Assembly: GCA_021776095.1 (NCBI GenBank)
Contig: JAJFGO010000092.1
Span: forward strand, 3,188 to 67,187
Direction of reading: 5' to 3'
Origin: Kiloniellaceae bacterium
GTDB taxonomy: Bacteria > Pseudomonadota > Alphaproteobacteria > Kiloniellales > J153
Length of the DNA stretch: 64,000 nucleotides
Shown: one piece after another, positions 1 to 64,000 of the stretch
Layout of the letters: every line of letters begins with the position of its first letter
Position numbering within the stretch: the stretch's first letter is position 1
The notes under the pieces: generated by a model
What the model was told of the DNA's origin: nothing
Database searches by the model: none
What the model saw: only the letters and a program-made list of their open reading frames with translations
Program-made: the position numbers and the translations under genes

Positions 1-342
1 ATCGTCGGACGACGCGAACCCGGCCGGACCGGCGATTTCAACGAAGGCATAGCGCCCGGCGAGCGGCCCCGGCATGTCGAAGGCCGCGTCGGACCAGGGA
101 ATACGCGCGGCACAGGCATTGAGCGAATCCGCCAGACGCCCCGGCACCAGCGTCTCGAGTGCGGCGCCGAGGTCTTCGAGGGCCGGTGGCCGGCCCTGGA
201 TCGGCGGAACCTTGGGCGGCAGACAGGCCCGCAAGGATTCAGCCGCAGCCTGGGCCAGGGGATGACCGGCCGCCCCATAGGCTTCGGCCGCGGCGTCCAG
301 GAACGTCGCCAGGGCGTGGCTCACATTCCGAACTCTGCTCAT
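1..342 (-). CDS. hypothetical protein, N-terminal 114 codons (gene runs off the left edge)
   Basis: ATG at 342-340 (minus) opens a frame that stays open to position 1 (MSRVRNVSHALATFLDAAAEAYGAAGHPLAQ...). Third codon positions are G/C-rich like neighbouring genes. It is divergent from uvrD with a 63-nt spacer. It is absent from the ORF track because no stop lies in the window. No family recognised. Confidence 0.35.
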   Translation of the reverse strand, partial: MSRVRNVSHALATFLDAAAEAYGAAGHPLAQAAAESLRACLPPKVPPIQGRPPALEDLGAALETLVPGRLADSLNACAARIPWSDAAFDMPGPLAGRYAFVEIAGPAGFASSDD

Positions 343-405
343 GGGCGGTCCATTGTCTTGCGGCACCGGGCTTGCGGGGGCATCGCCAGGATATACATTG
401 AAGCC

Positions 406-2706
406 ATGCCCGAATCGACAGATCTCATGGCCGCCGAAATGTCTCCGCCCTATCTCGAGGCGCTCAACGAGGCCCAGCGCCAGGCGGTCGAGGCCTTGGA
501 CGGCCCGGTCCTGGTGCTGGCCGGCGCCGGCACCGGCAAGACCCGGGCCCTGACCACTCGCCTCGCCCACCTGCTGGTGACCGGCCGGGCGACGCCGGGT
601 CAGATTCTGGCCGTGACTTTCACCAACAAGGCGGCGCGCGAAATGCGCGAGCGAGTGGCCGACCTGCTCCAGCGCCCGGTTGAGGGCTGGTGGCTCGGCA
701 CCTTTCACGCCGTCGCGGCGCGCATGCTGCGACGCGACGCGGAGCGGGTCGGCCTGCGGTCCGATTTCACCATCCTCGATACCGACGATCAGTTACGGCT
801 CTTGAAGCAAGTCATGGCGGCGGCCGGCATCGAGGACCGCAAGGCCCCGGTGCGCGCAGTTCTGGGCGTCATTCAAAGCTGGAAGGACCGTGGCCTCGCG
901 CCCAACAAGGTGCCCCCGGGGCAAACCGGCGGCCTGGGCGGCGAGCTGGGCGGCGGACGCCTGGTCGAACTTTACCGGGCCTATCAGGAGCGTCTGGTGA
1001 CCCTGAACGCCTGCGACTTCGGCGACCTCATGCTCCACACCCTGACCCTCTTTCAAACCTGTCCGGAGGTTCTGGAAAACTATCACCGGCGGTTCCGTTA
1101 CCTGCTGGTCGACGAGTACCAAGACATCAATGTGGCGCAGTACCTTTGGCTGCGCCTGCTGGCCCAGGGTCATAAAAACATCTGCTGCGTCGGCGACGAC
1201 GATCAGTCGATCTACGGTTGGCGCGGCGCCGAGGTCGGCAACATTCTGCGCTTCGAGACCGATTTTCCCGGCGCCAAGGTGATCCGGCTGGAGCGCAATT
1301 ACCGCTCGACCGGGCGCATCCTGGCGACCGCGTCGGGCCTGATCGCCCACAACAGGGGCCGCCTCGGCAAAACCCTCTGGACCGAGGACGAAGAGGGCGC
1401 CAAGCCACGGGTGCGCGGCCTGTGGGACGGCGAGGCCGAAGCGCGTTTCATCGGCGAGGAAATCGAGGATTTGCAGCGCCGGGGCCTCGCCCTATCGCAG
1501 ATCGCGATCCTGGTGCGCACCGGTGCCCAGACCCGCGCCTTCGAGGAACGCTTCATCACCCTGGGCCTGCCCTACCGGGTGGTCGGCGGCGCGCGCTTTT
1601 ACGAGCGCCTCGAGGTGCGCGACGCGCTCGCCTACTTGCGGGTTTTGGAGTCGCCCAGCCACGACCTCGCCTTCGAGCGTATCCTGAATAAGCCCAAGCG
1701 CGGCCTGGGCGATGCAACCCTGCGCCTGCTTCATCAGGCCGCGCGGGGCGCCGGGGTCCCGCTCTACGAAGCGGCGCGGCGCTTGATCGAGACCGACGAG
1801 TTGCGCCCCGCCGCGCGCCGGTCCCTGGCCGGCCTGTTGGCAGATTTCGCGCGCTGGCGCGGCCTAAGTGACACCATGCCGCACCCGGAACAGGCGGAAA
1901 TCCTGCTCGACGAATCCGGCTACACGGCCATGTGGCAAAACGACAAGTCGGCGGACGCGCCGGGCCGTCTGGACAACCTCAAGGAACTGGTCAACGCCAT
2001 GGCCGAGTTCGAATCCCTGGCCGGGTTCCTCGAACACGTCGCCCTGGTCATGGAACTGAACGAGGCCGAGGGCCAGGACATGGTCAGCCTCATGACCCTG
2101 CACGCCGCCAAGGGCCTGGAATTCGATACGGTGTTTCTGCCCGGTTGGGAGGAAGACTTATTCCCCAGCAAGCGGGCGCTGGACGAATCCGGCCAGCGGG
2201 CGCTGGAGGAAGAACGCCGCTTGGCCTATGTCGGCCTGACCCGGGCGCGCCAGCGGGCGATTATCAGCTTCGCCGCGAACCGTCTGCTCCATGGCTCCTG
2301 GGCGCCGGCGATCCCCTCGCGCTTCATCGACGAGTTGCCCAAGGAGCATATCGAGGTGGAAAGCGATGCCGGCCTCTACGGCGCGACCGCCGGCGGCTTC
2401 GGTTTCGGCCAGGATTTCGCCGAAACCCAGCCGGGCTTCGCGCCGGCCGGCGATCGTCTGAGCCCGGGCATGGCGCGGGCGCGCCGGCGCGGCGCGCGTG
2501 GCGACAGTTTCATCGAATTGACCGCCCAGACGATCGAGTCCCCCTCCGGCGGCAACCTTGGCCGGGGCAGCCGCGTGTTTCATCAGAAGTTCGGTTACGG
2601 CCAGGTGGCCCACGTGAACGGCGATCGCCTGGACATCGAATTCGACAAGGCCGGGCGCAAAAAAGTCATCGCCAGTTTCGTCGTTCCCGCCGATCAGGCG
2701 GGCTGA
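406..2706 (+). CDS. uvrD: UvrD/Rep/PcrA-type ATP-dependent DNA helicase (DNA helicase II)
   Basis: Superfamily-1 helicase motifs are present: GAGTGKT Walker A, LVDEYQD, VGDDDQSIYGWRGA, RNYRST, TLHAAKGLEF, YVGLTRAR. Homology begins near MPESTDL..LNEAQRQAVE, so ATG 406 is preferred over the track start at 262. Confidence 0.9.
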   Translation: MPESTDLMAAEMSPPYLEALNEAQRQAVEALDGPVLVLAGAGTGKTRALTTRLAHLLVTGRATPGQILAVTFTNKAAREMRERVADLLQRPVEGWWLGTFHAVAARMLRRDAERVGLRSDFTILDTDDQLRLLKQVMAAAGIEDRKAPVRAVLGVIQSWKDRGLAPNKVPPGQTGGLGGELGGGRLVELYRAYQERLVTLNACDFGDLMLHTLTLFQTCPEVLENYHRRFRYLLVDEYQDINVAQYLWLRLLAQGHKNICCVGDDDQSIYGWRGAEVGNILRFETDFPGAKVIRLERNYRSTGRILATASGLIAHNRGRLGKTLWTEDEEGAKPRVRGLWDGEAEARFIGEEIEDLQRRGLALSQIAILVRTGAQTRAFEERFITLGLPYRVVGGARFYERLEVRDALAYLRVLESPSHDLAFERILNKPKRGLGDATLRLLHQAARGAGVPLYEAARRLIETDELRPAARRSLAGLLADFARWRGLSDTMPHPEQAEILLDESGYTAMWQNDKSADAPGRLDNLKELVNAMAEFESLAGFLEHVALVMELNEAEGQDMVSLMTLHAAKGLEFDTVFLPGWEEDLFPSKRALDESGQRALEEERRLAYVGLTRARQRAIISFAANRLLHGSWAPAIPSRFIDELPKEHIEVESDAGLYGATAGGFGFGQDFAETQPGFAPAGDRLSPGMARARRRGARGDSFIELTAQTIESPSGGNLGRGSRVFHQKFGYGQVAHVNGDRLDIEFDKAGRKKVIASFVVPADQAG

Positions 2707-2713
2707 CATCGCT

Positions 2714-3598
2714 GTGGCGGATCGCGGGGGTTCGGCGTGGTGCCTGCGTCTAACGGTGCCGGGCGATGTCGTGTCCAACTTCGAACGGGCGCTCGAGGCC
2801 CTTGAGGGTGCGGTGGCCAGCGGCCTGCCCGATGCGGCGGGCCAGGTAACCCTGGACGCCTACCTCGCGGCGGAACCGGAACGAGCGCGGGTCGTGGCCC
2901 TTCTGGCCGCTGGGGCGCTGGCCGCGCAAATCGCGCCGCCCGATTTCGAGATCGAGCGCCTGCCCGACCTCGATTGGGTCGCGGAAGGGCGCAAGGCCCT
3001 GCCGCCGATCCTGGCCGGGCCCTTCTACCTCTATGGCGCCCACGTCACGGCGCCGCCGCCGCCTGAGACGATGCCAATCCGGATCGAAGCCAGCGTCGCT
3101 TTCGGCACCGGACGGCACGAGACCACGCGAGGCTGCCTCCTGGCCCTGGCGGACATCGAACGCGAAGGGGTGTCCATGGCCTGCGCCCTGGATATGGGCT
3201 GCGGTTCCGGCATCTTGGCCTTGGCCGCGGCCAAGCTATGGGGCTGCTCCGTCCTGGCCGTGGACAACGATCCGGAGGCGGTGCGTCTGAGCGCGGAAAA
3301 CGCGCGAATCAACGGTGAGGCAAAGCTGGTGCGGGCCGAACAGGGCGACGGCTATGCCACCCCGGCGGTTGCCGAGAGCGCCCCTTACGACCTGATTGTC
3401 GCTAATATCTTGGCAGGGCCGCTACAAGCCATGGCGGGTGACTTGATTCGCCATCTCGCGCCCGGCGGCACGGCGGTTTTGTCCGGGCTGCTCTCAACCC
3501 AGTCGCAAGACGTGCTGGAGGCCCATCGGCCGCTGGGCCTGGTTCGCGACTATCCGCTCGGCGATTGGACCACGCTGGTCATTCAAGGGCGCGCCTGA
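2714..3598 (+). CDS. prmA: ribosomal protein L11 methyltransferase
   Basis: Carries the AFGTGRHETT motif and the SAM-binding DMGCGSGILALAAAKLWG typical of PrmA. Start codon is GTG as in the ORF track. Confidence 0.85.
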   Translation: MADRGGSAWCLRLTVPGDVVSNFERALEALEGAVASGLPDAAGQVTLDAYLAAEPERARVVALLAAGALAAQIAPPDFEIERLPDLDWVAEGRKALPPILAGPFYLYGAHVTAPPPPETMPIRIEASVAFGTGRHETTRGCLLALADIEREGVSMACALDMGCGSGILALAAAKLWGCSVLAVDNDPEAVRLSAENARINGEAKLVRAEQGDGYATPAVAESAPYDLIVANILAGPLQAMAGDLIRHLAPGGTAVLSGLLSTQSQDVLEAHRPLGLVRDYPLGDWTTLVIQGRA

Positions 3599-3781
3599 GA
3601 CTCCAACAGGCCTTCTCATCGCGGTCTTCGTTTGCCAATATTGATCCGGCATTAGGCGCACAAGGAGGCTCGATCCGGCACGAACGTGATAGCGATCACT
3701 GCGTGCTTCCTGCACCGGGCCATAACATCCGCGCCGATTCGGGCGGCGGTCGCGCCGCCAACTTAGGGAAGGAGTGAAGAC

Positions 3782-4414
3782 ATGGCCTACATCGATTGGA
3801 TGATCAAAGGACCGAAGATCGCGTCGTGCAACTGCGACTACGGCTGCCCGTGCGAGTTCAACGCACCGCCCACGCACGACGTTTGCGAAGGGCTCGAGGC
3901 CATGCAGATCGACGAGGGGTACTTCGGCGACATCCGACTCGAGGGCTTGCGCTTCGCCGCCGCGTATCGCTGGCCGGGCCCCGTGCACGAGGGCGGCGGC
4001 ATCGTCCAGGGCTTCATCGACGAACGTGCCGACGAGGCGCAGCGCGACGCCCTGATCCAAATCCTGTCCGGCCTGGAGCAGGAGCCGACCACGGCCTTCA
4101 ACATTTACGGCTCGACCATCGAGACGGAGTACGACCCGGTCTTCGGGCCGATCGACTTCGCGTACGACATGGCGGCGCGCACCGGGCATTTCAGTGTCCC
4201 CGGCCATATCGAGATGACGCTCGAACCGATCCGCAACCCGGTGACGGGAAAGCCGCACCGGGCGATCATCGGCCTGCCCGAAGGCTTCGAGTTCCGCGAG
4301 GCCGAAATGGCGAGCGGCACCTTCGCCGGGACGGGCGAGATCAAGTTCGAGAACAGCGGGTGCTACGGCTTTTTGACCGTGGTCGGTTACGGCCCGCACG
4401 GGGTTATCGGCTGA
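3782..4414 (+). CDS. DUF1326 family protein (Cys-rich, unknown function)
   Basis: N-terminal CNCDYGCPCEF cysteine cluster and overall length match my recollection of DUF1326. An SD (ggaaggag) precedes the ATG. It is followed immediately by a DUF2182 gene, the usual partner. Confidence 0.75.
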   Translation: MAYIDWMIKGPKIASCNCDYGCPCEFNAPPTHDVCEGLEAMQIDEGYFGDIRLEGLRFAAAYRWPGPVHEGGGIVQGFIDERADEAQRDALIQILSGLEQEPTTAFNIYGSTIETEYDPVFGPIDFAYDMAARTGHFSVPGHIEMTLEPIRNPVTGKPHRAIIGLPEGFEFREAEMASGTFAGTGEIKFENSGCYGFLTVVGYGPHGVIG

Positions 4415-4446
4415 CCGGCGCCGCCAGATTGCCCAAAGGCGGGCTC

Positions 4447-5283
4447 GTGCGGACGGCGGTCTCGGCGTCGCGCCTCGAAGCCGCCTTGAAAAAGGACCGC
4501 GCCGTCGTCCTGACCGGTCTGGCCGCGGTCGTCGTACTCGCGTGGGCGTACATTCTGGCGGGCGCCGGCATGGGTATGAGCGCGTTCGACATGACCGCAC
4601 TGTCGTCCGCCACCGGCGCCCCCGCGATGGCGGATATGGCCATGGATGCCGCGACGCCGGCGGCTTGGTCGCCCGGCTACGCGCTCCTCATGTTTTTCAT
4701 GTGGTGGATCATGATGGTCGCGATGATGCTGCCCAATGCCGCACCCATGGTTTTGCTCTTCGCGGCGGTCAATAGGAAGCAGCGCGAACGTGGGCATTTC
4801 AACGCCCCGACCGGGATCTTCGCCCTAGGGTATATCGTCGTATGGGGCGCGTTCAGCCTGGCCGCGGTAGCGCTGCAATGGGGCCTGGAGCGCACGGGAC
4901 TGCTGTCTTCGATGATGACCAGCACGAGCATCCTGCTCGGCGGTGCGGTCTTGGTCGCAGCCGGACTTTGGCAACTCACGCCGCTTAAGCACGCCTGCCT
5001 GCGGCATTGCCGTTCGCCCCTTCATGTCCTGTCGCACAACTGGCGTAAAGGGCGCGTCGGTGCCTTGCGCATGGGCCTGGAGCACGGCGCATTCTGTCTC
5101 GGCTGCTGTTGGTTCCTGATGGGCCTGCTGTTCTATGGCGGGGTCATGAACCTGTACTGGATCGCGGGCCTGGCGGCCTACGTTCTTTTGGAGAAGGTCG
5201 TGCCGGCCGGCCATTGGCTCGGCTATGCAACCGGGGCCGGCCTCGTCGTCTGGGGTGGCGTGCTGCTCGCCGCCGCAGCGTGA
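4447..5283 (+). CDS. DUF2182 family predicted metal-binding integral membrane protein
   Basis: Multi-pass membrane protein with MMVAMMLP, CLRHCRSP and GAFCLGCCWFLM motifs. It lies in the 3' part of track ORF 3796..5283. The start is ambiguous: GTG 4447, TTG 4429, or CTG 4411 overlapping the upstream stop. Confidence 0.7.
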   Translation: MRTAVSASRLEAALKKDRAVVLTGLAAVVVLAWAYILAGAGMGMSAFDMTALSSATGAPAMADMAMDAATPAAWSPGYALLMFFMWWIMMVAMMLPNAAPMVLLFAAVNRKQRERGHFNAPTGIFALGYIVVWGAFSLAAVALQWGLERTGLLSSMMTSTSILLGGAVLVAAGLWQLTPLKHACLRHCRSPLHVLSHNWRKGRVGALRMGLEHGAFCLGCCWFLMGLLFYGGVMNLYWIAGLAAYVLLEKVVPAGHWLGYATGAGLVVWGGVLLAAAA

Positions 5284-5303
5284 GTCGCCCAGACAAACGA
5301 AAA

Positions 5304-5330
5304 GCGGCGGCCCCTACTTGGGACCGCCGC
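5304..5330 (-). terminator. intrinsic terminator downstream of the DUF1127 gene
   Basis: The minus strand reads GGCGGCGGUCCCAAGUAGGGGCCGCCGC followed by UUUUCGUUUG. It sits ~35 nt after the stop at 5364, between convergent genes. Confidence 0.6.
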
Positions 5331-5363
5331 CTGGCGTTGTCGGATTATGAGAAGCGAGGTGTC

Positions 5364-6047
5364 TTACGCGACGCCGCGGCGCGATTGGTTGCCGTTGGCC
5401 GGACGCGCGAGCTTGCGATTGGCCAGGTCCTCCGGCACCCAATCCACGTCGCCCTTGACGTAGCCCAGGTCGGTCAGGGTTTCGTGGTTCAAGCGGGCCA
5501 TTTGGCCGGCAGCGACACGGCTGATCTGCCATTGACGCAGGGGCCGGATCGCGTCTTCGGTCCGCCGGAGCAGATCGTGCACCGGCGATGACGCCAAATG
5601 CGACCGGGTGCGCAGCTCGCCCTTGATGGCACGGCCGCTGAGGCCACTGCCCGCCAGGGCACTCTTGGCCGCGACGGTCAGGGCGACCTCCTGAATTTGG
5701 CCGCGCTCGATGCCGATATCGGCCAGCATGCGATCGGACAAACCAGCCAGGTCGCGGGCCGTCCGGGCCTGGGCACCGGCCATCCGCACCTGATCCATCA
5801 GACGAGTCCACAGCGACGCCGCCGGGGCGCCAGTGCCACGCGTGCCAGTCGTCTGGGCCGCGACGAATTCGATATCGCCTCGGGTCAATCCAATGTCGTC
5901 GAGCATGCGGTCGTCCAACCGCTGCAGCTCCCGTCCGGTCCGGCGCTGGTCGAGCTTGCGCGCGATGGCGGCGAGGATCTTGTGAGCGAAGGACGCGTCG
6001 TGGCCGATCTGAATCGACCCGGCGTGTTTTGCAATTGCCTGAGTCAT
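5364..6047 (-). CDS. protein with three tandem DUF1127 repeats
   Basis: RTGRELQRLDDRMLDDIGLTRGDIEFVA (aa 36-63), RTARDLAGLSDRMLADIGIERGQIQEVA (aa 95-122) and a degenerate AAGQMARLNHETLTDLGYVKGDVDWV (aa 179-204) match the DUF1127 signature. An SD (ggagaa) lies 5 nt upstream of ATG 6047. Confidence 0.75.
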   Translation of the reverse strand: MTQAIAKHAGSIQIGHDASFAHKILAAIARKLDQRRTGRELQRLDDRMLDDIGLTRGDIEFVAAQTTGTRGTGAPAASLWTRLMDQVRMAGAQARTARDLAGLSDRMLADIGIERGQIQEVALTVAAKSALAGSGLSGRAIKGELRTRSHLASSPVHDLLRRTEDAIRPLRQWQISRVAAGQMARLNHETLTDLGYVKGDVDWVPEDLANRKLARPANGNQSRRGVA

Positions 6048-6408
6048 AACGGTTCTCCAAAAAAAACGGCCGCCTCTGCAGGTCCTTGACGTCTCGTCGC
6101 TGGCTGCATTTCGGTCTACCTGAAAGATAATCTAGGGCTTTCCCCGGCTAAGCGGCAACGTACATATTGCACTGCAGCAATGCTAAAAGGGCATAACTAA
6201 CAGAATCTTAACCACAATGCCGAGGCTCGGCCGGAGCGGGTTTCGGTGCCAGCGCGGACGTCGGGCGGCGCTGGTCGAATCGCGTGCCTAGGCCTAGACC
6301 GGGCCTCGAAGACCCAGCGCAGAGTCGCCAGCCTATGGGTCGCCGAAAGCGATTCCCTTTCCCCCTGATCTGCTCTAGCCTTCGCGGCGCCAACCTGGAA
6401 GGAAATCC

Positions 6409-8244
6409 ATGACTGCGACGCCAGACCAAGCCCCACAGGAAACGCCGTCGCCCGCGGCACGGATGAACCTGCTGCGCGCGGAGTTATCGCGCCGCGGTCT
6501 GGCCGGCTTCGTCGTGCCGCGCGCGGACGCCCATCTGGGCGAATACATAGGGGCGGACTCCGAGCGCCTGTCCTGGCTAACCGGCTTCACGGGCTCGGCC
6601 GGCCTGGCGGTGGTCATGGAGACCGAGGCGGCGGTTTTCGTGGACGGCCGCTACACCCTTCAGGTCCGCGACCAGGTCGACGGCGACCTGTTCGAGTTCT
6701 GCCATTTGACCGATCAGCCGCCGGCCGACTGGATCGCCGGCCACCTGGCGGCCGGGCAAGTCCTGGGGGTCGACCCCTGGCTGCACAGCGAGCGGCAGAT
6801 CGCGGCCTTGCGCCAGGTGGCGGAAAAGGCCGGGGCCGCCCTGGTGTTGCAAGACGACAACCCGGTCGATGCGGTTTGGGCCGGGCGCCCGGCGGCCTCG
6901 ACCAACCCGGTGGTGGCCCATGCGCTCGAGCACGCCGGCAAGGCGGCGGCCGACAAACGCGCCGAGGTCGCTGAACAATTGGTCGCGCAGGAGGCGGACG
7001 CGGCGGTCCTAACTTTGCCGGACTCGATCGCCTGGCTGCTCAACGTCCGGGGCCAGGACGTTCCCAATTCGCCCTTGCCACTGTCGTTCGCGGTGCTGCG
7101 TGCCGACGCCACGGTGCAGTGGTTCCTAGCCCCCGAAAAGGTCACGGCGGCGCTGCGCGACCATATCGGCAACGGTGTCACGATTCACGACCCGGGCGAA
7201 CTGGGGTCGGCGCTCGACGCCTTGGGCGCGGCGGGTAAGGCGGTGCTGGCCGATCCCGAGACCGCGGCGGCCTGGGTCTTCGCCCGCTTGCAAGACGCCG
7301 GGGCCCGCGTGGTCAAGGGGGCGGACCCTTGTCAGCTTCCCAAGGCCTGCAAGAACGTGGTCGAATTGGCCGGCGCGCGCGCGGCCCATCGGCGCGACGG
7401 ATGTGCGGTGGTCCGATTCCTGAGCTGGGTCGACCAACATGGCGTGGCGCGGGCCAAGGCTGGCGACCCGCTCTACGAGGCCGAGGCTGCCGCGCACCTT
7501 TTGGCCCTGCGCGGCCAAGGCGAGCTGTTTCAAGGCCGGTCGTTCGAAACCATCTCAGGCGCCGGCCCGAACGGCGCCATCGTACATTACCGCCCCGGCG
7601 ACGAGGAGAGCCGGCCGCTCGGCCTCAACGAGATGTTCCTGGTCGATTCCGGCGGGCAATACCTGGACGGCACGACCGACGTTACCCGCACCATTGTGAA
7701 CGGTGAGCCGAGCGCCGAGATGCGGGACCGCTTCACGCGGGTGCTCAAAGGCCACATCGCCTTGGGGACAGCACGGTTTCCCAAGGGCACGACAGGCAGT
7801 CAACTCGATGCCCTGGCCCGCTATCCCCTGTGGCAGGCCGGTCTGGATTTCGATCACGGCACCGGTCACGGCGTCGGCAGCTACCTCAGCGTGCACGAGG
7901 GCCCGCAGCGCATTTCGAAGGTGCCGAACCGGGTCGCGCTGGAACCGGGCATGATCGTGTCCAACGAGCCGGGCTACTACAAGACCGGAGCCTATGGCAT
8001 TCGGATCGAGAACCTGGTGGCCGTGGTGGAAAGCCCCGCCCAAGGGCCCGACGAGCAGGACATGCTGGCGTTCGAGACCTTGACCCTGGCGCCGATCGAC
8101 CGACGGCTGATCGACCCGGGCTTGCTCAACCCGGAAGAAATCGCATGGTTGAATGCCTATCACGCCCGCGTCCGCGAGACCCATCGCGATAGCCTGGACC
8201 CCGAGGCGGCCGCCTGGCTCGATCAGGCGACGCAGCCGATTTAG
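6409..8244 (+). CDS. pepP: aminopeptidase P / Xaa-Pro aminopeptidase (M24B family)
   Basis: C-terminal pita-bread metallopeptidase motifs are present: DGTTDVTRT, HGTGHGVGSYLSVHEGP, EPGYY, IRIEN. The ~600-aa three-domain architecture and an SD (ggaagga) before the ATG also fit. Confidence 0.88.
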   Translation: MTATPDQAPQETPSPAARMNLLRAELSRRGLAGFVVPRADAHLGEYIGADSERLSWLTGFTGSAGLAVVMETEAAVFVDGRYTLQVRDQVDGDLFEFCHLTDQPPADWIAGHLAAGQVLGVDPWLHSERQIAALRQVAEKAGAALVLQDDNPVDAVWAGRPAASTNPVVAHALEHAGKAAADKRAEVAEQLVAQEADAAVLTLPDSIAWLLNVRGQDVPNSPLPLSFAVLRADATVQWFLAPEKVTAALRDHIGNGVTIHDPGELGSALDALGAAGKAVLADPETAAAWVFARLQDAGARVVKGADPCQLPKACKNVVELAGARAAHRRDGCAVVRFLSWVDQHGVARAKAGDPLYEAEAAAHLLALRGQGELFQGRSFETISGAGPNGAIVHYRPGDEESRPLGLNEMFLVDSGGQYLDGTTDVTRTIVNGEPSAEMRDRFTRVLKGHIALGTARFPKGTTGSQLDALARYPLWQAGLDFDHGTGHGVGSYLSVHEGPQRISKVPNRVALEPGMIVSNEPGYYKTGAYGIRIENLVAVVESPAQGPDEQDMLAFETLTLAPIDRRLIDPGLLNPEEIAWLNAYHARVRETHRDSLDPEAAAWLDQATQPI

Positions 8245-8246
8245 CG

Positions 8247-8519
8247 CTAGGCCGCCGCTTCGCCGAAGAGGGCCTTCAAGTAGGCGTGCTGGATGTCGTT
8301 GATGTGGCGCGATATCTCGGCCAGGTCCTGGCCGATCTGCTCTGCCATGGCCAGATCCTCCGATATGAAGAGATCGGTCGGCTCGGCCCATCGCTGGGTC
8401 ATGTGAATCAAGGCCCGATAGGCAGCCCTTTGATCCGGCCGGTCTCCGCCGCCCAAATCCTGGACTTTCTTGAGGATGAATTCGAGGCTTTCTTCGGCTT
8501 TAAGCATTAGGCGCCACAT
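8247..8519 (-). CDS. small hypothetical protein (90 aa)
   Basis: Clean ORF with genome-typical codon usage wedged between pepP and ligA. An alternative ATG at 8507 would start at MLKAEES. No family recognised. Confidence 0.45.
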   Translation of the reverse strand: MWRLMLKAEESLEFILKKVQDLGGGDRPDQRAAYRALIHMTQRWAEPTDLFISEDLAMAEQIGQDLAEISRHINDIQHAYLKALFGEAAA

Positions 8520-8576
8520 CCCTGTCTGGTGGAGGCCAAATTTAGACCCTGAGGGGTAAAAACTTCGTTTGTGTTC

Positions 8577-12358
<3,782 letters not shown>

Positions 12359-12365
12359 GCCGGCC

Positions 12366-13196
12366 TCAGGTAATCGATTTCCAGATCCGGCTAATCCAGG
12401 AGTCCTTGTTCTCCGCCGGACGCAGATCCACGCCCGTCAAGAGCGCGTAGCTATCGAGATACCAGGGGTTGCCGGGAAAATTATAGCCAAGGACGGCCGC
12501 CGTCGCCTGAGCCTCGTCGGCCACCCCGATGGCGAGGTAGCTCTCCACCAGGCGGTGCAGGGCTTCGGGCGCATGGGTCGTTGTCTGATAGTTCTGTATG
12601 ACCGCGCGGAAACGATTGATCGCCCCCAGGTATTCGCCCTTGTTCAAATAGAACCGGCCGATCTCCATGTGTTTGCCGGCCAGGTGATCGCGTGCCAGAT
12701 CGACTTTCAGGGTCGCATCGCGGGCATATTGGCTTTCGGGGAAGCGCCGCACCACCTCTTCCAGGGATTCCAGGGCCATGCGTGTCATCTTTTGGTCCCG
12801 GCCGATGTCCGATATCTGCTCGTAATAGCCGATCGCCCTCAGGTAATGGGCATAGGCAATATCGCGATTGCCGGGATGAAGCTGTATGAAGCGGTCCAGC
12901 GTATTGATGGATTCGTCGTATTTGTTGTCCTGATAGAACGCGAAGGCCGCCATGAGCTGCGCTTTGGAGGCCCAGACCGAATAGGGGTGCTGGCGCTCGA
13001 CCTCGTCGAACAGGCGCGCGGCCTCCACGTATTCGCCTTCGAGCAAGTTGTTCATGGCCTGGTTATAGAGATCCTCGACCGGAAGCTCGACATACTCGGG
13101 CTCGGTGCTCGAACACGCACCTAGCATAAGCGCCAGAACGGCGGCCAAGAGGACCGCACCGCCTGCCCTGGCTTTGGATTGAAGTCGCCCAATCAC
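12366..13196 (-). CDS. bamD: outer membrane protein assembly factor BamD (TPR lipoprotein)
   Basis: Signal peptide with a lipobox (LMLGAC), TPR-like repeats, and the conserved position after lpxC. GTG start with a GGAG SD. Confidence 0.85.
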   Translation of the reverse strand: MIGRLQSKARAGGAVLLAAVLALMLGACSSTEPEYVELPVEDLYNQAMNNLLEGEYVEAARLFDEVERQHPYSVWASKAQLMAAFAFYQDNKYDESINTLDRFIQLHPGNRDIAYAHYLRAIGYYEQISDIGRDQKMTRMALESLEEVVRRFPESQYARDATLKVDLARDHLAGKHMEIGRFYLNKGEYLGAINRFRAVIQNYQTTTHAPEALHRLVESYLAIGVADEAQATAAVLGYNFPGNPWYLDSYALLTGVDLRPAENKDSWISRIWKSIT

Positions 13197-13434
13197 CTTA
13201 AGGCTCCATGGTCTCGTCTGTATCAGCCACTCGGCCGCCAGTCGCGGATGGCCTGCGGGGCGGCTGGTTTCGGCAAGACTATAAGAGGAAGACCCGCCGG
13301 TCTCAAGCCAGGCCAGGGCACCGAGGCTTGGGACAAAGGGTTCAGGGACTGGCTAACCGAGGGATCGGTGACTCGAGAGGCCGAGAGCCCAGCCCGGCCG
13401 GGTTTTGCGACGACGGTCGCGGTGCCGGTTTGGC

Positions 13435-14400
13435 TTAGAGCGGGGCCGCCACGGCACGGGCCGGCGGCGTCAAGGCACCGGCACTCTGGGGCAGATCCGC
13501 CACGGTCATGTCGCGCAACCGCCAGGCATCGCGATCCGCGAACAGGGTTTGCAGCAGCCGCAGGGTCAGCGCGTGCCCGGCACGGAAGCCCCGGGTAACG
13601 CCGATTACCGGACCGCCGGCCAAGAATAAGTCGCCGATCAAATCCAGCACCTTATGGCGAACGAACTCGTTCTCGTAGCGCAGGCCGCCGGAATTCAAAA
13701 CCTGATCGCCGCTGATGACGATCGCATTGTCGAGTGAGCCGCCGCGCGCCAGGCCCATGGACCGCATGCGGTCAACCTCGTGCAGGAAACCAAAGGTCCG
13801 GGCCCGCGCGATATCGCGCTTGTAAGCGCCTTCGTCGACATGCATGGACCAGGTCTGACGGGCCACAACCGGGCTATCGAAATCGATTTCGAAGTCGATC
13901 GACATATCGCTGCCGGGTCGGAACGACGCCGAGCGATCCGGTTCCGAAACGTCCACTTCCTTCAAGACCTCGATCACCCGCCGGGGCGCGTTTTGCTTTA
14001 CCACGCCAGCGCATTCAATCAGGAAAACGAAGGGTGCCGCGCTGCCGTCCATTGCCGGCACTTCCGGCCCGTCGAGCTCAACCTCGGCATTGTCGATGCC
14101 ACAGCCCAACAAGGCCGACATCAGGTGTTCGATGGTCGCGATCTTTTCACCGTCCGCGCCATGGACCAGCGTGGTACACAAAGGCGTCTCGATGGCGTAT
14201 TGCCAAGTCGCCGGGATCTCGATCGGGCCGCCCGGCAATCCGGTGCGGCGAAACACAATGCCGCTGTTCGGCGCGCCGGGGTACAGGGTCATGTTGACCT
14301 TCACGCCGCTGTGCAATCCGATCCCGGAACAATGGATCGCATTCTTCAGGGTTCTCTGGCGGATTGTGTGGCCGCTCGAATGATCTTGCATTAATTTCAT
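13435..14400 (-). CDS. lpxC: UDP-3-O-acyl-N-acetylglucosamine deacetylase
   Basis: MKLMQD..RQRTLKNAIHCSGIGLHSG.. N-terminus, plus the HLMSAL and HEFVRHKVLDLIGDL motifs. ATG 14400 is preferred over the track start at 14454. Confidence 0.93.
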   Translation of the reverse strand: MKLMQDHSSGHTIRQRTLKNAIHCSGIGLHSGVKVNMTLYPGAPNSGIVFRRTGLPGGPIEIPATWQYAIETPLCTTLVHGADGEKIATIEHLMSALLGCGIDNAEVELDGPEVPAMDGSAAPFVFLIECAGVVKQNAPRRVIEVLKEVDVSEPDRSASFRPGSDMSIDFEIDFDSPVVARQTWSMHVDEGAYKRDIARARTFGFLHEVDRMRSMGLARGGSLDNAIVISGDQVLNSGGLRYENEFVRHKVLDLIGDLFLAGGPVIGVTRGFRAGHALTLRLLQTLFADRDAWRLRDMTVADLPQSAGALTPPARAVAAPL

Positions 14401-14638
14401 CGTCTCACTTCCGCCCAATGGTTTTACGGGCTGAAAACGAGACTCCAGGCTCAACGTCGAGGCCCCGTGGCTAACGCCCGGACCGAACGGATGCAGAGCA
14501 GGAATCCCCCAAAAAAAAGAACGCGAACAGATAGTGTTGGACCGATAATGTAGTTGGCTTCGGTGAAGCCATCAAATCACTGATTGTTACAGTATATTTC
14601 GCACGTGGCCTTGGTTTACGGCCTATTAAGCAAGATTC

Positions 14639-14675
14639 GCCGCCCGGGGATTTCGAGGGGCATTCCCCGGGCGGC
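14639..14675 (-). terminator. GC-rich hairpin downstream of ftsZ
   Basis: Perfect 12-bp inverted repeat GCCGCCCGGGGA...TCCCCGGGCGGC ~40 nt after the ftsZ stop. There is only a weak U-tract on the minus strand. Confidence 0.45.
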
Positions 14676-14713
14676 CGAACCTTGAGCGGCAGTTTAGGTG
14701 CCGTCGAGCCGTG

Positions 14714-16459
14714 CTAGTTCGCCTGACGGCGAAGGAACGCCGGAATGTCCAAAAGTTCCTCCTCGTCGCGCCGGCTATCTGCGGCGCTCGGGTTGTCGAG
14801 CCCGCTCAGACTGGTTTGCGCGGTGGGTTGCGCCGCCGGCTGGGCCGGCGTGCTCGGGCCGCGCCGGGCATCCCGGTGGTCCTCCGTCAGGCTAGGCTCG
14901 CTTCGCGGCGTTTCGCGCGGCTCACTGGACTGCGCGGCCGAGGACAGGGCCCTGGCCGCGTTTTCAGTGAAATTGGCGAACAACCGTTGAGCCTTCTTGC
15001 GGTCGAAACCCAGGCTTGGCCGGTCGACGCCCGGGGGCAAGGAGCCATTGGAGACCGCCGCCGCGGCGAAGGGGTCCGCCGCCTGGGGCGCCACCGATTC
15101 GGCCTCCGCATCCGCCTGGACCGGCTCCGGTGCGATGAAGCCCCGCTCCCGGCGTGCGGCTTCCGACGGTCCGGCCCGTTCGGCGGATTCCGGGGCGCCT
15201 TGCGAAGCCGCCTGGGAGTACGCGAACAAGCGGTTCGCGTGCGGATTCTCCGCGACCTCCGGCTCAGGCTGAGCCTCGGGCTCGTCGACCGCCACCACCG
15301 GGTCGCCCGCTGCCTGGGCCTGGTCTAGGATCTCGGGGGCGGCGTCATAGGCGGTATCGTAGGCCGTGGCCGTGCTGACCGCGGCCGTGGCCCCGCCCGC
15401 TCGACCCAGGCCGGACCCGCCGGACTGGGACACACTTCGATTCGACACCAGGCTGAGCGGTTGCGGCGCCGGCTGCGGCGCCGAGGCCATCTCCGCCTCG
15501 ATCCCGGTGGCCACGACCGAAACCCGCATGCGGCCTTCCAGGCTTTGGTCGAAGATCGCGCCAAAGATGATATTGGCGTCCGGGTCGACCTCGTCGCGGA
15601 TCCGGTTGGCGGCCTCGTCGACCTCGAACAGGGTCAAGTCCATGCCGCCCGAGATGTTGATCAGGACGCCACGCGCGCCCTTCATGGATACCTCGTCCAG
15701 CAAAGGGTTCGAGATTGCGGCCTCGGCGGCGCTCAGGGCACGGCTGTCGCCCTCTGCCTCGCCAGTGCCCATCATGGCCTTGCCCATCTCGGTCATGACC
15801 GAGCGAATGTCGGCGAAGTCCAGGTTGATCAAACCCGGCATGACCATGAGGTCGGTCACGCCGCGAACCCCCGAACGCAGTACGTCATCGGCCATCTTGA
15901 AGGCGTCTGCAAAGGTCGTCTTCTCGTTGGCAACCCGGAACAAATTCTGGTTCGGGATCACGATCAGGGTATCGACGTATTGGGTCATTTCCGAGATGCC
16001 GGCTTCGGCCATGCGCATACGGTGCACGCCCTCGAACTGGAACGGCTTGGTCACCACGCCGACAGTCAGGATACCGGCCTCGCGGCTGGCTCGGGCGATG
16101 ACGGGTGCCGCACCGGTGCCGGTGCCGCCGCCCATGCCCGCGGTGATGAACACCATGTTGGCACCGTCCAGCTCGGCCAGGATATCGTCGAGCTGCTCTT
16201 CCGCCGCCGCCCGGCCAATATCCGGGCGCGACCCGGCGCCGAGGCCTTGCGTGATGCTACGGCCCATCTGGATGCGGCGTTCGCACAACGACAGGCCCAA
16301 GGCTTGGGCGTCGGTGTTCGCGATCAAGAAGTCGACGCCTTCGACGTTCGACTGGATCATGTTGTTGACCGCGTTGCCGCCGGCGCCGCCAACCCCGATC
16401 ACGGTTATCTTGGGTGCTAAGTTGTTCTCTAACTTGGGTACACTTAAATTCAAGGTCAT
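14714..16459 (-). CDS. ftsZ: cell division protein FtsZ
   Basis: Has the tubulin signature [11 protein letters not shown], a long Pro/Ala/Gln-rich linker and the conserved C-terminal peptide [14 protein letters not shown] 16459 has a strong SD (ggaggagg). Confidence 0.97.
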
Positions 16460-16553
16460 GACCTCCTCCATTGCCCCTCTAGATGGATAGTGCGTGTCAC
16501 TAGACTCAACCAAGGCGTTGCTCCGATCCGGCCGAAGCGTCCGTAACTCGTCT

Positions 16554-17861
16554 TCAAAAGTGTTCTCGTAACCAGTGGCCGACCCGGCCCAGCAACCCGT
16601 TGGATATGCTCGGCAGGGTTTCCGATTCGCCGGACGTGGCCGGTTCCTCGGCGGCGCCGTAAATCAACAATCCCGCGCAGGCCGCGTAGGCCGGGCCCGC
16701 AGTCGCCTCGGCCAGGCCATCGACCCGAGTCGGCCGGCCGACGCGCAGCTGTTTGTCCAGAACCAGCCCGCCGAGTTCGCGAGTGCCGGGCAGCAACGAG
16801 GCACCGCCGGTCAAGACCACGCGACGACCGCCCAGTTTGTCGAAGCCGCTGGCCTCCAGGTGCGAGCGCACCAATTCGAAGGTTTCCTCCAGGCGCGGCT
16901 GAATGATGCCGACCAGCAGTGAGCGCGGCACCTGACGGGCGTTCTTGTCGTCGTCCTCGCCGACCTGTGGCACGTCGATCATCTCGCGTTCGTCGGCGTC
17001 GGTCGCCATGGCATGGCCGTAAAGCGTCTTCAGGCGCTCGGCGTGGGTCAAGGTGGTCGAGAGACCGCGCGCGATATCCTTGGTCACGTGATTGCCGCCG
17101 ACCGGCACCACGTCGGTATAGACCACGCTGCCCTCATAGAAGACCGCAATGCTGGTCATGCCGCCGCCCATGTCGATCACGGTGACACCAAGTTCGAATT
17201 CGTCGTCGGCCAGGGACGCCATGCCCGAGGCATAGGGCGCGACCACGTATCCCGCGACGTCCAGGTGGCAGCGCCGGACACAGGTGGTTAGATTGCGCAC
17301 CGCGCCGGTCGCGGCGGTCACGAAGTGAATGTTGACGCCCAGTTGATCGCCGAACATACCGCGCGGGTCGCGAATACCGCGGTTGCCGTCGATGGTGTAG
17401 GCGGTCGGAATCGAATGGATCATCTGACGGCCATTGTCGCTTTGCCGCAGCTCGTCCGGCGGCACGGTGCCGTGCCCGTTCAGGCCGTGGGTCTGATGAC
17501 AATGCTCGAACGCCCGACGCAGGTCGCTGTCGCCGACCTCGTGACCGTTCAGCGCGATCTGCACGCCGACCGAACTCGACGCCGGATGCCCGCCGGCCAG
17601 GCTGACCACCACCCGGTCGATGGTGTGCCCGGCCATTTGCTCGGCGGCGTGGACCGCGTTGAGAATCGTTGCCTCGGCCGCGGCCATGTCGACCACGGTG
17701 CCGTTCTTGATCCCGCGGCTGGCTTGCTGACCGATACCAATCACCCGGGGCCGCTCGCCGTCCTCGGCGCGCGCGATAAAGCAACACACCTTGCTGCAGC
17801 CGATATCGAGCGCGGCGACCAAGCCGCCCTTAGTCCTGGTCAGACTCTTCGTCAGTTTCAT
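16554..17861 (-). CDS. ftsA: cell division protein FtsA
   Basis: Actin-like ATPase fold ([22 protein letters not shown]) in the position between ftsQ and ftsZ. Confidence 0.95.
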
Positions 17862-17922
17862 CGCTCCCGATCCGAAATGCGGCCTATTGCCGATACCATC
17901 ACCAAATCTCTTGGCCTCATCC

Positions 17923-18807
17923 TCAAGTGTCCTCGCCGCCGACCTGCGGCTTGACGCCGGGCGCCGTGCGCACCACCAGGCGGTCGGGCATGCGCAGATC
18001 GATAGCGATCACGTCGCGCTCCAGAACGCCGTGCTCGCGCTGCATCCGGGCCAACTCCGCCCAGGCCGCTGTCGGGTCGTCTTCCGGCAGACGGATATCG
18101 ATCCCGCCATCCAGGCGCACGTTCCAACGGCGGCCGCGAACCAAGACCGCCGCCGCGACACGCGGACGCAAATCCGGCTCGCTTTCCAGCAGAGCGACCA
18201 AGCCCAGGGCATGGCGCGGCGCGTCCTCGCCGACCAAGAGCGGCAGCGACGCGAAGGCCTCGGGCGGGGCATCCCGTACGATCTCGCCGCGTTCGTCGAT
18301 GACCGCCAGCTTGCCGTCCCTTTGCCATAGGGCGAGCGGGATCCGTTCGACCAAACGCACGAAGATCACACCGGGCAGGCGCCGCTCGACCTCCGCTTTG
18401 CGGACCCAGGGCAAGGCTTCCAGTTCTTTCCTGGCTTGGTGCGGATTGAAACTCAGGATCGGCGCACCCCGGCCGACCCGCAGAGTGCCCAGAATTTGGC
18501 TGCGCGCGGTGCGATTGCGGCCCTCGACCAGAACATCCTCGACCCGCAAGCCGGCCTCGGCGGTGGCACTCAGGGCTTGGTGCGCCAACCAATCGGCTTG
18601 CCGGTCGATCCAGCCGCTCGACCATAGGCCGATTAGGCTGCCCAGGCTCAAGGCCGCCAGGGCGCTGACCGCGACCCGCCGGCGCAGGCGCCAATCGGCG
18701 CCGCGGTGCACGGTCCGGCGGCGGCTGGGCTTGGCGGCACCGCGCTTCTTCGATGCGCGCCGTTTGGTGTCGGTGCGCCAGGGGGCGAAAAACCCTAAGA
18801 GTCGCAT
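17923..18807 (-). CDS. ftsQ: cell division protein FtsQ
   Basis: Basic N-terminus, a single TM (VAVSALAALSLGSLIGLW), then POTRA/FtsQ-type domains. ATG 18807 overlaps the ddl 3' end by 13 nt. The track start at 18999 is an extension. Confidence 0.85.
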   Translation of the reverse strand: MRLLGFFAPWRTDTKRRASKKRGAAKPSRRRTVHRGADWRLRRRVAVSALAALSLGSLIGLWSSGWIDRQADWLAHQALSATAEAGLRVEDVLVEGRNRTARSQILGTLRVGRGAPILSFNPHQARKELEALPWVRKAEVERRLPGVIFVRLVERIPLALWQRDGKLAVIDERGEIVRDAPPEAFASLPLLVGEDAPRHALGLVALLESEPDLRPRVAAAVLVRGRRWNVRLDGGIDIRLPEDDPTAAWAELARMQREHGVLERDVIAIDLRMPDRLVVRTAPGVKPQVGGEDT

Positions 18808-19727
18808 GAGGCGTTCTCCACCATCCAGCTGCACAACTCGGCAAACGACATGCCCAGATGGGCGGCTTGTTCCGGAACCAAACTCAGCGGCGTCATGCCC
18901 GGCTGGGTGTTGACCTCGAGGAAGTAGAGATCGCCGGCCGCGCCGTTCTTCGTGTTGGTATCGTCGTAGCGGAAATCCGACCGCGAAACGCCACGGCACC
19001 CCAGGGTCTGGTGCGCGGCGTGCGCGCCGTCCAGGGCGGCCTTGGTAATCGCGTCGGGGATCGGGGCCGGGATCAGATGCTCGGCCCGCCCGTCGGTGTA
19101 CTTGGCCTGATAATCGTAAAAGCCCTCGCGCGTCTTGATTTCGGTGACCGCGAGCGCCCGCTCGCCCATGACGCTGACGGAGAGTTCGCGCCCGGGTATG
19201 AAGCGCTCGACCAGAAGGTCTTGATCGTCGGTCCAGTCCATGCCGTCCAGGACCGAACGATTGTCGCCCTCGCGCATGATGCGCACACCGACGCTGGACC
19301 CCTCCTTAAGCGGCTTGACCACATAGGGCAACGCCATGACCTCGCCTTGGGCCAGGTCCGCGCGCCGGACGATTTTGCCTTCGGGCGACGTGACGCCGCG
19401 CGCCGCGACCAGATGCTTGGTCATCTGTTTGTTCATGGCCAGAGCCGAGGCCATGACTCCCGAATGGGTGTAAGGCAGCCGCAGGAGTTCGAGCAGGCCC
19501 TGCACGCAACCGTCCTCACCCCAGCGGCCATGCAAAGCGTTGAACACCACATCGGGTTTCGGCTTGGCCAGGGCTTTCAGCAAGCCGCCGATATCGCTGG
19601 TCACGTCGATTTCCCGCACCTGGTAACCGGCTTCGCGCAAGGCCCCGGCACAGGCCGCGCCGCTGACCAGCGAGACCTCCCGCTCGACCGAGGTTCCCCC
19701 CTTAAGCACGGCGACCTGCTGGCTCAT
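18795..19727 (-). CDS. ddl: D-alanine--D-alanine ligase
   Basis: ATP-grasp Ddl motifs (VFNALHGRWGEDG, PYVVKP, FLEVNTQPGMT). ATG 19727 overlaps the murB stop as ATGA. Confidence 0.95.
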   Translation of the reverse strand: MSQQVAVLKGGTSVEREVSLVSGAACAGALREAGYQVREIDVTSDIGGLLKALAKPKPDVVFNALHGRWGEDGCVQGLLELLRLPYTHSGVMASALAMNKQMTKHLVAARGVTSPEGKIVRRADLAQGEVMALPYVVKPLKEGSSVGVRIMREGDNRSVLDGMDWTDDQDLLVERFIPGRELSVSVMGERALAVTEIKTREGFYDYQAKYTDGRAEHLIPAPIPDAITKAALDGAHAAHQTLGCRGVSRSDFRYDDTNTKNGAAGDLYFLEVNTQPGMTPLSLVPEQAAHLGMSFAELCSWMVENASCDS

Positions 19728-20674
19728 AGAGCCCCTCCCCAATGGCGCGGAACGCTGGGCAAGCCGATGCGGCGGATTTCCCATTCCAGGCTGATGCCAC
19801 TGGCCTCAAAGACCCGCGTCCGAATTTCTTCGCCGAGGGATTCCAGGTCGGCCGCGCAGGCATCGCCGGTGTTGATCAGGAAATTGCAATGCTGTTCGGA
19901 GACCATGGCGCCGCCGCGCCGCAGGCCCCGGCAACCGGCCTTGTCGATCAGCTCCCAAGCCTTGAGGCCGGGCGGATTCTTGAAAGTCGAGCCGCCGGTC
20001 CGGGTCCGGATCGGCTGGCTGCTGCCGCGCGTCACCTGGATTTCGGCCATGCGTTGGGCGATGGCATCCGGGTCGCCCGGTTCGCCGCGCAGCCGCGCCC
20101 GAACGAAGACCCAATCGCAAGGCAGGGTCGATTTGCGGTAGGCCATGCCCAATTCGCCGGCCTTGAGAACATGGACCTGTCCGCGCGGGTCGAGCGCCCA
20201 GGCCTCGACCAGAACGTCCTTAGTCTCGCGGTTATACGCGCCGGCATTCATACGCAGCGCGCCGCCGATCGTGCCGGGCACGCCGCACAGGTATTCCAGC
20301 CCCGCGATTCCGGCATCGCGCGCCACGGCGGCCACGTTCAAATCCAGGCAGGCCGCGCCGCAGACGATATCCCCGCCCTCGACCACGATATCGGCGAACG
20401 CGCGACCGAGGCGGATAACGACGCCGGGCACGCCGCCGTCCCGGACCAAGAGGTTGGAGCCCACGCCGATGACCGTGACCGGCACGTCGGTAGGCTTTTC
20501 CCGCAGGAAATGCGACAGGTCCTCAATATCGGCCGGGCGAAACATGACCTCGGCGGGGCCGCCGACGCGGAACCACGTAATCCCAGCTAGCGCGGCCTGC
20601 TCGCGGTAGCGGCCGCGGATTGCGGGCAGCCGGTCGATCAAATCGGTTTCCTTGCGTTCGGCCATGGCCATCAT
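19724..20674 (-). CDS. murB: UDP-N-acetylenolpyruvoylglucosamine reductase
   Basis: FAD-binding PCMH domain ([22 protein letters not shown]) and a MurB C-terminal domain (GSTFKNP). ATG 20674 overlaps the murC stop as ATGA. Confidence 0.93.
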
Positions 20675-22113
20675 CGCCCGGGCCCCGCGGTTTTCGGGCC
20701 GCGGGCCGCGATGGTTTCTTCCAGCTCGCCCGGCAGATCGTGGGCCCAGGCCGTGATGTTGCCCGCACCCAGGCAAATGACGTAGTCGTCCTCGCCGGCC
20801 AGTTCGGAAATGAGCGGCGCCAGCAGGGCCCGGTCGGTCAGGGCTGTCACGTTGCGGTGGCCGCGCGCGCGCATACCTTCGACCAGGCCATCCCGGTCGG
20901 CGCCTTCGATCGGCGTCTCGCCGGCGGCGTAGACGTCCGCAACGACCACATGATCGGCATCGTTGAAGCAGGCGCAGAATTCCTCAAACAAGTCGGCTAG
21001 GCGGCTGTAGCGATGCGGTTGCACAACTGCGATGACCTTGCCATCGGCAGCCTGGCGCGCCGCCTTCAGGACCGCCGAGATTTCGACCGGATGATGGCCA
21101 TAATCGTCGATGATGGTGATCCCGCGCACCTCGCCGGTCTTGGTGAAGCGCCGCTTGACCCCGGCAAAGTTGGCCAGGGAGGTGAGGATCTTCTCGTCCG
21201 GCACACCGATTTCCCGCGCGACGGCGATCGCAGCCAAAGCGTTCAGCACATTGTGTTCGCCCGCCATGGGCAACTTGACGCCCTCGATCCTTTTGCGCTC
21301 CCCATCGAGATGCCCGCCGACTTCGATACAGAAGTGCTGGGCACCGCCGGCGGCGGAAAGCTCAATCGCCCGCACGTCGGCCTGCGGATTGAAACCGTAA
21401 GTGACGATGCGCCGGTTATCGATCCGACCGATCAGGGTCTGCACGGCGGGATGGTCGATGCACAGCACCGCCAGGCCATAGAACGGAATGTTCTCGACGA
21501 AGGCCTCGAAGGCATCGTGCAACGCATCCAACGAGCCATAGAATTCCATGTGCTCCGGATCGATGTTGGTGACCACGGCGATGGTTGCCGGCAGCTTGAC
21601 GAAACTGCCGTCGCTTTCGTCAGCCTCGACCACCATCCATTCGCCCTGACCCAGGCGCGCGTTGGTGCCGTAGGCATTCACGATGCCGCCGATGATCACC
21701 GTCGGATCGATTCCGCCGCCGTCGAGCAGCGCGGCGATCAGCGACGTGGTCGTGGTCTTGCCGTGGGTGCCGCCGACCGCCACGGCCCACTTGAGGCGCA
21801 TCAGCTCGCCCAGCATCTCGGCCCGGCGCACGATGGGAACCAGACGCGCGCGGGCGGCGGCGACTTCGGGGTTGTCGGCCTTGACCGCGGATGACACGAC
21901 CACGGCCTGGACGTGATCCACGTTCTCGGCCTTGTGCCCGATGGCGATAGAAATGCCCATGTCGCGCAGGCGCTGAACGTTCGGGTTCTCGGACAGATCG
22001 CTGCCCTGAACCTTGTAGTCCAGACTGTGCAGGATCTCGGCGATGCCGCTCATGCCGATGCCGCCGATACCGACGAAGTGGATCGTGCCGATGTTTAGGG
22101 GCAGGCGTCTCAT
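20671..22113 (-). CDS. murC: UDP-N-acetylmuramate--L-alanine ligase
   Basis: [19 protein letters not shown]-terminus and the Mur ligase P-loop [11 protein letters not shown]. Confidence 0.96.
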
Positions 22114-23252
22114 GCGGCCTCTCCTCGGTCCCGCTGGGCGTCGCCGTTGCGATCGCCCTGCGCACAGACCACGTCGGCCAGAGCCTGGGCGGCATCGTCA
22201 TGAGCGCCGGCGCGGGCGCAGCGCGAGGCCTTGGCTAAAAGGGCCGGATTCGACAGCAGCGAAGACAGCCGCTCGGCCAGGTAAGGGGCGCTCAAGGCGC
22301 TTTGAGGAATCAGCCAGCCGCCGCCCACTTCGACCAAGCGCCGCGCATTCGCGCTTTGATGGTCGTCGGTGGCCGTGGGATAGGGCACCATCATGCCCGG
22401 CCGGCCGGCCGACGCCAATTCGGTCACGGTCGAGGCCCCGGCCCGGCAAATCACCAGGTGAGCGGCGCCCAGGCGATCCGCCATGTCGTCGAAATAGGCG
22501 CGCAGATCGTGGCGTATGCCGCCGGCCTTATAGGCCTCGCCGATGCGTTCCAGTTCCGGGCCGCGCACTTGCTGAGAGATGTGAATCCGGTCCCGCAGGG
22601 CCTGCGGCAGACGGCACAGGGCGTCCGGCACTACCTCGTTGAATACGCTGGCACCCTGACTGCCGCCGGTCACCAGCAGACGGATCTCATCGGTCTCGTC
22701 GGGCAGGGCATAGGGCCGACGGCCCAAGGCCGCAATTGCCGGCCGGACCGGGTTTCCAGTGACCCGGACCTTGGCGGCCGAGGACGCCGGAATACCGTCC
22801 ACCTTGGCAAAGGAAACCGCCAGTGTGTCGGCTCGCCCGGCCAGCAGCCGGTTGGCGCGGCCCAGCACGGCGTTCTGTTCGTGCAGCACGATCCGCAAGC
22901 CGAGTTGCGACCCGGCCATCACCGTCGGCACCGAGGGGTACCCGCCGAAGCCGACCACGCAATCGCCCCGATAGGCCTTGATGCACCTGCGTGCCTGCAA
23001 GAAACCCAAGCCCAGGCGCATTAGATTCGCCGCCTTGCCCAGGGGACCGCGCCCGGCCATGCCGCCGGCGCTGATCCGATGGGTTTCGATTTCGGGCAAC
23101 TCGGGGCCGAAACCGCCGCCACGCCGATCCGTGACAAGGGCGACGCCGAGCCCGCGCGACAGCAACTCGCGCGCCAAGGCCTGAGCCGGGAACATGTGAC
23201 CCCCGGTGCCACCGGCAGCCAGGACAATGCGGTTGGGAGCCCGGGCGGTCAT
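22110..23252 (-). CDS. murG: UDP-N-acetylglucosamine--N-acetylmuramyl-(pentapeptide)-undecaprenol GlcNAc transferase
   Basis: The C-terminal 380 aa of track ORF 22110..24641 begin [23 protein letters not shown] (G-loop). ATG 23252 overlaps the ftsW stop as ATGA. Confidence 0.95.
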
Positions 23253-24376
23253 ATAGTTTCCCCCGGTACGGCGCGCCGCCGGGTTAGCGCCAAGACCATG
23301 CCCATGCCGAGCGCAAGCGCCAGGATAGAGGAACCGCCATAGCTGATGAAGGGCAGGGTCATGCCCTTGGTCGGTATAAGATGCAGGGTCGAGCCCATGT
23401 TGATCAGGGCCTGCAGCCCGAACTGGCCGAGCAACCCGGTACCGGCCAAGAGAATGAATAGATTGTCTTCCTGCAACAGATTGGCGAAACCGCGCAGCAC
23501 GATAAAGGCGAAGAGGCCGAGGATCACCAGGCAGGCGATCACACCAAGCTCCTCGCCGGCCACGGCGAAGATGAAATCGGAGTGGGCGTCGGGCAGGTGC
23601 GCCTTGACGCTGCCTTCGCCGGGGCCGCGACCCAAGAGACCGCCCTTGGTAAAGGCCTCCATGGAACGTTCGATCTGATAGCGGTTGCCGGCGTCGGCGT
23701 CCAAGAAGCCGTCGATCCGTGCCGTGAAATGGGGAAAGAAGAAATAGGCGCCGATCAGGCTGAGTGCGCCCAGGGCCGCCAGCAGACCGACCAGCGCCAA
23801 GGGCAGACCGGCCATGAAAAGCTGCAAACCCCAAATCGCGGTCACCACGAAGGTCTGCCCGACATCGGGTTCCGCGAGCAATAAGATGGCCACCACAAGC
23901 CATAGAACGGTCCCGATCCACTGGCCCGGGACTTCGCTGTTCGTCTTCTGACAGGCCAGCATCCAAGCCAAAGTGACCGCGAAGCAAGGTTTGACGAATT
24001 CGGACGCCTGAACCGAGAACCCGCCCAGGCTGAGCCAGCGGGTCGAGCCCTTGATCTCCGGCCCGACCATGAGAGTGGCGCTCAGCAGGACCAAGCACCC
24101 GGCCATTCCCAAGACCGCCAGGCGCCGCACACTGCGCACGTCGAGCAGCGAAATCGCGACCATGAGCGCCAGTGCCAAGATCAGGAAAACCATTTGACGC
24201 TGCGCCAACTGAAACGTGGCCAAGCCGCCGATCCGGGCGGCTGCGGCGGGCGAAACCGCCATGATGAGCACGGTGCCGAAGCCCATGAGCCCGATCAGCG
24301 CGGCCAGGGTCCAGCGGTCCACGGTCCACCACCAACGGCCCAGAATGCTCGTATCGGTGCGCGCGACATAGATCAT
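23249..24376 (-). CDS. ftsW: SEDS-family peptidoglycan glycosyltransferase FtsW
   Basis: Ten-TM SEDS protein (LPDAHSDFIFAVAGEELG, PTKGMTLPFISYGGSS) between murD and murG. ATG 24376 overlaps the murD stop as ATGA. Confidence 0.93.
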   Translation of the reverse strand: MIYVARTDTSILGRWWWTVDRWTLAALIGLMGFGTVLIMAVSPAAAARIGGLATFQLAQRQMVFLILALALMVAISLLDVRSVRRLAVLGMAGCLVLLSATLMVGPEIKGSTRWLSLGGFSVQASEFVKPCFAVTLAWMLACQKTNSEVPGQWIGTVLWLVVAILLLAEPDVGQTFVVTAIWGLQLFMAGLPLALVGLLAALGALSLIGAYFFFPHFTARIDGFLDADAGNRYQIERSMEAFTKGGLLGRGPGEGSVKAHLPDAHSDFIFAVAGEELGVIACLVILGLFAFIVLRGFANLLQEDNLFILLAGTGLLGQFGLQALINMGSTLHLIPTKGMTLPFISYGGSSILALALGMGMVLALTRRRAVPGETI

Positions 24377-25791
24377 GGCGCCGCGCCTTCCGGCTGCTCG
24401 TCCAGATCCTCGCGTTGACCGGGCAGGCTTTCGACCAGGGCGCGGAAGGCCTCGCCGCGGGCCTCGAAATCCGTGAACTGATCGAACGACGCGCAAGCCG
24501 GCGACAAAAGAACCACCGCCCCGCCCTTGCCTTCGGCCAATGCCAAGTCGCGCGCCGAGGGGACCGCCTGATCCAAGGTGCCGCAACGGCTGAGCGCAAC
24601 CTTGCCCTGCAAGGCCTCGGCGAAGGGCGCTTCGGCCTCACCGATCAGGAAGGCATGGGCGATGCGCGCGAAATGCGGCGCCAAGCCGGCGAGCGCGCCT
24701 TGCTTGGCCCGGCCGCCCGCAATCCAATAGATCGGATCGTAGCACGACAGCGCCTTGGCCGCGGCGTCGGGGTTGGTTGCCTTGGAATCGTTGACGTAGG
24801 TGACACCGTCGATGCGTGCGATGGTTTCCTGACGGTGCGGCAGACCGGGGAAGCTGCGCAGGCAGGCGGCGATAATCGGCGGCTCGATACCCGCGACCTT
24901 GCACGCGGCATAGGCCGCGGCCGCGTTCTGCCAGTTGTGCGCGCCGGGCAGAGTCGGAATCTCGCGCAGGTCCATAACCGCCAAACCCTGACCGTCGGTA
25001 TCGTCGTGCAGAATTCCGTTCTGAACGAACACGCCACCCGGGCAGGGTCCTCGCCCGGAAACCGGCACCACGAATTGCTCGTCGGCGGCGCGCAGATCCT
25101 CGAAAATGCCCCGGCAAATCTCGTCGTCGACGCCGACAATCGCGGTACGCGGCCGGGTTTGACGGTGAAAGATCTGGCGCTTGGCCGCGATGTATCCGTC
25201 CAAGCCACCGTGCCGTTCCAAATGATCGGGCGAAATGTTCAACAGCACGGCGATATCGAAAGTGATCGAGTAGGTGAGCTCGAGCTGATAGGACGACATC
25301 TCCAGAACGTAGGTGCCGCCCGCGTCCAGAGCCTCGAGCTGCAGCGCCGGCGTTCCCAGGTTGCCGCCGACCGCGACCTCGCGCCCGGCCAACTGAAAGA
25401 TATGACCGATCAAGGCGGTGGTCGTCGATTTTCCGTTGGTCCCGGTGATACCGAGGTACTGCGCGTTCCTTTGCGCCCGGGCCAGGAGCTCTATGTCGCC
25501 GATGATCTCGGCATTATGGGCGCGCGCCTGCGCGGCGGCCGGGTGCGGCGCCGGGTGGGTGTGCGGGATACCTGGCGAGATAACGAGCGACGTCGGCTGC
25601 TGCCAGTTGCAGGTGTTCAAATCGACCAGCGGCACGTCCTTGGCGCGCGCGGCGGCGCGCGTGTCTTCATTGTCGTCCCAGGCCCAAACCTCGGCACCGG
25701 CCGTGTGCAGGGCACGCGCCGCGGCGAGGCCCGATTTGCCGAGCCCCAGCACCGCCACCGGAAGGCCGTTGAAGAAGCTGAGATCGATCAC
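24373..25791 (-). CDS. murD: UDP-N-acetylmuramoylalanine--D-glutamate ligase
   Basis: Rossmann N-terminus (VLGLGKSGLAAARAL) and the Mur ligase P-loop ITGTNGKSTTT. Confidence 0.95.
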   Translation of the reverse strand: MIDLSFFNGLPVAVLGLGKSGLAAARALHTAGAEVWAWDDNEDTRAAARAKDVPLVDLNTCNWQQPTSLVISPGIPHTHPAPHPAAAQARAHNAEIIGDIELLARAQRNAQYLGITGTNGKSTTTALIGHIFQLAGREVAVGGNLGTPALQLEALDAGGTYVLEMSSYQLELTYSITFDIAVLLNISPDHLERHGGLDGYIAAKRQIFHRQTRPRTAIVGVDDEICRGIFEDLRAADEQFVVPVSGRGPCPGGVFVQNGILHDDTDGQGLAVMDLREIPTLPGAHNWQNAAAAYAACKVAGIEPPIIAACLRSFPGLPHRQETIARIDGVTYVNDSKATNPDAAAKALSCYDPIYWIAGGRAKQGALAGLAPHFARIAHAFLIGEAEAPFAEALQGKVALSRCGTLDQAVPSARDLALAEGKGGAVVLLSPACASFDQFTDFEARGEAFRALVESLPGQREDLDEQPEGAAP

Positions 25792-25804
25792 GCGACGCGC
25801 CCCC

Positions 25805-26893
25805 TCATCTCAGCTTCAGGCTCGACAGGCCGGCCAGGGCCAGGATCGAGGCGATGATCCAAAATCGGATCACGATGGTCGGTTCGGCCCAGCCCTTCTG
25901 CTCGAAGTGATGGTGCAAGGGCGCCATGCGGAATACGCGCTTCCCGGTCATCTTGAAGGACGCCACCTGCACGATGACCGAAACGGTCTCGAGCACGAAC
26001 AGGCCGCCGATGATCGCCAGTACCAACTCGTGCTTGGTCACCACCGCGACCCCGCCCAAGGCGCCGCCGCACGAGAGCGAACCGGTATCGCCCATGAACA
26101 CCATGGCGGGCGGCGCGTTGAACCACAGAAAACCCAAGCTGGCCCCAACCAGGGCGGAGCAGAACACGGCCAACTCGCCGCTGCCGGCGACGTACTGCAG
26201 CTGCAGGTAATTCGAGAACACCGAGTTCCCGACCAGATAGGCGATCAGCGCGAAACACCCCGCCGCGATCATCACCGGCACAATCGCCAGGCCGTCCAGA
26301 CCGTCGGTCAGATTGACCGCGTTGGAGGCGCCGACCATGACGAAGACCGCGAAGGGAATGAAGAACCACCCCAGGTTCACCAGGAGGTCCTTGAGAAACG
26401 GGATCGCCAGGTGCGATCCGATTTCGCCGGGGCTCAGCGTGGTGACCCAAGCCGCCGCCGCCGCCGAGATGAGGATCTGCGCCACCAATTTTACGCGTCC
26501 GGGCAGGCCCTTGGAATTGCGCCGGGTCAGCTTCAGGTAATCGTCGGCGAATCCGATCAACCCGAAGCCGCATGTGACGATCAGAACGGCCCAGACATAG
26601 CCGTTGCTCAGGTCGGCCCACAACAAGGTCGAGATGGTGATGGCCAAGAGAATCATCAGGCCGCCCATGGTCGGCGTGCCCTGCTTGGTCAGCAGGTGAC
26701 TGGCCGGGCCGTCGCTGCGGATCGGCTGCCCCTCGCGCTGTCGCGCGCGTAGCCAATTAATGATTCGTGGGCCCAGCAGAAAGCTGATGAGCAAGGCGGT
26801 CATGACCGCCGCGCCGCTGCGAAAGGTGATGTAGCGGAACACGTTGAAAATGCTGAAATCGTCGGCCAGCGGAACCAGGAGGTGATAGAGCAT
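25805..26893 (-). CDS. mraY: phospho-N-acetylmuramoyl-pentapeptide transferase
   Basis: Polytopic membrane protein with [20 protein letters not shown] and MGDTGS motifs. Confidence 0.96.
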
Positions 26894-26906
26894 GCCGTCG
26901 CCTCGC

Positions 26907-28331
26907 CTAGTTACCGTTCGCCGCGCGCGGCGTGCTTAGATCTTGTTTGAGAACCGCATCGACCACGACGGCCATGCGGCTGCCCAAGGAACCTTTCACC
27001 AGGATGACGTCGCCGGGGCCGAGGGTATCCAGAACCCGGGCGACCACGGCTTGGGAGTCCGCGGCGTGTCCGCCGCGCATGGCCGCGGGCAAAGCGTCTT
27101 GCAACCGGGCCATGTCGGACCCGCAAGTGATCACCAGGTCGACGCCTGCATGGCTGAGCGGACCGGCCAGGCCGCGATGGGCCTCGGCGGCGAGGGCGCC
27201 CAGCTCCAGCATGTCACCCAGGACGGCGATGCGCCGCCCGCCCGGGCCGGTCTCAGCCCGGCTCAACACGTCGAAGGCGGCCCCCATGGAGGCCGGGCTG
27301 GCGTTGTAGGCATCGTCGATCAGCAGAATTTGGCCGCCGGGGATATCCAGGGCGTGACGCACGCCCCGGCCCTGGACCGGCGTCAGTTTGGCCAGGTGCG
27401 AGGCCGCCGCCGGCATGTCCGCACCCAGCGCCGTCACCGTAGCCAAGACCGCCAGTGAATTGGCCACCCAATGGACGCCCGGCAGGGAAATCGTGTAGTT
27501 GACGGGCGCACCGTAAACCTCGGCGCGTATGCTGCTGTCCTCGGCGTTCAGAGTTGCCTCGATCGCGCGGACATCCGCGTCGCCGTGGCGGCCGAAGGTG
27601 ATGACGCGGCGCAGGCCGGCGGCCCGGGCGTGTTTGTTCAAGCGCTCGAAATGCGGGTTGTCTCGGTTCAGGACCGCCGAACCTTCCGGCGTCATACCCG
27701 CGAAGACCTCCGCCTTGGCGTCGGCGATCTCCTCGACCGAGGCAAAGTGGCCGATATGAACCGCCTCCACGGTGGTGATCAGGGCGACGTTCGGCTTCAG
27801 CAGTTCGCTTAGATCGCGCAGTTCGCCGGGATGATTCATGCCCAGCTCGAACACGCCGTAGACGGCCTGGCGCGACATGCGCGCCAAGCTGAGCGGCAGG
27901 CCCCAATGATTGTTGAGTCCGCCCAGGTTGGCGGACACCGATGCCTGGGCGCCGAGGCACTTGGCGATCGCCTCCTTGGTGCCGGTCTTGCCGACGCTGC
28001 CGGTCACGCCAACGAAGCGGGCCTGGCTGCGCGCCCGGGCCGCCGCACCCAGGCGCCACAAGGCGGCCAAGGTGTCGTCGACCGTCAGCACCGGGCCGCC
28101 CGCCCGGCCCTCGAGCGGCCGGTGGACCATCGCCGCGGCGGCGCCGGCGGCGAAAGCCTTAGCGATGAAATCGTGACCGTCGAAGCTCGGCCCCTTCAGG
28201 GCGACGAAGAGGTCGCCGGGGCGCAAGGACCGGGTATCGATCGAGACGCCGGTGGCGCGCCAATTCGCCGAATTACGGCCACCGGTGGCTTCAGCCGCCT
28301 CCTGGGCGCTCCAGAGAACCTCTTGCTTCAC
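26907..28331 (-). CDS. murF: UDP-N-acetylmuramoyl-tripeptide--D-alanyl-D-alanine ligase
   Basis: Mur ligase P-loop [13 protein letters not shown]. The GTG start overlaps the murE stop as GTGA. Confidence 0.93.
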
Positions 28332-29827
28332 TGGGCGTCTCCGCCGGCTTGAAGCGTGCCGCCCGCCTCGCTCAAGGCGGCGCGGGCGACCTCGCGGTCG
28401 TCGAAGGGCAGCACCTCGGTGCCGACGATCTGGCCGGACTCATGACCCTTTCCGGCGATAATCAAACTGTCCCCGGGGCCGAGTTCCCCAATGGCCGTCA
28501 CAATGGCGTCCTTGCGGTCGGCGATCTCCCGGGCGCCGGGCGCCGCCGCCAGGATCGGGCGGCGAATGGCAACCGGGTCTTCGGTCCGCGGGTTGTCGTC
28601 GGTGACGATCACGCGGTCGGCCAGACGGGACGCGATCTCGCCCATCATGGGGCGTTTGCCCTGGTCCCGGTCGCCGCCGCAGCCGACAACCACGCTGAGC
28701 TTGCCGTGGGTGTGCGGCCGTACCGCCTTCAGCACCGCTTCGAGCGCCCCCGGTTTGTGGGCGTAGTCGACATAGACATGGCCGCCCGACGGCGTCTCGC
28801 CGACCGGCTCGAGGCGGCCGGGCACGCCTTTCAGGCCAGCCAGCACGCCGATCGCCGCGATTTCCTCGGCGCCCGATGCCAGCACCAAGCCCAAGGCCGC
28901 CAGGGCGTTAAAGGCCTGGAAGGTGCCGGCGACCTTGAGCGAGACGCTGTGGCCGCGGCCGAAGACCTCCAGGTCCAGATCGAGTCCTGTCGGGCCCGGT
29001 GTCTGGCGCAGCAGGCGCAAATCCGAGGGGCCGCTGCCGAAGGTGATGAGTTTTAGCCCGCGCGCCGCGCAGGCATCGCGGATCTGCGCGGCCTCGGGCA
29101 TGTCGAGATTGAGAACCGCTATGCCGCCGGGCGCCACGAGCTCGCTGAACAAGCGCAGCTTGGCGGCCAGGTAGGCCGCCATGTCGGCGTGATAGTCCAG
29201 GTGATCGCGCGACAGGTTGGTGAAAGCCGCGGCCGAGATGGCGACACCGTCGAGGCGGTATTGATCGAGCCCATGACTCGACGCCTCCATGACCAGCCGC
29301 TCCACGCCCTCGCGCGCCAACTGTGTCAGGCAGGCCTGCAATTCGACCGGATCCGGCGTGGTCAGGGATTTCGGCGCGCCGGGACGGGCCGGCTCCAAGC
29401 CAAGGGTCCCCAGACTGGCCGCCTTGTAGCCGAGGGCGGCCCAGATTTGCCGCGCGAAGCTGGCGACCGAGGTCTTCCCGCTGGTCCCGGTCACGGCCGC
29501 GACGAAGGCCGGCTGCGCGCCGTGGAAGCGGGCCGCCAAACGCGCCAGTTCCCGGCGCGGGTTCGCGGCGGTCACCAAGGCGACCGGCCGGTCGTAGGTT
29601 TTCAGCTTGGTGCCGTCCGGCGCCAAGATCGCGGTGGCGCCCTTTTCGACCGCTTGGTCGATGAAGTCGCGGCCGTCCGCACGGCTGCCGGGTAAAGCGG
29701 CGAACAGGAATCCGGGCGCAACGGCGCGGCTGTCCGCGGTCAACCCCCGGATGTCCGGATCGTTCGAAACCGGCAATTCGGTTTGCATGTCTTTCGCTCT
29801 ATCCGCCAGCAATTCGGTTAATCTCAA
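28328..29827 (-). CDS. murE: UDP-N-acetylmuramoyl-L-alanyl-D-glutamate--2,6-diaminopimelate ligase
   Basis: LTADSRAVAPGFLFAAL N-terminal motif, P-loop VTGTSGKTS, and the DNPR motif (TDDNPRTEDP) typical of DAP-adding MurE. TTG start lies 1 nt after the ftsI stop. An alternative ATG is at 29788. Confidence 0.93.
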   Translation of the reverse strand: MRLTELLADRAKDMQTELPVSNDPDIRGLTADSRAVAPGFLFAALPGSRADGRDFIDQAVEKGATAILAPDGTKLKTYDRPVALVTAANPRRELARLAARFHGAQPAFVAAVTGTSGKTSVASFARQIWAALGYKAASLGTLGLEPARPGAPKSLTTPDPVELQACLTQLAREGVERLVMEASSHGLDQYRLDGVAISAAAFTNLSRDHLDYHADMAAYLAAKLRLFSELVAPGGIAVLNLDMPEAAQIRDACAARGLKLITFGSGPSDLRLLRQTPGPTGLDLDLEVFGRGHSVSLKVAGTFQAFNALAALGLVLASGAEEIAAIGVLAGLKGVPGRLEPVGETPSGGHVYVDYAHKPGALEAVLKAVRPHTHGKLSVVVGCGGDRDQGKRPMMGEIASRLADRVIVTDDNPRTEDPVAIRRPILAAAPGAREIADRKDAIVTAIGELGPGDSLIIAGKGHESGQIVGTEVLPFDDREVARAALSEAGGTLQAGGDAQ

Positions 29828-29828
29828 G

Positions 29829-31598
29829 TCAGTTCGCCGCTATCCGTTGCGCCTTCGCCAGCTGCGCCCGTTTCAACGTCCGCCGCAGGAGACGCTCACT
29901 CGTCTCGGTCTCGAAACCATCGGCGGCCGGCGCGATACCCAAGATCGGTGCGATCCGTTCAACGACATTGCGCATGGCCGGCGCCGCGACCCAACCGCCG
30001 GTCGCGTAATTATGGGTTTCCTTCGTGCCCTTGGGTTCGTCGACCATTATCAGAACCACGTAGCGCGGATCGTTCATGGGAAAGGCGCCGACGAAGGACG
30101 CCATCCGCTTGTTCCTGGCATATCGGCCTTTGACCAGCTTGTCCGAGGTTCCGGTCTTGCCGCCGACCAAATACCCTTTGCTGTCGGCCTTACGTCCGGT
30201 GCCTTGACGCACGACCAGGCGCATCAGATCGCCCATGACCCGCGAGGTGGCTTCGCTGATCACCCGTTCGCCGGCCAGGGGTTCCTCGGGATCGCGGCGC
30301 AACAAGGTCGGGGCGATCAGCTCGCCGCCGTTGACGATGGCGGAGACCGCGCTGGCGACCTGTATGGGGCTGACCGCGATGCCGTGGCCATAGGAGATCG
30401 TCAAGGTGTTAATTTCGCGCCAGGGAGAGGGCAACAGTGGCGGGCTGACCTCGCCCAACTCGATCCCCGTCTCGCGAGTCAGGCCGAGCCCGCTCAAGAA
30501 GTCCTGCTGCGCGCGCGTGCCGATTTCCATGGCCATGTGCGCGGTGCCGATATTGCTGGAATAAATGAAGATTTCCGGAATCGACAGGCGCCGGTTCTTG
30601 GGTTTGTAATCGTTGATCGTGTAACGCGCGACCCGGATCGGCTTGCTGGTATCGAAGCCGTCGTTGAGCTTGACCGCGCCGCTGTCCAGGGCCTGGGCCG
30701 TGGTGAAAATCTTGAACACCGAGCCCATCTCGTAGAGGCCGAGGCTGGCGCGGTTGAAGCGCTGGTCCGCCGACGCGACACGTGCTTGATTGGGGTCGAA
30801 ATCCGGCAACGAAGCCATGGCCAGGGTCTCGCCATTTCGCACGTCCAAGACGACGCCCGCGGCCCCGACCGCGTCGAAGGTTTGCATGGCCGCGGCCAAT
30901 TCCTCGGTCAGGACATGCTGAACCCGCACATCCAGGCTCAGGCGCAGCGGTGCATCGCTGGTCTTGAGAGTCTTGTCGAAAGCGCGCTCGATTCCGGCCA
31001 ACCCCTTGGTGTCAATATTGCTGAAGCCGACCACATGGGCGGCGAGGTTGCGGTTCGGATAGATCCTTTGCACGCCATGCCGGAAGTCCAGGCCGGGAAA
31101 GCCCAGGCTATTGACCGCGTGCTGATCGCGCGGCGTCAGGTTGCGCTTAATCCAGACGAAGTCGCGATCGCTCGACAGCTTGCCGAAAATTTCGTCGTAA
31201 GATTCGCCGGACAGGATCTCGGCCAAGGCGGCGGCGGTCTCTGCCGGATCGCGGATCATATTCGGGTCGGCATACAGCGAAGCGGTCGGCACGCTGGTGG
31301 CCAGGACCACCCCGTGACGGTCGACGATATCGGCGCGGCCATGGCCCAGGCCCGGCGCCGACGACTGCGCGACACGCGGCACCGCGCCGTCGCCCCACAA
31401 CGCCAGGTCGACCAGCCGGCCGCCGACCACGGCAAAAGCCAGAGCGAAGATCACACCGGCGACCAGCAGACGGGTCCGGCCGGTTTCCAAGGCCGCCGCG
31501 ACATCCCCGGTCAAAAGGTACTCGGCCCGGGCGCGCGTAGGCAGACGCGGGGCGCCGCGCCGGTTTACTTTCCTGGTCCTCGAGTTGGCGCCGGTCAT
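29829..31598 (-). CDS. ftsI: peptidoglycan D,D-transpeptidase FtsI (PBP3)
   Basis: N-terminal TM, PBP dimerisation domain, and transpeptidase motifs SVFK (MGSVFKIF), SSN (YSSNIG) and KTG (GGKTGTS). It occupies only the 3' 1770 nt of track ORF 29829..32336. ATG 31598 overlaps the ftsL stop as ATGA. Confidence 0.93.
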   Translation of the reverse strand: MTGANSRTRKVNRRGAPRLPTRARAEYLLTGDVAAALETGRTRLLVAGVIFALAFAVVGGRLVDLALWGDGAVPRVAQSSAPGLGHGRADIVDRHGVVLATSVPTASLYADPNMIRDPAETAAALAEILSGESYDEIFGKLSSDRDFVWIKRNLTPRDQHAVNSLGFPGLDFRHGVQRIYPNRNLAAHVVGFSNIDTKGLAGIERAFDKTLKTSDAPLRLSLDVRVQHVLTEELAAAMQTFDAVGAAGVVLDVRNGETLAMASLPDFDPNQARVASADQRFNRASLGLYEMGSVFKIFTTAQALDSGAVKLNDGFDTSKPIRVARYTINDYKPKNRRLSIPEIFIYSSNIGTAHMAMEIGTRAQQDFLSGLGLTRETGIELGEVSPPLLPSPWREINTLTISYGHGIAVSPIQVASAVSAIVNGGELIAPTLLRRDPEEPLAGERVISEATSRVMGDLMRLVVRQGTGRKADSKGYLVGGKTGTSDKLVKGRYARNKRMASFVGAFPMNDPRYVVLIMVDEPKGTKETHNYATGGWVAAPAMRNVVERIAPILGIAPAADGFETETSERLLRRTLKRAQLAKAQRIAAN

Positions 31599-31951
31599 TG
31601 AAGCTCCCCTTGGTCGCTTGCCGCCGGCCGTGTGCCTTCGGCGAGCAGGTCGGTGTCGGGTGAAATTCGGTCCAAGGCGCGCGGCGGCAGATCGTTCAAG
31701 TGGATCAAGCGGGCCGACCCGCTGTGCTGCATGCCCAAGTGCTTCGTCGCCATTTCGGCGATCCACGCCGGCCGGTTGAGATAGGTCCATTCGCCGCGCA
31801 TCACCTTGATCATTTCGCGGTGGGTCACGATGGTGCGATTGACCTGCGCCAGTTCTTTTTCCATGTCGCCGAATTGCTGCTTTAGGTGAAACAGCGTTAC
31901 CGCGATCGCCAGGGTCACGGTAACGGTAAGGGGAATCGCGAAACGCCTCAT
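31595..31951 (-). CDS. ftsL: cell division protein FtsL
   Basis: 118-aa bitopic protein with a TM ([18 protein letters not shown]) followed by a coiled coil. It sits in the canonical slot between rsmH and ftsI. ATG 31951 overlaps the rsmH stop as ATGA. Confidence 0.8.
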
Positions 31952-33030
31952 GCCGCCCACCCGGCGGTCTCGCCGTTCGCCGGCCACGCGGGGGCGCCGG
32001 TCCGTTCGGCGGCCCGCAGCCTGGCGGAACGGGCGCGCGGATTTGCGCCGCACTCCGCCTGGCTGGGCCGGCAAGGACCCTTGAAAAGAAGCTTGAAGGT
32101 GGGGCTTGGTGCCCCGTCAGGCGTTTCGGGAAGGTGTCGGGGGCCACGCGGTTGGCCGCCGCTGCGTCGCCTAAGGAAGTCTTTGACGATCCGGTCTTCC
32201 AAACTGTGGAATGCGACGACCGCCAGCCTGCCGCCGGGCGCCAGCAAGCGTTCTGCCGCCCGCAAGCCCCGTTCCAACTCGCCCAGCTCGTCATTGACAT
32301 AGATGCGCAGCGCTTGAAACGTGCGGGTCGCGTCATCGATTCCAGGGCCGTCGCGCCGCTGGCGGGAAACCGCGCCGCGCACGATGTCGGCCAGGTGCCC
32401 GGTGCGCTCTATCCGGCCCAGACGGCGCGCGGCAACGATCGCGCGCGCGACCTGCCGGGCCCGCCGCTCCTCGCCGAAACGCTTGATGATGGCGGCGAGG
32501 TCTTCTTCCGGCATGTCATTGACCACATCGGCCGCGCTGGGTTGCTCGCCGTCTTGCTCCCGGTCCTTCCCCGGACCTTCCATACGCATGTCGAGCATGG
32601 CGTCGAAGCGGAACGAAAAGCCGCGCTCTGGCTCGTCGATCTGCATGGAGGAAACGCCCAGGTCGAGCACCACGCCGTCGACCGCCTCGACGCCGCGGTC
32701 GCGCAAATGCCGGTCCATGTCGCCGAAGCGCCCGGCGATCACGGTCAAGCGGCCCGGATAGCGGCGCACCAGAGCGGCGGCCCGAGCGACCGCTTCCGGG
32801 TCGCGGTCGATGCCGTATACGGTGGCCTGTGCCGCCTCGAGGATGGCCTGGGTGTAGCCGCCGGCGCCGAAAGTGCCGTCGACGTAGATGGCGTCGTCGC
32901 GCGGTGCCAGGGCCTCGATCACCTCGCGCAGCATGACCGGCGTGTGCCCGCCGGATGACTGAGCGCCTGGCGATAGGCCCGCCCGGGTGCCGCGCGATTC
33001 TGACGCCGGGCCGCGCTTGTGCTCGGTCAT
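31948..33030 (-). CDS. rsmH: 16S rRNA (cytosine1402-N4)-methyltransferase
   Basis: [17 protein letters not shown] and [10 protein letters not shown] motifs of RsmH/MraW. ATG 33030 overlaps the mraZ stop as ATGA. Confidence 0.94.
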
Positions 33031-33512
33031 GGCGTTGCGCCCCCCGACGCGCGCGGCGTCCGGTCCTTGGCCGCAGCTCTCGCGCGGTTACGGGCCTCTT
33101 CCAAATGTTGCTTGAGCGCCTCCGGTTCCCAGATCTGAAAGATCGGTCCCTTGCCGACAAAGGCGGCCCGATCGGTGATTCCGGCAAACTCGGTCAACTC
33201 AGCGGGCAAGTTGACCCGGCCCTCGCTATCCAAGGTCAGAGGGTCGGAACCGCCAAATACGTTCGTCGCCAAATCATTTTGATCGACGGAGAACGCGTTG
33301 AGCGATTCCATGCTCTCGTTCATTTTTTCCAGAAGGGTCGCGTTGATCCGCTCCAGGAAATCGAGGCCGCAGGCCTCGATCGCATTGTCCCGGATGGATT
33401 TGTAGACGACGAGACCGTCGGAAATTTGGGGGCCTAGAGCTAGACGGAACGCGTGCGGCACCGAGACTCGACCTTTACGGTCGATCTTGTTCTCGGATTT
33501 GCCGACGAACAT
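33027..33512 (-). CDS. mraZ: transcriptional regulator MraZ
   Basis: Two SpoVT-AbrB/MraZ repeats ([10 protein letters not shown] and [10 protein letters not shown]). It is the first gene of the dcw cluster. ATG 33512 ([11 protein letters not shown]) is preferred over the track start at 33626. Confidence 0.92.
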
Positions 33513-33605
33513 GGCCACGCGCTTCTCCCCCGACGGGCACCGCCGGATCTTGCCCCCCGGAAGCCGCCCACACTGCTCTTCTTGACCGCCATATCGTCCC
33601 TCATT

Positions 33606-33640
33606 TGGGACAGACTGGGATATCATGGGCTATGATGGGA
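33606..33640. promoter_or_regulatory. four phased TGGGN direct repeats (candidate MraZ operator)
   Basis: TGGGA (33606-10), TGGGA (33616-20), TGGGC (33626-30) and TGGGA (33636-40) are spaced at exactly 10 bp, 94-128 nt upstream of the mraZ ATG. The motif reads on the plus strand, opposite to mraZ. A TTGACT -35-like hexamer on the minus strand (33645-33640) abuts the array. Confidence 0.55.
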
Positions 33641-33902
33641 GTCAATGCCACCTCAAGTATTCCCTAGGTGGTTAAGAAGCGATTAAAAGACACCTCCGTG
33701 TAGTGATCGGTTCCCGTCATGGAATTTCTGTGGCCCAGGCGGAATAAGACTCTGGGTCAACTGTGTCATGATTTTGTTCTTGTATTGTTCTCTTTGAGGA
33801 GAACGAATGTCAATTCTGTGACCCGGTTCCCCTGGGTCCGGGCACCGGCGGTTCCCCAGTCTCGGCTTGTTGGAGAAAATACTTATTTATCAATCTGATA
33901 AA

Positions 33903-34307
<405 letters not shown>

Positions 34308-34336
34308 TTTCTATCTAGGCGGCCCGGCCGCCGCCG

Positions 34337-35035
34337 TCAATCGAGCCGGCCTGCCATGGCCAAGAGGGCATCGAGACGGGCCGTGGTTTCGCCGTCCGCC
34401 TTAGCGGTCAGAGTCTCCGGGCGGAAGTGGCGGTGGAAGGCACGGACCACGGCGCCGAAGTCCTCTTCCAGGTAGCCGTAACCGAAGGCGGCCAGGCGAC
34501 GCTTTATCTCGGCCGGCGCGGGAACCGGCACCTCGGGCGGGGCTTCGGGCCACAGACCGATCCCGGCCGCCGCCAGGCGGGCCCAAGGGAAAAGCTCGCC
34601 AGGATCCTCCTTGCGCAAGGGCGCCACATCGGAATGGCCGAGGACGCGCGCGGGTGGAATGGCGTGGCGGCTCAAAATATCTCGGCAGAGCGCGATCAGC
34701 GCCGCGATCTGGCCGTCCGGAAAGGCGCGATAGCCGAACTCGTGCCCAGGATTGATCAATTCGATCCCAATGGACCGGGCATTGATATCGCTGGCCCCGG
34801 CCCAAAGGGCGACCCCGGCATGCCAGGCGCGCGCCGCCTCGCTCACGAGCCGGGTGACGGTGCCGTCCTCGTCGATGCAGTAATGCGCGCTGACCTTGGC
34901 CTGGGGATCGCACAGGCGGGCTAGCGCCGTCTCGGCGTCGCGCATGCCGGTATAATGCAGCAACAGGATGTCGACCGCTTGGCCCGGCGGGCGGGCATCG
35001 AAGTTGGGCGAGGGACGCTCGTGCAGGGGCGGCAT
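34337..35035 (-). CDS. N-acetylmuramoyl-L-alanine amidase, AmpD-like (amidase_2) with C-terminal peptidoglycan-binding-like domain
   Basis: NFDARP.. / SAHYCIDEDG / AWHAG / IGIELINPGHE / VLGHSDVAP motifs. ATG 35035 overlaps the upstream gene's stop as TGATG. The track start at 35245 is an extension. Confidence 0.85.
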   Translation of the reverse strand: MPPLHERPSPNFDARPPGQAVDILLLHYTGMRDAETALARLCDPQAKVSAHYCIDEDGTVTRLVSEAARAWHAGVALWAGASDINARSIGIELINPGHEFGYRAFPDGQIAALIALCRDILSRHAIPPARVLGHSDVAPLRKEDPGELFPWARLAAAGIGLWPEAPPEVPVPAPAEIKRRLAAFGYGYLEEDFGAVVRAFHRHFRPETLTAKADGETTARLDALLAMAGRLD

Positions 35036-35916
35036 CAGATTCGCTCCGTCTCGGGCGCGACCAGCTTCGGCCGCCGCAGAATGATAATCCCGACCCCGAG
35101 GATCGTCAGCAAGCCGCCCACAATGAAAGGCAGCGACAGGGTTTCGCCTAGGAAAAGGATCCCGGACAAGACACCGAATATTGGGACCAGCAGGATGAAA
35201 GGCATCACCTGATTCATGTCGTAACGGCGAAGCAGCCGGAACCAAAGAGCATAGCCAACGGCCACCACCATAATCGCCTGATAGGCGATCGAGGCATAGG
35301 CCCTCCAGTCGGCCTCGGCCAGTGCCGTGAACTGGCCGTCCTCAAGCAGCCATGATCCGAGCGCAAGTTGCGGCGTGGCGAAAACACCGATCCAGCCATT
35401 TAGCGCCATGCCGTTTATCTCGCCCAACAGCTTGATCTGAATATTGGCAACCGACCAGATGCAAGCCGCGGCGATGACCATGGCCAAGGCGACATAGTGC
35501 CCAGCCAACCTGGGTTCGCCGGCGATTATCGCGACCCCAACAAAGGCGACCGCCATACCCAAGGCACGCCGCCAGCCTAAGGTATCGTTGAAGAAAACGA
35601 TCGCAAGCAAGGCGGCGAAGGGGACCTGCAACTGAATTGCGATCGCGGCCGTTCCGGCATCGAGGTCGCGCAAGGCCCAGAACATGAGCGAGAAATGCAA
35701 GAAGCCCAAGGTGAAGGAGATCAGCAGAACCGGCCACCAGCGGTCTCTGGGCAGCGGCGCGAAGGGGGCCAGCAAGAGGCCCACAAGACCCCAGCGCAGG
35801 GCCATCATCATGAGCGGGGGAAGTTGCGTTAAACCGATCTTGGCGGCGGCGAAATTCATACCCCAGATGAAGGTGACGAATACTAGGGCACAAATATGAA
35901 GCGGCTTGATCGGCAC
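35035..35916 (-). CDS. EamA/DMT-superfamily transporter
   Basis: About 10 predicted TM helices in two EamA-like halves. Substrate cannot be told from sequence. Confidence 0.8.
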   Translation of the reverse strand: MPIKPLHICALVFVTFIWGMNFAAAKIGLTQLPPLMMMALRWGLVGLLLAPFAPLPRDRWWPVLLISFTLGFLHFSLMFWALRDLDAGTAAIAIQLQVPFAALLAIVFFNDTLGWRRALGMAVAFVGVAIIAGEPRLAGHYVALAMVIAAACIWSVANIQIKLLGEINGMALNGWIGVFATPQLALGSWLLEDGQFTALAEADWRAYASIAYQAIMVVAVGYALWFRLLRRYDMNQVMPFILLVPIFGVLSGILFLGETLSLPFIVGGLLTILGVGIIILRRPKLVAPETERI

Positions 35917-35921
35917 CCGGT

Positions 35922-36653
35922 TCAGGTTCCGCGCCGGGGCCCGACCCGTTCGTAAGCGGCGTTGATGGTGGCCAGACGCCCGTTCGCCAAGTCGACGAAT
36001 TCCTGCGGCATGCCCTGGGCGACCAGGCGGTCCGGGTGGTTTTCACGTACCAGCTTGCGGTAGGCGGCCTTGATCTCGTCCGGGCTGGCATCGCGTGCCA
36101 CGCCCAAAATGTTATAAGGATCGGCCTTGTCCGGCCCCAGATTGGCGGCCCGCACCCGGTCCCAATCCGCCGCGTCCAGCCCGAAGATGTGCGCCACTTG
36201 CTCTAGGAACTCGAGCTCGTCCGGCGTAACCGTGCCGTCGGCGCGGGCAATATGAAACAGGCCGTCCAGCAACTCCGCCAAGACCGCCGGGTTATCCCTG
36301 AACATGCGCCCGATCTGCCGGGCATAGGGCTCGAACCCGTCGGCGTCGCTGCGCGCCCGATTGAACAGGCGCCCGACGTTCTTCATCTCGTGGGGCGGAA
36401 CCCGGAAGATTTCCTTAAAGGCGCTGATCTCGTCGCGGGTGACTTGACCGTCCGCCTTGGCCATCTTGGCGCCGAGCACGACCACGGCGATGGTGAAGGC
36501 GATCTTCTTGGTGGCGTCGTCGGCGACGCCGTCCTGCGCCGGCTCGCGCATCTTATCGACCGCATGGCCGGCGGCGGCGCCGATCAACGCGCCGAGCGGC
36601 CCGCCCAAGGCGAACCCGGCCGCTCCTCCAAGGATTTTACCCCAGACAGTCAT
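35922..36653 (-). CDS. djlA: DjlA-like co-chaperone (N-terminal TM, TerB-like domain, C-terminal J domain)
   Basis: Gly-rich TM at the N-terminus, a TerB-like middle, and a J domain with DPYNILGV...HPD at the C-terminus. Confidence 0.8.
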
Positions 36654-36757
36654 AGCTTCGGCACGATCAGATCCGGCCGCAACGGCGGCTCAAGCGGCGA
36701 CGACGACGATTGCGGAATTTATTTCACGCGGCACGGAACTCGGCAAGGGTGCGCCGA

Positions 36758-37519
36758 CTAGGAGGGGTTCGCGCCGACCCGGCCAATGCCGGGCAACTTT
36801 ATGGCCAAGCCCAAGGGGTCGATGCCGAAGCTCAGGCCCAAGACGTTCACTTCCAAGCCCTCCTCCACGCCGACCATAATGCCGAGCAGCCCCAGGAGGG
36901 ATATCTGGAAGCCGGTGCCGCTCGGGCTCGCCGCGGCAATGCTGGTGGCGCCCAGGTAGTCCTTGCCGATGGCGGTCGGCGGCAACTCCAGGCCCAACTC
37001 GGGCACGGCGCGTGCCACGCTGGCCGTAAAGGTATTGGAATTGGGCCCCGGCCAGGTCCGGTAAATATCGTGGAAGGGATAGGCCGCCACCGCGGCCTCG
37101 ATCCGGTCGATCAGGGCCTCGACCTCAGGCCCGCGCCGATCCACGTAAACCTCCGGCATGGCGCCGAACCACTTGCGATCGGGCGGCCCCTGGCGCACGG
37201 ACATGGGGGACCCGCCGTGCCAGTAGCGCCAGCCGATAACCTCGTAGGTCGTGAAGGCCGGCGCGCCGGCGCGCTTCACCGCGATCCAGGTGTGCACCGC
37301 GAAGGCGCCGCGCCACCCGAAGGCGCGGGCGCCGTAAACCTGAACGATGGGCTCGGCCACGACCGCCGGGTCGGGCGCGCTGCCCATACTGCTCCGGTCC
37401 GCGGTTCGCCAGTCGGCGTTCATGCGGGCCAGGCCGCCGGCCACGGCCACGACCGGGCCGGCCAAGAGAACCATGGCCAGCAGGACCATACGCCGGAGCA
37501 AGGTGAAAAAGGCTTTCAT
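36758..37519 (-). CDS. DUF3750-like protein with N-terminal membrane anchor or signal
   Basis: Hydrophobic N-terminus. The core AFGWRGAFAVHTWIAVK...YEVIGW matches my recollection of DUF3750. Function unknown. Confidence 0.6.
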   Translation of the reverse strand: MKAFFTLLRRMVLLAMVLLAGPVVAVAGGLARMNADWRTADRSSMGSAPDPAVVAEPIVQVYGARAFGWRGAFAVHTWIAVKRAGAPAFTTYEVIGWRYWHGGSPMSVRQGPPDRKWFGAMPEVYVDRRGPEVEALIDRIEAAVAAYPFHDIYRTWPGPNSNTFTASVARAVPELGLELPPTAIGKDYLGATSIAAASPSGTGFQISLLGLLGIMVGVEEGLEVNVLGLSFGIDPLGLAIKLPGIGRVGANPS

Positions 37520-37583
37520 CGCCGTAGTCTAGCACGCGGCGGTGGCGGAAAGGACCCGGTGTGCACCTCAAGAAACCGTGATG

Positions 37584-37626
37584 TTGACATTTTATCGATA
37601 ATTTATTAACGTAACGCGATTATCGA
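37584..37626 (+). promoter_or_regulatory. AT-rich palindrome / inverted repeat with -35-like TTGACA upstream of the oxoprolinase operon
   Basis: TTGACA lies at 37584-37589. The perfect palindrome TTATCGATAA lies at 37592-37601. TCGATAAT (37595-37602) is inverted with ATTATCGA (37619-37626). All sit 22-64 nt upstream of ATG 37648. No convincing -10 hexamer. Confidence 0.25.
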
Positions 37627-37647
37627 AATAACCAGCGGGTATGGATC

Positions 37648-40600
37648 ATGGCGGATTGGCAGTTCTGGATCGACCGAGGCGGCACCTTTACCGATATCGT
37701 GGCCCGCCGGCCCGATGGCGGTCTGATGTCGCACAAGCTGCTGTCGGAAAATCCGGAGCAATACCGCGATGCCGCCATTCATGGCATACGCAGCCTGCTC
37801 GGCCTTAGCGCCGGGGACGCGGTTCCCGCCGAGACCATCCGCGCGGTCAAGATGGGCACCACGGTCGCGACCAACGCCCTTTTGGAACGCAAGGGCGAGC
37901 CGACCCTGTTGGCCATCACCAAGGGATTTCGCGACGCCCTGCGCATCGCCTATCAGAACCGGCCGCATATTTTCGCCCGGCGCATCGAATTGCCGGAGCT
38001 GCTGTACGGTGCCGCCATTGAAATCGACGAGCGCATGAGCGCCGAGGGCAAAACCCTGCGTGCGCTCGACCTGGAGGCTACGCGCGCCGATTTGCAGGCC
38101 GCTTTCGACGACGGTCTGCGCTCGCTCGCGATCGTTCTTCTGCATGGCTATCGTTATCACGATCATGAGCGCCAGGTCGCCGAGTTGGCGCGCCAAATCG
38201 GTTTCATCCAAATCTCGGTCAGCCATGAGGTCTCTCCGCTGATGAAGCTGGTCTCGCGCGGCGATACCACGGTGGTCGATGCCTATCTTTCACCGATCCT
38301 GCGCCGCTATGTGGATCAGGTTGCCGCCCACCTGGGCGACGCGCGACTGATGTTCATGCAGTCGAACGGCGGCTTGACCGACGCACGGCTGTTCCAGGGC
38401 AAGGATTCGATTCTGTCCGGCCCGGCCGGCGGCATCGTCGGTGCGGTGCGCACCGCCGCCATGGGCGGCTTCGGCAAGATCATCACCTTCGACATGGGCG
38501 GCACCTCGACCGACGTGGCGCATTACAACGGGGACTACGAGCGCGCCTTCGAGACCCTGGTCGCCGGGGTGCGCATGCGCGCGCCCATGATGCAGATTCA
38601 CACGGTGGCGGCGGGCGGCGGGTCGATCCTGCACTTCGACGGCGCGCGCTATCGGGTCGGCCCCGATTCGGCCGGCGCCAACCCGGGTCCGGCCTGTTAC
38701 CGGCGCGGCGGGCCCCTGGCGGTAACCGATTGCAACGTCATGCTCGGGCGCATCGTGCCGGCCTATTTCCCCAAGGTCTTCGGCCCCGGCGCGGATCAGG
38801 CGCTCGACGGCGAGGTCGTGCGGGAAAAATTCGAGGCCCTGACCCGGGAAATTCATCGGGCGACCGGCGATACCCGGACCCCGGAAGAAGTCGCCCAGGG
38901 CTTTCGCATGATCGCGGTCGAGAACATGGCCAACGCCATCAAAAAGATCTCGACCCAGCGCGGTTACGACGTGACCGAATATACCCTGTGCTGCTTCGGC
39001 GGCGCGGGCGGACAGCATGCCTGCGACATCGCCGATACTTTGGGCATGACCAAGATCTTCCTGCATCCCCTGGCCGGAGTGCTCTCGGCCTACGGCATGG
39101 GCCTGGCCAACGTGAGCGCCTTGCGCGAGCGCGCGGTGGAACAAGTTCTCGACGACAGCCTGATGGCCGAGTTGGCGCAGGGCCTCGACGACCTCGCCAA
39201 GGACGCGCGCGGCGAGATCGAAGCCCAAGACATCGCGGCCGCGCATATCAAGGAATTCAAGCGGGTCCACCTGCGCTATCAGGGCACCGATTCCGCGGTG
39301 ATCGTCGATCACGGCACCCGCGCGGAGATCGTCGCCCGCTTCGAGGACGCACATCGCCAGCGCTACGGCTTCGTCATGTCCGACAAGCCCTTCATCGTCG
39401 AGGCCTTGTCGGTCGAGGTGGTGGGCGAAACCGAATCCGTCGAGGACCCGGTCCTGGAGGCGCGCCAAGGCAAGGCCAAGCCGGCGCCGAGCGCGACCGC
39501 GCGCATGTACGCCGCCGGCGCCTGGGCCGATACCCCGGTCTTCGCGCGCGAGGACCTAGCGCCCGGCGATATCATTGAGGGCCCAGCGGTCATCATCGAG
39601 CCGACCTCGACCACGGTGCTGGAGCCCGGCTGGCGGGCGGTCTTGACCGGGCGCGACCATCTGGTTCTGGACCGCGTGGTACCGCTGGAACGCGCGGTCG
39701 CGGTCGGCACCCAGGTCGACCCGGTGATGCTGGAGGTCTTCAACAACCTTTTCATGTCGATCGCCGAGCAAATGGGCTCGACCCTGGAAAACACCGCCTA
39801 TTCGGTCAACATCAAGGAGCGTCTGGATTTCTCCTGCGCGCTGTTCAACCCACAGGGCGATCTGGTGGCGAACGCGCCGCACATGCCGGTGCATCTTGGG
39901 TCCATGAGCGACAGCGTGCGGGCGATCATCCGTGCGCGCGCCGGCACCATGGCGCCGGGCGACGTCTTTATGTTGAACGCGCCCTATAACGGCGGCACGC
40001 ATCTGCCCGACATCACCGTCATCACCCCGGTCTTCGACCAGGCGGGCGAGAGCGTTCTGTTCTTCGTCGGCAGCCGTGGCCATCACGCCGATGTCGGCGG
40101 CGTCACGCCGGGCTCCATGCCGCCGGGCAGCCGCACGGTCGACGAGGAAGGGGTGTTGATCGACAACGTCACCCTGGTCGAGCGCGGGCGGTTCCTCGAG
40201 GCAGAAATTCGTGCGCTCATGGGTTCCGGCCCGCATCCTTCACGCAACGTCGATCAGAACGTCGCCGACTTGAAGGCGCAAATCGCCGCCAACGAAATGG
40301 GCGTGCAGGAGTTGCGCCGCATGATCGACCATTTCAGCCTGGATGTGGTGCACGCCTATATGGGCCACGTCCAGGACAACGCGGAGGAACAGGTGCGTCG
40401 CGTGCTCGGGCGCCTGGAAGACGGCGAATTTACCTATGCCATGGATCAGGGTTGCGAGATCACGGTCTCGGTTAAGATCGACCGGGCGGCCCGCCAGGCC
40501 CGGATCGACTTCACCGGCACCAGCGCCCAACAGCCGAACAACTTCAACGCGCCCTCGGCAGTGTGCCGAGCCGCGGTGCTGTACGTGTTCCGAACCCTTA

Positions 40601-41268
40601 TCGACGAAGAAATCCCCATGAACGAGGGCGTCCTAAAGCCGCTCGATCTGGTCATCCCCGAAGGCTGCATGCTCAACCCCGCCTATCCGGCCGCGGTGGT
40701 CGCGGGTAACGTGGAGACCAGCCAGATCATCGTCGATACGCTGTACGGCGCGCTCGGCGTCATGGCCGGGGCCCAGGGCACCATGAACAACTTCACCTTC
40801 GGCAACGAAACCCATCAGTATTATGAGACGATCTGCGGCGGCGCCGGTGCCGGACCGGACTTCGACGGGACCGACGCGGTCCACACCCATATGACGAACT
40901 CGCGCTTGACCGACCCGGAGGTCTTGGAATGGCGCTTCCCGGTCCTGCTCGACTCCTTCGAGATCAGGAAGGGCTCGGGCGGCGCCGGGCGGTACCGGGG
41001 CGGCGACGGCGTGCGCCGGCGCGTGCGCTTTCGCGAGACCATGACCGCCGCGATACTCTCCAGCCACCGCAAGGTCGCACCATTCGGACTCGACGGCGGA
41101 GAACCCGGCGCCTTGGGCCGCAACTGGGTCGAGCGCGCGGACGGCGGCCGAAGCGAGCTTTCCGGCACCGATTGGACCGAGATGAACCCGGGCGACGTCT
41201 TCGTCATCGAAACCCCGGGCGGCGGCGGTTACGGCAAGGCGGGAACACGCAAGGAGGCGGCGGAATGA
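37648..41268 (+). CDS. 5-oxoprolinase / hydantoinase A+B fusion protein (ATP-hydrolysing)
   Basis: 1206 aa. The N-terminal hydantoinase A/oxoprolinase domain has [13 protein letters not shown] and [10 protein letters not shown], and the C-terminal part is a hydantoinase B domain. The architecture matches eukaryote-type OPLAH. Confidence 0.88.
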
Positions 41269-41801
41269 CCGCCAAGCGCGGCGGCCGCCGGGCGATCGTA
41301 TCGTCCGCGCACCTGGTCTCGGAAAAGGCCGGCGCGCTCAGCGAGTTCGAATACGGCCTGATCGTCGCCGCCAATGCCTTCAACCGCTGGATCGTCCGCG
41401 GCATGGCCGCCGCCGGCCTGCAGGACCTGGGCGCGCTCGACGTTCTAGTTTTGCACTCGGTCAATCACCGGACGCGGGAAAAGAAGCTCGCCGACCTCTG
41501 CTTCGTACTCAACGTCGAGGACACCCACACGGTGACCTACGCGCTCAAGAAACTGACCCGCCTCGGCTTGATCGCGCGGGCGCGACGGGGCAAGGAGATC
41601 TTCTACCGGACCACGGAGGCGGGACAGGAGGCCTGCGCCCGCTACCGCGCCGTGCGGGAAGATTGCCTGGTCGCCGCCTTCGGGGCCTTCGCCGGCGGCG
41701 GAGCGGCCACCATGGACGAGGAGGTCGGCGAAGCCGCCGAATTGCTGCGCGCCCTCTCCGGCCTTTACGATCAGGCGGCACGGTCGGCGGCGTCGCTTTG
41801 A
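41265..41801 (+). CDS. MarR-like winged-helix transcriptional regulator
   Basis: ATG 41265 overlaps the oxoprolinase stop as ATGA. The wHTH region is [39 protein letters not shown]. It occupies the 3' part of track ORF 40929..41801. Confidence 0.65.
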
Positions 41802-41912
41802 CCCTTGGAATCGTAGGGTAGATCGACTCCCCGGCGCGGGTGACGCATTGTCGGGCGGGCCGCGGGTCTACATATGTAAACCTCGCGAAACTTGAACGGG
41901 AGGATGAAGGCG

Positions 41913-42365
41913 ATGACGGACGGCAAAAAGGCACGCGCTCTGGGCTTCAACCATGTGGCGCTGGAGGTCGGCGATATCGGCGAGGCGCTGGATTTCTACG
42001 GCCGCCTGTTCGACTTCGAGCTGCAGAGCCAAAGTGAGACCGCGGCCTTTATCTATCTGGGCGATCAGTTCATCAATTTTTCCAAGGGCCGCAAACAAGC
42101 GCCCGACGATGCCCGTCACTTCGGCGTGGTGGTCGACGACAAGGAACAGGTGCGCCGCACCTTAGCGGACATGGGGGTCGAGGTCTTGCCCGGCCACTTC
42201 CTCGATTTCCTCGACCCCTGGGGCAACCGGGTCGAGATCGTGGCCTATGAGAACATCCAGTTCACCAAGGCACCCAATGTGCTGCGCGGCATGGGGCTCG
42301 AGAGCCTGCAAAAAACCCAAAAAGCCCTCGAAGAGCTCGCCGGGCGCGGCATGGCGCCGGAATAG
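41913..42365 (+). CDS. VOC (glyoxalase/bleomycin-resistance/dioxygenase) family protein
   Basis: GFNHVALEVGD... and HFGVVVDD...DPWGNRVEI fit the beta-alpha-beta-beta-beta modules of VOC proteins. ATG 41913 is chosen for its spacing to the SD gggagg (41897-41902). The last ~18 codons lie inside repeat copy A. Confidence 0.75.
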   Translation: MTDGKKARALGFNHVALEVGDIGEALDFYGRLFDFELQSQSETAAFIYLGDQFINFSKGRKQAPDDARHFGVVVDDKEQVRRTLADMGVEVLPGHFLDFLDPWGNRVEIVAYENIQFTKAPNVLRGMGLESLQKTQKALEELAGRGMAPE

Positions 42366-42513
42366 GGCCAGCGCGCTAATGAATTGGGGCGCCGCGGAAC
42401 GGCCTCGTACTTCAACAAGCTCTGCATGAGGACCTCTTCGCGGTAGCAACACCGGAGCTGCGTGTTTCCATCGGCTCAGCACAAGACCTCATCCTGAGCC
42501 TGTCGAAGGATGG
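42311..42513. repeat. repeat copy A (long form) of the dispersed hairpin element
   Basis: It aligns along its length with 43940-44156. Inverted arms at 42401-42434 and 42485-42513 (..CTTCAACAAGCTCTGCATGAGG / CCTCATCCTGAGCCTGTCGAAGG..) are degenerate relative to copies B and C. Confidence 0.8.
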
Positions 42514-42634
42514 GGCTGCCCAGAAAGCTGAGGTAATTGCGCCATAGCAGGGAAGCGGCCATTTCGACCGTTATCCACGATGTCGTGTCGCCCTAGTCGG
42601 CATAAAATAGGTGACACATCGCGCCGAGCCGTGT

Positions 42635-42727
42635 ATGCGAGATGATATGATCCAGCCGTTCGCCGCTTTCTGGTATTTTTTTAGCTATCCGGGCCCACAG
42701 GCGGACGGAGGGAATCGTATGCTCTAA
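42635..42727 (+). CDS. candidate aromatic-rich leader peptide (30 aa; 26 aa if started at ATG 42647)
   Basis: MRDDMIQPFAAFWYFFSYPGPQADGGNRML. Codons 42659-42688 give F-A-A-F-W-Y-F-F-S-Y. TAA at 42725. It lies between a repeat and a terminator, just upstream of DAHP synthase. The SD is weak. Confidence 0.6.
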   Translation: MRDDMIQPFAAFWYFFSYPGPQADGGNRML

Positions 42728-42754
42728 ACTCAGCAGACAAACGAAACCGAACCA

Positions 42755-42782
42755 ACCGCCAGCTCTCTGGCGGTTTTTTGTT
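42755..42782 (+). terminator. intrinsic terminator / attenuator upstream of DAHP synthase
   Basis: ACCGCCAG (42755-62), loop CUCU, CUGGCGGU (42767-74), then UUUUUGUU. It sits 27 nt after the leader stop and 32 nt before the aroG ATG. Confidence 0.75.
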
Positions 42783-42813
42783 GCCGCCGGGAGCCAGACA
42801 CAGGAGCCCGACA

Positions 42814-43875
42814 ATGCAAACCCAGACCGATGACCTGAGAATCCGGGAAATAAGGGAGCTGGTCTCGCCCGAGATCCTTCTGAATGAGCTCCCGCTGACC
42901 CCGGCTGCCGCCGAAACGGTGCGCGCCGCTCGTGCCGCTATCCACCAAATCCTGAACGGACAGGACGATCGCCTGCTTGTGGTGATCGGCCCCTGCTCGA
43001 TCCACGACCCGGAGGCGGCGCTGGACTATGCCCGGCGTCTCGCGGCAATCCGCCGCGATCTAGCGGACACCTTGGAAGTGGTGATGCGGATTTACTTCGC
43101 GAAACCACGAACCACCATAGGCTGGAAGGGCTTGATCAACGATCCGCATCTCGACGGCTCCTACGACATCAATACCGGCCTGGGGACGGCGCGCGAACTG
43201 CTGGCGCAAGTCAACGAACGCGGGGTTCCGGCGGGGTGCGAATTCCTCGACACGACCGTGCCGCAATACATTGCCGACCTGGTCGGATGGGCCGCCATCG
43301 GGGCGCGCACAACAGAAAGTCAGGTTCACCGGGAATTGGCATCCGGTGTTTCCTGTCCCATCGGGTTCAAGAACAGCACATCGGGCGATGTAAAAATCGC
43401 CATCGACGCCGTGCAATCGGCCGCCCATCCGCATCATTTCATGGCCGTGACAAAGAACGGACGCTCGGCCATTGCCGCGACCACCGGCAATGCCGACTGT
43501 CACATCATCCTGCGCGGCGGCGTAACGCCAAATTACGATTCAGCGTCCGTGGACACGGCCTGCAGGGCAGCCGAAGCTTCGGGCCTGCGCGGGATGGTTA
43601 TGATCGATACCAGTCATGCCAACAGCAGGAAAAAGCCCGAGAACCAGCCCCTGGTGGCCGAGGACATCGCCGCGCAAATCGCGGGCGGCGAAGATCGCAT
43701 CATGGGGCTGTTGATCGAAAGCAATCTGGTCGGCGGGCGTCAGGATCTGGACGCGAGGCCGCTAACCTACGGTCAATCGGTGACAGACGGCTGCATCGAC
43801 TGGGGCACCTCGGTTGAGATCCTGCACCGACTTGCCGATGCCGTTACAACACGCCGCCGACTGCGCTCTAGCTGA
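42814..43875 (+). CDS. aroG: 3-deoxy-7-phosphoheptulonate (DAHP) synthase, class I (AroG/AroF/AroH type)
   Basis: Collinear with E. coli AroG/AroH from MQTQTDDLRIREI: DDRLLVVIGPCSIHDP, KPRTTIGWKGLINDP, IGARTTESQVHRELASG, CPIGFKN, HIILRGG, LTYGQSVTDGCI. An SD (caggag) lies 7 nt upstream. Feedback specificity cannot be determined from sequence. Confidence 0.93.
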   Translation: MQTQTDDLRIREIRELVSPEILLNELPLTPAAAETVRAARAAIHQILNGQDDRLLVVIGPCSIHDPEAALDYARRLAAIRRDLADTLEVVMRIYFAKPRTTIGWKGLINDPHLDGSYDINTGLGTARELLAQVNERGVPAGCEFLDTTVPQYIADLVGWAAIGARTTESQVHRELASGVSCPIGFKNSTSGDVKIAIDAVQSAAHPHHFMAVTKNGRSAIAATTGNADCHIILRGGVTPNYDSASVDTACRAAEASGLRGMVMIDTSHANSRKKPENQPLVAEDIAAQIAGGEDRIMGLLIESNLVGGRQDLDARPLTYGQSVTDGCIDWGTSVEILHRLADAVTTRRRLRSS

Positions 43876-43885
43876 TATCATGTTT

Positions 43886-43911
43886 CCGGAGGCCATTTTT
43901 CTGGCCTCCGG
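43886..43911 (+). terminator. perfect 10-bp GC hairpin right after aroG (no U-tract)
   Basis: CCGGAGGCCA-uuuuuc-UGGCCUCCGG, 10 nt after the aroG stop. No downstream T-run, so it may act as a terminator or as an RNA stabiliser. Confidence 0.4.
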
Positions 43912-43939
43912 CACGAGAGATGGAATACCTAACCAACGG

Positions 43940-44156
43940 GAAAAACCGCAAAGAGCCCTCGACAACCTCGCCGGGCGCGGCATGGCGGTGGCGGGAGGCG
44001 CCAGCAATTGGGACCTCGCCGAACGGCCCTCGTGCTTCGACAAGCTCAGCATGAGGACCTCTTCGCGTTAATGGTGCCAGGGCCGCATGTTTCGATGGGC
44101 TCAATATATGAACCTCATCCTGAATATGAACCTCATCCTGAGCTTGTCGAAGGATG
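43940..44156. repeat. repeat copy B (long form) of the dispersed hairpin element
   Basis: Direct repeat of 42311-42513. Inverted arms lie at 44025-44059 and 44128-44156 (GCTTCGACAAGCTCAGCATGAGG / CCTCATCCTGAGCTTGTCGAAGG). It contains a perfect 18-nt tandem duplication at 44106-44141. Confidence 0.8.
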
Positions 44157-44348
44157 GCGTCCGGCACCAAGCCGAGACACTTGCGTCCTGTTCCGGAAAC
44201 TCTCTCTTTAACGGCACCACGTCGCTCGGGTATCTGCGTGACGCTTCGTGACTCCGCGCTTTCATCGTGAAATACCTTGGACTCCTCGTGGCAGCCCCAT
44301 CATGGGCGGCGAATGGCGATACTGCACGGCGGAGAACAGGAGACGACG

Positions 44349-44927
44349 ATGACCGACAAACCCATCAGCCGCTATCCGGTGCCGGAGATTTCCGAGCTTC
44401 CCAACGATATTCAGGGCCGAATTCTCGCGGTGCAGGAGAAGGCGGGTTTCGTGCCCAACGTCTTTCTGACGCTCGCCCATCGCCCGGACGAGTTCCGCGC
44501 GTTCTTCGCCTATCACGACGCCTTGATGGAGCGCGACAGCGGCCTGACCAAGGCGGAACGGGAGATGATCGTCGTCGCCACCTCCAACGAGAACGGCTGT
44601 CAATACTGCGTCGTCGCCCACGGCGCCATTCTGCGCATCCGCGCCAAGAACCCGCTGATCGCCGACCAGGTGGCGGTCAACCACCGCAAGGCCGACATCA
44701 CCGCGCGTCAGGGTGCGATGCTGGATTTCGCCCTGAAGGTTTCGAAGGACGCGCAATCGATTTGCGACGCCGATTTCGAAACCCTGCGCGGCCACGACTT
44801 CACCGACGAGGATATCTGGGACATCGCCGGTATCTCGGCCTTCTTCGGGCTCAGCAACAGGATGGCCAACTTCCTGTCCATGCGGCCCAACGACGAATTC
44901 TATACCATGGGCCGCGACGCGGGGTGA
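44349..44927 (+). CDS. AhpD-like / carboxymuconolactone decarboxylase family peroxidase-related protein
   Basis: CQYCVVAH (CxxC..H) motif in a CMD fold, with an LSNRMANF tail typical of the uncharacterised peroxidase-related subfamily. ATG 44349 has an SD (aggaga). The track start at 44277 is an extension. Confidence 0.75.
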   Translation: MTDKPISRYPVPEISELPNDIQGRILAVQEKAGFVPNVFLTLAHRPDEFRAFFAYHDALMERDSGLTKAEREMIVVATSNENGCQYCVVAHGAILRIRAKNPLIADQVAVNHRKADITARQGAMLDFALKVSKDAQSICDADFETLRGHDFTDEDIWDIAGISAFFGLSNRMANFLSMRPNDEFYTMGRDAG

Positions 44928-45143
44928 GCCTGTAGGCGCGTGTTGTAATCCGCAAATCGGCTGACTGTCGTCGTACCTCGGCCGATGACAAACGCTGTAC
45001 CCCAGAAAACAGCCGTTCCCCGAGCAGACTCGCGACAGGGAAAGATGACCCAACTCGGACATGGCTAACTGCCCTCCCATAGACACCTGCTGCCACCATC
45101 CGTAGAGTAAGCCGCAGCGTGTGTCGCAAAGGGGGATATTCCG

Positions 45144-47399
45144 GTGGCACCGAAGCGCGAAGAACGAAGGCTTGCGGCGATCCTGGCCGGTGACATGGTG
45201 GGTTACTCGCGGCTCATGGAAGCCGACGAACGGAGCACGATCAAGCGCCAAAAAGCCCATCGACAGGAGCTATTCGACCCCGAGATCGCCGCGCACAATG
45301 GGCGTCTCGTCAAGACCACGGGTGATGGCTTGCTGGTGGAATTTGCCAGCGTAGTCGATGCGACCGAGTGCGCCGTCGCGATTCAGCGGGCGATGGCGGA
45401 GCGCGAAGCGGAAGTTCCCGAAGAGCACCGTATCCAGTACCGTATTGGCATCAACACGGGCGATATTGTCGTCGACGGCGACGATATCCTAGGCGATGGG
45501 GTTAACGTGGCGGCGCGCCTCGAAGGCTTGGCCGAACCCGGCGGCATTTGCATTCCCCTCAAGGTCGTCCACGAGGTCCGCAACAAACTCGACGTGGGTT
45601 ACGCGTTCATCGGCGAACAGACGGTCAAGAACATAAAGGCCCCGATCCCGGCTTACCGTGTCCTGCTGGAGCCGTCTGCGGCGGGGCAAATCATCGGCGA
45701 GAAACGACCGAACCGACCGCTATTGCGGTGGTGCGCGGTTGCGGCCGCCAGCCTTGCCGCGGCGGCGATTGCCGTCACGGCAGTCTGGTGGCAGCCCTGG
45801 GTTGAGCGGGTCGAGCCTGCCTCGGTCGAGCGCATGGCCTTCCCGCTCCCCGACAAGCCGTCGATCGCCGTCCTCCCCTTCATCAACATGTCGGGCGATG
45901 CCGATCAGGAATATTTTACCGACGGCATGACCGAGGACATCATCACCGATCTCTCCAAGGTCTCTGGCCTCTTCGTCATCGCCCGCAACTCGTCCTTCTC
46001 CTACAAGGGTCAGCAGGTGAAGGTGCGCCAAGCGGCCGAGGAGCTAGGCGTACGCTACATCTTGGAGGGCAGCGTCAGGCGCGCCGGCGACCAGGTGCGC
46101 ATCAACGCCCAGCTAATCGACGCGACCACTGGCGGCCACCTTTGGGCCGAGCGCTACGACGGCACCATGACCGACGTATTCGAGTTGCAGGACCGTGTGA
46201 CCGCGCAGATCGTCGCCTCGCTATCGGTGACGCTCAATAGCAGCGAACGGGCGCTCGCCGAACAGTCGGAAACATCTGTGCCCGAAGCCTACGACGCCTT
46301 CCTCGCCGGATGGCGCCATTTCCGTCTCCGCAATGTGGAGGACTACCGAAAGGCGCTTACCTGGCTGGAAAAGGCCGTCGATCTCGACCCCGACTACGGT
46401 CGCGCTTGGGCGCTGATGGCTTTGCTCTATCATGAGGCTTGGGAACGGCAGTGGACCTATCGACTGGGCATTAGCACCGAAAAGATACCGGAGCTGTTGG
46501 ACAAAGCTCTGCAACGGCCGACGCCGCTCGCCCACCGGGTCAAGGCCGAGCGGCTGATGTCACAAGGGCGATTGGACGACGCCGAGATCTGGCTCGACAA
46601 GGCGAGCACGCTCGACCCGAACGATCCCGAAACTTTCGTCCTGAGATCGACGTTGGTCGACATTCGAGGCGACACGGATACGGCTATCGCCTTGGTGAAG
46701 ACCGCCATGCGGCTCGATCCTCATTATCCGGCATTCTACCTCACTCGCCTAGGCGCGCTTTATTTGCGGGCCGGCGATGCGGCCAAGGCGCTCGAGTTCT
46801 TCGAGCGGGCCCGGAAGCGGAACCCCGGAGATTGGTCGGATTTGGTATATCTGACGGTGGCTTACGCCGAAGCTGGCCGTTTGGAAGACGCTGAGCGAGC
46901 AGCGAAGACCCTCGTCGAACGTCGCCGGGAGCTCGGCTTTCTCGTCACGCTAGCTGGAAGCTTCGACATCTGGTGGGGCATCGGAAGTACTTTTCGAGAG
47001 AGGATACATCAGGCTCTTCTGAAGGCGGGGCTTTCGGACAGGCCGAAGCCTGAGGATTTGAACCTTTTGCCGAAAAATCGCCTTTCCGGGGCGGAATTGA
47101 GTGAGGCTTTGAAGTCCGGCTATCGCCACAAAGGGCGAGTGTCGGGCGGTGTATGGATGCGGGATATGTACCCCGACGGCACCGGCGTACACTATTCGAA
47201 CGGTCATCAAACCTCCACGACAACATCCAAGATCGAAGGCGATATGGAGTATACCGAGCGGTCCAATGGGCGCAAAACGCGTTGCACCTTCTATCGCAAC
47301 CCCGAGGGGACAAAGGAAAACCTGAACGAGTTCATCTCCGTCTGCGCCCACGGCATCTATCCTTACGCGCGCTTTCCTCTGCCCGAGACGACACAGTAG
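45144..47399 (+). CDS. class III adenylate/guanylate cyclase domain protein with TM segment, TolB-N-like region and TPR repeats
   Basis: Cyclase catalytic motifs are ILAGDMVGYS, TTGDGLLVEF, GINTGDIVV and GDGVNVAARLEG. A TM follows (CAVAAASLAAAAIAVTAVWW), then the PFINMSGDADQEYFTDGMTEDIITDLSK module and TPR-like repeats. The last ~110 aa are unrecognised. GTG start. Confidence 0.85.
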   Translation: MAPKREERRLAAILAGDMVGYSRLMEADERSTIKRQKAHRQELFDPEIAAHNGRLVKTTGDGLLVEFASVVDATECAVAIQRAMAEREAEVPEEHRIQYRIGINTGDIVVDGDDILGDGVNVAARLEGLAEPGGICIPLKVVHEVRNKLDVGYAFIGEQTVKNIKAPIPAYRVLLEPSAAGQIIGEKRPNRPLLRWCAVAAASLAAAAIAVTAVWWQPWVERVEPASVERMAFPLPDKPSIAVLPFINMSGDADQEYFTDGMTEDIITDLSKVSGLFVIARNSSFSYKGQQVKVRQAAEELGVRYILEGSVRRAGDQVRINAQLIDATTGGHLWAERYDGTMTDVFELQDRVTAQIVASLSVTLNSSERALAEQSETSVPEAYDAFLAGWRHFRLRNVEDYRKALTWLEKAVDLDPDYGRAWALMALLYHEAWERQWTYRLGISTEKIPELLDKALQRPTPLAHRVKAERLMSQGRLDDAEIWLDKASTLDPNDPETFVLRSTLVDIRGDTDTAIALVKTAMRLDPHYPAFYLTRLGALYLRAGDAAKALEFFERARKRNPGDWSDLVYLTVAYAEAGRLEDAERAAKTLVERRRELGFLVTLAGSFDIWWGIGSTFRERIHQALLKAGLSDRPKPEDLNLLPKNRLSGAELSEALKSGYRHKGRVSGGVWMRDMYPDGTGVHYSNGHQTSTTTSKIEGDMEYTERSNGRKTRCTFYRNPEGTKENLNEFISVCAHGIYPYARFPLPETTQ

Positions 47400-47577
47400 G
47401 CTGTCGATCTCACGGCCGTGAGAAATTTCATAACGATTTAGCGACATATGCCGTCTGAGACTCATAGGTCCGTTGTTGGCACAATACGGAAGGCTTGGAT
47501 GCGCATTATCACGGTTGCTATGTGCTCAAGAGTGAACGGTTGTGCCGTGATGCAGAACTCAGTCTTGCGCCCGCGCC

Positions 47578-49635
47578 CTACCCCGGAAACTCCCGCTCGA
47601 ATGGCACCCCATCGCCCGGCGTCTCGCCCAGCAGGCGCGCGTATTTGTGGCCGGCATAGACGGCGGCGGCGATAGTGGCGGGGGCCAGGGCGTCGCCGAT
47701 GGCCTGCACGCTTTCGATGCCGGCGTCCTTTAGGGCCTCGGGCATGGCGTTCAATGAGCGCGCGAGGTCGTCGTTCGGCAGGCGGGCGGTCACCGTGACC
47801 AGGGACGCACAAGGAACCTCTTCGCGCGCATCGGTGTAGACGCAGGCGAGTTCGGCGCGGTCCCCATGCAGGGCGGCGAGGCGCTTGTTGGCGGCGATGA
47901 CGATTCCGGCCTCGAGCAGGCGCTTCTGGATGTGCCCGAGTTCGAGGGTGTTGTCGGTCCAGGCGGAGGCGGAGGGCGCCGGCGTGACCACGGTCACCGC
48001 GCGGCCCTCGGCGCGCAGCTTTTCCGCCAGGACGCCGCCCATGTAGTAGTGATCGTCATCGTAGACCACGATCGGCCCCTCGGGCACGGCGCCGGCCAGG
48101 ATGTCGTCGGGGGTCAAGACCTTCGCGCCGTCGAGGCCCGGCACTGCTTGCCAGTTCTTGCGCCCCACCCCGTCGCGGCGCCAAGTGCACCCCGTGGCGA
48201 TCACCACATGCTTGGCGCCGAATTCCAGAACATGCTCGGCGGTCAGGCGGCTGTCGCGATAGATTTGGACGTTGGTCATCTTGTCGAGCTGCTGAACCCG
48301 GTAGTCGCGCACCCGGATCCAGGCGGCCAGGCCCGGCAGGCGAGCCTCGCGCGCGACCCGGCCGCCCAGGTCCTCGCCGGCCTCGGCCAGGTGGACCTCG
48401 TAACCGCACTGGCCCAGGGCACGCGCCGCTTCCAGGCCGGCCGGCCCGGCCCCCACGACCAACACGCTGGCGCCGGCGCCTTTGGCCGGAATCTCCTCCG
48501 GATGCCAACCCTTGCGCCATTCCTCGCCCGAGGTCGGGTTCTGGGTGCAGCGGATCGGCGAGGCGACCTGGTCGCCGCTGACGCAAATGTTGCAGCCGAT
48601 GCATTCGCGGATGTCGTCCAGGCGGCCGTCTTCGATCTTTTTGGGCAGAAAGGGGTCGGCGATCGAGGGCCGCGCCGCGCCGATCATATCGAGCACGCCG
48701 CGCTTGATTTGCGACACCATGGTGTCGGGCGAGGTAAAGCGCCCCACGCCGACCACCGGCTTGCTGGTCACCTGCTTGACGAAGGCGGTGAAGGGCTCCT
48801 GCCCGCCCTCGGGCCCGAAGCGCGAGGTCAGGGAATCGTTATCCCAATCGCTGACGTTGACGTCCCAAAGGTCGGGCAATTCAGCCAGCATCTCGATGAC
48901 GTCGCGGCCTTCGTTTTCGCTGGCGATGCCGTCGTCGCCCATCAACTCGTCGACCGCGATACGCACCGCCACGGCGCAGGTCTCGCCGACCTCCTCCTTG
49001 GTATCCTCGATCACCTCGCGCAGCAGGCGGGCGCGGTTTTCCAAGCTGCCGCCGTAATCGTCGGCGCGGTCGTTGCGGCGGCGCTGCAGGAAATGCATGG
49101 GCAGTGACAAGTCGTGCCCGGCATAGACATAGACGATATCGAAGCCGGCGGTCTTGGCGCGCCGGGCGGCGGCGCGGTGCCATTGGCGATAGGCGCGAAT
49201 GTCCGCCAGATCCATGGCGCGCGCCTGGACCGGGTCCCATTTCGCCCCGGCCGGCTGGTGCGAGGGACCGATCGGCACCTCCCGGCTATACCGATTGGCG
49301 CAGGACGGCCCGTTGTGGACCAGCTCGATGGCGGCCAGGGACCCGAACGTGTGAACCGCCTCGGCCATGAGGGCGAGCGCCGGGATGTCCTTGTCGTCCC
49401 ACAGCCGCGCCTCGATCGCCGGGGTCACGTCGCCGCTCGGGTGGATTTCGCATTCCTGGGTGCAGATCACGGCCCAGCCGCCCTCGGCCTTGACCGCGCG
49501 CGAGGCGGCCTCCGCCTTGGGCCGGCGATAGCCCATGCCGTCGCAGTGCGGCACCTGATAAAAGCGGTTGCGCGCCGTGACCGGACCGATCGGCACGGGC
49601 TCGAACAAGATGTCGTAACGGGGGTCGCGTGTCAT
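47578..49635 (-). CDS. trimethylamine/dimethylamine/histamine dehydrogenase-family FMN + 4Fe-4S flavoprotein (OYE-like N-domain + ADP-binding domains)
   Basis: Collinear with TMADH as I recall it: DILFEPVPIGP.T.RNRFYQVPHC (Cys equivalent to the 6-S-cysteinyl-FMN site), DIVYVYAGH, YGGSLENRAR, ARPSIADPFLP, CIGCNICVSGDQVASPIRC (4Fe-4S), VLVVGAGPAGLEAA. ATG 49635 is preferred. The track start at 49737 reads into repeat copy C. Confidence 0.85.
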   Translation of the reverse strand: MTRDPRYDILFEPVPIGPVTARNRFYQVPHCDGMGYRRPKAEAASRAVKAEGGWAVICTQECEIHPSGDVTPAIEARLWDDKDIPALALMAEAVHTFGSLAAIELVHNGPSCANRYSREVPIGPSHQPAGAKWDPVQARAMDLADIRAYRQWHRAAARRAKTAGFDIVYVYAGHDLSLPMHFLQRRRNDRADDYGGSLENRARLLREVIEDTKEEVGETCAVAVRIAVDELMGDDGIASENEGRDVIEMLAELPDLWDVNVSDWDNDSLTSRFGPEGGQEPFTAFVKQVTSKPVVGVGRFTSPDTMVSQIKRGVLDMIGAARPSIADPFLPKKIEDGRLDDIRECIGCNICVSGDQVASPIRCTQNPTSGEEWRKGWHPEEIPAKGAGASVLVVGAGPAGLEAARALGQCGYEVHLAEAGEDLGGRVAREARLPGLAAWIRVRDYRVQQLDKMTNVQIYRDSRLTAEHVLEFGAKHVVIATGCTWRRDGVGRKNWQAVPGLDGAKVLTPDDILAGAVPEGPIVVYDDDHYYMGGVLAEKLRAEGRAVTVVTPAPSASAWTDNTLELGHIQKRLLEAGIVIAANKRLAALHGDRAELACVYTDAREEVPCASLVTVTARLPNDDLARSLNAMPEALKDAGIESVQAIGDALAPATIAAAVYAGHKYARLLGETPGDGVPFEREFPG

Positions 49636-49695
49636 GGGGGTCTCTCGTTTGCCAACCTTGAATTCGTAGGCCTCCGCGAAAGCCGGGGCCCCGCG

Positions 49696-49774
49696 CCCTC
49701 GTCCTTCGACAAGCTCAGGATGAGGACGCATGTTCAAGGGATTATCCTCACCCTGAGCTTGTCGAAGGGCGAGG
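49696..49774. repeat. repeat copy C (short form) of the dispersed hairpin element
   Basis: CCCTCGTCCTTCGACAAGCTCAGGATGAGG (49696-49725) and CCTCACCCTGAGCTTGTCGAAGGGCGAGG (49746-49774) are near-perfect inverted arms around a 20-nt loop. It lies in the divergent spacer between the TMADH-like and FAD-oxidase genes. Confidence 0.85.
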
Positions 49775-49866
49775 ATAATGCCGTTTCGCCGAAGTCTCCG
49801 ACGGGAGTCTGCCCGTGTGCGCCGAACTTTGCTATAGTCGTGCCAGGTTTATCGGAGGAATACCCC

Positions 49867-51255
49867 ATGGCGACAGCGCAGACGCGCCCCAAGGACCCCG
49901 TGGTCGAGGCCCTGCGCACCCTGCTGGGCGAACGCCTCTCGACGTCTTCGGCGGTGCGCGAACAACACGGCCACGACGAATCTTATCATCCGGGCCATCC
50001 GCCCGACGCGGTCGCCTTCGCGGAGTCCACCGAGGAGGTGGCCGAGATCGTCAAGATCTGCGCGCATCACGAGCGCCCGGTGATCGCCTTCGGCACCGGC
50101 ACCTCCCTGGAGGGTCACGTGGCCGCCCTGCACGGCGGTATTTCCATCGACACCAGCCGCATGAACCAGGTGATCGAGGTCAATTCCGAGGATCTGGATT
50201 GCCGGGTGGAGGCCGGGGTGACGCGCAAGCAACTCAATCAATACCTGCATGATACCGGTCTGTTCTTCCCCATTGACCCGGGCGCCGACGCCTCGCTCGG
50301 CGGGATGACCGCGACTCGGGCCTCGGGCACCAACGCGGTGCGCTACGGCACCATGCGCGAGAACGTGCTGGGCCTCACCGTGGTCATGGCCGACGGACGG
50401 ATAATCCGCACCGGCGGGCGGGCGCGAAAATCGGCGGCCGGCTACGACCTGACCCGCTTGCTGGTCGGCTCCGAGGGGACGCTCGGCGTCATCACGGAAA
50501 TTCAGCTGCGCCTTTACGGCATCCCGGAGGCCATGTCGGCGGCGGTCTGCGCCTTCGAGTCCCTGGAGGGCGCCGTCAACACCGTGATCGCGACCATCCA
50601 GATCGGCATCCCGGTGGCGCGGATCGAGTTGCTGGACGAGGTCCAGATGGACGCCATCAACCGTTACGCCAAGTTCGACTACCCGGTTCTACCGACCCTG
50701 TTTTTCGAATTTCACGGCACCGAGCGCGGGGTCGCGGAGCAGGTCGAGATGGTCGGGGAGATCGCCGGCGAATTGGGCGGTTCCGATTTCCAATGGGCCC
50801 ACAAACCGGAGGAACGGAGCAAGCTCTGGCAGGCCCGGCACGACGCCTATTACGCCAATATCGCGCTACGCCCCGGCGCCAAGGCCTGGGCATCCGACGT
50901 GTGCGTGCCGATTTCCCGCCTGGCCGACTGCATCCTGGAAACCAAGCGCGATATCGAGGAGTCGGACCTGCTCGCCCCCATCGTCGGCCATGTGGGTGAC
51001 GGCAACTTTCACCTGTCCTTCGTCATCGACCCGGACGACCCGGCGGAGATGGCCCGCGCCGAGGCGCTCAACGACCGCATGGTCATGCGCGCCCTAGCCA
51101 TGGGCGGAACCTGCACCGGCGAGCACGGCATCGGCACCGGCAAGATGAAATTCCTCCAGGCCGAACACGGCGAGGCCGTCGGGGTCATGCGCCAGATCAA
51201 GCTGGCGCTCGACCCCGGCAACATCATGAACCCGGGAAAGATCGTTCAGGTTTAG
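49867..51255 (+). CDS. FAD-linked oxidase, D-lactate dehydrogenase (cytochrome)/GlcD-like
   Basis: FAD-binding PCMH type-4 domain ([13 protein letters not shown]) and C-terminal FAD-oxidase domain ([13 protein letters not shown]). ATG 49867 ([11 protein letters not shown]) is preferred. The track ORF start at 49114 is an artefactual extension through the repeat. Confidence 0.88.
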
Positions 51256-51695
51256 GCGGCTGCGAGGTCAGAGGTGCAATGAGCGCACTTGGTTGCCTTG
51301 ATCGGCACGCTTGATAGGCAATGGGGGCAGTCCTTGGTGGCCGGCGCCGCCGCCGGCTTCTCTTCCTGGCGCTTGAGCCGGTTGATCGCGCGGATCAACA
51401 GGAAGATCGCGAAAGCGACGATCGCGAAATCCAGGACCGTATTGATAAACACGCCGACGTTGATGGTCGGCGCACCGGCTTCTTTGGCCGCAGCCAAGCT
51501 GACGTAGTCCTGGCCCGACAAGCTGATGAATAGATCGGAAAAATCCACGCTGCCCATCAAAAACCCAATGGGTGGCATGATGACGTCGGCGACCAGCGAA
51601 CTGACGATCTTGCCGAACGCCGCGCCGATAATGATACCGACCGCCATGTCGACCACATTGCCGCGCATGGCGAAATCTTTGAATTCCTTGAGCAT
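51252..51695 (-). CDS. mscL: large-conductance mechanosensitive channel MscL with C-terminal CxxC-X10-CxxC tail
   Basis: [31 protein letters not shown] is the canonical MscL TM1. SD is ggggaggg. The C-terminus is [24 protein letters not shown]. The stop overlaps the convergent FAD-oxidase stop. Confidence 0.92.
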
Positions 51696-51833
51696 GCAGC
51701 CCTCCCCCGCGATTGATCCGGCCGCTTGGTGCGGCCCCCTCGGCGCCCGCTGCCCACAGCGACGCCGGGTGTCTTTCTTGCTTACTTCCCGCGCAAATTG
51801 CAAGCCCGCCGCAAGGGCTGGGCCGGCCGCGGG

Positions 51834-52448
51834 TCAGGCGCTGGGGCGCGCCATGTCGAAGACCAGATCGACCCGGGTATAGTCCATGTAGCCGAGCCGG
51901 GCGATCGGGCGCAGCTTGGCCATGTCGACCAGGCCGCCGGTCAAGACCGCCTCGTCGATGTGGATCCCGACCACGCGGCCCAGAACCAGGGCGTTGCGCG
52001 CTTTGGGGTCGGTGCTCGGCAGGTCCACGATCTGATGCACCCGGCATTCCATGTGGATCGGCGAGGCCTTGACCCGCGGCGGTTTGACGAGGACCGAGGG
52101 GGCCTTTTCCAGATTGGCGAGCTCGAATTCGTCCGCGTCGGCACCGACCGGCGCGCTGCTGCGATTCATGGCCTCGCGCAAATCCCAGGTCGCCACATTG
52201 AATACGAACTCCCCCGTCTCGGCACAGTTCGCCAGGGAATCCTTGGTCGGGTTGGCGGCCGGCCCGTTGCTCGCGAACATCACCATGGGCGGATCCGAGG
52301 CGACGCCGTTGAAGAAGCTGTAGGGCGCCAGGTTCACCACGTTCTGGGCGCTCAAGGTCGAGATCCAGCCGATCGGCCGCGGGATCACACAGCTCTTGAA
52401 AGGATCGTGCGGCAGGCCATGCCGGTTGTCTTCGGTCTCGTAGAACAT
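51834..52448 (-). CDS. flavin reductase-like FMN-binding (split-barrel) protein
   Basis: PRPIGWISTL...NLAPYSFFN motif of the flavin reductase domain family. ATG 52448 (MFYETED) is preferred over 52511. Confidence 0.8.
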   Translation of the reverse strand: MFYETEDNRHGLPHDPFKSCVIPRPIGWISTLSAQNVVNLAPYSFFNGVASDPPMVMFASNGPAANPTKDSLANCAETGEFVFNVATWDLREAMNRSSAPVGADADEFELANLEKAPSVLVKPPRVKASPIHMECRVHQIVDLPSTDPKARNALVLGRVVGIHIDEAVLTGGLVDMAKLRPIARLGYMDYTRVDLVFDMARPSA

Positions 52449-52586
52449 CGCAAAAATCCTGGTCGGGGTTTTCAAATGCCCGCCGGATATCGTCTGTGGC
52501 GGATTGCCCACATGGGGCGTTGAGGAGCCTGGGCCATGATCGCGCCAGAGCCATGATCCAATGCGCCGGACGGCAGCGGGCTACGC

Positions 52587-52808
52587 TTAGTCCGCCTTGG
52601 GGTCGCTGGTTTCTATCTTGGTACTGCCCGCTGGCCCGCACGGCGCAGTTTCGCCGAACTGGAGCTCCGGGCCGCCGCCCCTCGGGCTCGATTTCGCCGG
52701 GCGCGGCGCGGCGCCCTCGGGGTTGCGGCGATTGCCCACACCCTGCGGCCGAGAGGCCTTGCGCCTCCGCCGCTTGCGGTAAACCTCGAGATCGACGATC
52801 TCGCCCAT
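52587..52808 (-). CDS. small basic hypothetical protein (73 aa)
   Basis: MGEIVDLEVYRKRRRRKA... The N-terminal motif is reminiscent of small conserved alphaproteobacterial ORFs, but the rest is low-complexity Pro/Gly/Arg. It could be spurious. Confidence 0.3.
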   Translation of the reverse strand: MGEIVDLEVYRKRRRRKASRPQGVGNRRNPEGAAPRPAKSSPRGGGPELQFGETAPCGPAGSTKIETSDPKAD

Positions 52809-52959
52809 TTAATTCCGCATCCTGGTCTGCGGGCGTCGCGTAGTATTTGCCCGTTCATCACAGTTTCATTAGCTTAGCCGAAACCCAGCCGGGTGCAATG
52901 GCCAGTTAAACACGGCGGCACAAAAACCAATATCTTGCTGGCCGCATAAGGGAATCGAA

Positions 52960-55900
52960 TTGAAGAAACTTAGTCTGAGCCTGCTTGGACTTGCCACCGT
53001 ACTTGTCGCGGCCCTCTTGATCGCGCCGAGCTTCGTTGACTGGAACGCCCATAAAGGGCGAATCGCCAAAGAGATTTTCGATTTGACCGGCCGCGATCTG
53101 GCGATCGACGGCGACGTCAGCTTGGCGATCCTGCCCGCCCCGGCCCTATCCGCCGCCCGCGTGCGCCTCGCCAATATCGAGGGCGGCAGCGCGCCCGCCA
53201 TGGTGGAATTGGATGCCTTGAAGGTGCGCATCGCCCTGCTGCCCCTTTTGCGGGGCGAGGTTCAGGTCGAGAGCGTCGATTTGGTCAGGCCGCGCATCTT
53301 GGCCGAGGTTCTACCCGACGGGCGCAAGAATTGGGAGATCGAGGCCGGCGGCGGCGTGGATCGGCCGGCGACGGATCCCGACGCGCCGGCCGGCGGCGTG
53401 GCCGGCGCCATCCGCCTGGACCTTGTGACCATCACCGACGGCACCTTGATTTACCGCGATGCCGCAGCCGGGCAAGAAGAGCGGATCGAAGGCCTGTACA
53501 CCGAGGTCGCCGCAGACTCCCTGAAAGGCCCCTTCGAAGCCAAGGGGCAAGCCAAAATCCGCGGCATGGTGACCGAATTCGATGTCAGTCTGGGCGGTCT
53601 TGTCAGCGCCGGGGCGACCCCGCTCAGCCTGACCCTTGGGGTGCCCGAGGCGGCCGCCACGCTTCAGCTGGCCGGCGCGCTCTCGCGCCACGGCGAACGG
53701 GTGTCCCTGCGCGGACGGCTCAAGGGGCGCGGCGAGAGCCTGGCGGCGCTGGTCGCCGCCTTACCGTTCGACATGTCTTTACCGCCGGTCTTCGCCCGGC
53801 CGTTCAGCACCGAAACCGATATCGCGGCCGACCAGGACGGTGTGGCGATCAGCAAGCTGTCGGTGCAGTTGGGCGATACCAAAGCGGAGGGAGACCTTCG
53901 CTTCACGCTGCAGCCGCGGCGCGACTTTCAGGCGAGCCTAAGCACCACGCAGATCGATTTGGACGCGCTCTTGGCGCCGCCGGCCGGCGGCGAGGCAGGC
54001 GCGACACCCAGCGGCGGGGCCGCCTCAACGTCCCAAGAGTCGCCGAGCCCGGCACCGGCCCCAACGCCGGACGAAACCGCGGCCCTATCCCTACCGGCGG
54101 ATATGACCGGATCCCTCGACCTGTCGGTCGACGCGGTGATCTATCGCGGCCAGGTGGTGCGTCAATTCATCCTGTCCCTGGCCCTGGCCGAAGGGCAGTT
54201 GAAGCTCAATCAGGCTCTGGCGCTTCTGCCCGGTGGGTCGGACGTATCCCTAAGCGGGGTCGTTTCCCCCATCGAGGTGGCCGGCCAGACCGACCTGCGT
54301 TTCGATGGGCGCCTGGAGGCTGGGTCGGACAATTTTCGCGGCATTCTCGATTGGCTGGGCATCGACGTGGCCCAGGTGCCGGCGTCGCGCCTGCGCAAGT
54401 TGGGCCTGATCACCAATATCGGCGCGACCCGAAGCACCGTGATGTTGAGCGATATCGACATGCGCTTCGACCTCACCCAGGTATCGGGTGGCGTCGCGGT
54501 GGCGATCCGCGACCGCCTGGGAATCGGCGTCGGGCTCGCGCTCGACAAGATTGACCTCGATGCTTATTTGCCGACGCCCTCAAGAGCGGCCCCGGCGAAG
54601 GACGCCGCACCGGAGGCCGGCGGCGCGCCCGACCCGGCCAAGACGACACCCGCCGGCCCGGCGCAAACGGCGACGGCGCGTGCCAGGTTCGCGGCACCCA
54701 GCGTCCTGGGCGACTTCGATGCCAATTTCGATCTGCGGGTCGGTCAGATGACCCTGCACGGCGCCTCGGCGGAGAACCTGCACCTGGACGCGACCTTGCA
54801 GCAGGGCTCAGTCGCGCTACGCGAGTTTCTGGTCGGCAGCCTGGGCGGCGCCAAGGCGCGCCTCGCCGGCACCGTCGCGGCCTTGACCACCACGCCCACC
54901 CTGGACCTGGCCTACAGCCTGAGCGCCCCCGACCCGGCACGCTTAGCCAAGGCTCTCGACCTGCCGCCGGGGCCCTTGGCCAAGGCCAAGGATCTAAAAC
55001 TCTCCGGAACCGTGAAGGGCCGGCAAGACGCGCTCGAGCTAACCAGTGGCTTGGAAATTCTAGGCGCCCGCCTGGAGGCACGCGGCGAGGTCATGCCCTT
55101 GAGCGAGCCTCTGCGCTTCGATCTGACCACCAGCGCCAAGCACGCCAAGCTGGCGCAACTGGCCGGCGTGTTGGCGCCCGATCTAAAGTTCGGCCCCAGC
55201 CTGGGCGCGCTCGACCTGCGCGCCAGACTGTCCGGGACGCCTCAAGATATTGCGGTCAGCGAACTATCGGGACAGCTTGGCCCCCTGACCCTGGAGGGAG
55301 GGCTTGCCGCGCGGCTCGGTGGGTTAGAGCCGGGGGTTAGCGATATCAATCTGGCGGTCGTCGCGAAGCACCGGGATTTGGCGGCCCTGACCGAGACCTT
55401 CGCGCCCGACGCCGGCTTGGCGCCCGGGCTCGGTCTCGATCTCAAGGCACGGATTCAAGGCGCGCAGGACACGCTCAACTTTAGCGACATCGCCGGTACG
55501 CTCGGCCCGACCGAGGTCAAGGGCACTGTCGGCCTGGACCTGACCGGCGCGCGGCCCATGATCACCGCCGATCTGGAAACCGGGGTCTTGCCCTTGGCCG
55601 CCTTTACCGCGCCAAGAGGCGAGAGCGCCAAGAAGGCCAAGGCAATCCAGCCGGCGGCGGCCGGCAAGTCGGCATCCGGCGGCAGTGCAGGCGGTGCCGA
55701 AGCCAAAGCCGCGGCGCGCTGGTCGCGTCAGCCGATCGATGTCGCCGCCCTGGGCCAGGTCGACGCCGACATCAAGCTGCGCGCGGCGGCCTTGGTGCAC
55801 GAGACCCATCGCCTAAACAATACCGTCATCGACGCCGCCTTGACGGAGGGGGTGCTCGACCTGCGCAAAGTTAACGGCACCTTCCACGACGGCGCCATCG

Positions 55901-56646
55901 CGCTCACCGGCCAGATCGATACCCGCGACGGGATCGAGGCCGGTCTCGCCCTGACCGCCATCGAGCTCAATCTGGCGAAGCTCGCCCAGGCCCTGGCGGA
56001 CAGCGACCGGGTGTCTGGGCCGCTCAACCTCGATGCCTCGATCACCGCCAAGGGCGCCAGCGAGGCGGCGCTGATCACCAGCCTGGCCGGCACCGGCAAG
56101 CTCGGCGGCACCGTGAACGTGAAGGTCAAGGCCGAGGAGCAGGTCGGCAATATCATCCTCGGCATCCTGGGCGAAAAGCTAAAGGAAGTGCGCGGCGTGA
56201 CCGAGACCACGAACGTGTTGTTCGGCGCCTTCGCCGGAACCCCGGCGGCGCTCGCCGGCACCTTCGTCATTAAGGGTGGCGTGGCCGAGACCCGGGATCT
56301 GCGCCTGGAGGGCCGCGAGGCGAACGCCCTGACCCAAGGCACGGCGGACCTGGCGGCCTGGAAGGTCGACACCCAGACCGAGGTCTTTAAAGCGGCCGAT
56401 CCAAACACCGCCTTCGTGACCGCCAAGCTGACCGGGCCGCTCGACAAGCCGAACGTGAAAGTCGGCGGCCTGCCGTTCCAGCGCCAGAAGCAGCCGGCGG
56501 CCCAGCCGGTTCTGCCGGTTCAACCGGCCCAGCCCGGCGCCGAAGCAACGCCGGCACCCGCGCAGCCCACCGCCCCGGCGCAAATCAAGCCCGAAGACAT
56601 CATCAAGCAGGGCCTGAAGGGTTTGTTGAAGGGTTTGACGCAGTAG
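52960..56646 (+). CDS. AsmA family protein (large envelope-spanning, lipid-transport-like)
   Basis: N-terminal anchor (LLGLATVLVAALLIAPSF) and AsmA N-domain (VDWNAHKGRIAKEI..GR.L.I.G.V), followed by a long beta-rich repetitive body and an AsmA_2-like C-terminus. TTG start as in the ORF track. Confidence 0.85.
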   Translation: MKKLSLSLLGLATVLVAALLIAPSFVDWNAHKGRIAKEIFDLTGRDLAIDGDVSLAILPAPALSAARVRLANIEGGSAPAMVELDALKVRIALLPLLRGEVQVESVDLVRPRILAEVLPDGRKNWEIEAGGGVDRPATDPDAPAGGVAGAIRLDLVTITDGTLIYRDAAAGQEERIEGLYTEVAADSLKGPFEAKGQAKIRGMVTEFDVSLGGLVSAGATPLSLTLGVPEAAATLQLAGALSRHGERVSLRGRLKGRGESLAALVAALPFDMSLPPVFARPFSTETDIAADQDGVAISKLSVQLGDTKAEGDLRFTLQPRRDFQASLSTTQIDLDALLAPPAGGEAGATPSGGAASTSQESPSPAPAPTPDETAALSLPADMTGSLDLSVDAVIYRGQVVRQFILSLALAEGQLKLNQALALLPGGSDVSLSGVVSPIEVAGQTDLRFDGRLEAGSDNFRGILDWLGIDVAQVPASRLRKLGLITNIGATRSTVMLSDIDMRFDLTQVSGGVAVAIRDRLGIGVGLALDKIDLDAYLPTPSRAAPAKDAAPEAGGAPDPAKTTPAGPAQTATARARFAAPSVLGDFDANFDLRVGQMTLHGASAENLHLDATLQQGSVALREFLVGSLGGAKARLAGTVAALTTTPTLDLAYSLSAPDPARLAKALDLPPGPLAKAKDLKLSGTVKGRQDALELTSGLEILGARLEARGEVMPLSEPLRFDLTTSAKHAKLAQLAGVLAPDLKFGPSLGALDLRARLSGTPQDIAVSELSGQLGPLTLEGGLAARLGGLEPGVSDINLAVVAKHRDLAALTETFAPDAGLAPGLGLDLKARIQGAQDTLNFSDIAGTLGPTEVKGTVGLDLTGARPMITADLETGVLPLAAFTAPRGESAKKAKAIQPAAAGKSASGGSAGGAEAKAAARWSRQPIDVAALGQVDADIKLRAAALVHETHRLNNTVIDAALTEGVLDLRKVNGTFHDGAIALTGQIDTRDGIEAGLALTAIELNLAKLAQALADSDRVSGPLNLDASITAKGASEAALITSLAGTGKLGGTVNVKVKAEEQVGNIILGILGEKLKEVRGVTETTNVLFGAFAGTPAALAGTFVIKGGVAETRDLRLEGREANALTQGTADLAAWKVDTQTEVFKAADPNTAFVTAKLTGPLDKPNVKVGGLPFQRQKQPAAQPVLPVQPAQPGAEATPAPAQPTAPAQIKPEDIIKQGLKGLLKGLTQ

Positions 56647-56663
56647 GAGGCTAGGGCGCCCGT

Positions 56664-57086
56664 TTAGCGGTGCGCGCGCCTGGCATGGTACGTCAGGGCC
56701 AGGGCGATGCAGTGCTTGACCGCCGCTTCTGGAATCTCGTCGTCGAGCGCGAAGACGATCGCCCGATTGCCCTGAAAGCTCAGGGTGTCGCCGTACATCT
56801 CGCGAAAGGTCGAGATCAGGCTGGTCTGACAATGAAAAAACATCGCAAAGCGATCAGCCTGGCCCTTTGCCGCGTCAATGCGGATCGTTGTGCCGCCCTT
56901 CGGGTTTTCGGTTAGGTAAGCGGGCTGACGCCACTTCAGGGTCTCGATCAGTTCGCCGACACCCTCGGTTTCCGAAGCCGTGGCAAAGATCAACTGCCGG
57001 AGTTTGAGCAGCCGGCCGCGCAGCTTCGTCGGATAGCCGTCGAACACCGCTTTGACATCGGGGTCATCGAAGCGCCGGTTTTTCAT
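56664..57086 (-). CDS. DUF1801 (YdhG-like) domain protein
   Basis: Its 140-aa size and the ..LRQLI...A.E.....E.LKW..P.Y pattern are typical of DUF1801. Confidence 0.7.
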   Translation of the reverse strand: MKNRRFDDPDVKAVFDGYPTKLRGRLLKLRQLIFATASETEGVGELIETLKWRQPAYLTENPKGGTTIRIDAAKGQADRFAMFFHCQTSLISTFREMYGDTLSFQGNRAIVFALDDEIPEAAVKHCIALALTYHARRAHR

Positions 57087-57627
57087 GCGCTATTCCAGAC
57101 TGCCATTGCCATCCTTCGCGATCCGCGCGATGACCTCGCCGAGTTCATCGGCTTGGGCAAAGGGCCCGCCCGTGACCTGAAGGACCAGAATCAGAACCGA
57201 TGCCGGCGTCAGACATCTCGTTGTAACTATACACTTATACACGTCCCTTTGTTTTCGAGTTCTATGGCTCCCTAACCAGGCATACCCTCTTCGTACTGGC
57301 CTAGGCAGCGCTAAAGTGGTCATAGGGCAAGCCACGCGGCCCTCGACTTGTCATTTTTAGCGGCCGAACGCTTGATCCTGAGTCAACGATTTAGGGCGGG
57401 GCCTAGTTGGGCCCGCGCGTCAGCCCTCCCGATCCGCTTGCCATGCCCCGAAGGGTGCTAAGGTCCGGCGCGGACGGCCGTGGTCGCCCCAAGAGCTCAG
57501 CGGCTGATTGTGCGGTGCGGCATGACTTTAACGTTACCCTCATTTCATTTGTCGAAACTTTGATCTGCGATCATATGAGGGCAGGCGTTCCAAGCGCGCC
57601 AACCACCGGCTTATGTGAGCTGAAACA

Positions 57628-60000
57628 ATGGCCGAAACGACGGAACGCGAGATCAACACAACGACCTACGATTGGTGCGTGAAGGCGTTCTCGATCGCCA
57701 AGGACCGGCTGGGCGTGAACCTCAAGGCCGACTGCTCGAAGGCGGTTATCGAGCAGGGCCAGATTTTCGTCTTCAATCACTTCGCACGCTTCGAAACCAT
57801 CATTCCCCAGTACATCATTCATCGCACGACCGGCGAATACGCGCGTTGCGTCGCCGATCACGAGATCTTCGCAAACGAGCGTTTCGGCAAGTTTCTCTGG
57901 AGCGTCGGGGCGGTTCCCAGCAATCACCCCGGACTGCTGCCTTACCTGGCGGCGGAGATCTTGCGCGGGCGCAAGGTCATCATCTTTCCCGAAGGGGGTA
58001 TGATCAAGAACCGCCAGGTGATCGACGGCGACGGCGAATACAATCTGACCTCGCCCTCCAAGGGCGTGATGCGCAAGCATCACAAGGGCGCGGCGGCCCT
58101 CGCCGTGACCTTGGAGCTCTACAAGAAACGCATTCTGACGGTTGAGGCGCGCGGGGAGCATGACCGCCTCCTGCGATGGGTCGAAGCGCTTGGGCTTGGC
58201 GACCTCCCCACCCTGATCGCGGCGGCGCAAAAGCCAACCTTCATGGTGCCTGGCAACATCACCTTTTATCCGATCCACACGGACGACAACCTTCTGCGCA
58301 AGAGCTTCGAATGGGCCGGTGTGGAAATGGGGCCGCAAGCCTCGGAAGAACTGCTCATAGAAGGCAACATCCTACTCAAGGAAACGGACATGGACATCCG
58401 TTTCGGCGAACTGATCAAGCCGTCGATTTCCTGGAACTTCTGGGAGCGCAGGCTGCTGCGGCGAGCCTTCGGGCGGGTCGAAAAGCTTGAGGACTTGTTC
58501 GGCCTGCGCCCGGACGCCGATCACTGGATTGACCGGGCCTTCGCCAAGACCCTGCACCGCGAAACCACAAGCCTGCGCGACGCGAGCATTCACAACATCT
58601 ATGCGCTGACCACGGTGAACCTCAGTCACCTCGCGTCCCGGCTGATCATGGCGCTGGTCAAACGCGGCACCGCGGAAATCGGTCAGGAGCGATTCCACCA
58701 CCTCCTTTTCACCGCCATAAAGAATGCACAGGCTGATTGCAGCCTCAACCTGCACCGAAGCGTCGACGACCCGGACGCGCACGAGAACATTCATTGCCGG
58801 TCTTGCGATTGCGCCGAGTTCGCCAGGTTCCTGAGCATGGCCATGTCAAGCGGCCTCGTCGAGCAGACCGAAGAAACTTATAAGTTCCTGCCCAAACTCT
58901 GCGCCGAGCATGGCTTTCACGAAGTGCGGCTGGAGAACATGATCACCGTATACGACAACGAACTCGCACCTGTCGCCGGCGCGTGCCGGGCGGTAGACGC
59001 GGCTCTCGACGGTGAAGCCGATCGCGATCCGGCGGTATTTTCCAACCTGCTGTTCGATGACGAGTTGCGGGCCTTCGAATGGGCGAAGACGAAGTACACC
59101 CAGGACATGCACCGCGACATAAACGATCGGATGACCGCCACCGAAGACGGCGCCCCATACCTATGCCTGCCGCAGCATGACGGTGCGGCACGGGCGCCGC
59201 TCGGCATCGTGCTGGTCCATGGTTTCCTGGCTTCGCCGGCGGAACTTAAAGGCTTCGGCGAGGACTTGGCGGCGCAAGGTTATCCGGTCGCCGGGGTTCG
59301 CCTGAAAGGCCACGGCACCTCGCCTTGGGACCTGCGGGATCGCTCCTGGCAGGAATGGCTGTCCTCGGTCCGGCGCGGCTGCGAGATCGTGGAGGGTTTC
59401 GCCGAAAAGACCGTGCTGGTCGGCTTCTCCACCGGTGGCGCGCTCTCTTTGCTCCTGGCCGCCAGTCAGCGCGAGAGACTGGCGGGTGTCGCAGCGGTCG
59501 CCGCCCCGGTGAAATTCGTCGACCGGAACTTTTTCTTCGTACCGCTCATCGACGGCCTGAACAGGTTCGTCCGATGGACCGGTGCCGAAGCGGGCGTGAT
59601 GCCTTTCAAGGAGTATGTCTCGGAGCACCCCCATATCAATTATCGCCATATCCCGATTGGCGCGCTGCGCCAGCTTCAACTGCTGGTCGATGAAGTCCAA
59701 AGACGCCTCGCCGAAATCGCCTGCCCCGTGCTCATCCTTCAGGGCGATCAGGATCCGGTGGTCAAACCGGAAAGCGCGCGAATCATCTTCGAAGGTATCG
59801 GCGCCGCCGTGCGGGACCTGCAGATGGTGTCCTCGACCCGCCACAGCATTCTCAACGAGGACATCGGCGAGACCCGGCAAAAAATCGCAAGCTTCATTTC
59901 GGCGCTCGCCCTGCCGGTGCGGCCCCCGGCCGCCAAGGGCCGGCGCAAGGCCGGCGATATATTCCGGCGCCCCCTAGCCGCGCACCACCGAGCCGAGTAA
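57628..60000 (+). CDS. fusion protein: PlsC-like lysophospholipid acyltransferase domain (N) + alpha/beta-hydrolase (esterase/lysophospholipase-like) domain (C)
   Basis: The N-terminus has acyltransferase block I as FNHFARFE (H51-x4-E56) and block III IIFPEGG (aa 118-124). The C-terminus (~aa 525-770) has LVHGF, the nucleophile elbow GFSTGG, and ILQGDQDPVV and TRHSIL as putative Asp and His. The ~400-aa middle is unrecognised. Confidence 0.75.
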   Translation: MAETTEREINTTTYDWCVKAFSIAKDRLGVNLKADCSKAVIEQGQIFVFNHFARFETIIPQYIIHRTTGEYARCVADHEIFANERFGKFLWSVGAVPSNHPGLLPYLAAEILRGRKVIIFPEGGMIKNRQVIDGDGEYNLTSPSKGVMRKHHKGAAALAVTLELYKKRILTVEARGEHDRLLRWVEALGLGDLPTLIAAAQKPTFMVPGNITFYPIHTDDNLLRKSFEWAGVEMGPQASEELLIEGNILLKETDMDIRFGELIKPSISWNFWERRLLRRAFGRVEKLEDLFGLRPDADHWIDRAFAKTLHRETTSLRDASIHNIYALTTVNLSHLASRLIMALVKRGTAEIGQERFHHLLFTAIKNAQADCSLNLHRSVDDPDAHENIHCRSCDCAEFARFLSMAMSSGLVEQTEETYKFLPKLCAEHGFHEVRLENMITVYDNELAPVAGACRAVDAALDGEADRDPAVFSNLLFDDELRAFEWAKTKYTQDMHRDINDRMTATEDGAPYLCLPQHDGAARAPLGIVLVHGFLASPAELKGFGEDLAAQGYPVAGVRLKGHGTSPWDLRDRSWQEWLSSVRRGCEIVEGFAEKTVLVGFSTGGALSLLLAASQRERLAGVAAVAAPVKFVDRNFFFVPLIDGLNRFVRWTGAEAGVMPFKEYVSEHPHINYRHIPIGALRQLQLLVDEVQRRLAEIACPVLILQGDQDPVVKPESARIIFEGIGAAVRDLQMVSSTRHSILNEDIGETRQKIASFISALALPVRPPAAKGRRKAGDIFRRPLAAHHRAE

Positions 60001-60041
60001 CCGTCGGCACGCAATGCATGCGCATGGCGCCACGCGACCGC

Positions 60042-60103
60042 TAGAGCAATATCTGAACGAATAGAACCGATACGGTTCGATTCGTTCAGATGAAATTGCT
60101 CTA
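60042..60103. repeat. long imperfect palindrome (hairpin 1) bounded by TAGAGCAAT/ATTGCTCTA
   Basis: TAGAGCAAT-at-CTGAACGAAT-a-GAACCG-ata-CGGTTC-g-ATTCGTTCAG-atgaa-ATTGCTCTA. AT-rich, located in a convergent intergenic region. Confidence 0.7.
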
Positions 60104-60116
60104 CTCTTCAATGAGG

Positions 60117-60181
60117 TAGAGCAGCCTTATCCAGTCCCTTGGATCGCTGAAAGCGAGTCCAATGGACCGGATGCTGCTCTA
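60117..60181. repeat. second long imperfect palindrome (hairpin 2) bounded by TAGAGCAGC/GCTGCTCTA
   Basis: The outer arms TAGAGCAGC / GCTGCTCTA enclose the inner pairings TCCAGTCC/GGACCGGA, TTGGA/TCCAA and TCGC/GCGA. The 3' arm overlaps the TAG stop (60179-60181) of the minus-strand gene. Confidence 0.6.
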
Positions 60182-60781
60182 GCGCGCTGAGATGGCCGCC
60201 TTGTCGACGAAGGACGCCGTCAATTCCGTGCCGTCGAACCGGTAGCGGACCTCGCTTGACGGTTGGTCGGAAAACAGATGCGAGAACTGGGCGATCGCGG
60301 CTTTGGGGTCTTGTTCATAAGCCTTGGAAAAAGCCATGTGGTCCTCGACCGCCTGCTTGATTTCGGCGGCGGCGATCAGTTCGCGAAACCGGTTCGAGAA
60401 TTCCGGGTCCTGGGCGAACATGGCCTCGATCCTGTCTCTATCCGGATGCCCATTGGTGACACGAACTTGCCCATTAGGGTCCACGGCCAATTCGGTAGGG
60501 TGGCCGGCATCGACTCCCATGGCCCGGAATTTATTGCCTAGTTGGTCGCCAAAGGCAGCCGCATTTGTCTCGAAAGACTCCAGGATGTCCGGCATGGGCG
60601 GCAGGGCGGCCAGTAGTTTCGTTGTCTCGCGGGCCGTGCCCGAGAGCTCCACACGATCCTCGATCCGCCGCCCTTGCGGCGAATCCGCGGCCTTTCGCCC
60701 AAGGTTGCCGAATATTCCGTGCGCCCTAAGACCTCCGGACGGGACGACCGCACTCGCGGGGGTCGTGGCCTCGATCGCCAT
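60179..60781 (-). CDS. hypothetical protein (200 aa), no family recognised
   Basis: ATG 60781 with an SD (gaagga). Coding-like composition. No signal peptide or TM. The track start at 60952 is an extension. Confidence 0.55.
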   Translation of the reverse strand: MAIEATTPASAVVPSGGLRAHGIFGNLGRKAADSPQGRRIEDRVELSGTARETTKLLAALPPMPDILESFETNAAAFGDQLGNKFRAMGVDAGHPTELAVDPNGQVRVTNGHPDRDRIEAMFAQDPEFSNRFRELIAAAEIKQAVEDHMAFSKAYEQDPKAAIAQFSHLFSDQPSSEVRYRFDGTELTASFVDKAAISAR

Positions 60782-61030
60782 GGCACTTTCCTTCAATCGG
60801 AACGCACAGTTTCGTCCTGTATCGCACCGCAAAATACGTGCCCATTCGCCATGGCGAACCGGCGTCGCCGCCCGCGATTGGCGCGCCGTCCACAGCCTTG
60901 TCATTGCGCCGGCCGGGCCGGGCGCTAGCCTGTCGTTGAACGAAAGACACAACGAGGAAGTGGGGCCGGTGACGCACTTGGTCCGCCTGAGGCGCTGCGC
61001 GCGCGGGACCGCCGAATGCGTCCTGTAAAA

Positions 61031-61047
61031 TCCCTGTTCAGCAGGGA
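61031..61047 (-). terminator. weak intrinsic terminator after the RHH gene
   Basis: The minus strand reads UCCCUG-cugaa-CAGGGA followed by UUUUAC, 29 nt after the stop at 61076. The stem is only 6 bp. Confidence 0.3.
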
Positions 61048-61075
61048 ATAACAGGGAACCCGAAATCGTCGTCCC

Positions 61076-61303
61076 TCACCGCCCGGCGCGCGCCTGTAGG
61101 TCGCTCAGGACCGCGAGGCGAAGCGCGCTCGACAGATTGCGCGCGCCCGCGTCGTCGCCGCGCGACCGGTCGATGTCTTCGACCAGGGCGGTCAGGGAAA
61201 TACCCTGGGCCTGGGCGATCGCTTTGAGCGCGTCCCAGAATTCTTCTTCCAAGCTGACGCTGGTCTTGTGGCCGGCGATCCGGATCGAGCGTTTGCGGAT
61301 CAT
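61076..61303 (-). CDS. ribbon-helix-helix domain protein (RHH_4-like)
   Basis: KRSIRIAGHKTSVSLEEEFWDALKAIA...GISLTALVEDID......NLSSALRLAVL matches my recollection of the PF13467-type RHH family. It starts 12 nt downstream of fumC. Confidence 0.7.
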   Translation of the reverse strand: MIRKRSIRIAGHKTSVSLEEEFWDALKAIAQAQGISLTALVEDIDRSRGDDAGARNLSSALRLAVLSDLQARAGR

Positions 61304-61315
61304 GCGCGCGACCGT

Positions 61316-62725
61316 TCAGGCCGAGGCCTTGGGGCCCAGCATGTCTTCCGGCTTGACCCAGTCGTCGAATTGTTCGGCCGTGAGCAGGCCGAGCGCCACG
61401 GCGGCATCTTTCAAGGTGGTGTCCTCGGCGTAGGCTTTCTTGGCCACCTTGGCCGCGTTGTCGTAGCCGATGTGCGGGTTGAGCGCGGTCACCAGCATGA
61501 GCGAGCGTTCCATCAAGGCGCGGATATGTGCCTCGTTCGCTTCGATCCCCTCGACGCACTTGGTGCGGAAGCTGTCGCAGGCATCGCCGATCAACCGGGC
61601 CGATTGCAGCAGGTTGTAGATCATCACCGGCTTGAAGACGTTGAGCTCGAAGTGCCCGTTCGATCCAGCCACCGTGACGGTCACATGGTTGCCCATGATT
61701 TGCGCGCAGACCATGGTCATGGCCTCGGCCTGGGTCGGGTTGACCTTGCCCGGCATGATCGAGGAGCCCGGCTCGTTCGCTGGCAGCAGCAGCTCGCCCA
61801 AGCCGCCGCGCGGGCCGCTGCCCATGAGGCGGATGTCGTTGGCGATCTTCATGAGCGAGGCGGCGACGGTGTTGAGCGCGCCGGAGGCCTCGACCACCGC
61901 GTCGTGGGCCGCCATAGCCTCGAACTTGTTGGCCGCGGTCTCAAAGGGCCGCCCGGTGATGCGCGCGACCTCCTGCGCGAAATCCTCGGCGAAACCCTCG
62001 GACGTGTTGAGGCCGGTGCCGACCGCGGTGCCGCCCTGGGCCAGGGCCTGGAGCCGGGGCAGAACCGCCTGGAGGCGCGCGACCCCCAGGGCCGCCTGGG
62101 CCCCGTAGCCGGAGAATTCCTGCCCCAGAGTCAAAGGCGTCGCGTCCATCAAGTGGGTCCGGCCGTTCTTGACGATGGCGGCGAAGGCCTCGGCCTTGGT
62201 GTCAAGGGCGACATGCAGGGCATCGAGCGCCGGTATGGCTCGCCCGACGATGACCTCGACCCCCGCGATGTGCATCACGGTGGGGAAGGTGTCGTTGGAG
62301 GACTGCGACATATTGACGTGATCGTTGGGGTGGACCGGCGCCTTGCCGCCGCGATGGCCGCTCAAAATTTCGTTGGCGCGCCCGGCAATCACCTCGTTGG
62401 CGTTCATGTTGGTCTGGGTTCCCGAGCCGGTCTGCCAGATCACCAGGGGAAATTCCTCGTTCAGGGTGCCGGCGGCAACCTCCTCGGCGGCGGCACAGAT
62501 CGCCTCGCCCAGCTTGGGGTCGAGCCGCCCGTGCGTCATGTTGGTGCGCGCCGCCGCCAGCTTTTGGATGCCCAAGGCCCGGATCAGCGCATCCGGCATG
62601 CGCTCGACACCGATCCGGAAATTTTGCAGCGAGCGCTGGGTCTGCGCGCCCCAATAGGCGTCGATCGGGACCGCGATCTCGCCCATGGAATCGCTTTCGA
62701 GGCGCGTGTCGGCGGAGTCGGCCAT
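61316..62725 (-). CDS. fumC: class II fumarate hydratase
   Basis: [15 protein letters not shown] signature, and aspartase/fumarase family motifs throughout ([23 protein letters not shown]). Confidence 0.96.
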
Positions 62726-62802
62726 GACAGCCTCCTGGATCGGTTCGGTAACGGTGCGGCGATACTAAACCCGGCGCCGGCCGGCGCAAGCTAAGCCGCC
62801 GG

Positions 62803-63171
62803 CTAGGCTCTGGCCTTGCGCCGTTTCTTCGCCGGCTTCTTGGCCCGGGCGCGCCGGGCCGCCTCCAAACCCAACTCGGCCCAGGGCAGAAGGGCCTCGG
62901 GATCGTCCGAGATCTCGTCGGGCAGGTTCCAGTAGGACATTTCGATCGGCTTGGTCTTGCCGTCGTAGACGAAAGGCTTGCCGCCGGCCGCCTCGAAACG
63001 CGCCTTGGTCTCGTCATCGACCTTGAAGTAGGGCCGGTCATAGGCGATCAGGCCGAACATCAGGTCTTCGTGAAACAGGCCGAAGCCGCCGAACATGCCG
63101 CGGGCCCGCACCGGCCCCAGCGGCATCAGGCAACTGACGATCTTGTCGGCGATTTCGCGTTTCGAACTCAT
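62803..63171 (-). CDS. TfoX N-terminal domain protein with Lys/Arg-rich tail
   Basis: VRARGMFGGFGLF.....FGLI.....YFKVD pattern of the TfoX_N domain. The C-terminal tail is KKPAKKRRKARA. Confidence 0.7.
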   Translation of the reverse strand: MSSKREIADKIVSCLMPLGPVRARGMFGGFGLFHEDLMFGLIAYDRPYFKVDDETKARFEAAGGKPFVYDGKTKPIEMSYWNLPDEISDDPEALLPWAELGLEAARRARAKKPAKKRRKARA

Positions 63172-63175
63172 GACA

Positions 63176-63832
63176 TCACCCTAGCAGCTTCTCCGTGAAC
63201 CCGGCGACGGCCTCGATCGCCGCGTCCCAATTCTGCGCCTTGGTGCAGCCGCTCGCCTTGCGCGGCGCCAGGTCGTGATCGCCGTCCGCCATCCAGGCCA
63301 GGCGAATTTGGGGCGAAAGGTCATAGGACGCGACCTCCGCCTCGGTGCCGAAGGGGTCGCGGGTGCCTTGGACAATCAGGGCCGGGGTGGCGATTTCCGC
63401 CAGGTGGGCCGTGCGCAGCTTCTCTGGCTTGCCGGGCGGGTGAAAGGGATAGCCCAGGCAGACCAGGCCGCGCACCGCCATCTCGTCGGCGACCATGCTG
63501 GCCATGCGCCCGCCCAGGGATTTGCCGCCGATAACCAGGCGCTCCGGCGCGAAGTCGCCGATCACCTGGCGCCAGACGGCAAGCAATTGGCCCTGCGGGG
63601 ACGGCGGGCGCCGGCGCCCGTCGGCCCGGCGCGCCGCCATGTAGGGAAACTCGAAGCGGACCACCTGCAGGCCCCGGTCCGCCAAACCCGCCGCCATGGC
63701 GGTCATGAATGGCGTGTCCATGCCGGCCCCGGCGCCATGGGCCAGCACCAGGGTGAGCGGCCCCTCGGCGGGTCCCTCGCACAGGTAGTCCACGGCCAGC
63801 GCGCCGGGCGCCAGATCCGGCTCTATTCCCAT
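63176..63832 (-). CDS. alpha/beta hydrolase (COG3571-like, dienelactone-hydrolase fold)
   Basis: LVLAHGAGAGMD, the nucleophile elbow GGKSLGGRMAS, and the QGTRDPFG and DGDHDL motifs. ATG 63832 is preferred. A TTG at 63853 is possible. Confidence 0.75.
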   Translation of the reverse strand: MGIEPDLAPGALAVDYLCEGPAEGPLTLVLAHGAGAGMDTPFMTAMAAGLADRGLQVVRFEFPYMAARRADGRRRPPSPQGQLLAVWRQVIGDFAPERLVIGGKSLGGRMASMVADEMAVRGLVCLGYPFHPPGKPEKLRTAHLAEIATPALIVQGTRDPFGTEAEVASYDLSPQIRLAWMADGDHDLAPRKASGCTKAQNWDAAIEAVAGFTEKLLG

Positions 63833-64000
63833 AAAACCGGCCTTCTTCTGCAATTATCCGCGCCGATCACACTCTAAGCTTTCCTTAACCCGGCATTGCG
63901 ACCATGGGCCGCACCACGATTATGCCCCGTGCACCCGAAAGCCTATTCCATGGATGATATACGCGACCGCGATCTTTCCAGCATCCCCGACCAGGATTTG

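Follow-up and report, generated by a model that had tools for sequence, protein, structure and literature searches.

A candidate attenuator with a mixed Phe/Tyr/Trp leader peptide upstream of class-I DAHP synthase genes in Proteobacteria

The DNA segment directly upstream of a class-I DAHP synthase gene in the window (the whole 64-kb stretch of DNA analysed here) is very probably a classical ribosome-mediated transcription attenuator that senses charged tRNA-Phe, tRNA-Tyr and tRNA-Trp. An earlier note on this DNA had proposed an attenuator of the trp/pheA type, and the folds, the conservation, a covariance model and the covariation described below all support that reading, with leader translation, stalling and the regulatory outcome predicted from sequence and modelling. 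The amount of carbon that enters the synthesis of Phe, Tyr and Trp is set by DAHP synthase. The textbook control of this enzyme in E. coli is by TyrR/TrpR repression and feedback inhibition.

The DAHP synthase gene is found at 42814..43875 on the + strand and encodes a 353 aa protein of the AroF/G/H type (TIGR00034 aroFGH, E = 2.9e-153), and shares 86% identity with its Pelagibius litoralis counterpart. Protein identities of 80-86% mark the source of the window as a relative of Pelagibius (Rhodospirillales). Its Shine-Dalgarno sequence, AGGAG, is situated at 42802..42806 (+), 7 nt 5′ of the ATG. The upstream gene, annotated here as glyoxalase-family, is on the same strand as DAHP synthase (41892-42365, +). 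The terminator described below is 390 nt past the stop codon of the glyoxalase-family gene, and a repeat element and a conserved promoter intervene.

The leader open reading frame is located at 42647..42727 (+) and consists of 26 codons plus TAA (42725-27), with the sequence MIQPFAAFWYFFSYPGPQADGGNRML. The putative regulatory codon cluster at 42659..42688 (+) comprises 10 codons that read F-A-A-F-W-Y-F-F-S-Y; as the earlier note had pointed out, and as can be read directly in the sequence, seven of these ten consecutive codons are aromatic (4 Phe, 1 Trp and 2 Tyr). The same note held such a run to be improbable by chance, which is borne out by a scan of all six frames of the 64 kb (65% G+C): among approximately 107,000 stop-free windows of 10 codons this is the sole one with 7 aromatic residues, and only seven windows show 6 aromatic residues, five of which overlap the leader cluster. 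As there is a single Trp codon in the window leader, sensitivity to Trp may be low.

The leader had originally been given a start at ATG 42635, with a second, in-frame ATG at 42647 and a TAA at 42725-27. All three are present, but the proposed start at 42635 is probably wrong; the true leader start is most likely ATG 42647, because ATG 42635 falls within the inferred -10 box and the conserved start is at 42647. The start sequence ATG ATC is kept across alphaproteobacterial loci. There is no Shine-Dalgarno sequence before the leader open reading frame in the window, thus its translation would hinge on the leaderless start considered next.

Alignment of alphaproteobacterial loci suggests a -35 box, GTGACA, at 42611..42616 (+) and a -10 box, TATGCG, at 42634..42639 (+), the latter enclosing ATG 42635. 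In most of 24 alphaproteobacterial loci, TGACA is found upstream of the leader ATG in a fixed register with a 17-nt spacer to the -10 box, and a (C)TATNNN box is found 7-8 nt 5′ of the leader ATG. Methylosinus displays TTGAC at the -35 position. The spacing from the -10 box to the ATG implies a leader mRNA that is leaderless or nearly so, and a promoter with a leaderless start appears to be a feature of the element in Alphaproteobacteria. This spacing agrees with S. meliloti trpL, whose leaderless transcript begins directly at the leader-peptide AUG (PMC10117765).

The terminator scan shows an intrinsic terminator that consists of segment 3, AACCGCCAG (5′ arm, 42754..42762), the loop CUCU (42763-66), segment 4, CUGGCGGUU (3′ arm, 42767..42775) and the U-run UUUUUUGUU (42774..42782), all on the + strand. 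The terminator that the earlier note had placed 3′ of the leader is real, but its stem is not 8 bp as described there; the scan gives 9 bp (42754-62 / 42767-75), 6 of which are G-C, and the free energy in the window is -14.7 kcal/mol. Segment 1, CCGUUCGCC (42656..42664, +), provides the 5′ side of the 1:2 (anti-antiterminator) hairpin, and segment 2, GGCGGACGGAGGG (42700..42712, +), has either segment 1 or segment 3 as its partner. The minimum-free-energy fold holds CCGUUCGCC at 42656-64 paired with GGCGGACGG at 42700-08, with the terminator alongside, in agreement with the 1:2 pairing first drawn by eye. This hairpin is also present in the centroid fold (-28.5 kcal/mol, z -1.96).

The predicted antiterminator pairs GGCGG (42700-04) with CCGCC (42756-60) and adds an inner hairpin as well as GG:CC steps at 42707-08/42752-53 and 42711-12/42747-48. 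The distal part is provided by CC..CC boxes at 42747..42753 (+), which pair with GG 42711-12 and GG 42707-08. The GGCGG:CCGCC pairing had been described as a rather weak antiterminator; the pairing is real, but it is part of a composite structure of -20.4 kcal/mol (z = -3.8) and is not weak, as equally stable structures are found in 0/200 shuffles. Folding thus reveals mutually exclusive 1:2, 2:3 and 3:4 pairings in the window. The stop codon of the window leader is 21 nt past the GGCGG core. A ribosome terminating there would not cover the core, and the off state would therefore rely on the 1:2 hairpin.

In the proposed mechanism the element would control a monocistronic gene whose product, class-I DAHP synthase, catalyses the committed first step of the shikimate pathway, and transcription would start, most likely, at or just before ATG 42647, from the promoter with its -35 box at 42611-16 and its -10 box at 42634-39. 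When charged tRNA-Phe, -Tyr and -Trp are plentiful, the ribosome would pass the cluster, after which segment 2 (42700-12) would be covered by the ribosome or re-paired with segment 1 (42656-64). The terminator hairpin (42754-62/42767-75) with its U-run would then form and transcription would halt approximately 35 nt before the gene. Scarcity of any one of the three charged tRNAs would stall the ribosome in the cluster, where it holds segment 1; the freed segment 2 would pair with the terminator 5′ arm once this is transcribed (GGCGG:CCGCC plus the two GG:CC steps), and this antiterminator would block the terminator so that transcription continues into the DAHP synthase gene. tRNA-Phe, tRNA-Tyr and tRNA-Trp all bear the MiaA-dependent modification at position 37, and the model predicts derepression where MiaA is lost.

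Folds of the nascent RNA up to the terminator 5′ arm are consistent with this mechanism. The antiterminator core is present in 59/64 leaders when a ribosome is stalled in the middle of the cluster, compared with 19/64 for the naked RNA and 13/64 with a ribosome on the stop codon. Nascent RNAs were folded because equilibrium folding cannot show switching: in equilibrium folds with the complete terminator and masked ribosome footprints, the terminator is kept under every mask. The simple mask also allows a 1:2 helix to close around a bound ribosome, an arrangement that is not physically plausible. As the terminator is always favoured at equilibrium, the switch must be kinetic, and the model rests on folding kinetics.

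The comparative set consists of 81 class-I DAHP synthase loci, i.e. the window and 80 genomes of alpha-, beta- and gamma-proteobacteria. A homologous leader is found in 65/81 loci, as an ATG-initiated open reading frame of 21-30 codons with 5-8 aromatic residues per 10 codons, and all 65 loci that carry it also display a terminator with a U-run. A Trp codon is present in 24/25 alphaproteobacterial leaders versus 13/39 others. The covariance model R1 gives one full-length match each in 69 of the 81 loci, always just upstream of the gene; five of these loci (L010, L020, L056, L059 and L072) are outside of the training set, and there is a single match in the 64-kb window. The earlier note had suggested a search of orthologous loci in related Alphaproteobacteria and the building of such a model; the mini-ORF and terminator turn out to be kept in 69/81 loci, far beyond Alphaproteobacteria, and the model that was built is specific for the DNA 5′ of DAHP synthase. 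None of the five flanking proteins of the window is present in any of the 80 other loci. With no neighbours in common, the element travels with the DAHP synthase gene.

Metagenomes were searched with a DNA pattern that describes the leader and terminator and places no requirement on the neighbouring gene. At least 120 stretches matched. Among the matches listed, a DAHP synthase start is found within 250 nt downstream in 104 of 107 evaluable stretches; the other 3 are chance matches that carry no leader, one of them a CRISPR array. In 12 further listed matches the contig ends too early for the neighbour to be judged, and 1 listed stretch was not recovered by a regular-expression re-scan. The leader is present in 106/112 of the listed metagenome loci, with 89 distinct peptides.

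Constraint on the RNA is seen in several ways. GGCGG of segment 2 is found in 62/63 distinct leaders, usually 14 or 20 nt past the last aromatic codon, and the CCGCC core of the terminator 5′ arm is invariant in 63/63 sequences. A YCC(C) box 6-8 nt 5′ of CCGCC recurs family-wide, as judged by eye. Massilia/Duganella leaders preserve segment 2, AGGCGGUGGA, although it is read in three different frames, the peptides ending in ..LQAVE*, ..LRRWNSSGYAQ* and ..QGGGVSGRCT*. Preservation of segment 2 in three frames shows that the constraint acts on the RNA.

Covariation is found at two stem positions of the terminator (A-U 42 / G-C 21 and A-U 52 / U-A 7) and in the antiterminator flank (U-A 33 / C-G 11 / U-G 3 and U-A 25 / A-U 7). 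The score of the antiterminator flank is reached by 0/500 shuffles and slid controls collapse, but these shuffle statistics overstate the significance because the sequences are related. The flanking pairs of the antiterminator are standard pairs in just 50-75% of sequences. No covariation can come from the 5-bp core of either helix, terminator or antiterminator, as both cores are invariant.

Segment 1 is clade-specific, with CCGUUCGCC in the window clade, GCCACCAG in Bradyrhizobium and CUUUACCG in Oxalobacteraceae (the last by eye). Since segment 1 differs, 1:2 pairing was assessed per clade, for the window clade and Bradyrhizobium, and not as a single family-wide structure. The 1:2 helix of the window clade is kept in 5/6 close relatives, with one-sided changes only (G-C to G-U). 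In Bradyrhizobium, segment 1 is GCCACCAG, segment 2 is CUGGCGGC, segment 3 is GCCGCCAG and segment 4 is again CUGGCGGC; judged by its sequence, this leader is the plainest case of the textbook attenuator logic. In Oxalobacteraceae the stop codon comes immediately after GGCGGUGGAG and abuts segment 2, a placement by which the terminating ribosome would cover segment 2.

A sensor of the TnaC type would use the same RNA switch in another way: free aromatic amino acids, or some other ligand, would cause an aromatic nascent peptide with a conserved Y-F-S core to arrest translation, and stalling would follow the peptide sequence and not the availability of charged tRNA. Y/F-F-S, at the nucleotide level UUU AGC, is indeed kept in most leaders of three proteobacterial classes. 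However, F, Y and W vary freely in their arrangement and count, as in the 89 distinct peptides among the metagenome matches listed, and preservation is limited to the composition of the cluster and its location with respect to segment 2; the frame shifts noted above wholly alter the C-terminal part of the peptide while the RNA sequence stays. The polarity is also wrong, as a biosynthetic gene would be switched on by plentiful amino acid, which would be senseless. A nascent-peptide sensor is thus very unlikely.

The leader could also be an independent small-protein gene with its own terminator, with DAHP synthase transcribed separately or by constitutive leakage and nothing sensed. The peptide is conserved enough for some gene callers to list it as a hypothetical protein, but its 3′ half tolerates frame changes, and the antiterminator complementarity and covariation would have no reason to exist. 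The distance from the terminator hairpin to the start codon of the gene is 17-72 nt, mostly 33-44, in the 65 leader-bearing loci, a gap in which no conserved promoter is apparent. This short distance leaves no obvious room for a separate promoter, and the gene is most likely expressed by read-through only; the absence of a promoter in between is judged from the distance only. The element is also found only before DAHP synthase (104/107 evaluable stretches among the metagenome matches listed, the other 3 being chance matches). An independent small-protein gene is accordingly given a very low probability, similar to that of the TnaC-type sensor.

A conserved box, CCGCCGG, follows the terminator at 42784..42790 (+) and is complementary to the terminator 3′ arm. 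Its GCCGG is invariant in 20/20 alphaproteobacterial loci. Gating of the ribosome-binding site by this box, through pairing with the 3′ arm versus the Shine-Dalgarno region, was considered as a possible function and is not supported: the probability that the Shine-Dalgarno sequence is unpaired shows no consistent difference between the two states in 23 alphaproteobacterial loci, and the RNAalifold consensus in the post-terminator region contains the terminator only.

The invariance of the GGCGG and CCGCC cores across classes could also mark a binding site. Antitermination would then depend on a protein or ligand (a riboswitch, or a TRAP- or PyrR-like protein) that reads GGCGG..GGAG and CCGCC, and the open reading frame would be incidental. 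The conserved GCCGG box 3′ of the terminator, which the attenuator model leaves over, would fit such an element. But the in-frame ATG, aromatic cluster and stop are kept in 65/81 genomic loci and in 106/112 listed metagenome loci, the cluster is at a fixed distance from segment 2 (usually 14 or 20 nt), and there is no Rfam family match. The attenuator itself accounts for the invariance of the boxes, because segments 2 and 4 must both pair with segment 3. Protein- or ligand-dependent antitermination is held to be still less probable than the two explanations above.

That the terminator at 42754-42782 merely ends the transcript of the glyoxalase-family gene, the aromatic open reading frame being a chance intergenic feature, has next to no probability and is already contradicted by the comparative sequence data, for although the two genes share a strand and no other strong + strand terminator turned up in the scan from the glyoxalase-family gene to 42754, the terminator is 390 nt past the stop codon of that gene, beyond the repeat element and the conserved promoter, the aromatic window is unique among approximately 107,000, and the upstream gene is beside DAHP synthase in 0/80 other loci while the leader and terminator are.

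Database comparisons place the attenuator outside of the known leader families. Rfam 15 shows nothing relevant at E <= 10 for window positions 42300-43000, nor at E <= 1 for eight representative loci. Five representative leader peptides give no NCBIfam match and no meaningful Pfam match at E <= 10. An exact look-up of eight leader peptides finds one in the protein collection, as a hypothetical protein. The element works like the amino-acid leaders in Rfam (Trp, Phe, His, Leu, Thr) but belongs to none of those families. A full-text literature search found no description of the proteobacterial element, although an earlier account in a subscription journal is possible. The statement of the earlier note that no described family is known therefore stands for the proteobacterial element but not for the idea, as aromatic leaders before DAHP synthase genes are described in C. 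glutamicum and, as a prediction, in Acholeplasma.

We put at about even the chances that the element represents an RNA family, abundant but so far undescribed (a proteobacterial leader of aroG-type DAHP synthase), in Alpha-, Beta- and Gammaproteobacteria, including Bradyrhizobium, Mesorhizobium, Methylosinus, Massilia and Janthinobacterium, which places the entry to the shikimate pathway under one attenuator that reads three charged tRNAs, is leaderless in Alphaproteobacteria, and to which the GCCGG box, a released ~130-nt RNA and its peptide might add functions, either as a second layer on read-through transcripts or in trans as with rnTrpL/peTrpL. The concept of attenuation is unchanged by this, and there is a functional precedent in Corynebacterium. 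If the element works as proposed, many soil, plant-associated and aquatic proteobacteria, among them rhizobia, methanotrophs and Oxalobacteraceae, would control DAHP synthase via tRNA charging through one Phe/Tyr/Trp leader. The element would then be a new and easily recognised leader family for Rfam and genome annotation pipelines, would explain a ~170-nt unannotated gap before a core metabolic gene, and would offer a clear target to strain engineers who deregulate the shikimate pathway in carrier organisms.

The window element resembles E. coli pheL/trpL in its parts: a short leader open reading frame with a cluster of product codons, four segments with exclusive 1:2, 2:3 and 3:4 pairings, and an intrinsic terminator immediately 5′ of the structural gene. 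The predicted switch is likewise kinetic, with equilibrium on the side of the terminator. However, it would regulate the common-pathway DAHP synthase and not a terminal-branch gene, its leader mixes Phe, Tyr and Trp codons whereas those of pheL and trpL repeat one, and the alphaproteobacterial leader mRNA appears leaderless. It also shows no sequence or covariance-model similarity (E <= 10) to the Rfam Phe, Trp and other leader families.

The closest functional precedent is C. glutamicum aroR, first noted in PMC4046766, an aromatic leader peptide with an attenuator before a DAHP synthase gene. The aroR leader (Phe-Tyr-Phe) attenuates the aroF operon, and experiments showed that read-through rises under Phe limitation (Neshat et al. 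2014, cited in PMC11802643); Tyr availability had no effect despite the Tyr codon. In contrast to the window element, aroR is actinobacterial and has a much shorter aromatic run, three codons that include no Trp. The two are unlikely to be homologous, and the likeness drawn from the literature is one of function. The uORFC-13-1 motif upstream of aroF in Acholeplasma is a predicted uORF with Phe codons (Brewer et al. 2021, PMC8632094). As in the window, the uORF is directly followed by an intrinsic terminator, and the motif occurs only upstream of DAHP synthase genes (PMC8632094). Unlike the window element, uORFC-13-1 is confined to Acholeplasma (Mollicutes), with 24 representatives, and is U-rich with at least one Phe codon (PMC8632094) where the window has a mixed Phe/Trp/Tyr cluster; it is an unrelated sequence family.

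S. meliloti trpL/rnTrpL is, like the element proposed here, an alphaproteobacterial ribosome-mediated attenuator with the leaderless mRNA mentioned above (PMC10117765). It differs in responding to Trp alone and in its target, trpE(G). The attenuator RNA and peptide released in S. meliloti have documented trans functions (PMC6614838, PMC7298713).

The short open reading frame upstream of the DAHP synthase gene is present in the window as the earlier note had read it, with ATG 42635, an in-frame ATG at 42647 and TAA at 42725–42727 on the + strand, and with codons 42659–42688 specifying F-A-A-F-W-Y-F-F-S-Y. Translation from ATG 42647 gives MIQPFAAFWYFFSYPGPQADGGNRML. That such an aromatic run is improbable by chance, as the note also held, is borne out by a six-frame scan of the 64 kb: among ~107,000 stop-free 10-codon segments exactly one, the leader site, has 7/10 aromatic residues, and seven have 6/10, five of which overlap the leader site. 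The window is 65% G+C and the aromatic share of real proteins there is ~6.7%. The gene downstream (42814–43875, + strand) encodes a class-I DAHP synthase (TIGR00034, E = 2.9e-153), with Pelagibius litoralis (86%) and Denitrobaculum as closest named relatives, which places the source among the Alphaproteobacteria as a relative of Pelagibius (Rhodospirillales).

The leader was compared over the best 80 genomic loci for relatives of the window enzyme (64–80% identity), 81 loci with the window. A short ORF with 5–8 aromatic residues per 10 codons is found in 65/81, and all 65 leader loci show a G+C-rich hairpin and U-run 17–72 nt (mostly 33–44) before the DAHP synthase start. The conservation expected in related Alphaproteobacteria thus extends beyond that class. 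Carriers include Pelagibius, a Kiloniellaceae bacterium, Hoeflea, Leisingera, Bradyrhizobium, Mesorhizobium, Devosia, Methylosinus and Inquilinus (Alphaproteobacteria); Massilia, Duganella, Rugamonas, Janthinobacterium, Noviherbaspirillum, Herminiimonas and Orrella (Betaproteobacteria); and Steroidobacteraceae (Gammaproteobacteria). The window's five flanking proteins are found in none of the 80 loci, so that it is the DAHP synthase gene, and not the surrounding genes, with which the element travels.

A covariance model of the leader element (R1), of the kind proposed in the note, was built on 63 distinct sequences. It gives one full-length match per locus in 69/81 sources, always immediately 5′ of DAHP synthase, and five of the positive loci (L010, L020, L056, L059, L072) are outside the training set. 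The 64-kb window yields a single match, 42647–42782, at 97 bits. A full-length match is absent in 12/81 sources, all Alcaligenaceae, Burkholderiaceae or Methylopumilus assemblies (L029, L034, L036–L038, L048, L049, L052, L058, L061, L076, and L062, with its upstream sequence limited to 61 nt); the DAHP synthase in R1-negative loci is 64–65% identical to the window enzyme. In L054 (4094–4176), L026 (4088–4160) and L041/L045/L060 (~4169–4306) the 3′ portion of R1 gives incomplete matches directly past the stop codon of DAHP synthase; these probably represent terminators of the gene itself, whose CCGCC/GGCGG stems are similar.

A metagenome collection was also scanned with the pattern TTTAGC-N(11–17)-GGCGG-N(40–70)-CCGCCAG-NNN-TGGCGG, the neighbouring gene being left unspecified. 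At least 120 stretches match. Among the 120 matches listed, 104 have the start of a DAHP synthase homologue no more than 250 nt downstream, on the same strand; in 12 the contig ends too early to judge the neighbour, three match by chance and lack an aromatic ORF, and one was not recovered by regular expression on re-scan. On these neighbour counts, the tie between element and DAHP synthase is effectively exclusive. An aromatic leader (5 or more such residues in 10 codons) is present in 106/112 listed matches with enough upstream sequence, and these 106 hold 89 distinct leader peptides. The leader family is common in environmental bacteria. One chance match is a CRISPR array unrelated to the leader (metagenome locus L165, ~1040–1370 in match-strand coordinates, repeat GCATCGCCCGCCAGCAATGGCGGGCGCGGATTGAAAC).

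All members share one layout. A predicted promoter is followed by the leader ORF with its aromatic cluster, usually ending ..UAC UUU AGC; then by segment 2, an invariant GGCGG and then GGAG, usually 14 or 20 nt past the last aromatic codon; then by a spacer of 21–58 nt after the stop codon, with a YCC(C) box; and then by the terminator, whose arm cores CCGCC and GGCGG are invariant. Segments 2 and 4 are near-copies and each is able to pair with segment 3, the 5′ terminator arm. Bradyrhizobium, where segments 1, 2, 3 and 4 are GCCACCAG, CUGGCGGC, GCCGCCAG and CUGGCGGC, is the plainest form of the classical 1:2, 2:3, 3:4 logic. Three different reading frames run through the same AGGCGGUGGA (..LQAVE*; ..LRRWNSSGYAQ*, three Massilia loci; ..QGGGVSGRCT*, one Duganella locus): segment 2 is conserved as RNA and not as peptide. 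The UUU AGC at 42680–42685 (columns ~54–59 of alignment A1), a Phe-Ser closing the aromatic cluster, is kept at the nucleotide level in most leaders of all three proteobacterial classes, with Ser as AGC and not UCN; no pairing partner or other reason for this conservation was found.

The alignment of 24 alphaproteobacterial loci shows (G/A)TGACA - 17 nt - (C)TATNNN - 7 or 8 nt - ATG in the same register in most of them, which places a predicted −35 box at 42611–42616 and a predicted −10 box at 42634–42639 (+ strand). ATG 42635, taken previously as the start, falls within this predicted −10 box, and the leader most likely starts at ATG 42647. The leader mRNA from this codon is probably leaderless, judging from the promoter spacing, a state documented for the S. 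meliloti trpL leader (PMC10117765). The Oxalobacteraceae promoter differs (CTTGCCAA - N17 - TATAGT), and the 5′ UTR there is ~25 nt with a GGA box.

The terminator scan places the window's terminator at 42754–42762 / 42767–42775 (+ strand), with 9 bp (6 G-C), a CUCU loop and then UUUUUUGUU; position, loop and U-run are those of the earlier note, but its 8-bp stem is one pair short. Two terminator positions show compensatory changes in A1 (A-U 42 / G-C 21; A-U 52 / U-A 7 / G-C 1), and 90.7% of terminator cells are paired overall versus 28–61% with slid partners. In the same alignment the five core pairs of the antiterminator are (nearly) invariant (61–63 of 63) and therefore uninformative on covariation. 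Its flank pairs vary: U-A 33 / C-G 11 / U-G 3 / unpaired 16 for one and U-A 25 / A-U 7 / C-G 1 / unpaired 30 for the second, with 84.5% of cells paired overall versus 20–61% when slid. The antiterminator covariation score was reached by 0/500 shuffles of sequences that are related, and because of this relatedness the figures for both helices lend support but are no formal proof. Of the six sequences of the window and its close relatives, five retain the 1:2 helix, solely via one-sided C-to-U changes.

Folding of 42630–42815 recovers the 1:2 hairpin drawn by eye in the note (42656–42664 with 42700–42708), together with the terminator, in both the minimum-free-energy and centroid folds. The hairpin has −28.5 kcal/mol (z = −1.96) and the terminator −14.7 kcal/mol (no control). 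The antiterminator, previously called rather weak, is instead a composite structure (42700–42760) of −20.4 kcal/mol, with z = −3.8 and 0/200 shuffles as stable. Every minimum-free-energy fold of RNA that includes the complete terminator retains it; the complete terminator of the E. coli trp leader is likewise always favoured at equilibrium. The switch therefore has to be kinetic, and the state relevant to the decision is nascent RNA folded up to the terminator 5′ arm. In that fold the antiterminator core forms in 59/64 leaders with a ribosome stalled mid-cluster, in 19/64 as naked RNA and in 13/64 with a ribosome on the stop codon. As the Oxalobacteraceae stop codon lies immediately 3′ of GGCGGUGGAG, a terminating ribosome would cover segment 2. 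In the window clade the stop codon lies further on, 21 nt beyond the GGCGG core, so that segment 2 would have to be sequestered by the 1:2 hairpin.

The element in the window is genuine, conserved and almost certainly a regulatory leader. It most likely works by textbook attenuation, which would hold no surprise for a specialist. The earlier note knew of no described family. This does not hold for aromatic leaders before DAHP synthase: in C. glutamicum the aroF operon (aroF being a DAHP synthase gene) is under attenuation by aroR, a leader with Phe-Tyr-Phe that responds when Phe is limiting (PMC11802643 citing Neshat et al. 2014; PMC4046766), and in Acholeplasma the uORFC-13-1 motif, an upstream ORF with Phe codons plus a terminator, is predicted before aroF (PMC8632094). 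Attenuators before Vibrio aroF-tyrA are listed on a prediction website (PMC1173090). For the proteobacterial element no description was found. Rfam 15 gives no match to it at E ≤ 10, NCBIfam and Pfam hold no family for the leader peptides, and no paper on it was found in the full-text literature, a subscription-journal description being possible. The novelty lies in the family: a widespread, probable attenuator that mixes Phe, Tyr and Trp codons, stands at the entry of the shikimate pathway in three classes of Proteobacteria and is missing from the curated databases checked.

Just past the terminator U-run lies CCGCCGG (42784–42790), of which GCCGG (columns 36–40 of alignment A4) is invariant in 20/20 alphaproteobacterial loci. 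The box could pair with the complementary 3′ arm of the terminator (7 bp in the window, 9/10 in Bradyrhizobium) only in read-through transcripts. A role as gate of the ribosome-binding site was tested with a negative result.

The promoter-leader-DAHP synthase module is flanked by two direct repeats of ~250 nt, 42310–42541 and 43941–44185, which are 81% identical. The repeated unit is made up of the final ~45 nt of the glyoxalase-family ORF upstream and a palindromic repeat element (core CCTCATCCTGAGCnTGTCGAAGGATG). These repeats, and the lack of neighbours common to other loci, suggest that recombination between repeat elements inserted or moved the whole module. Two further copies of the core are found at 49700–49771.
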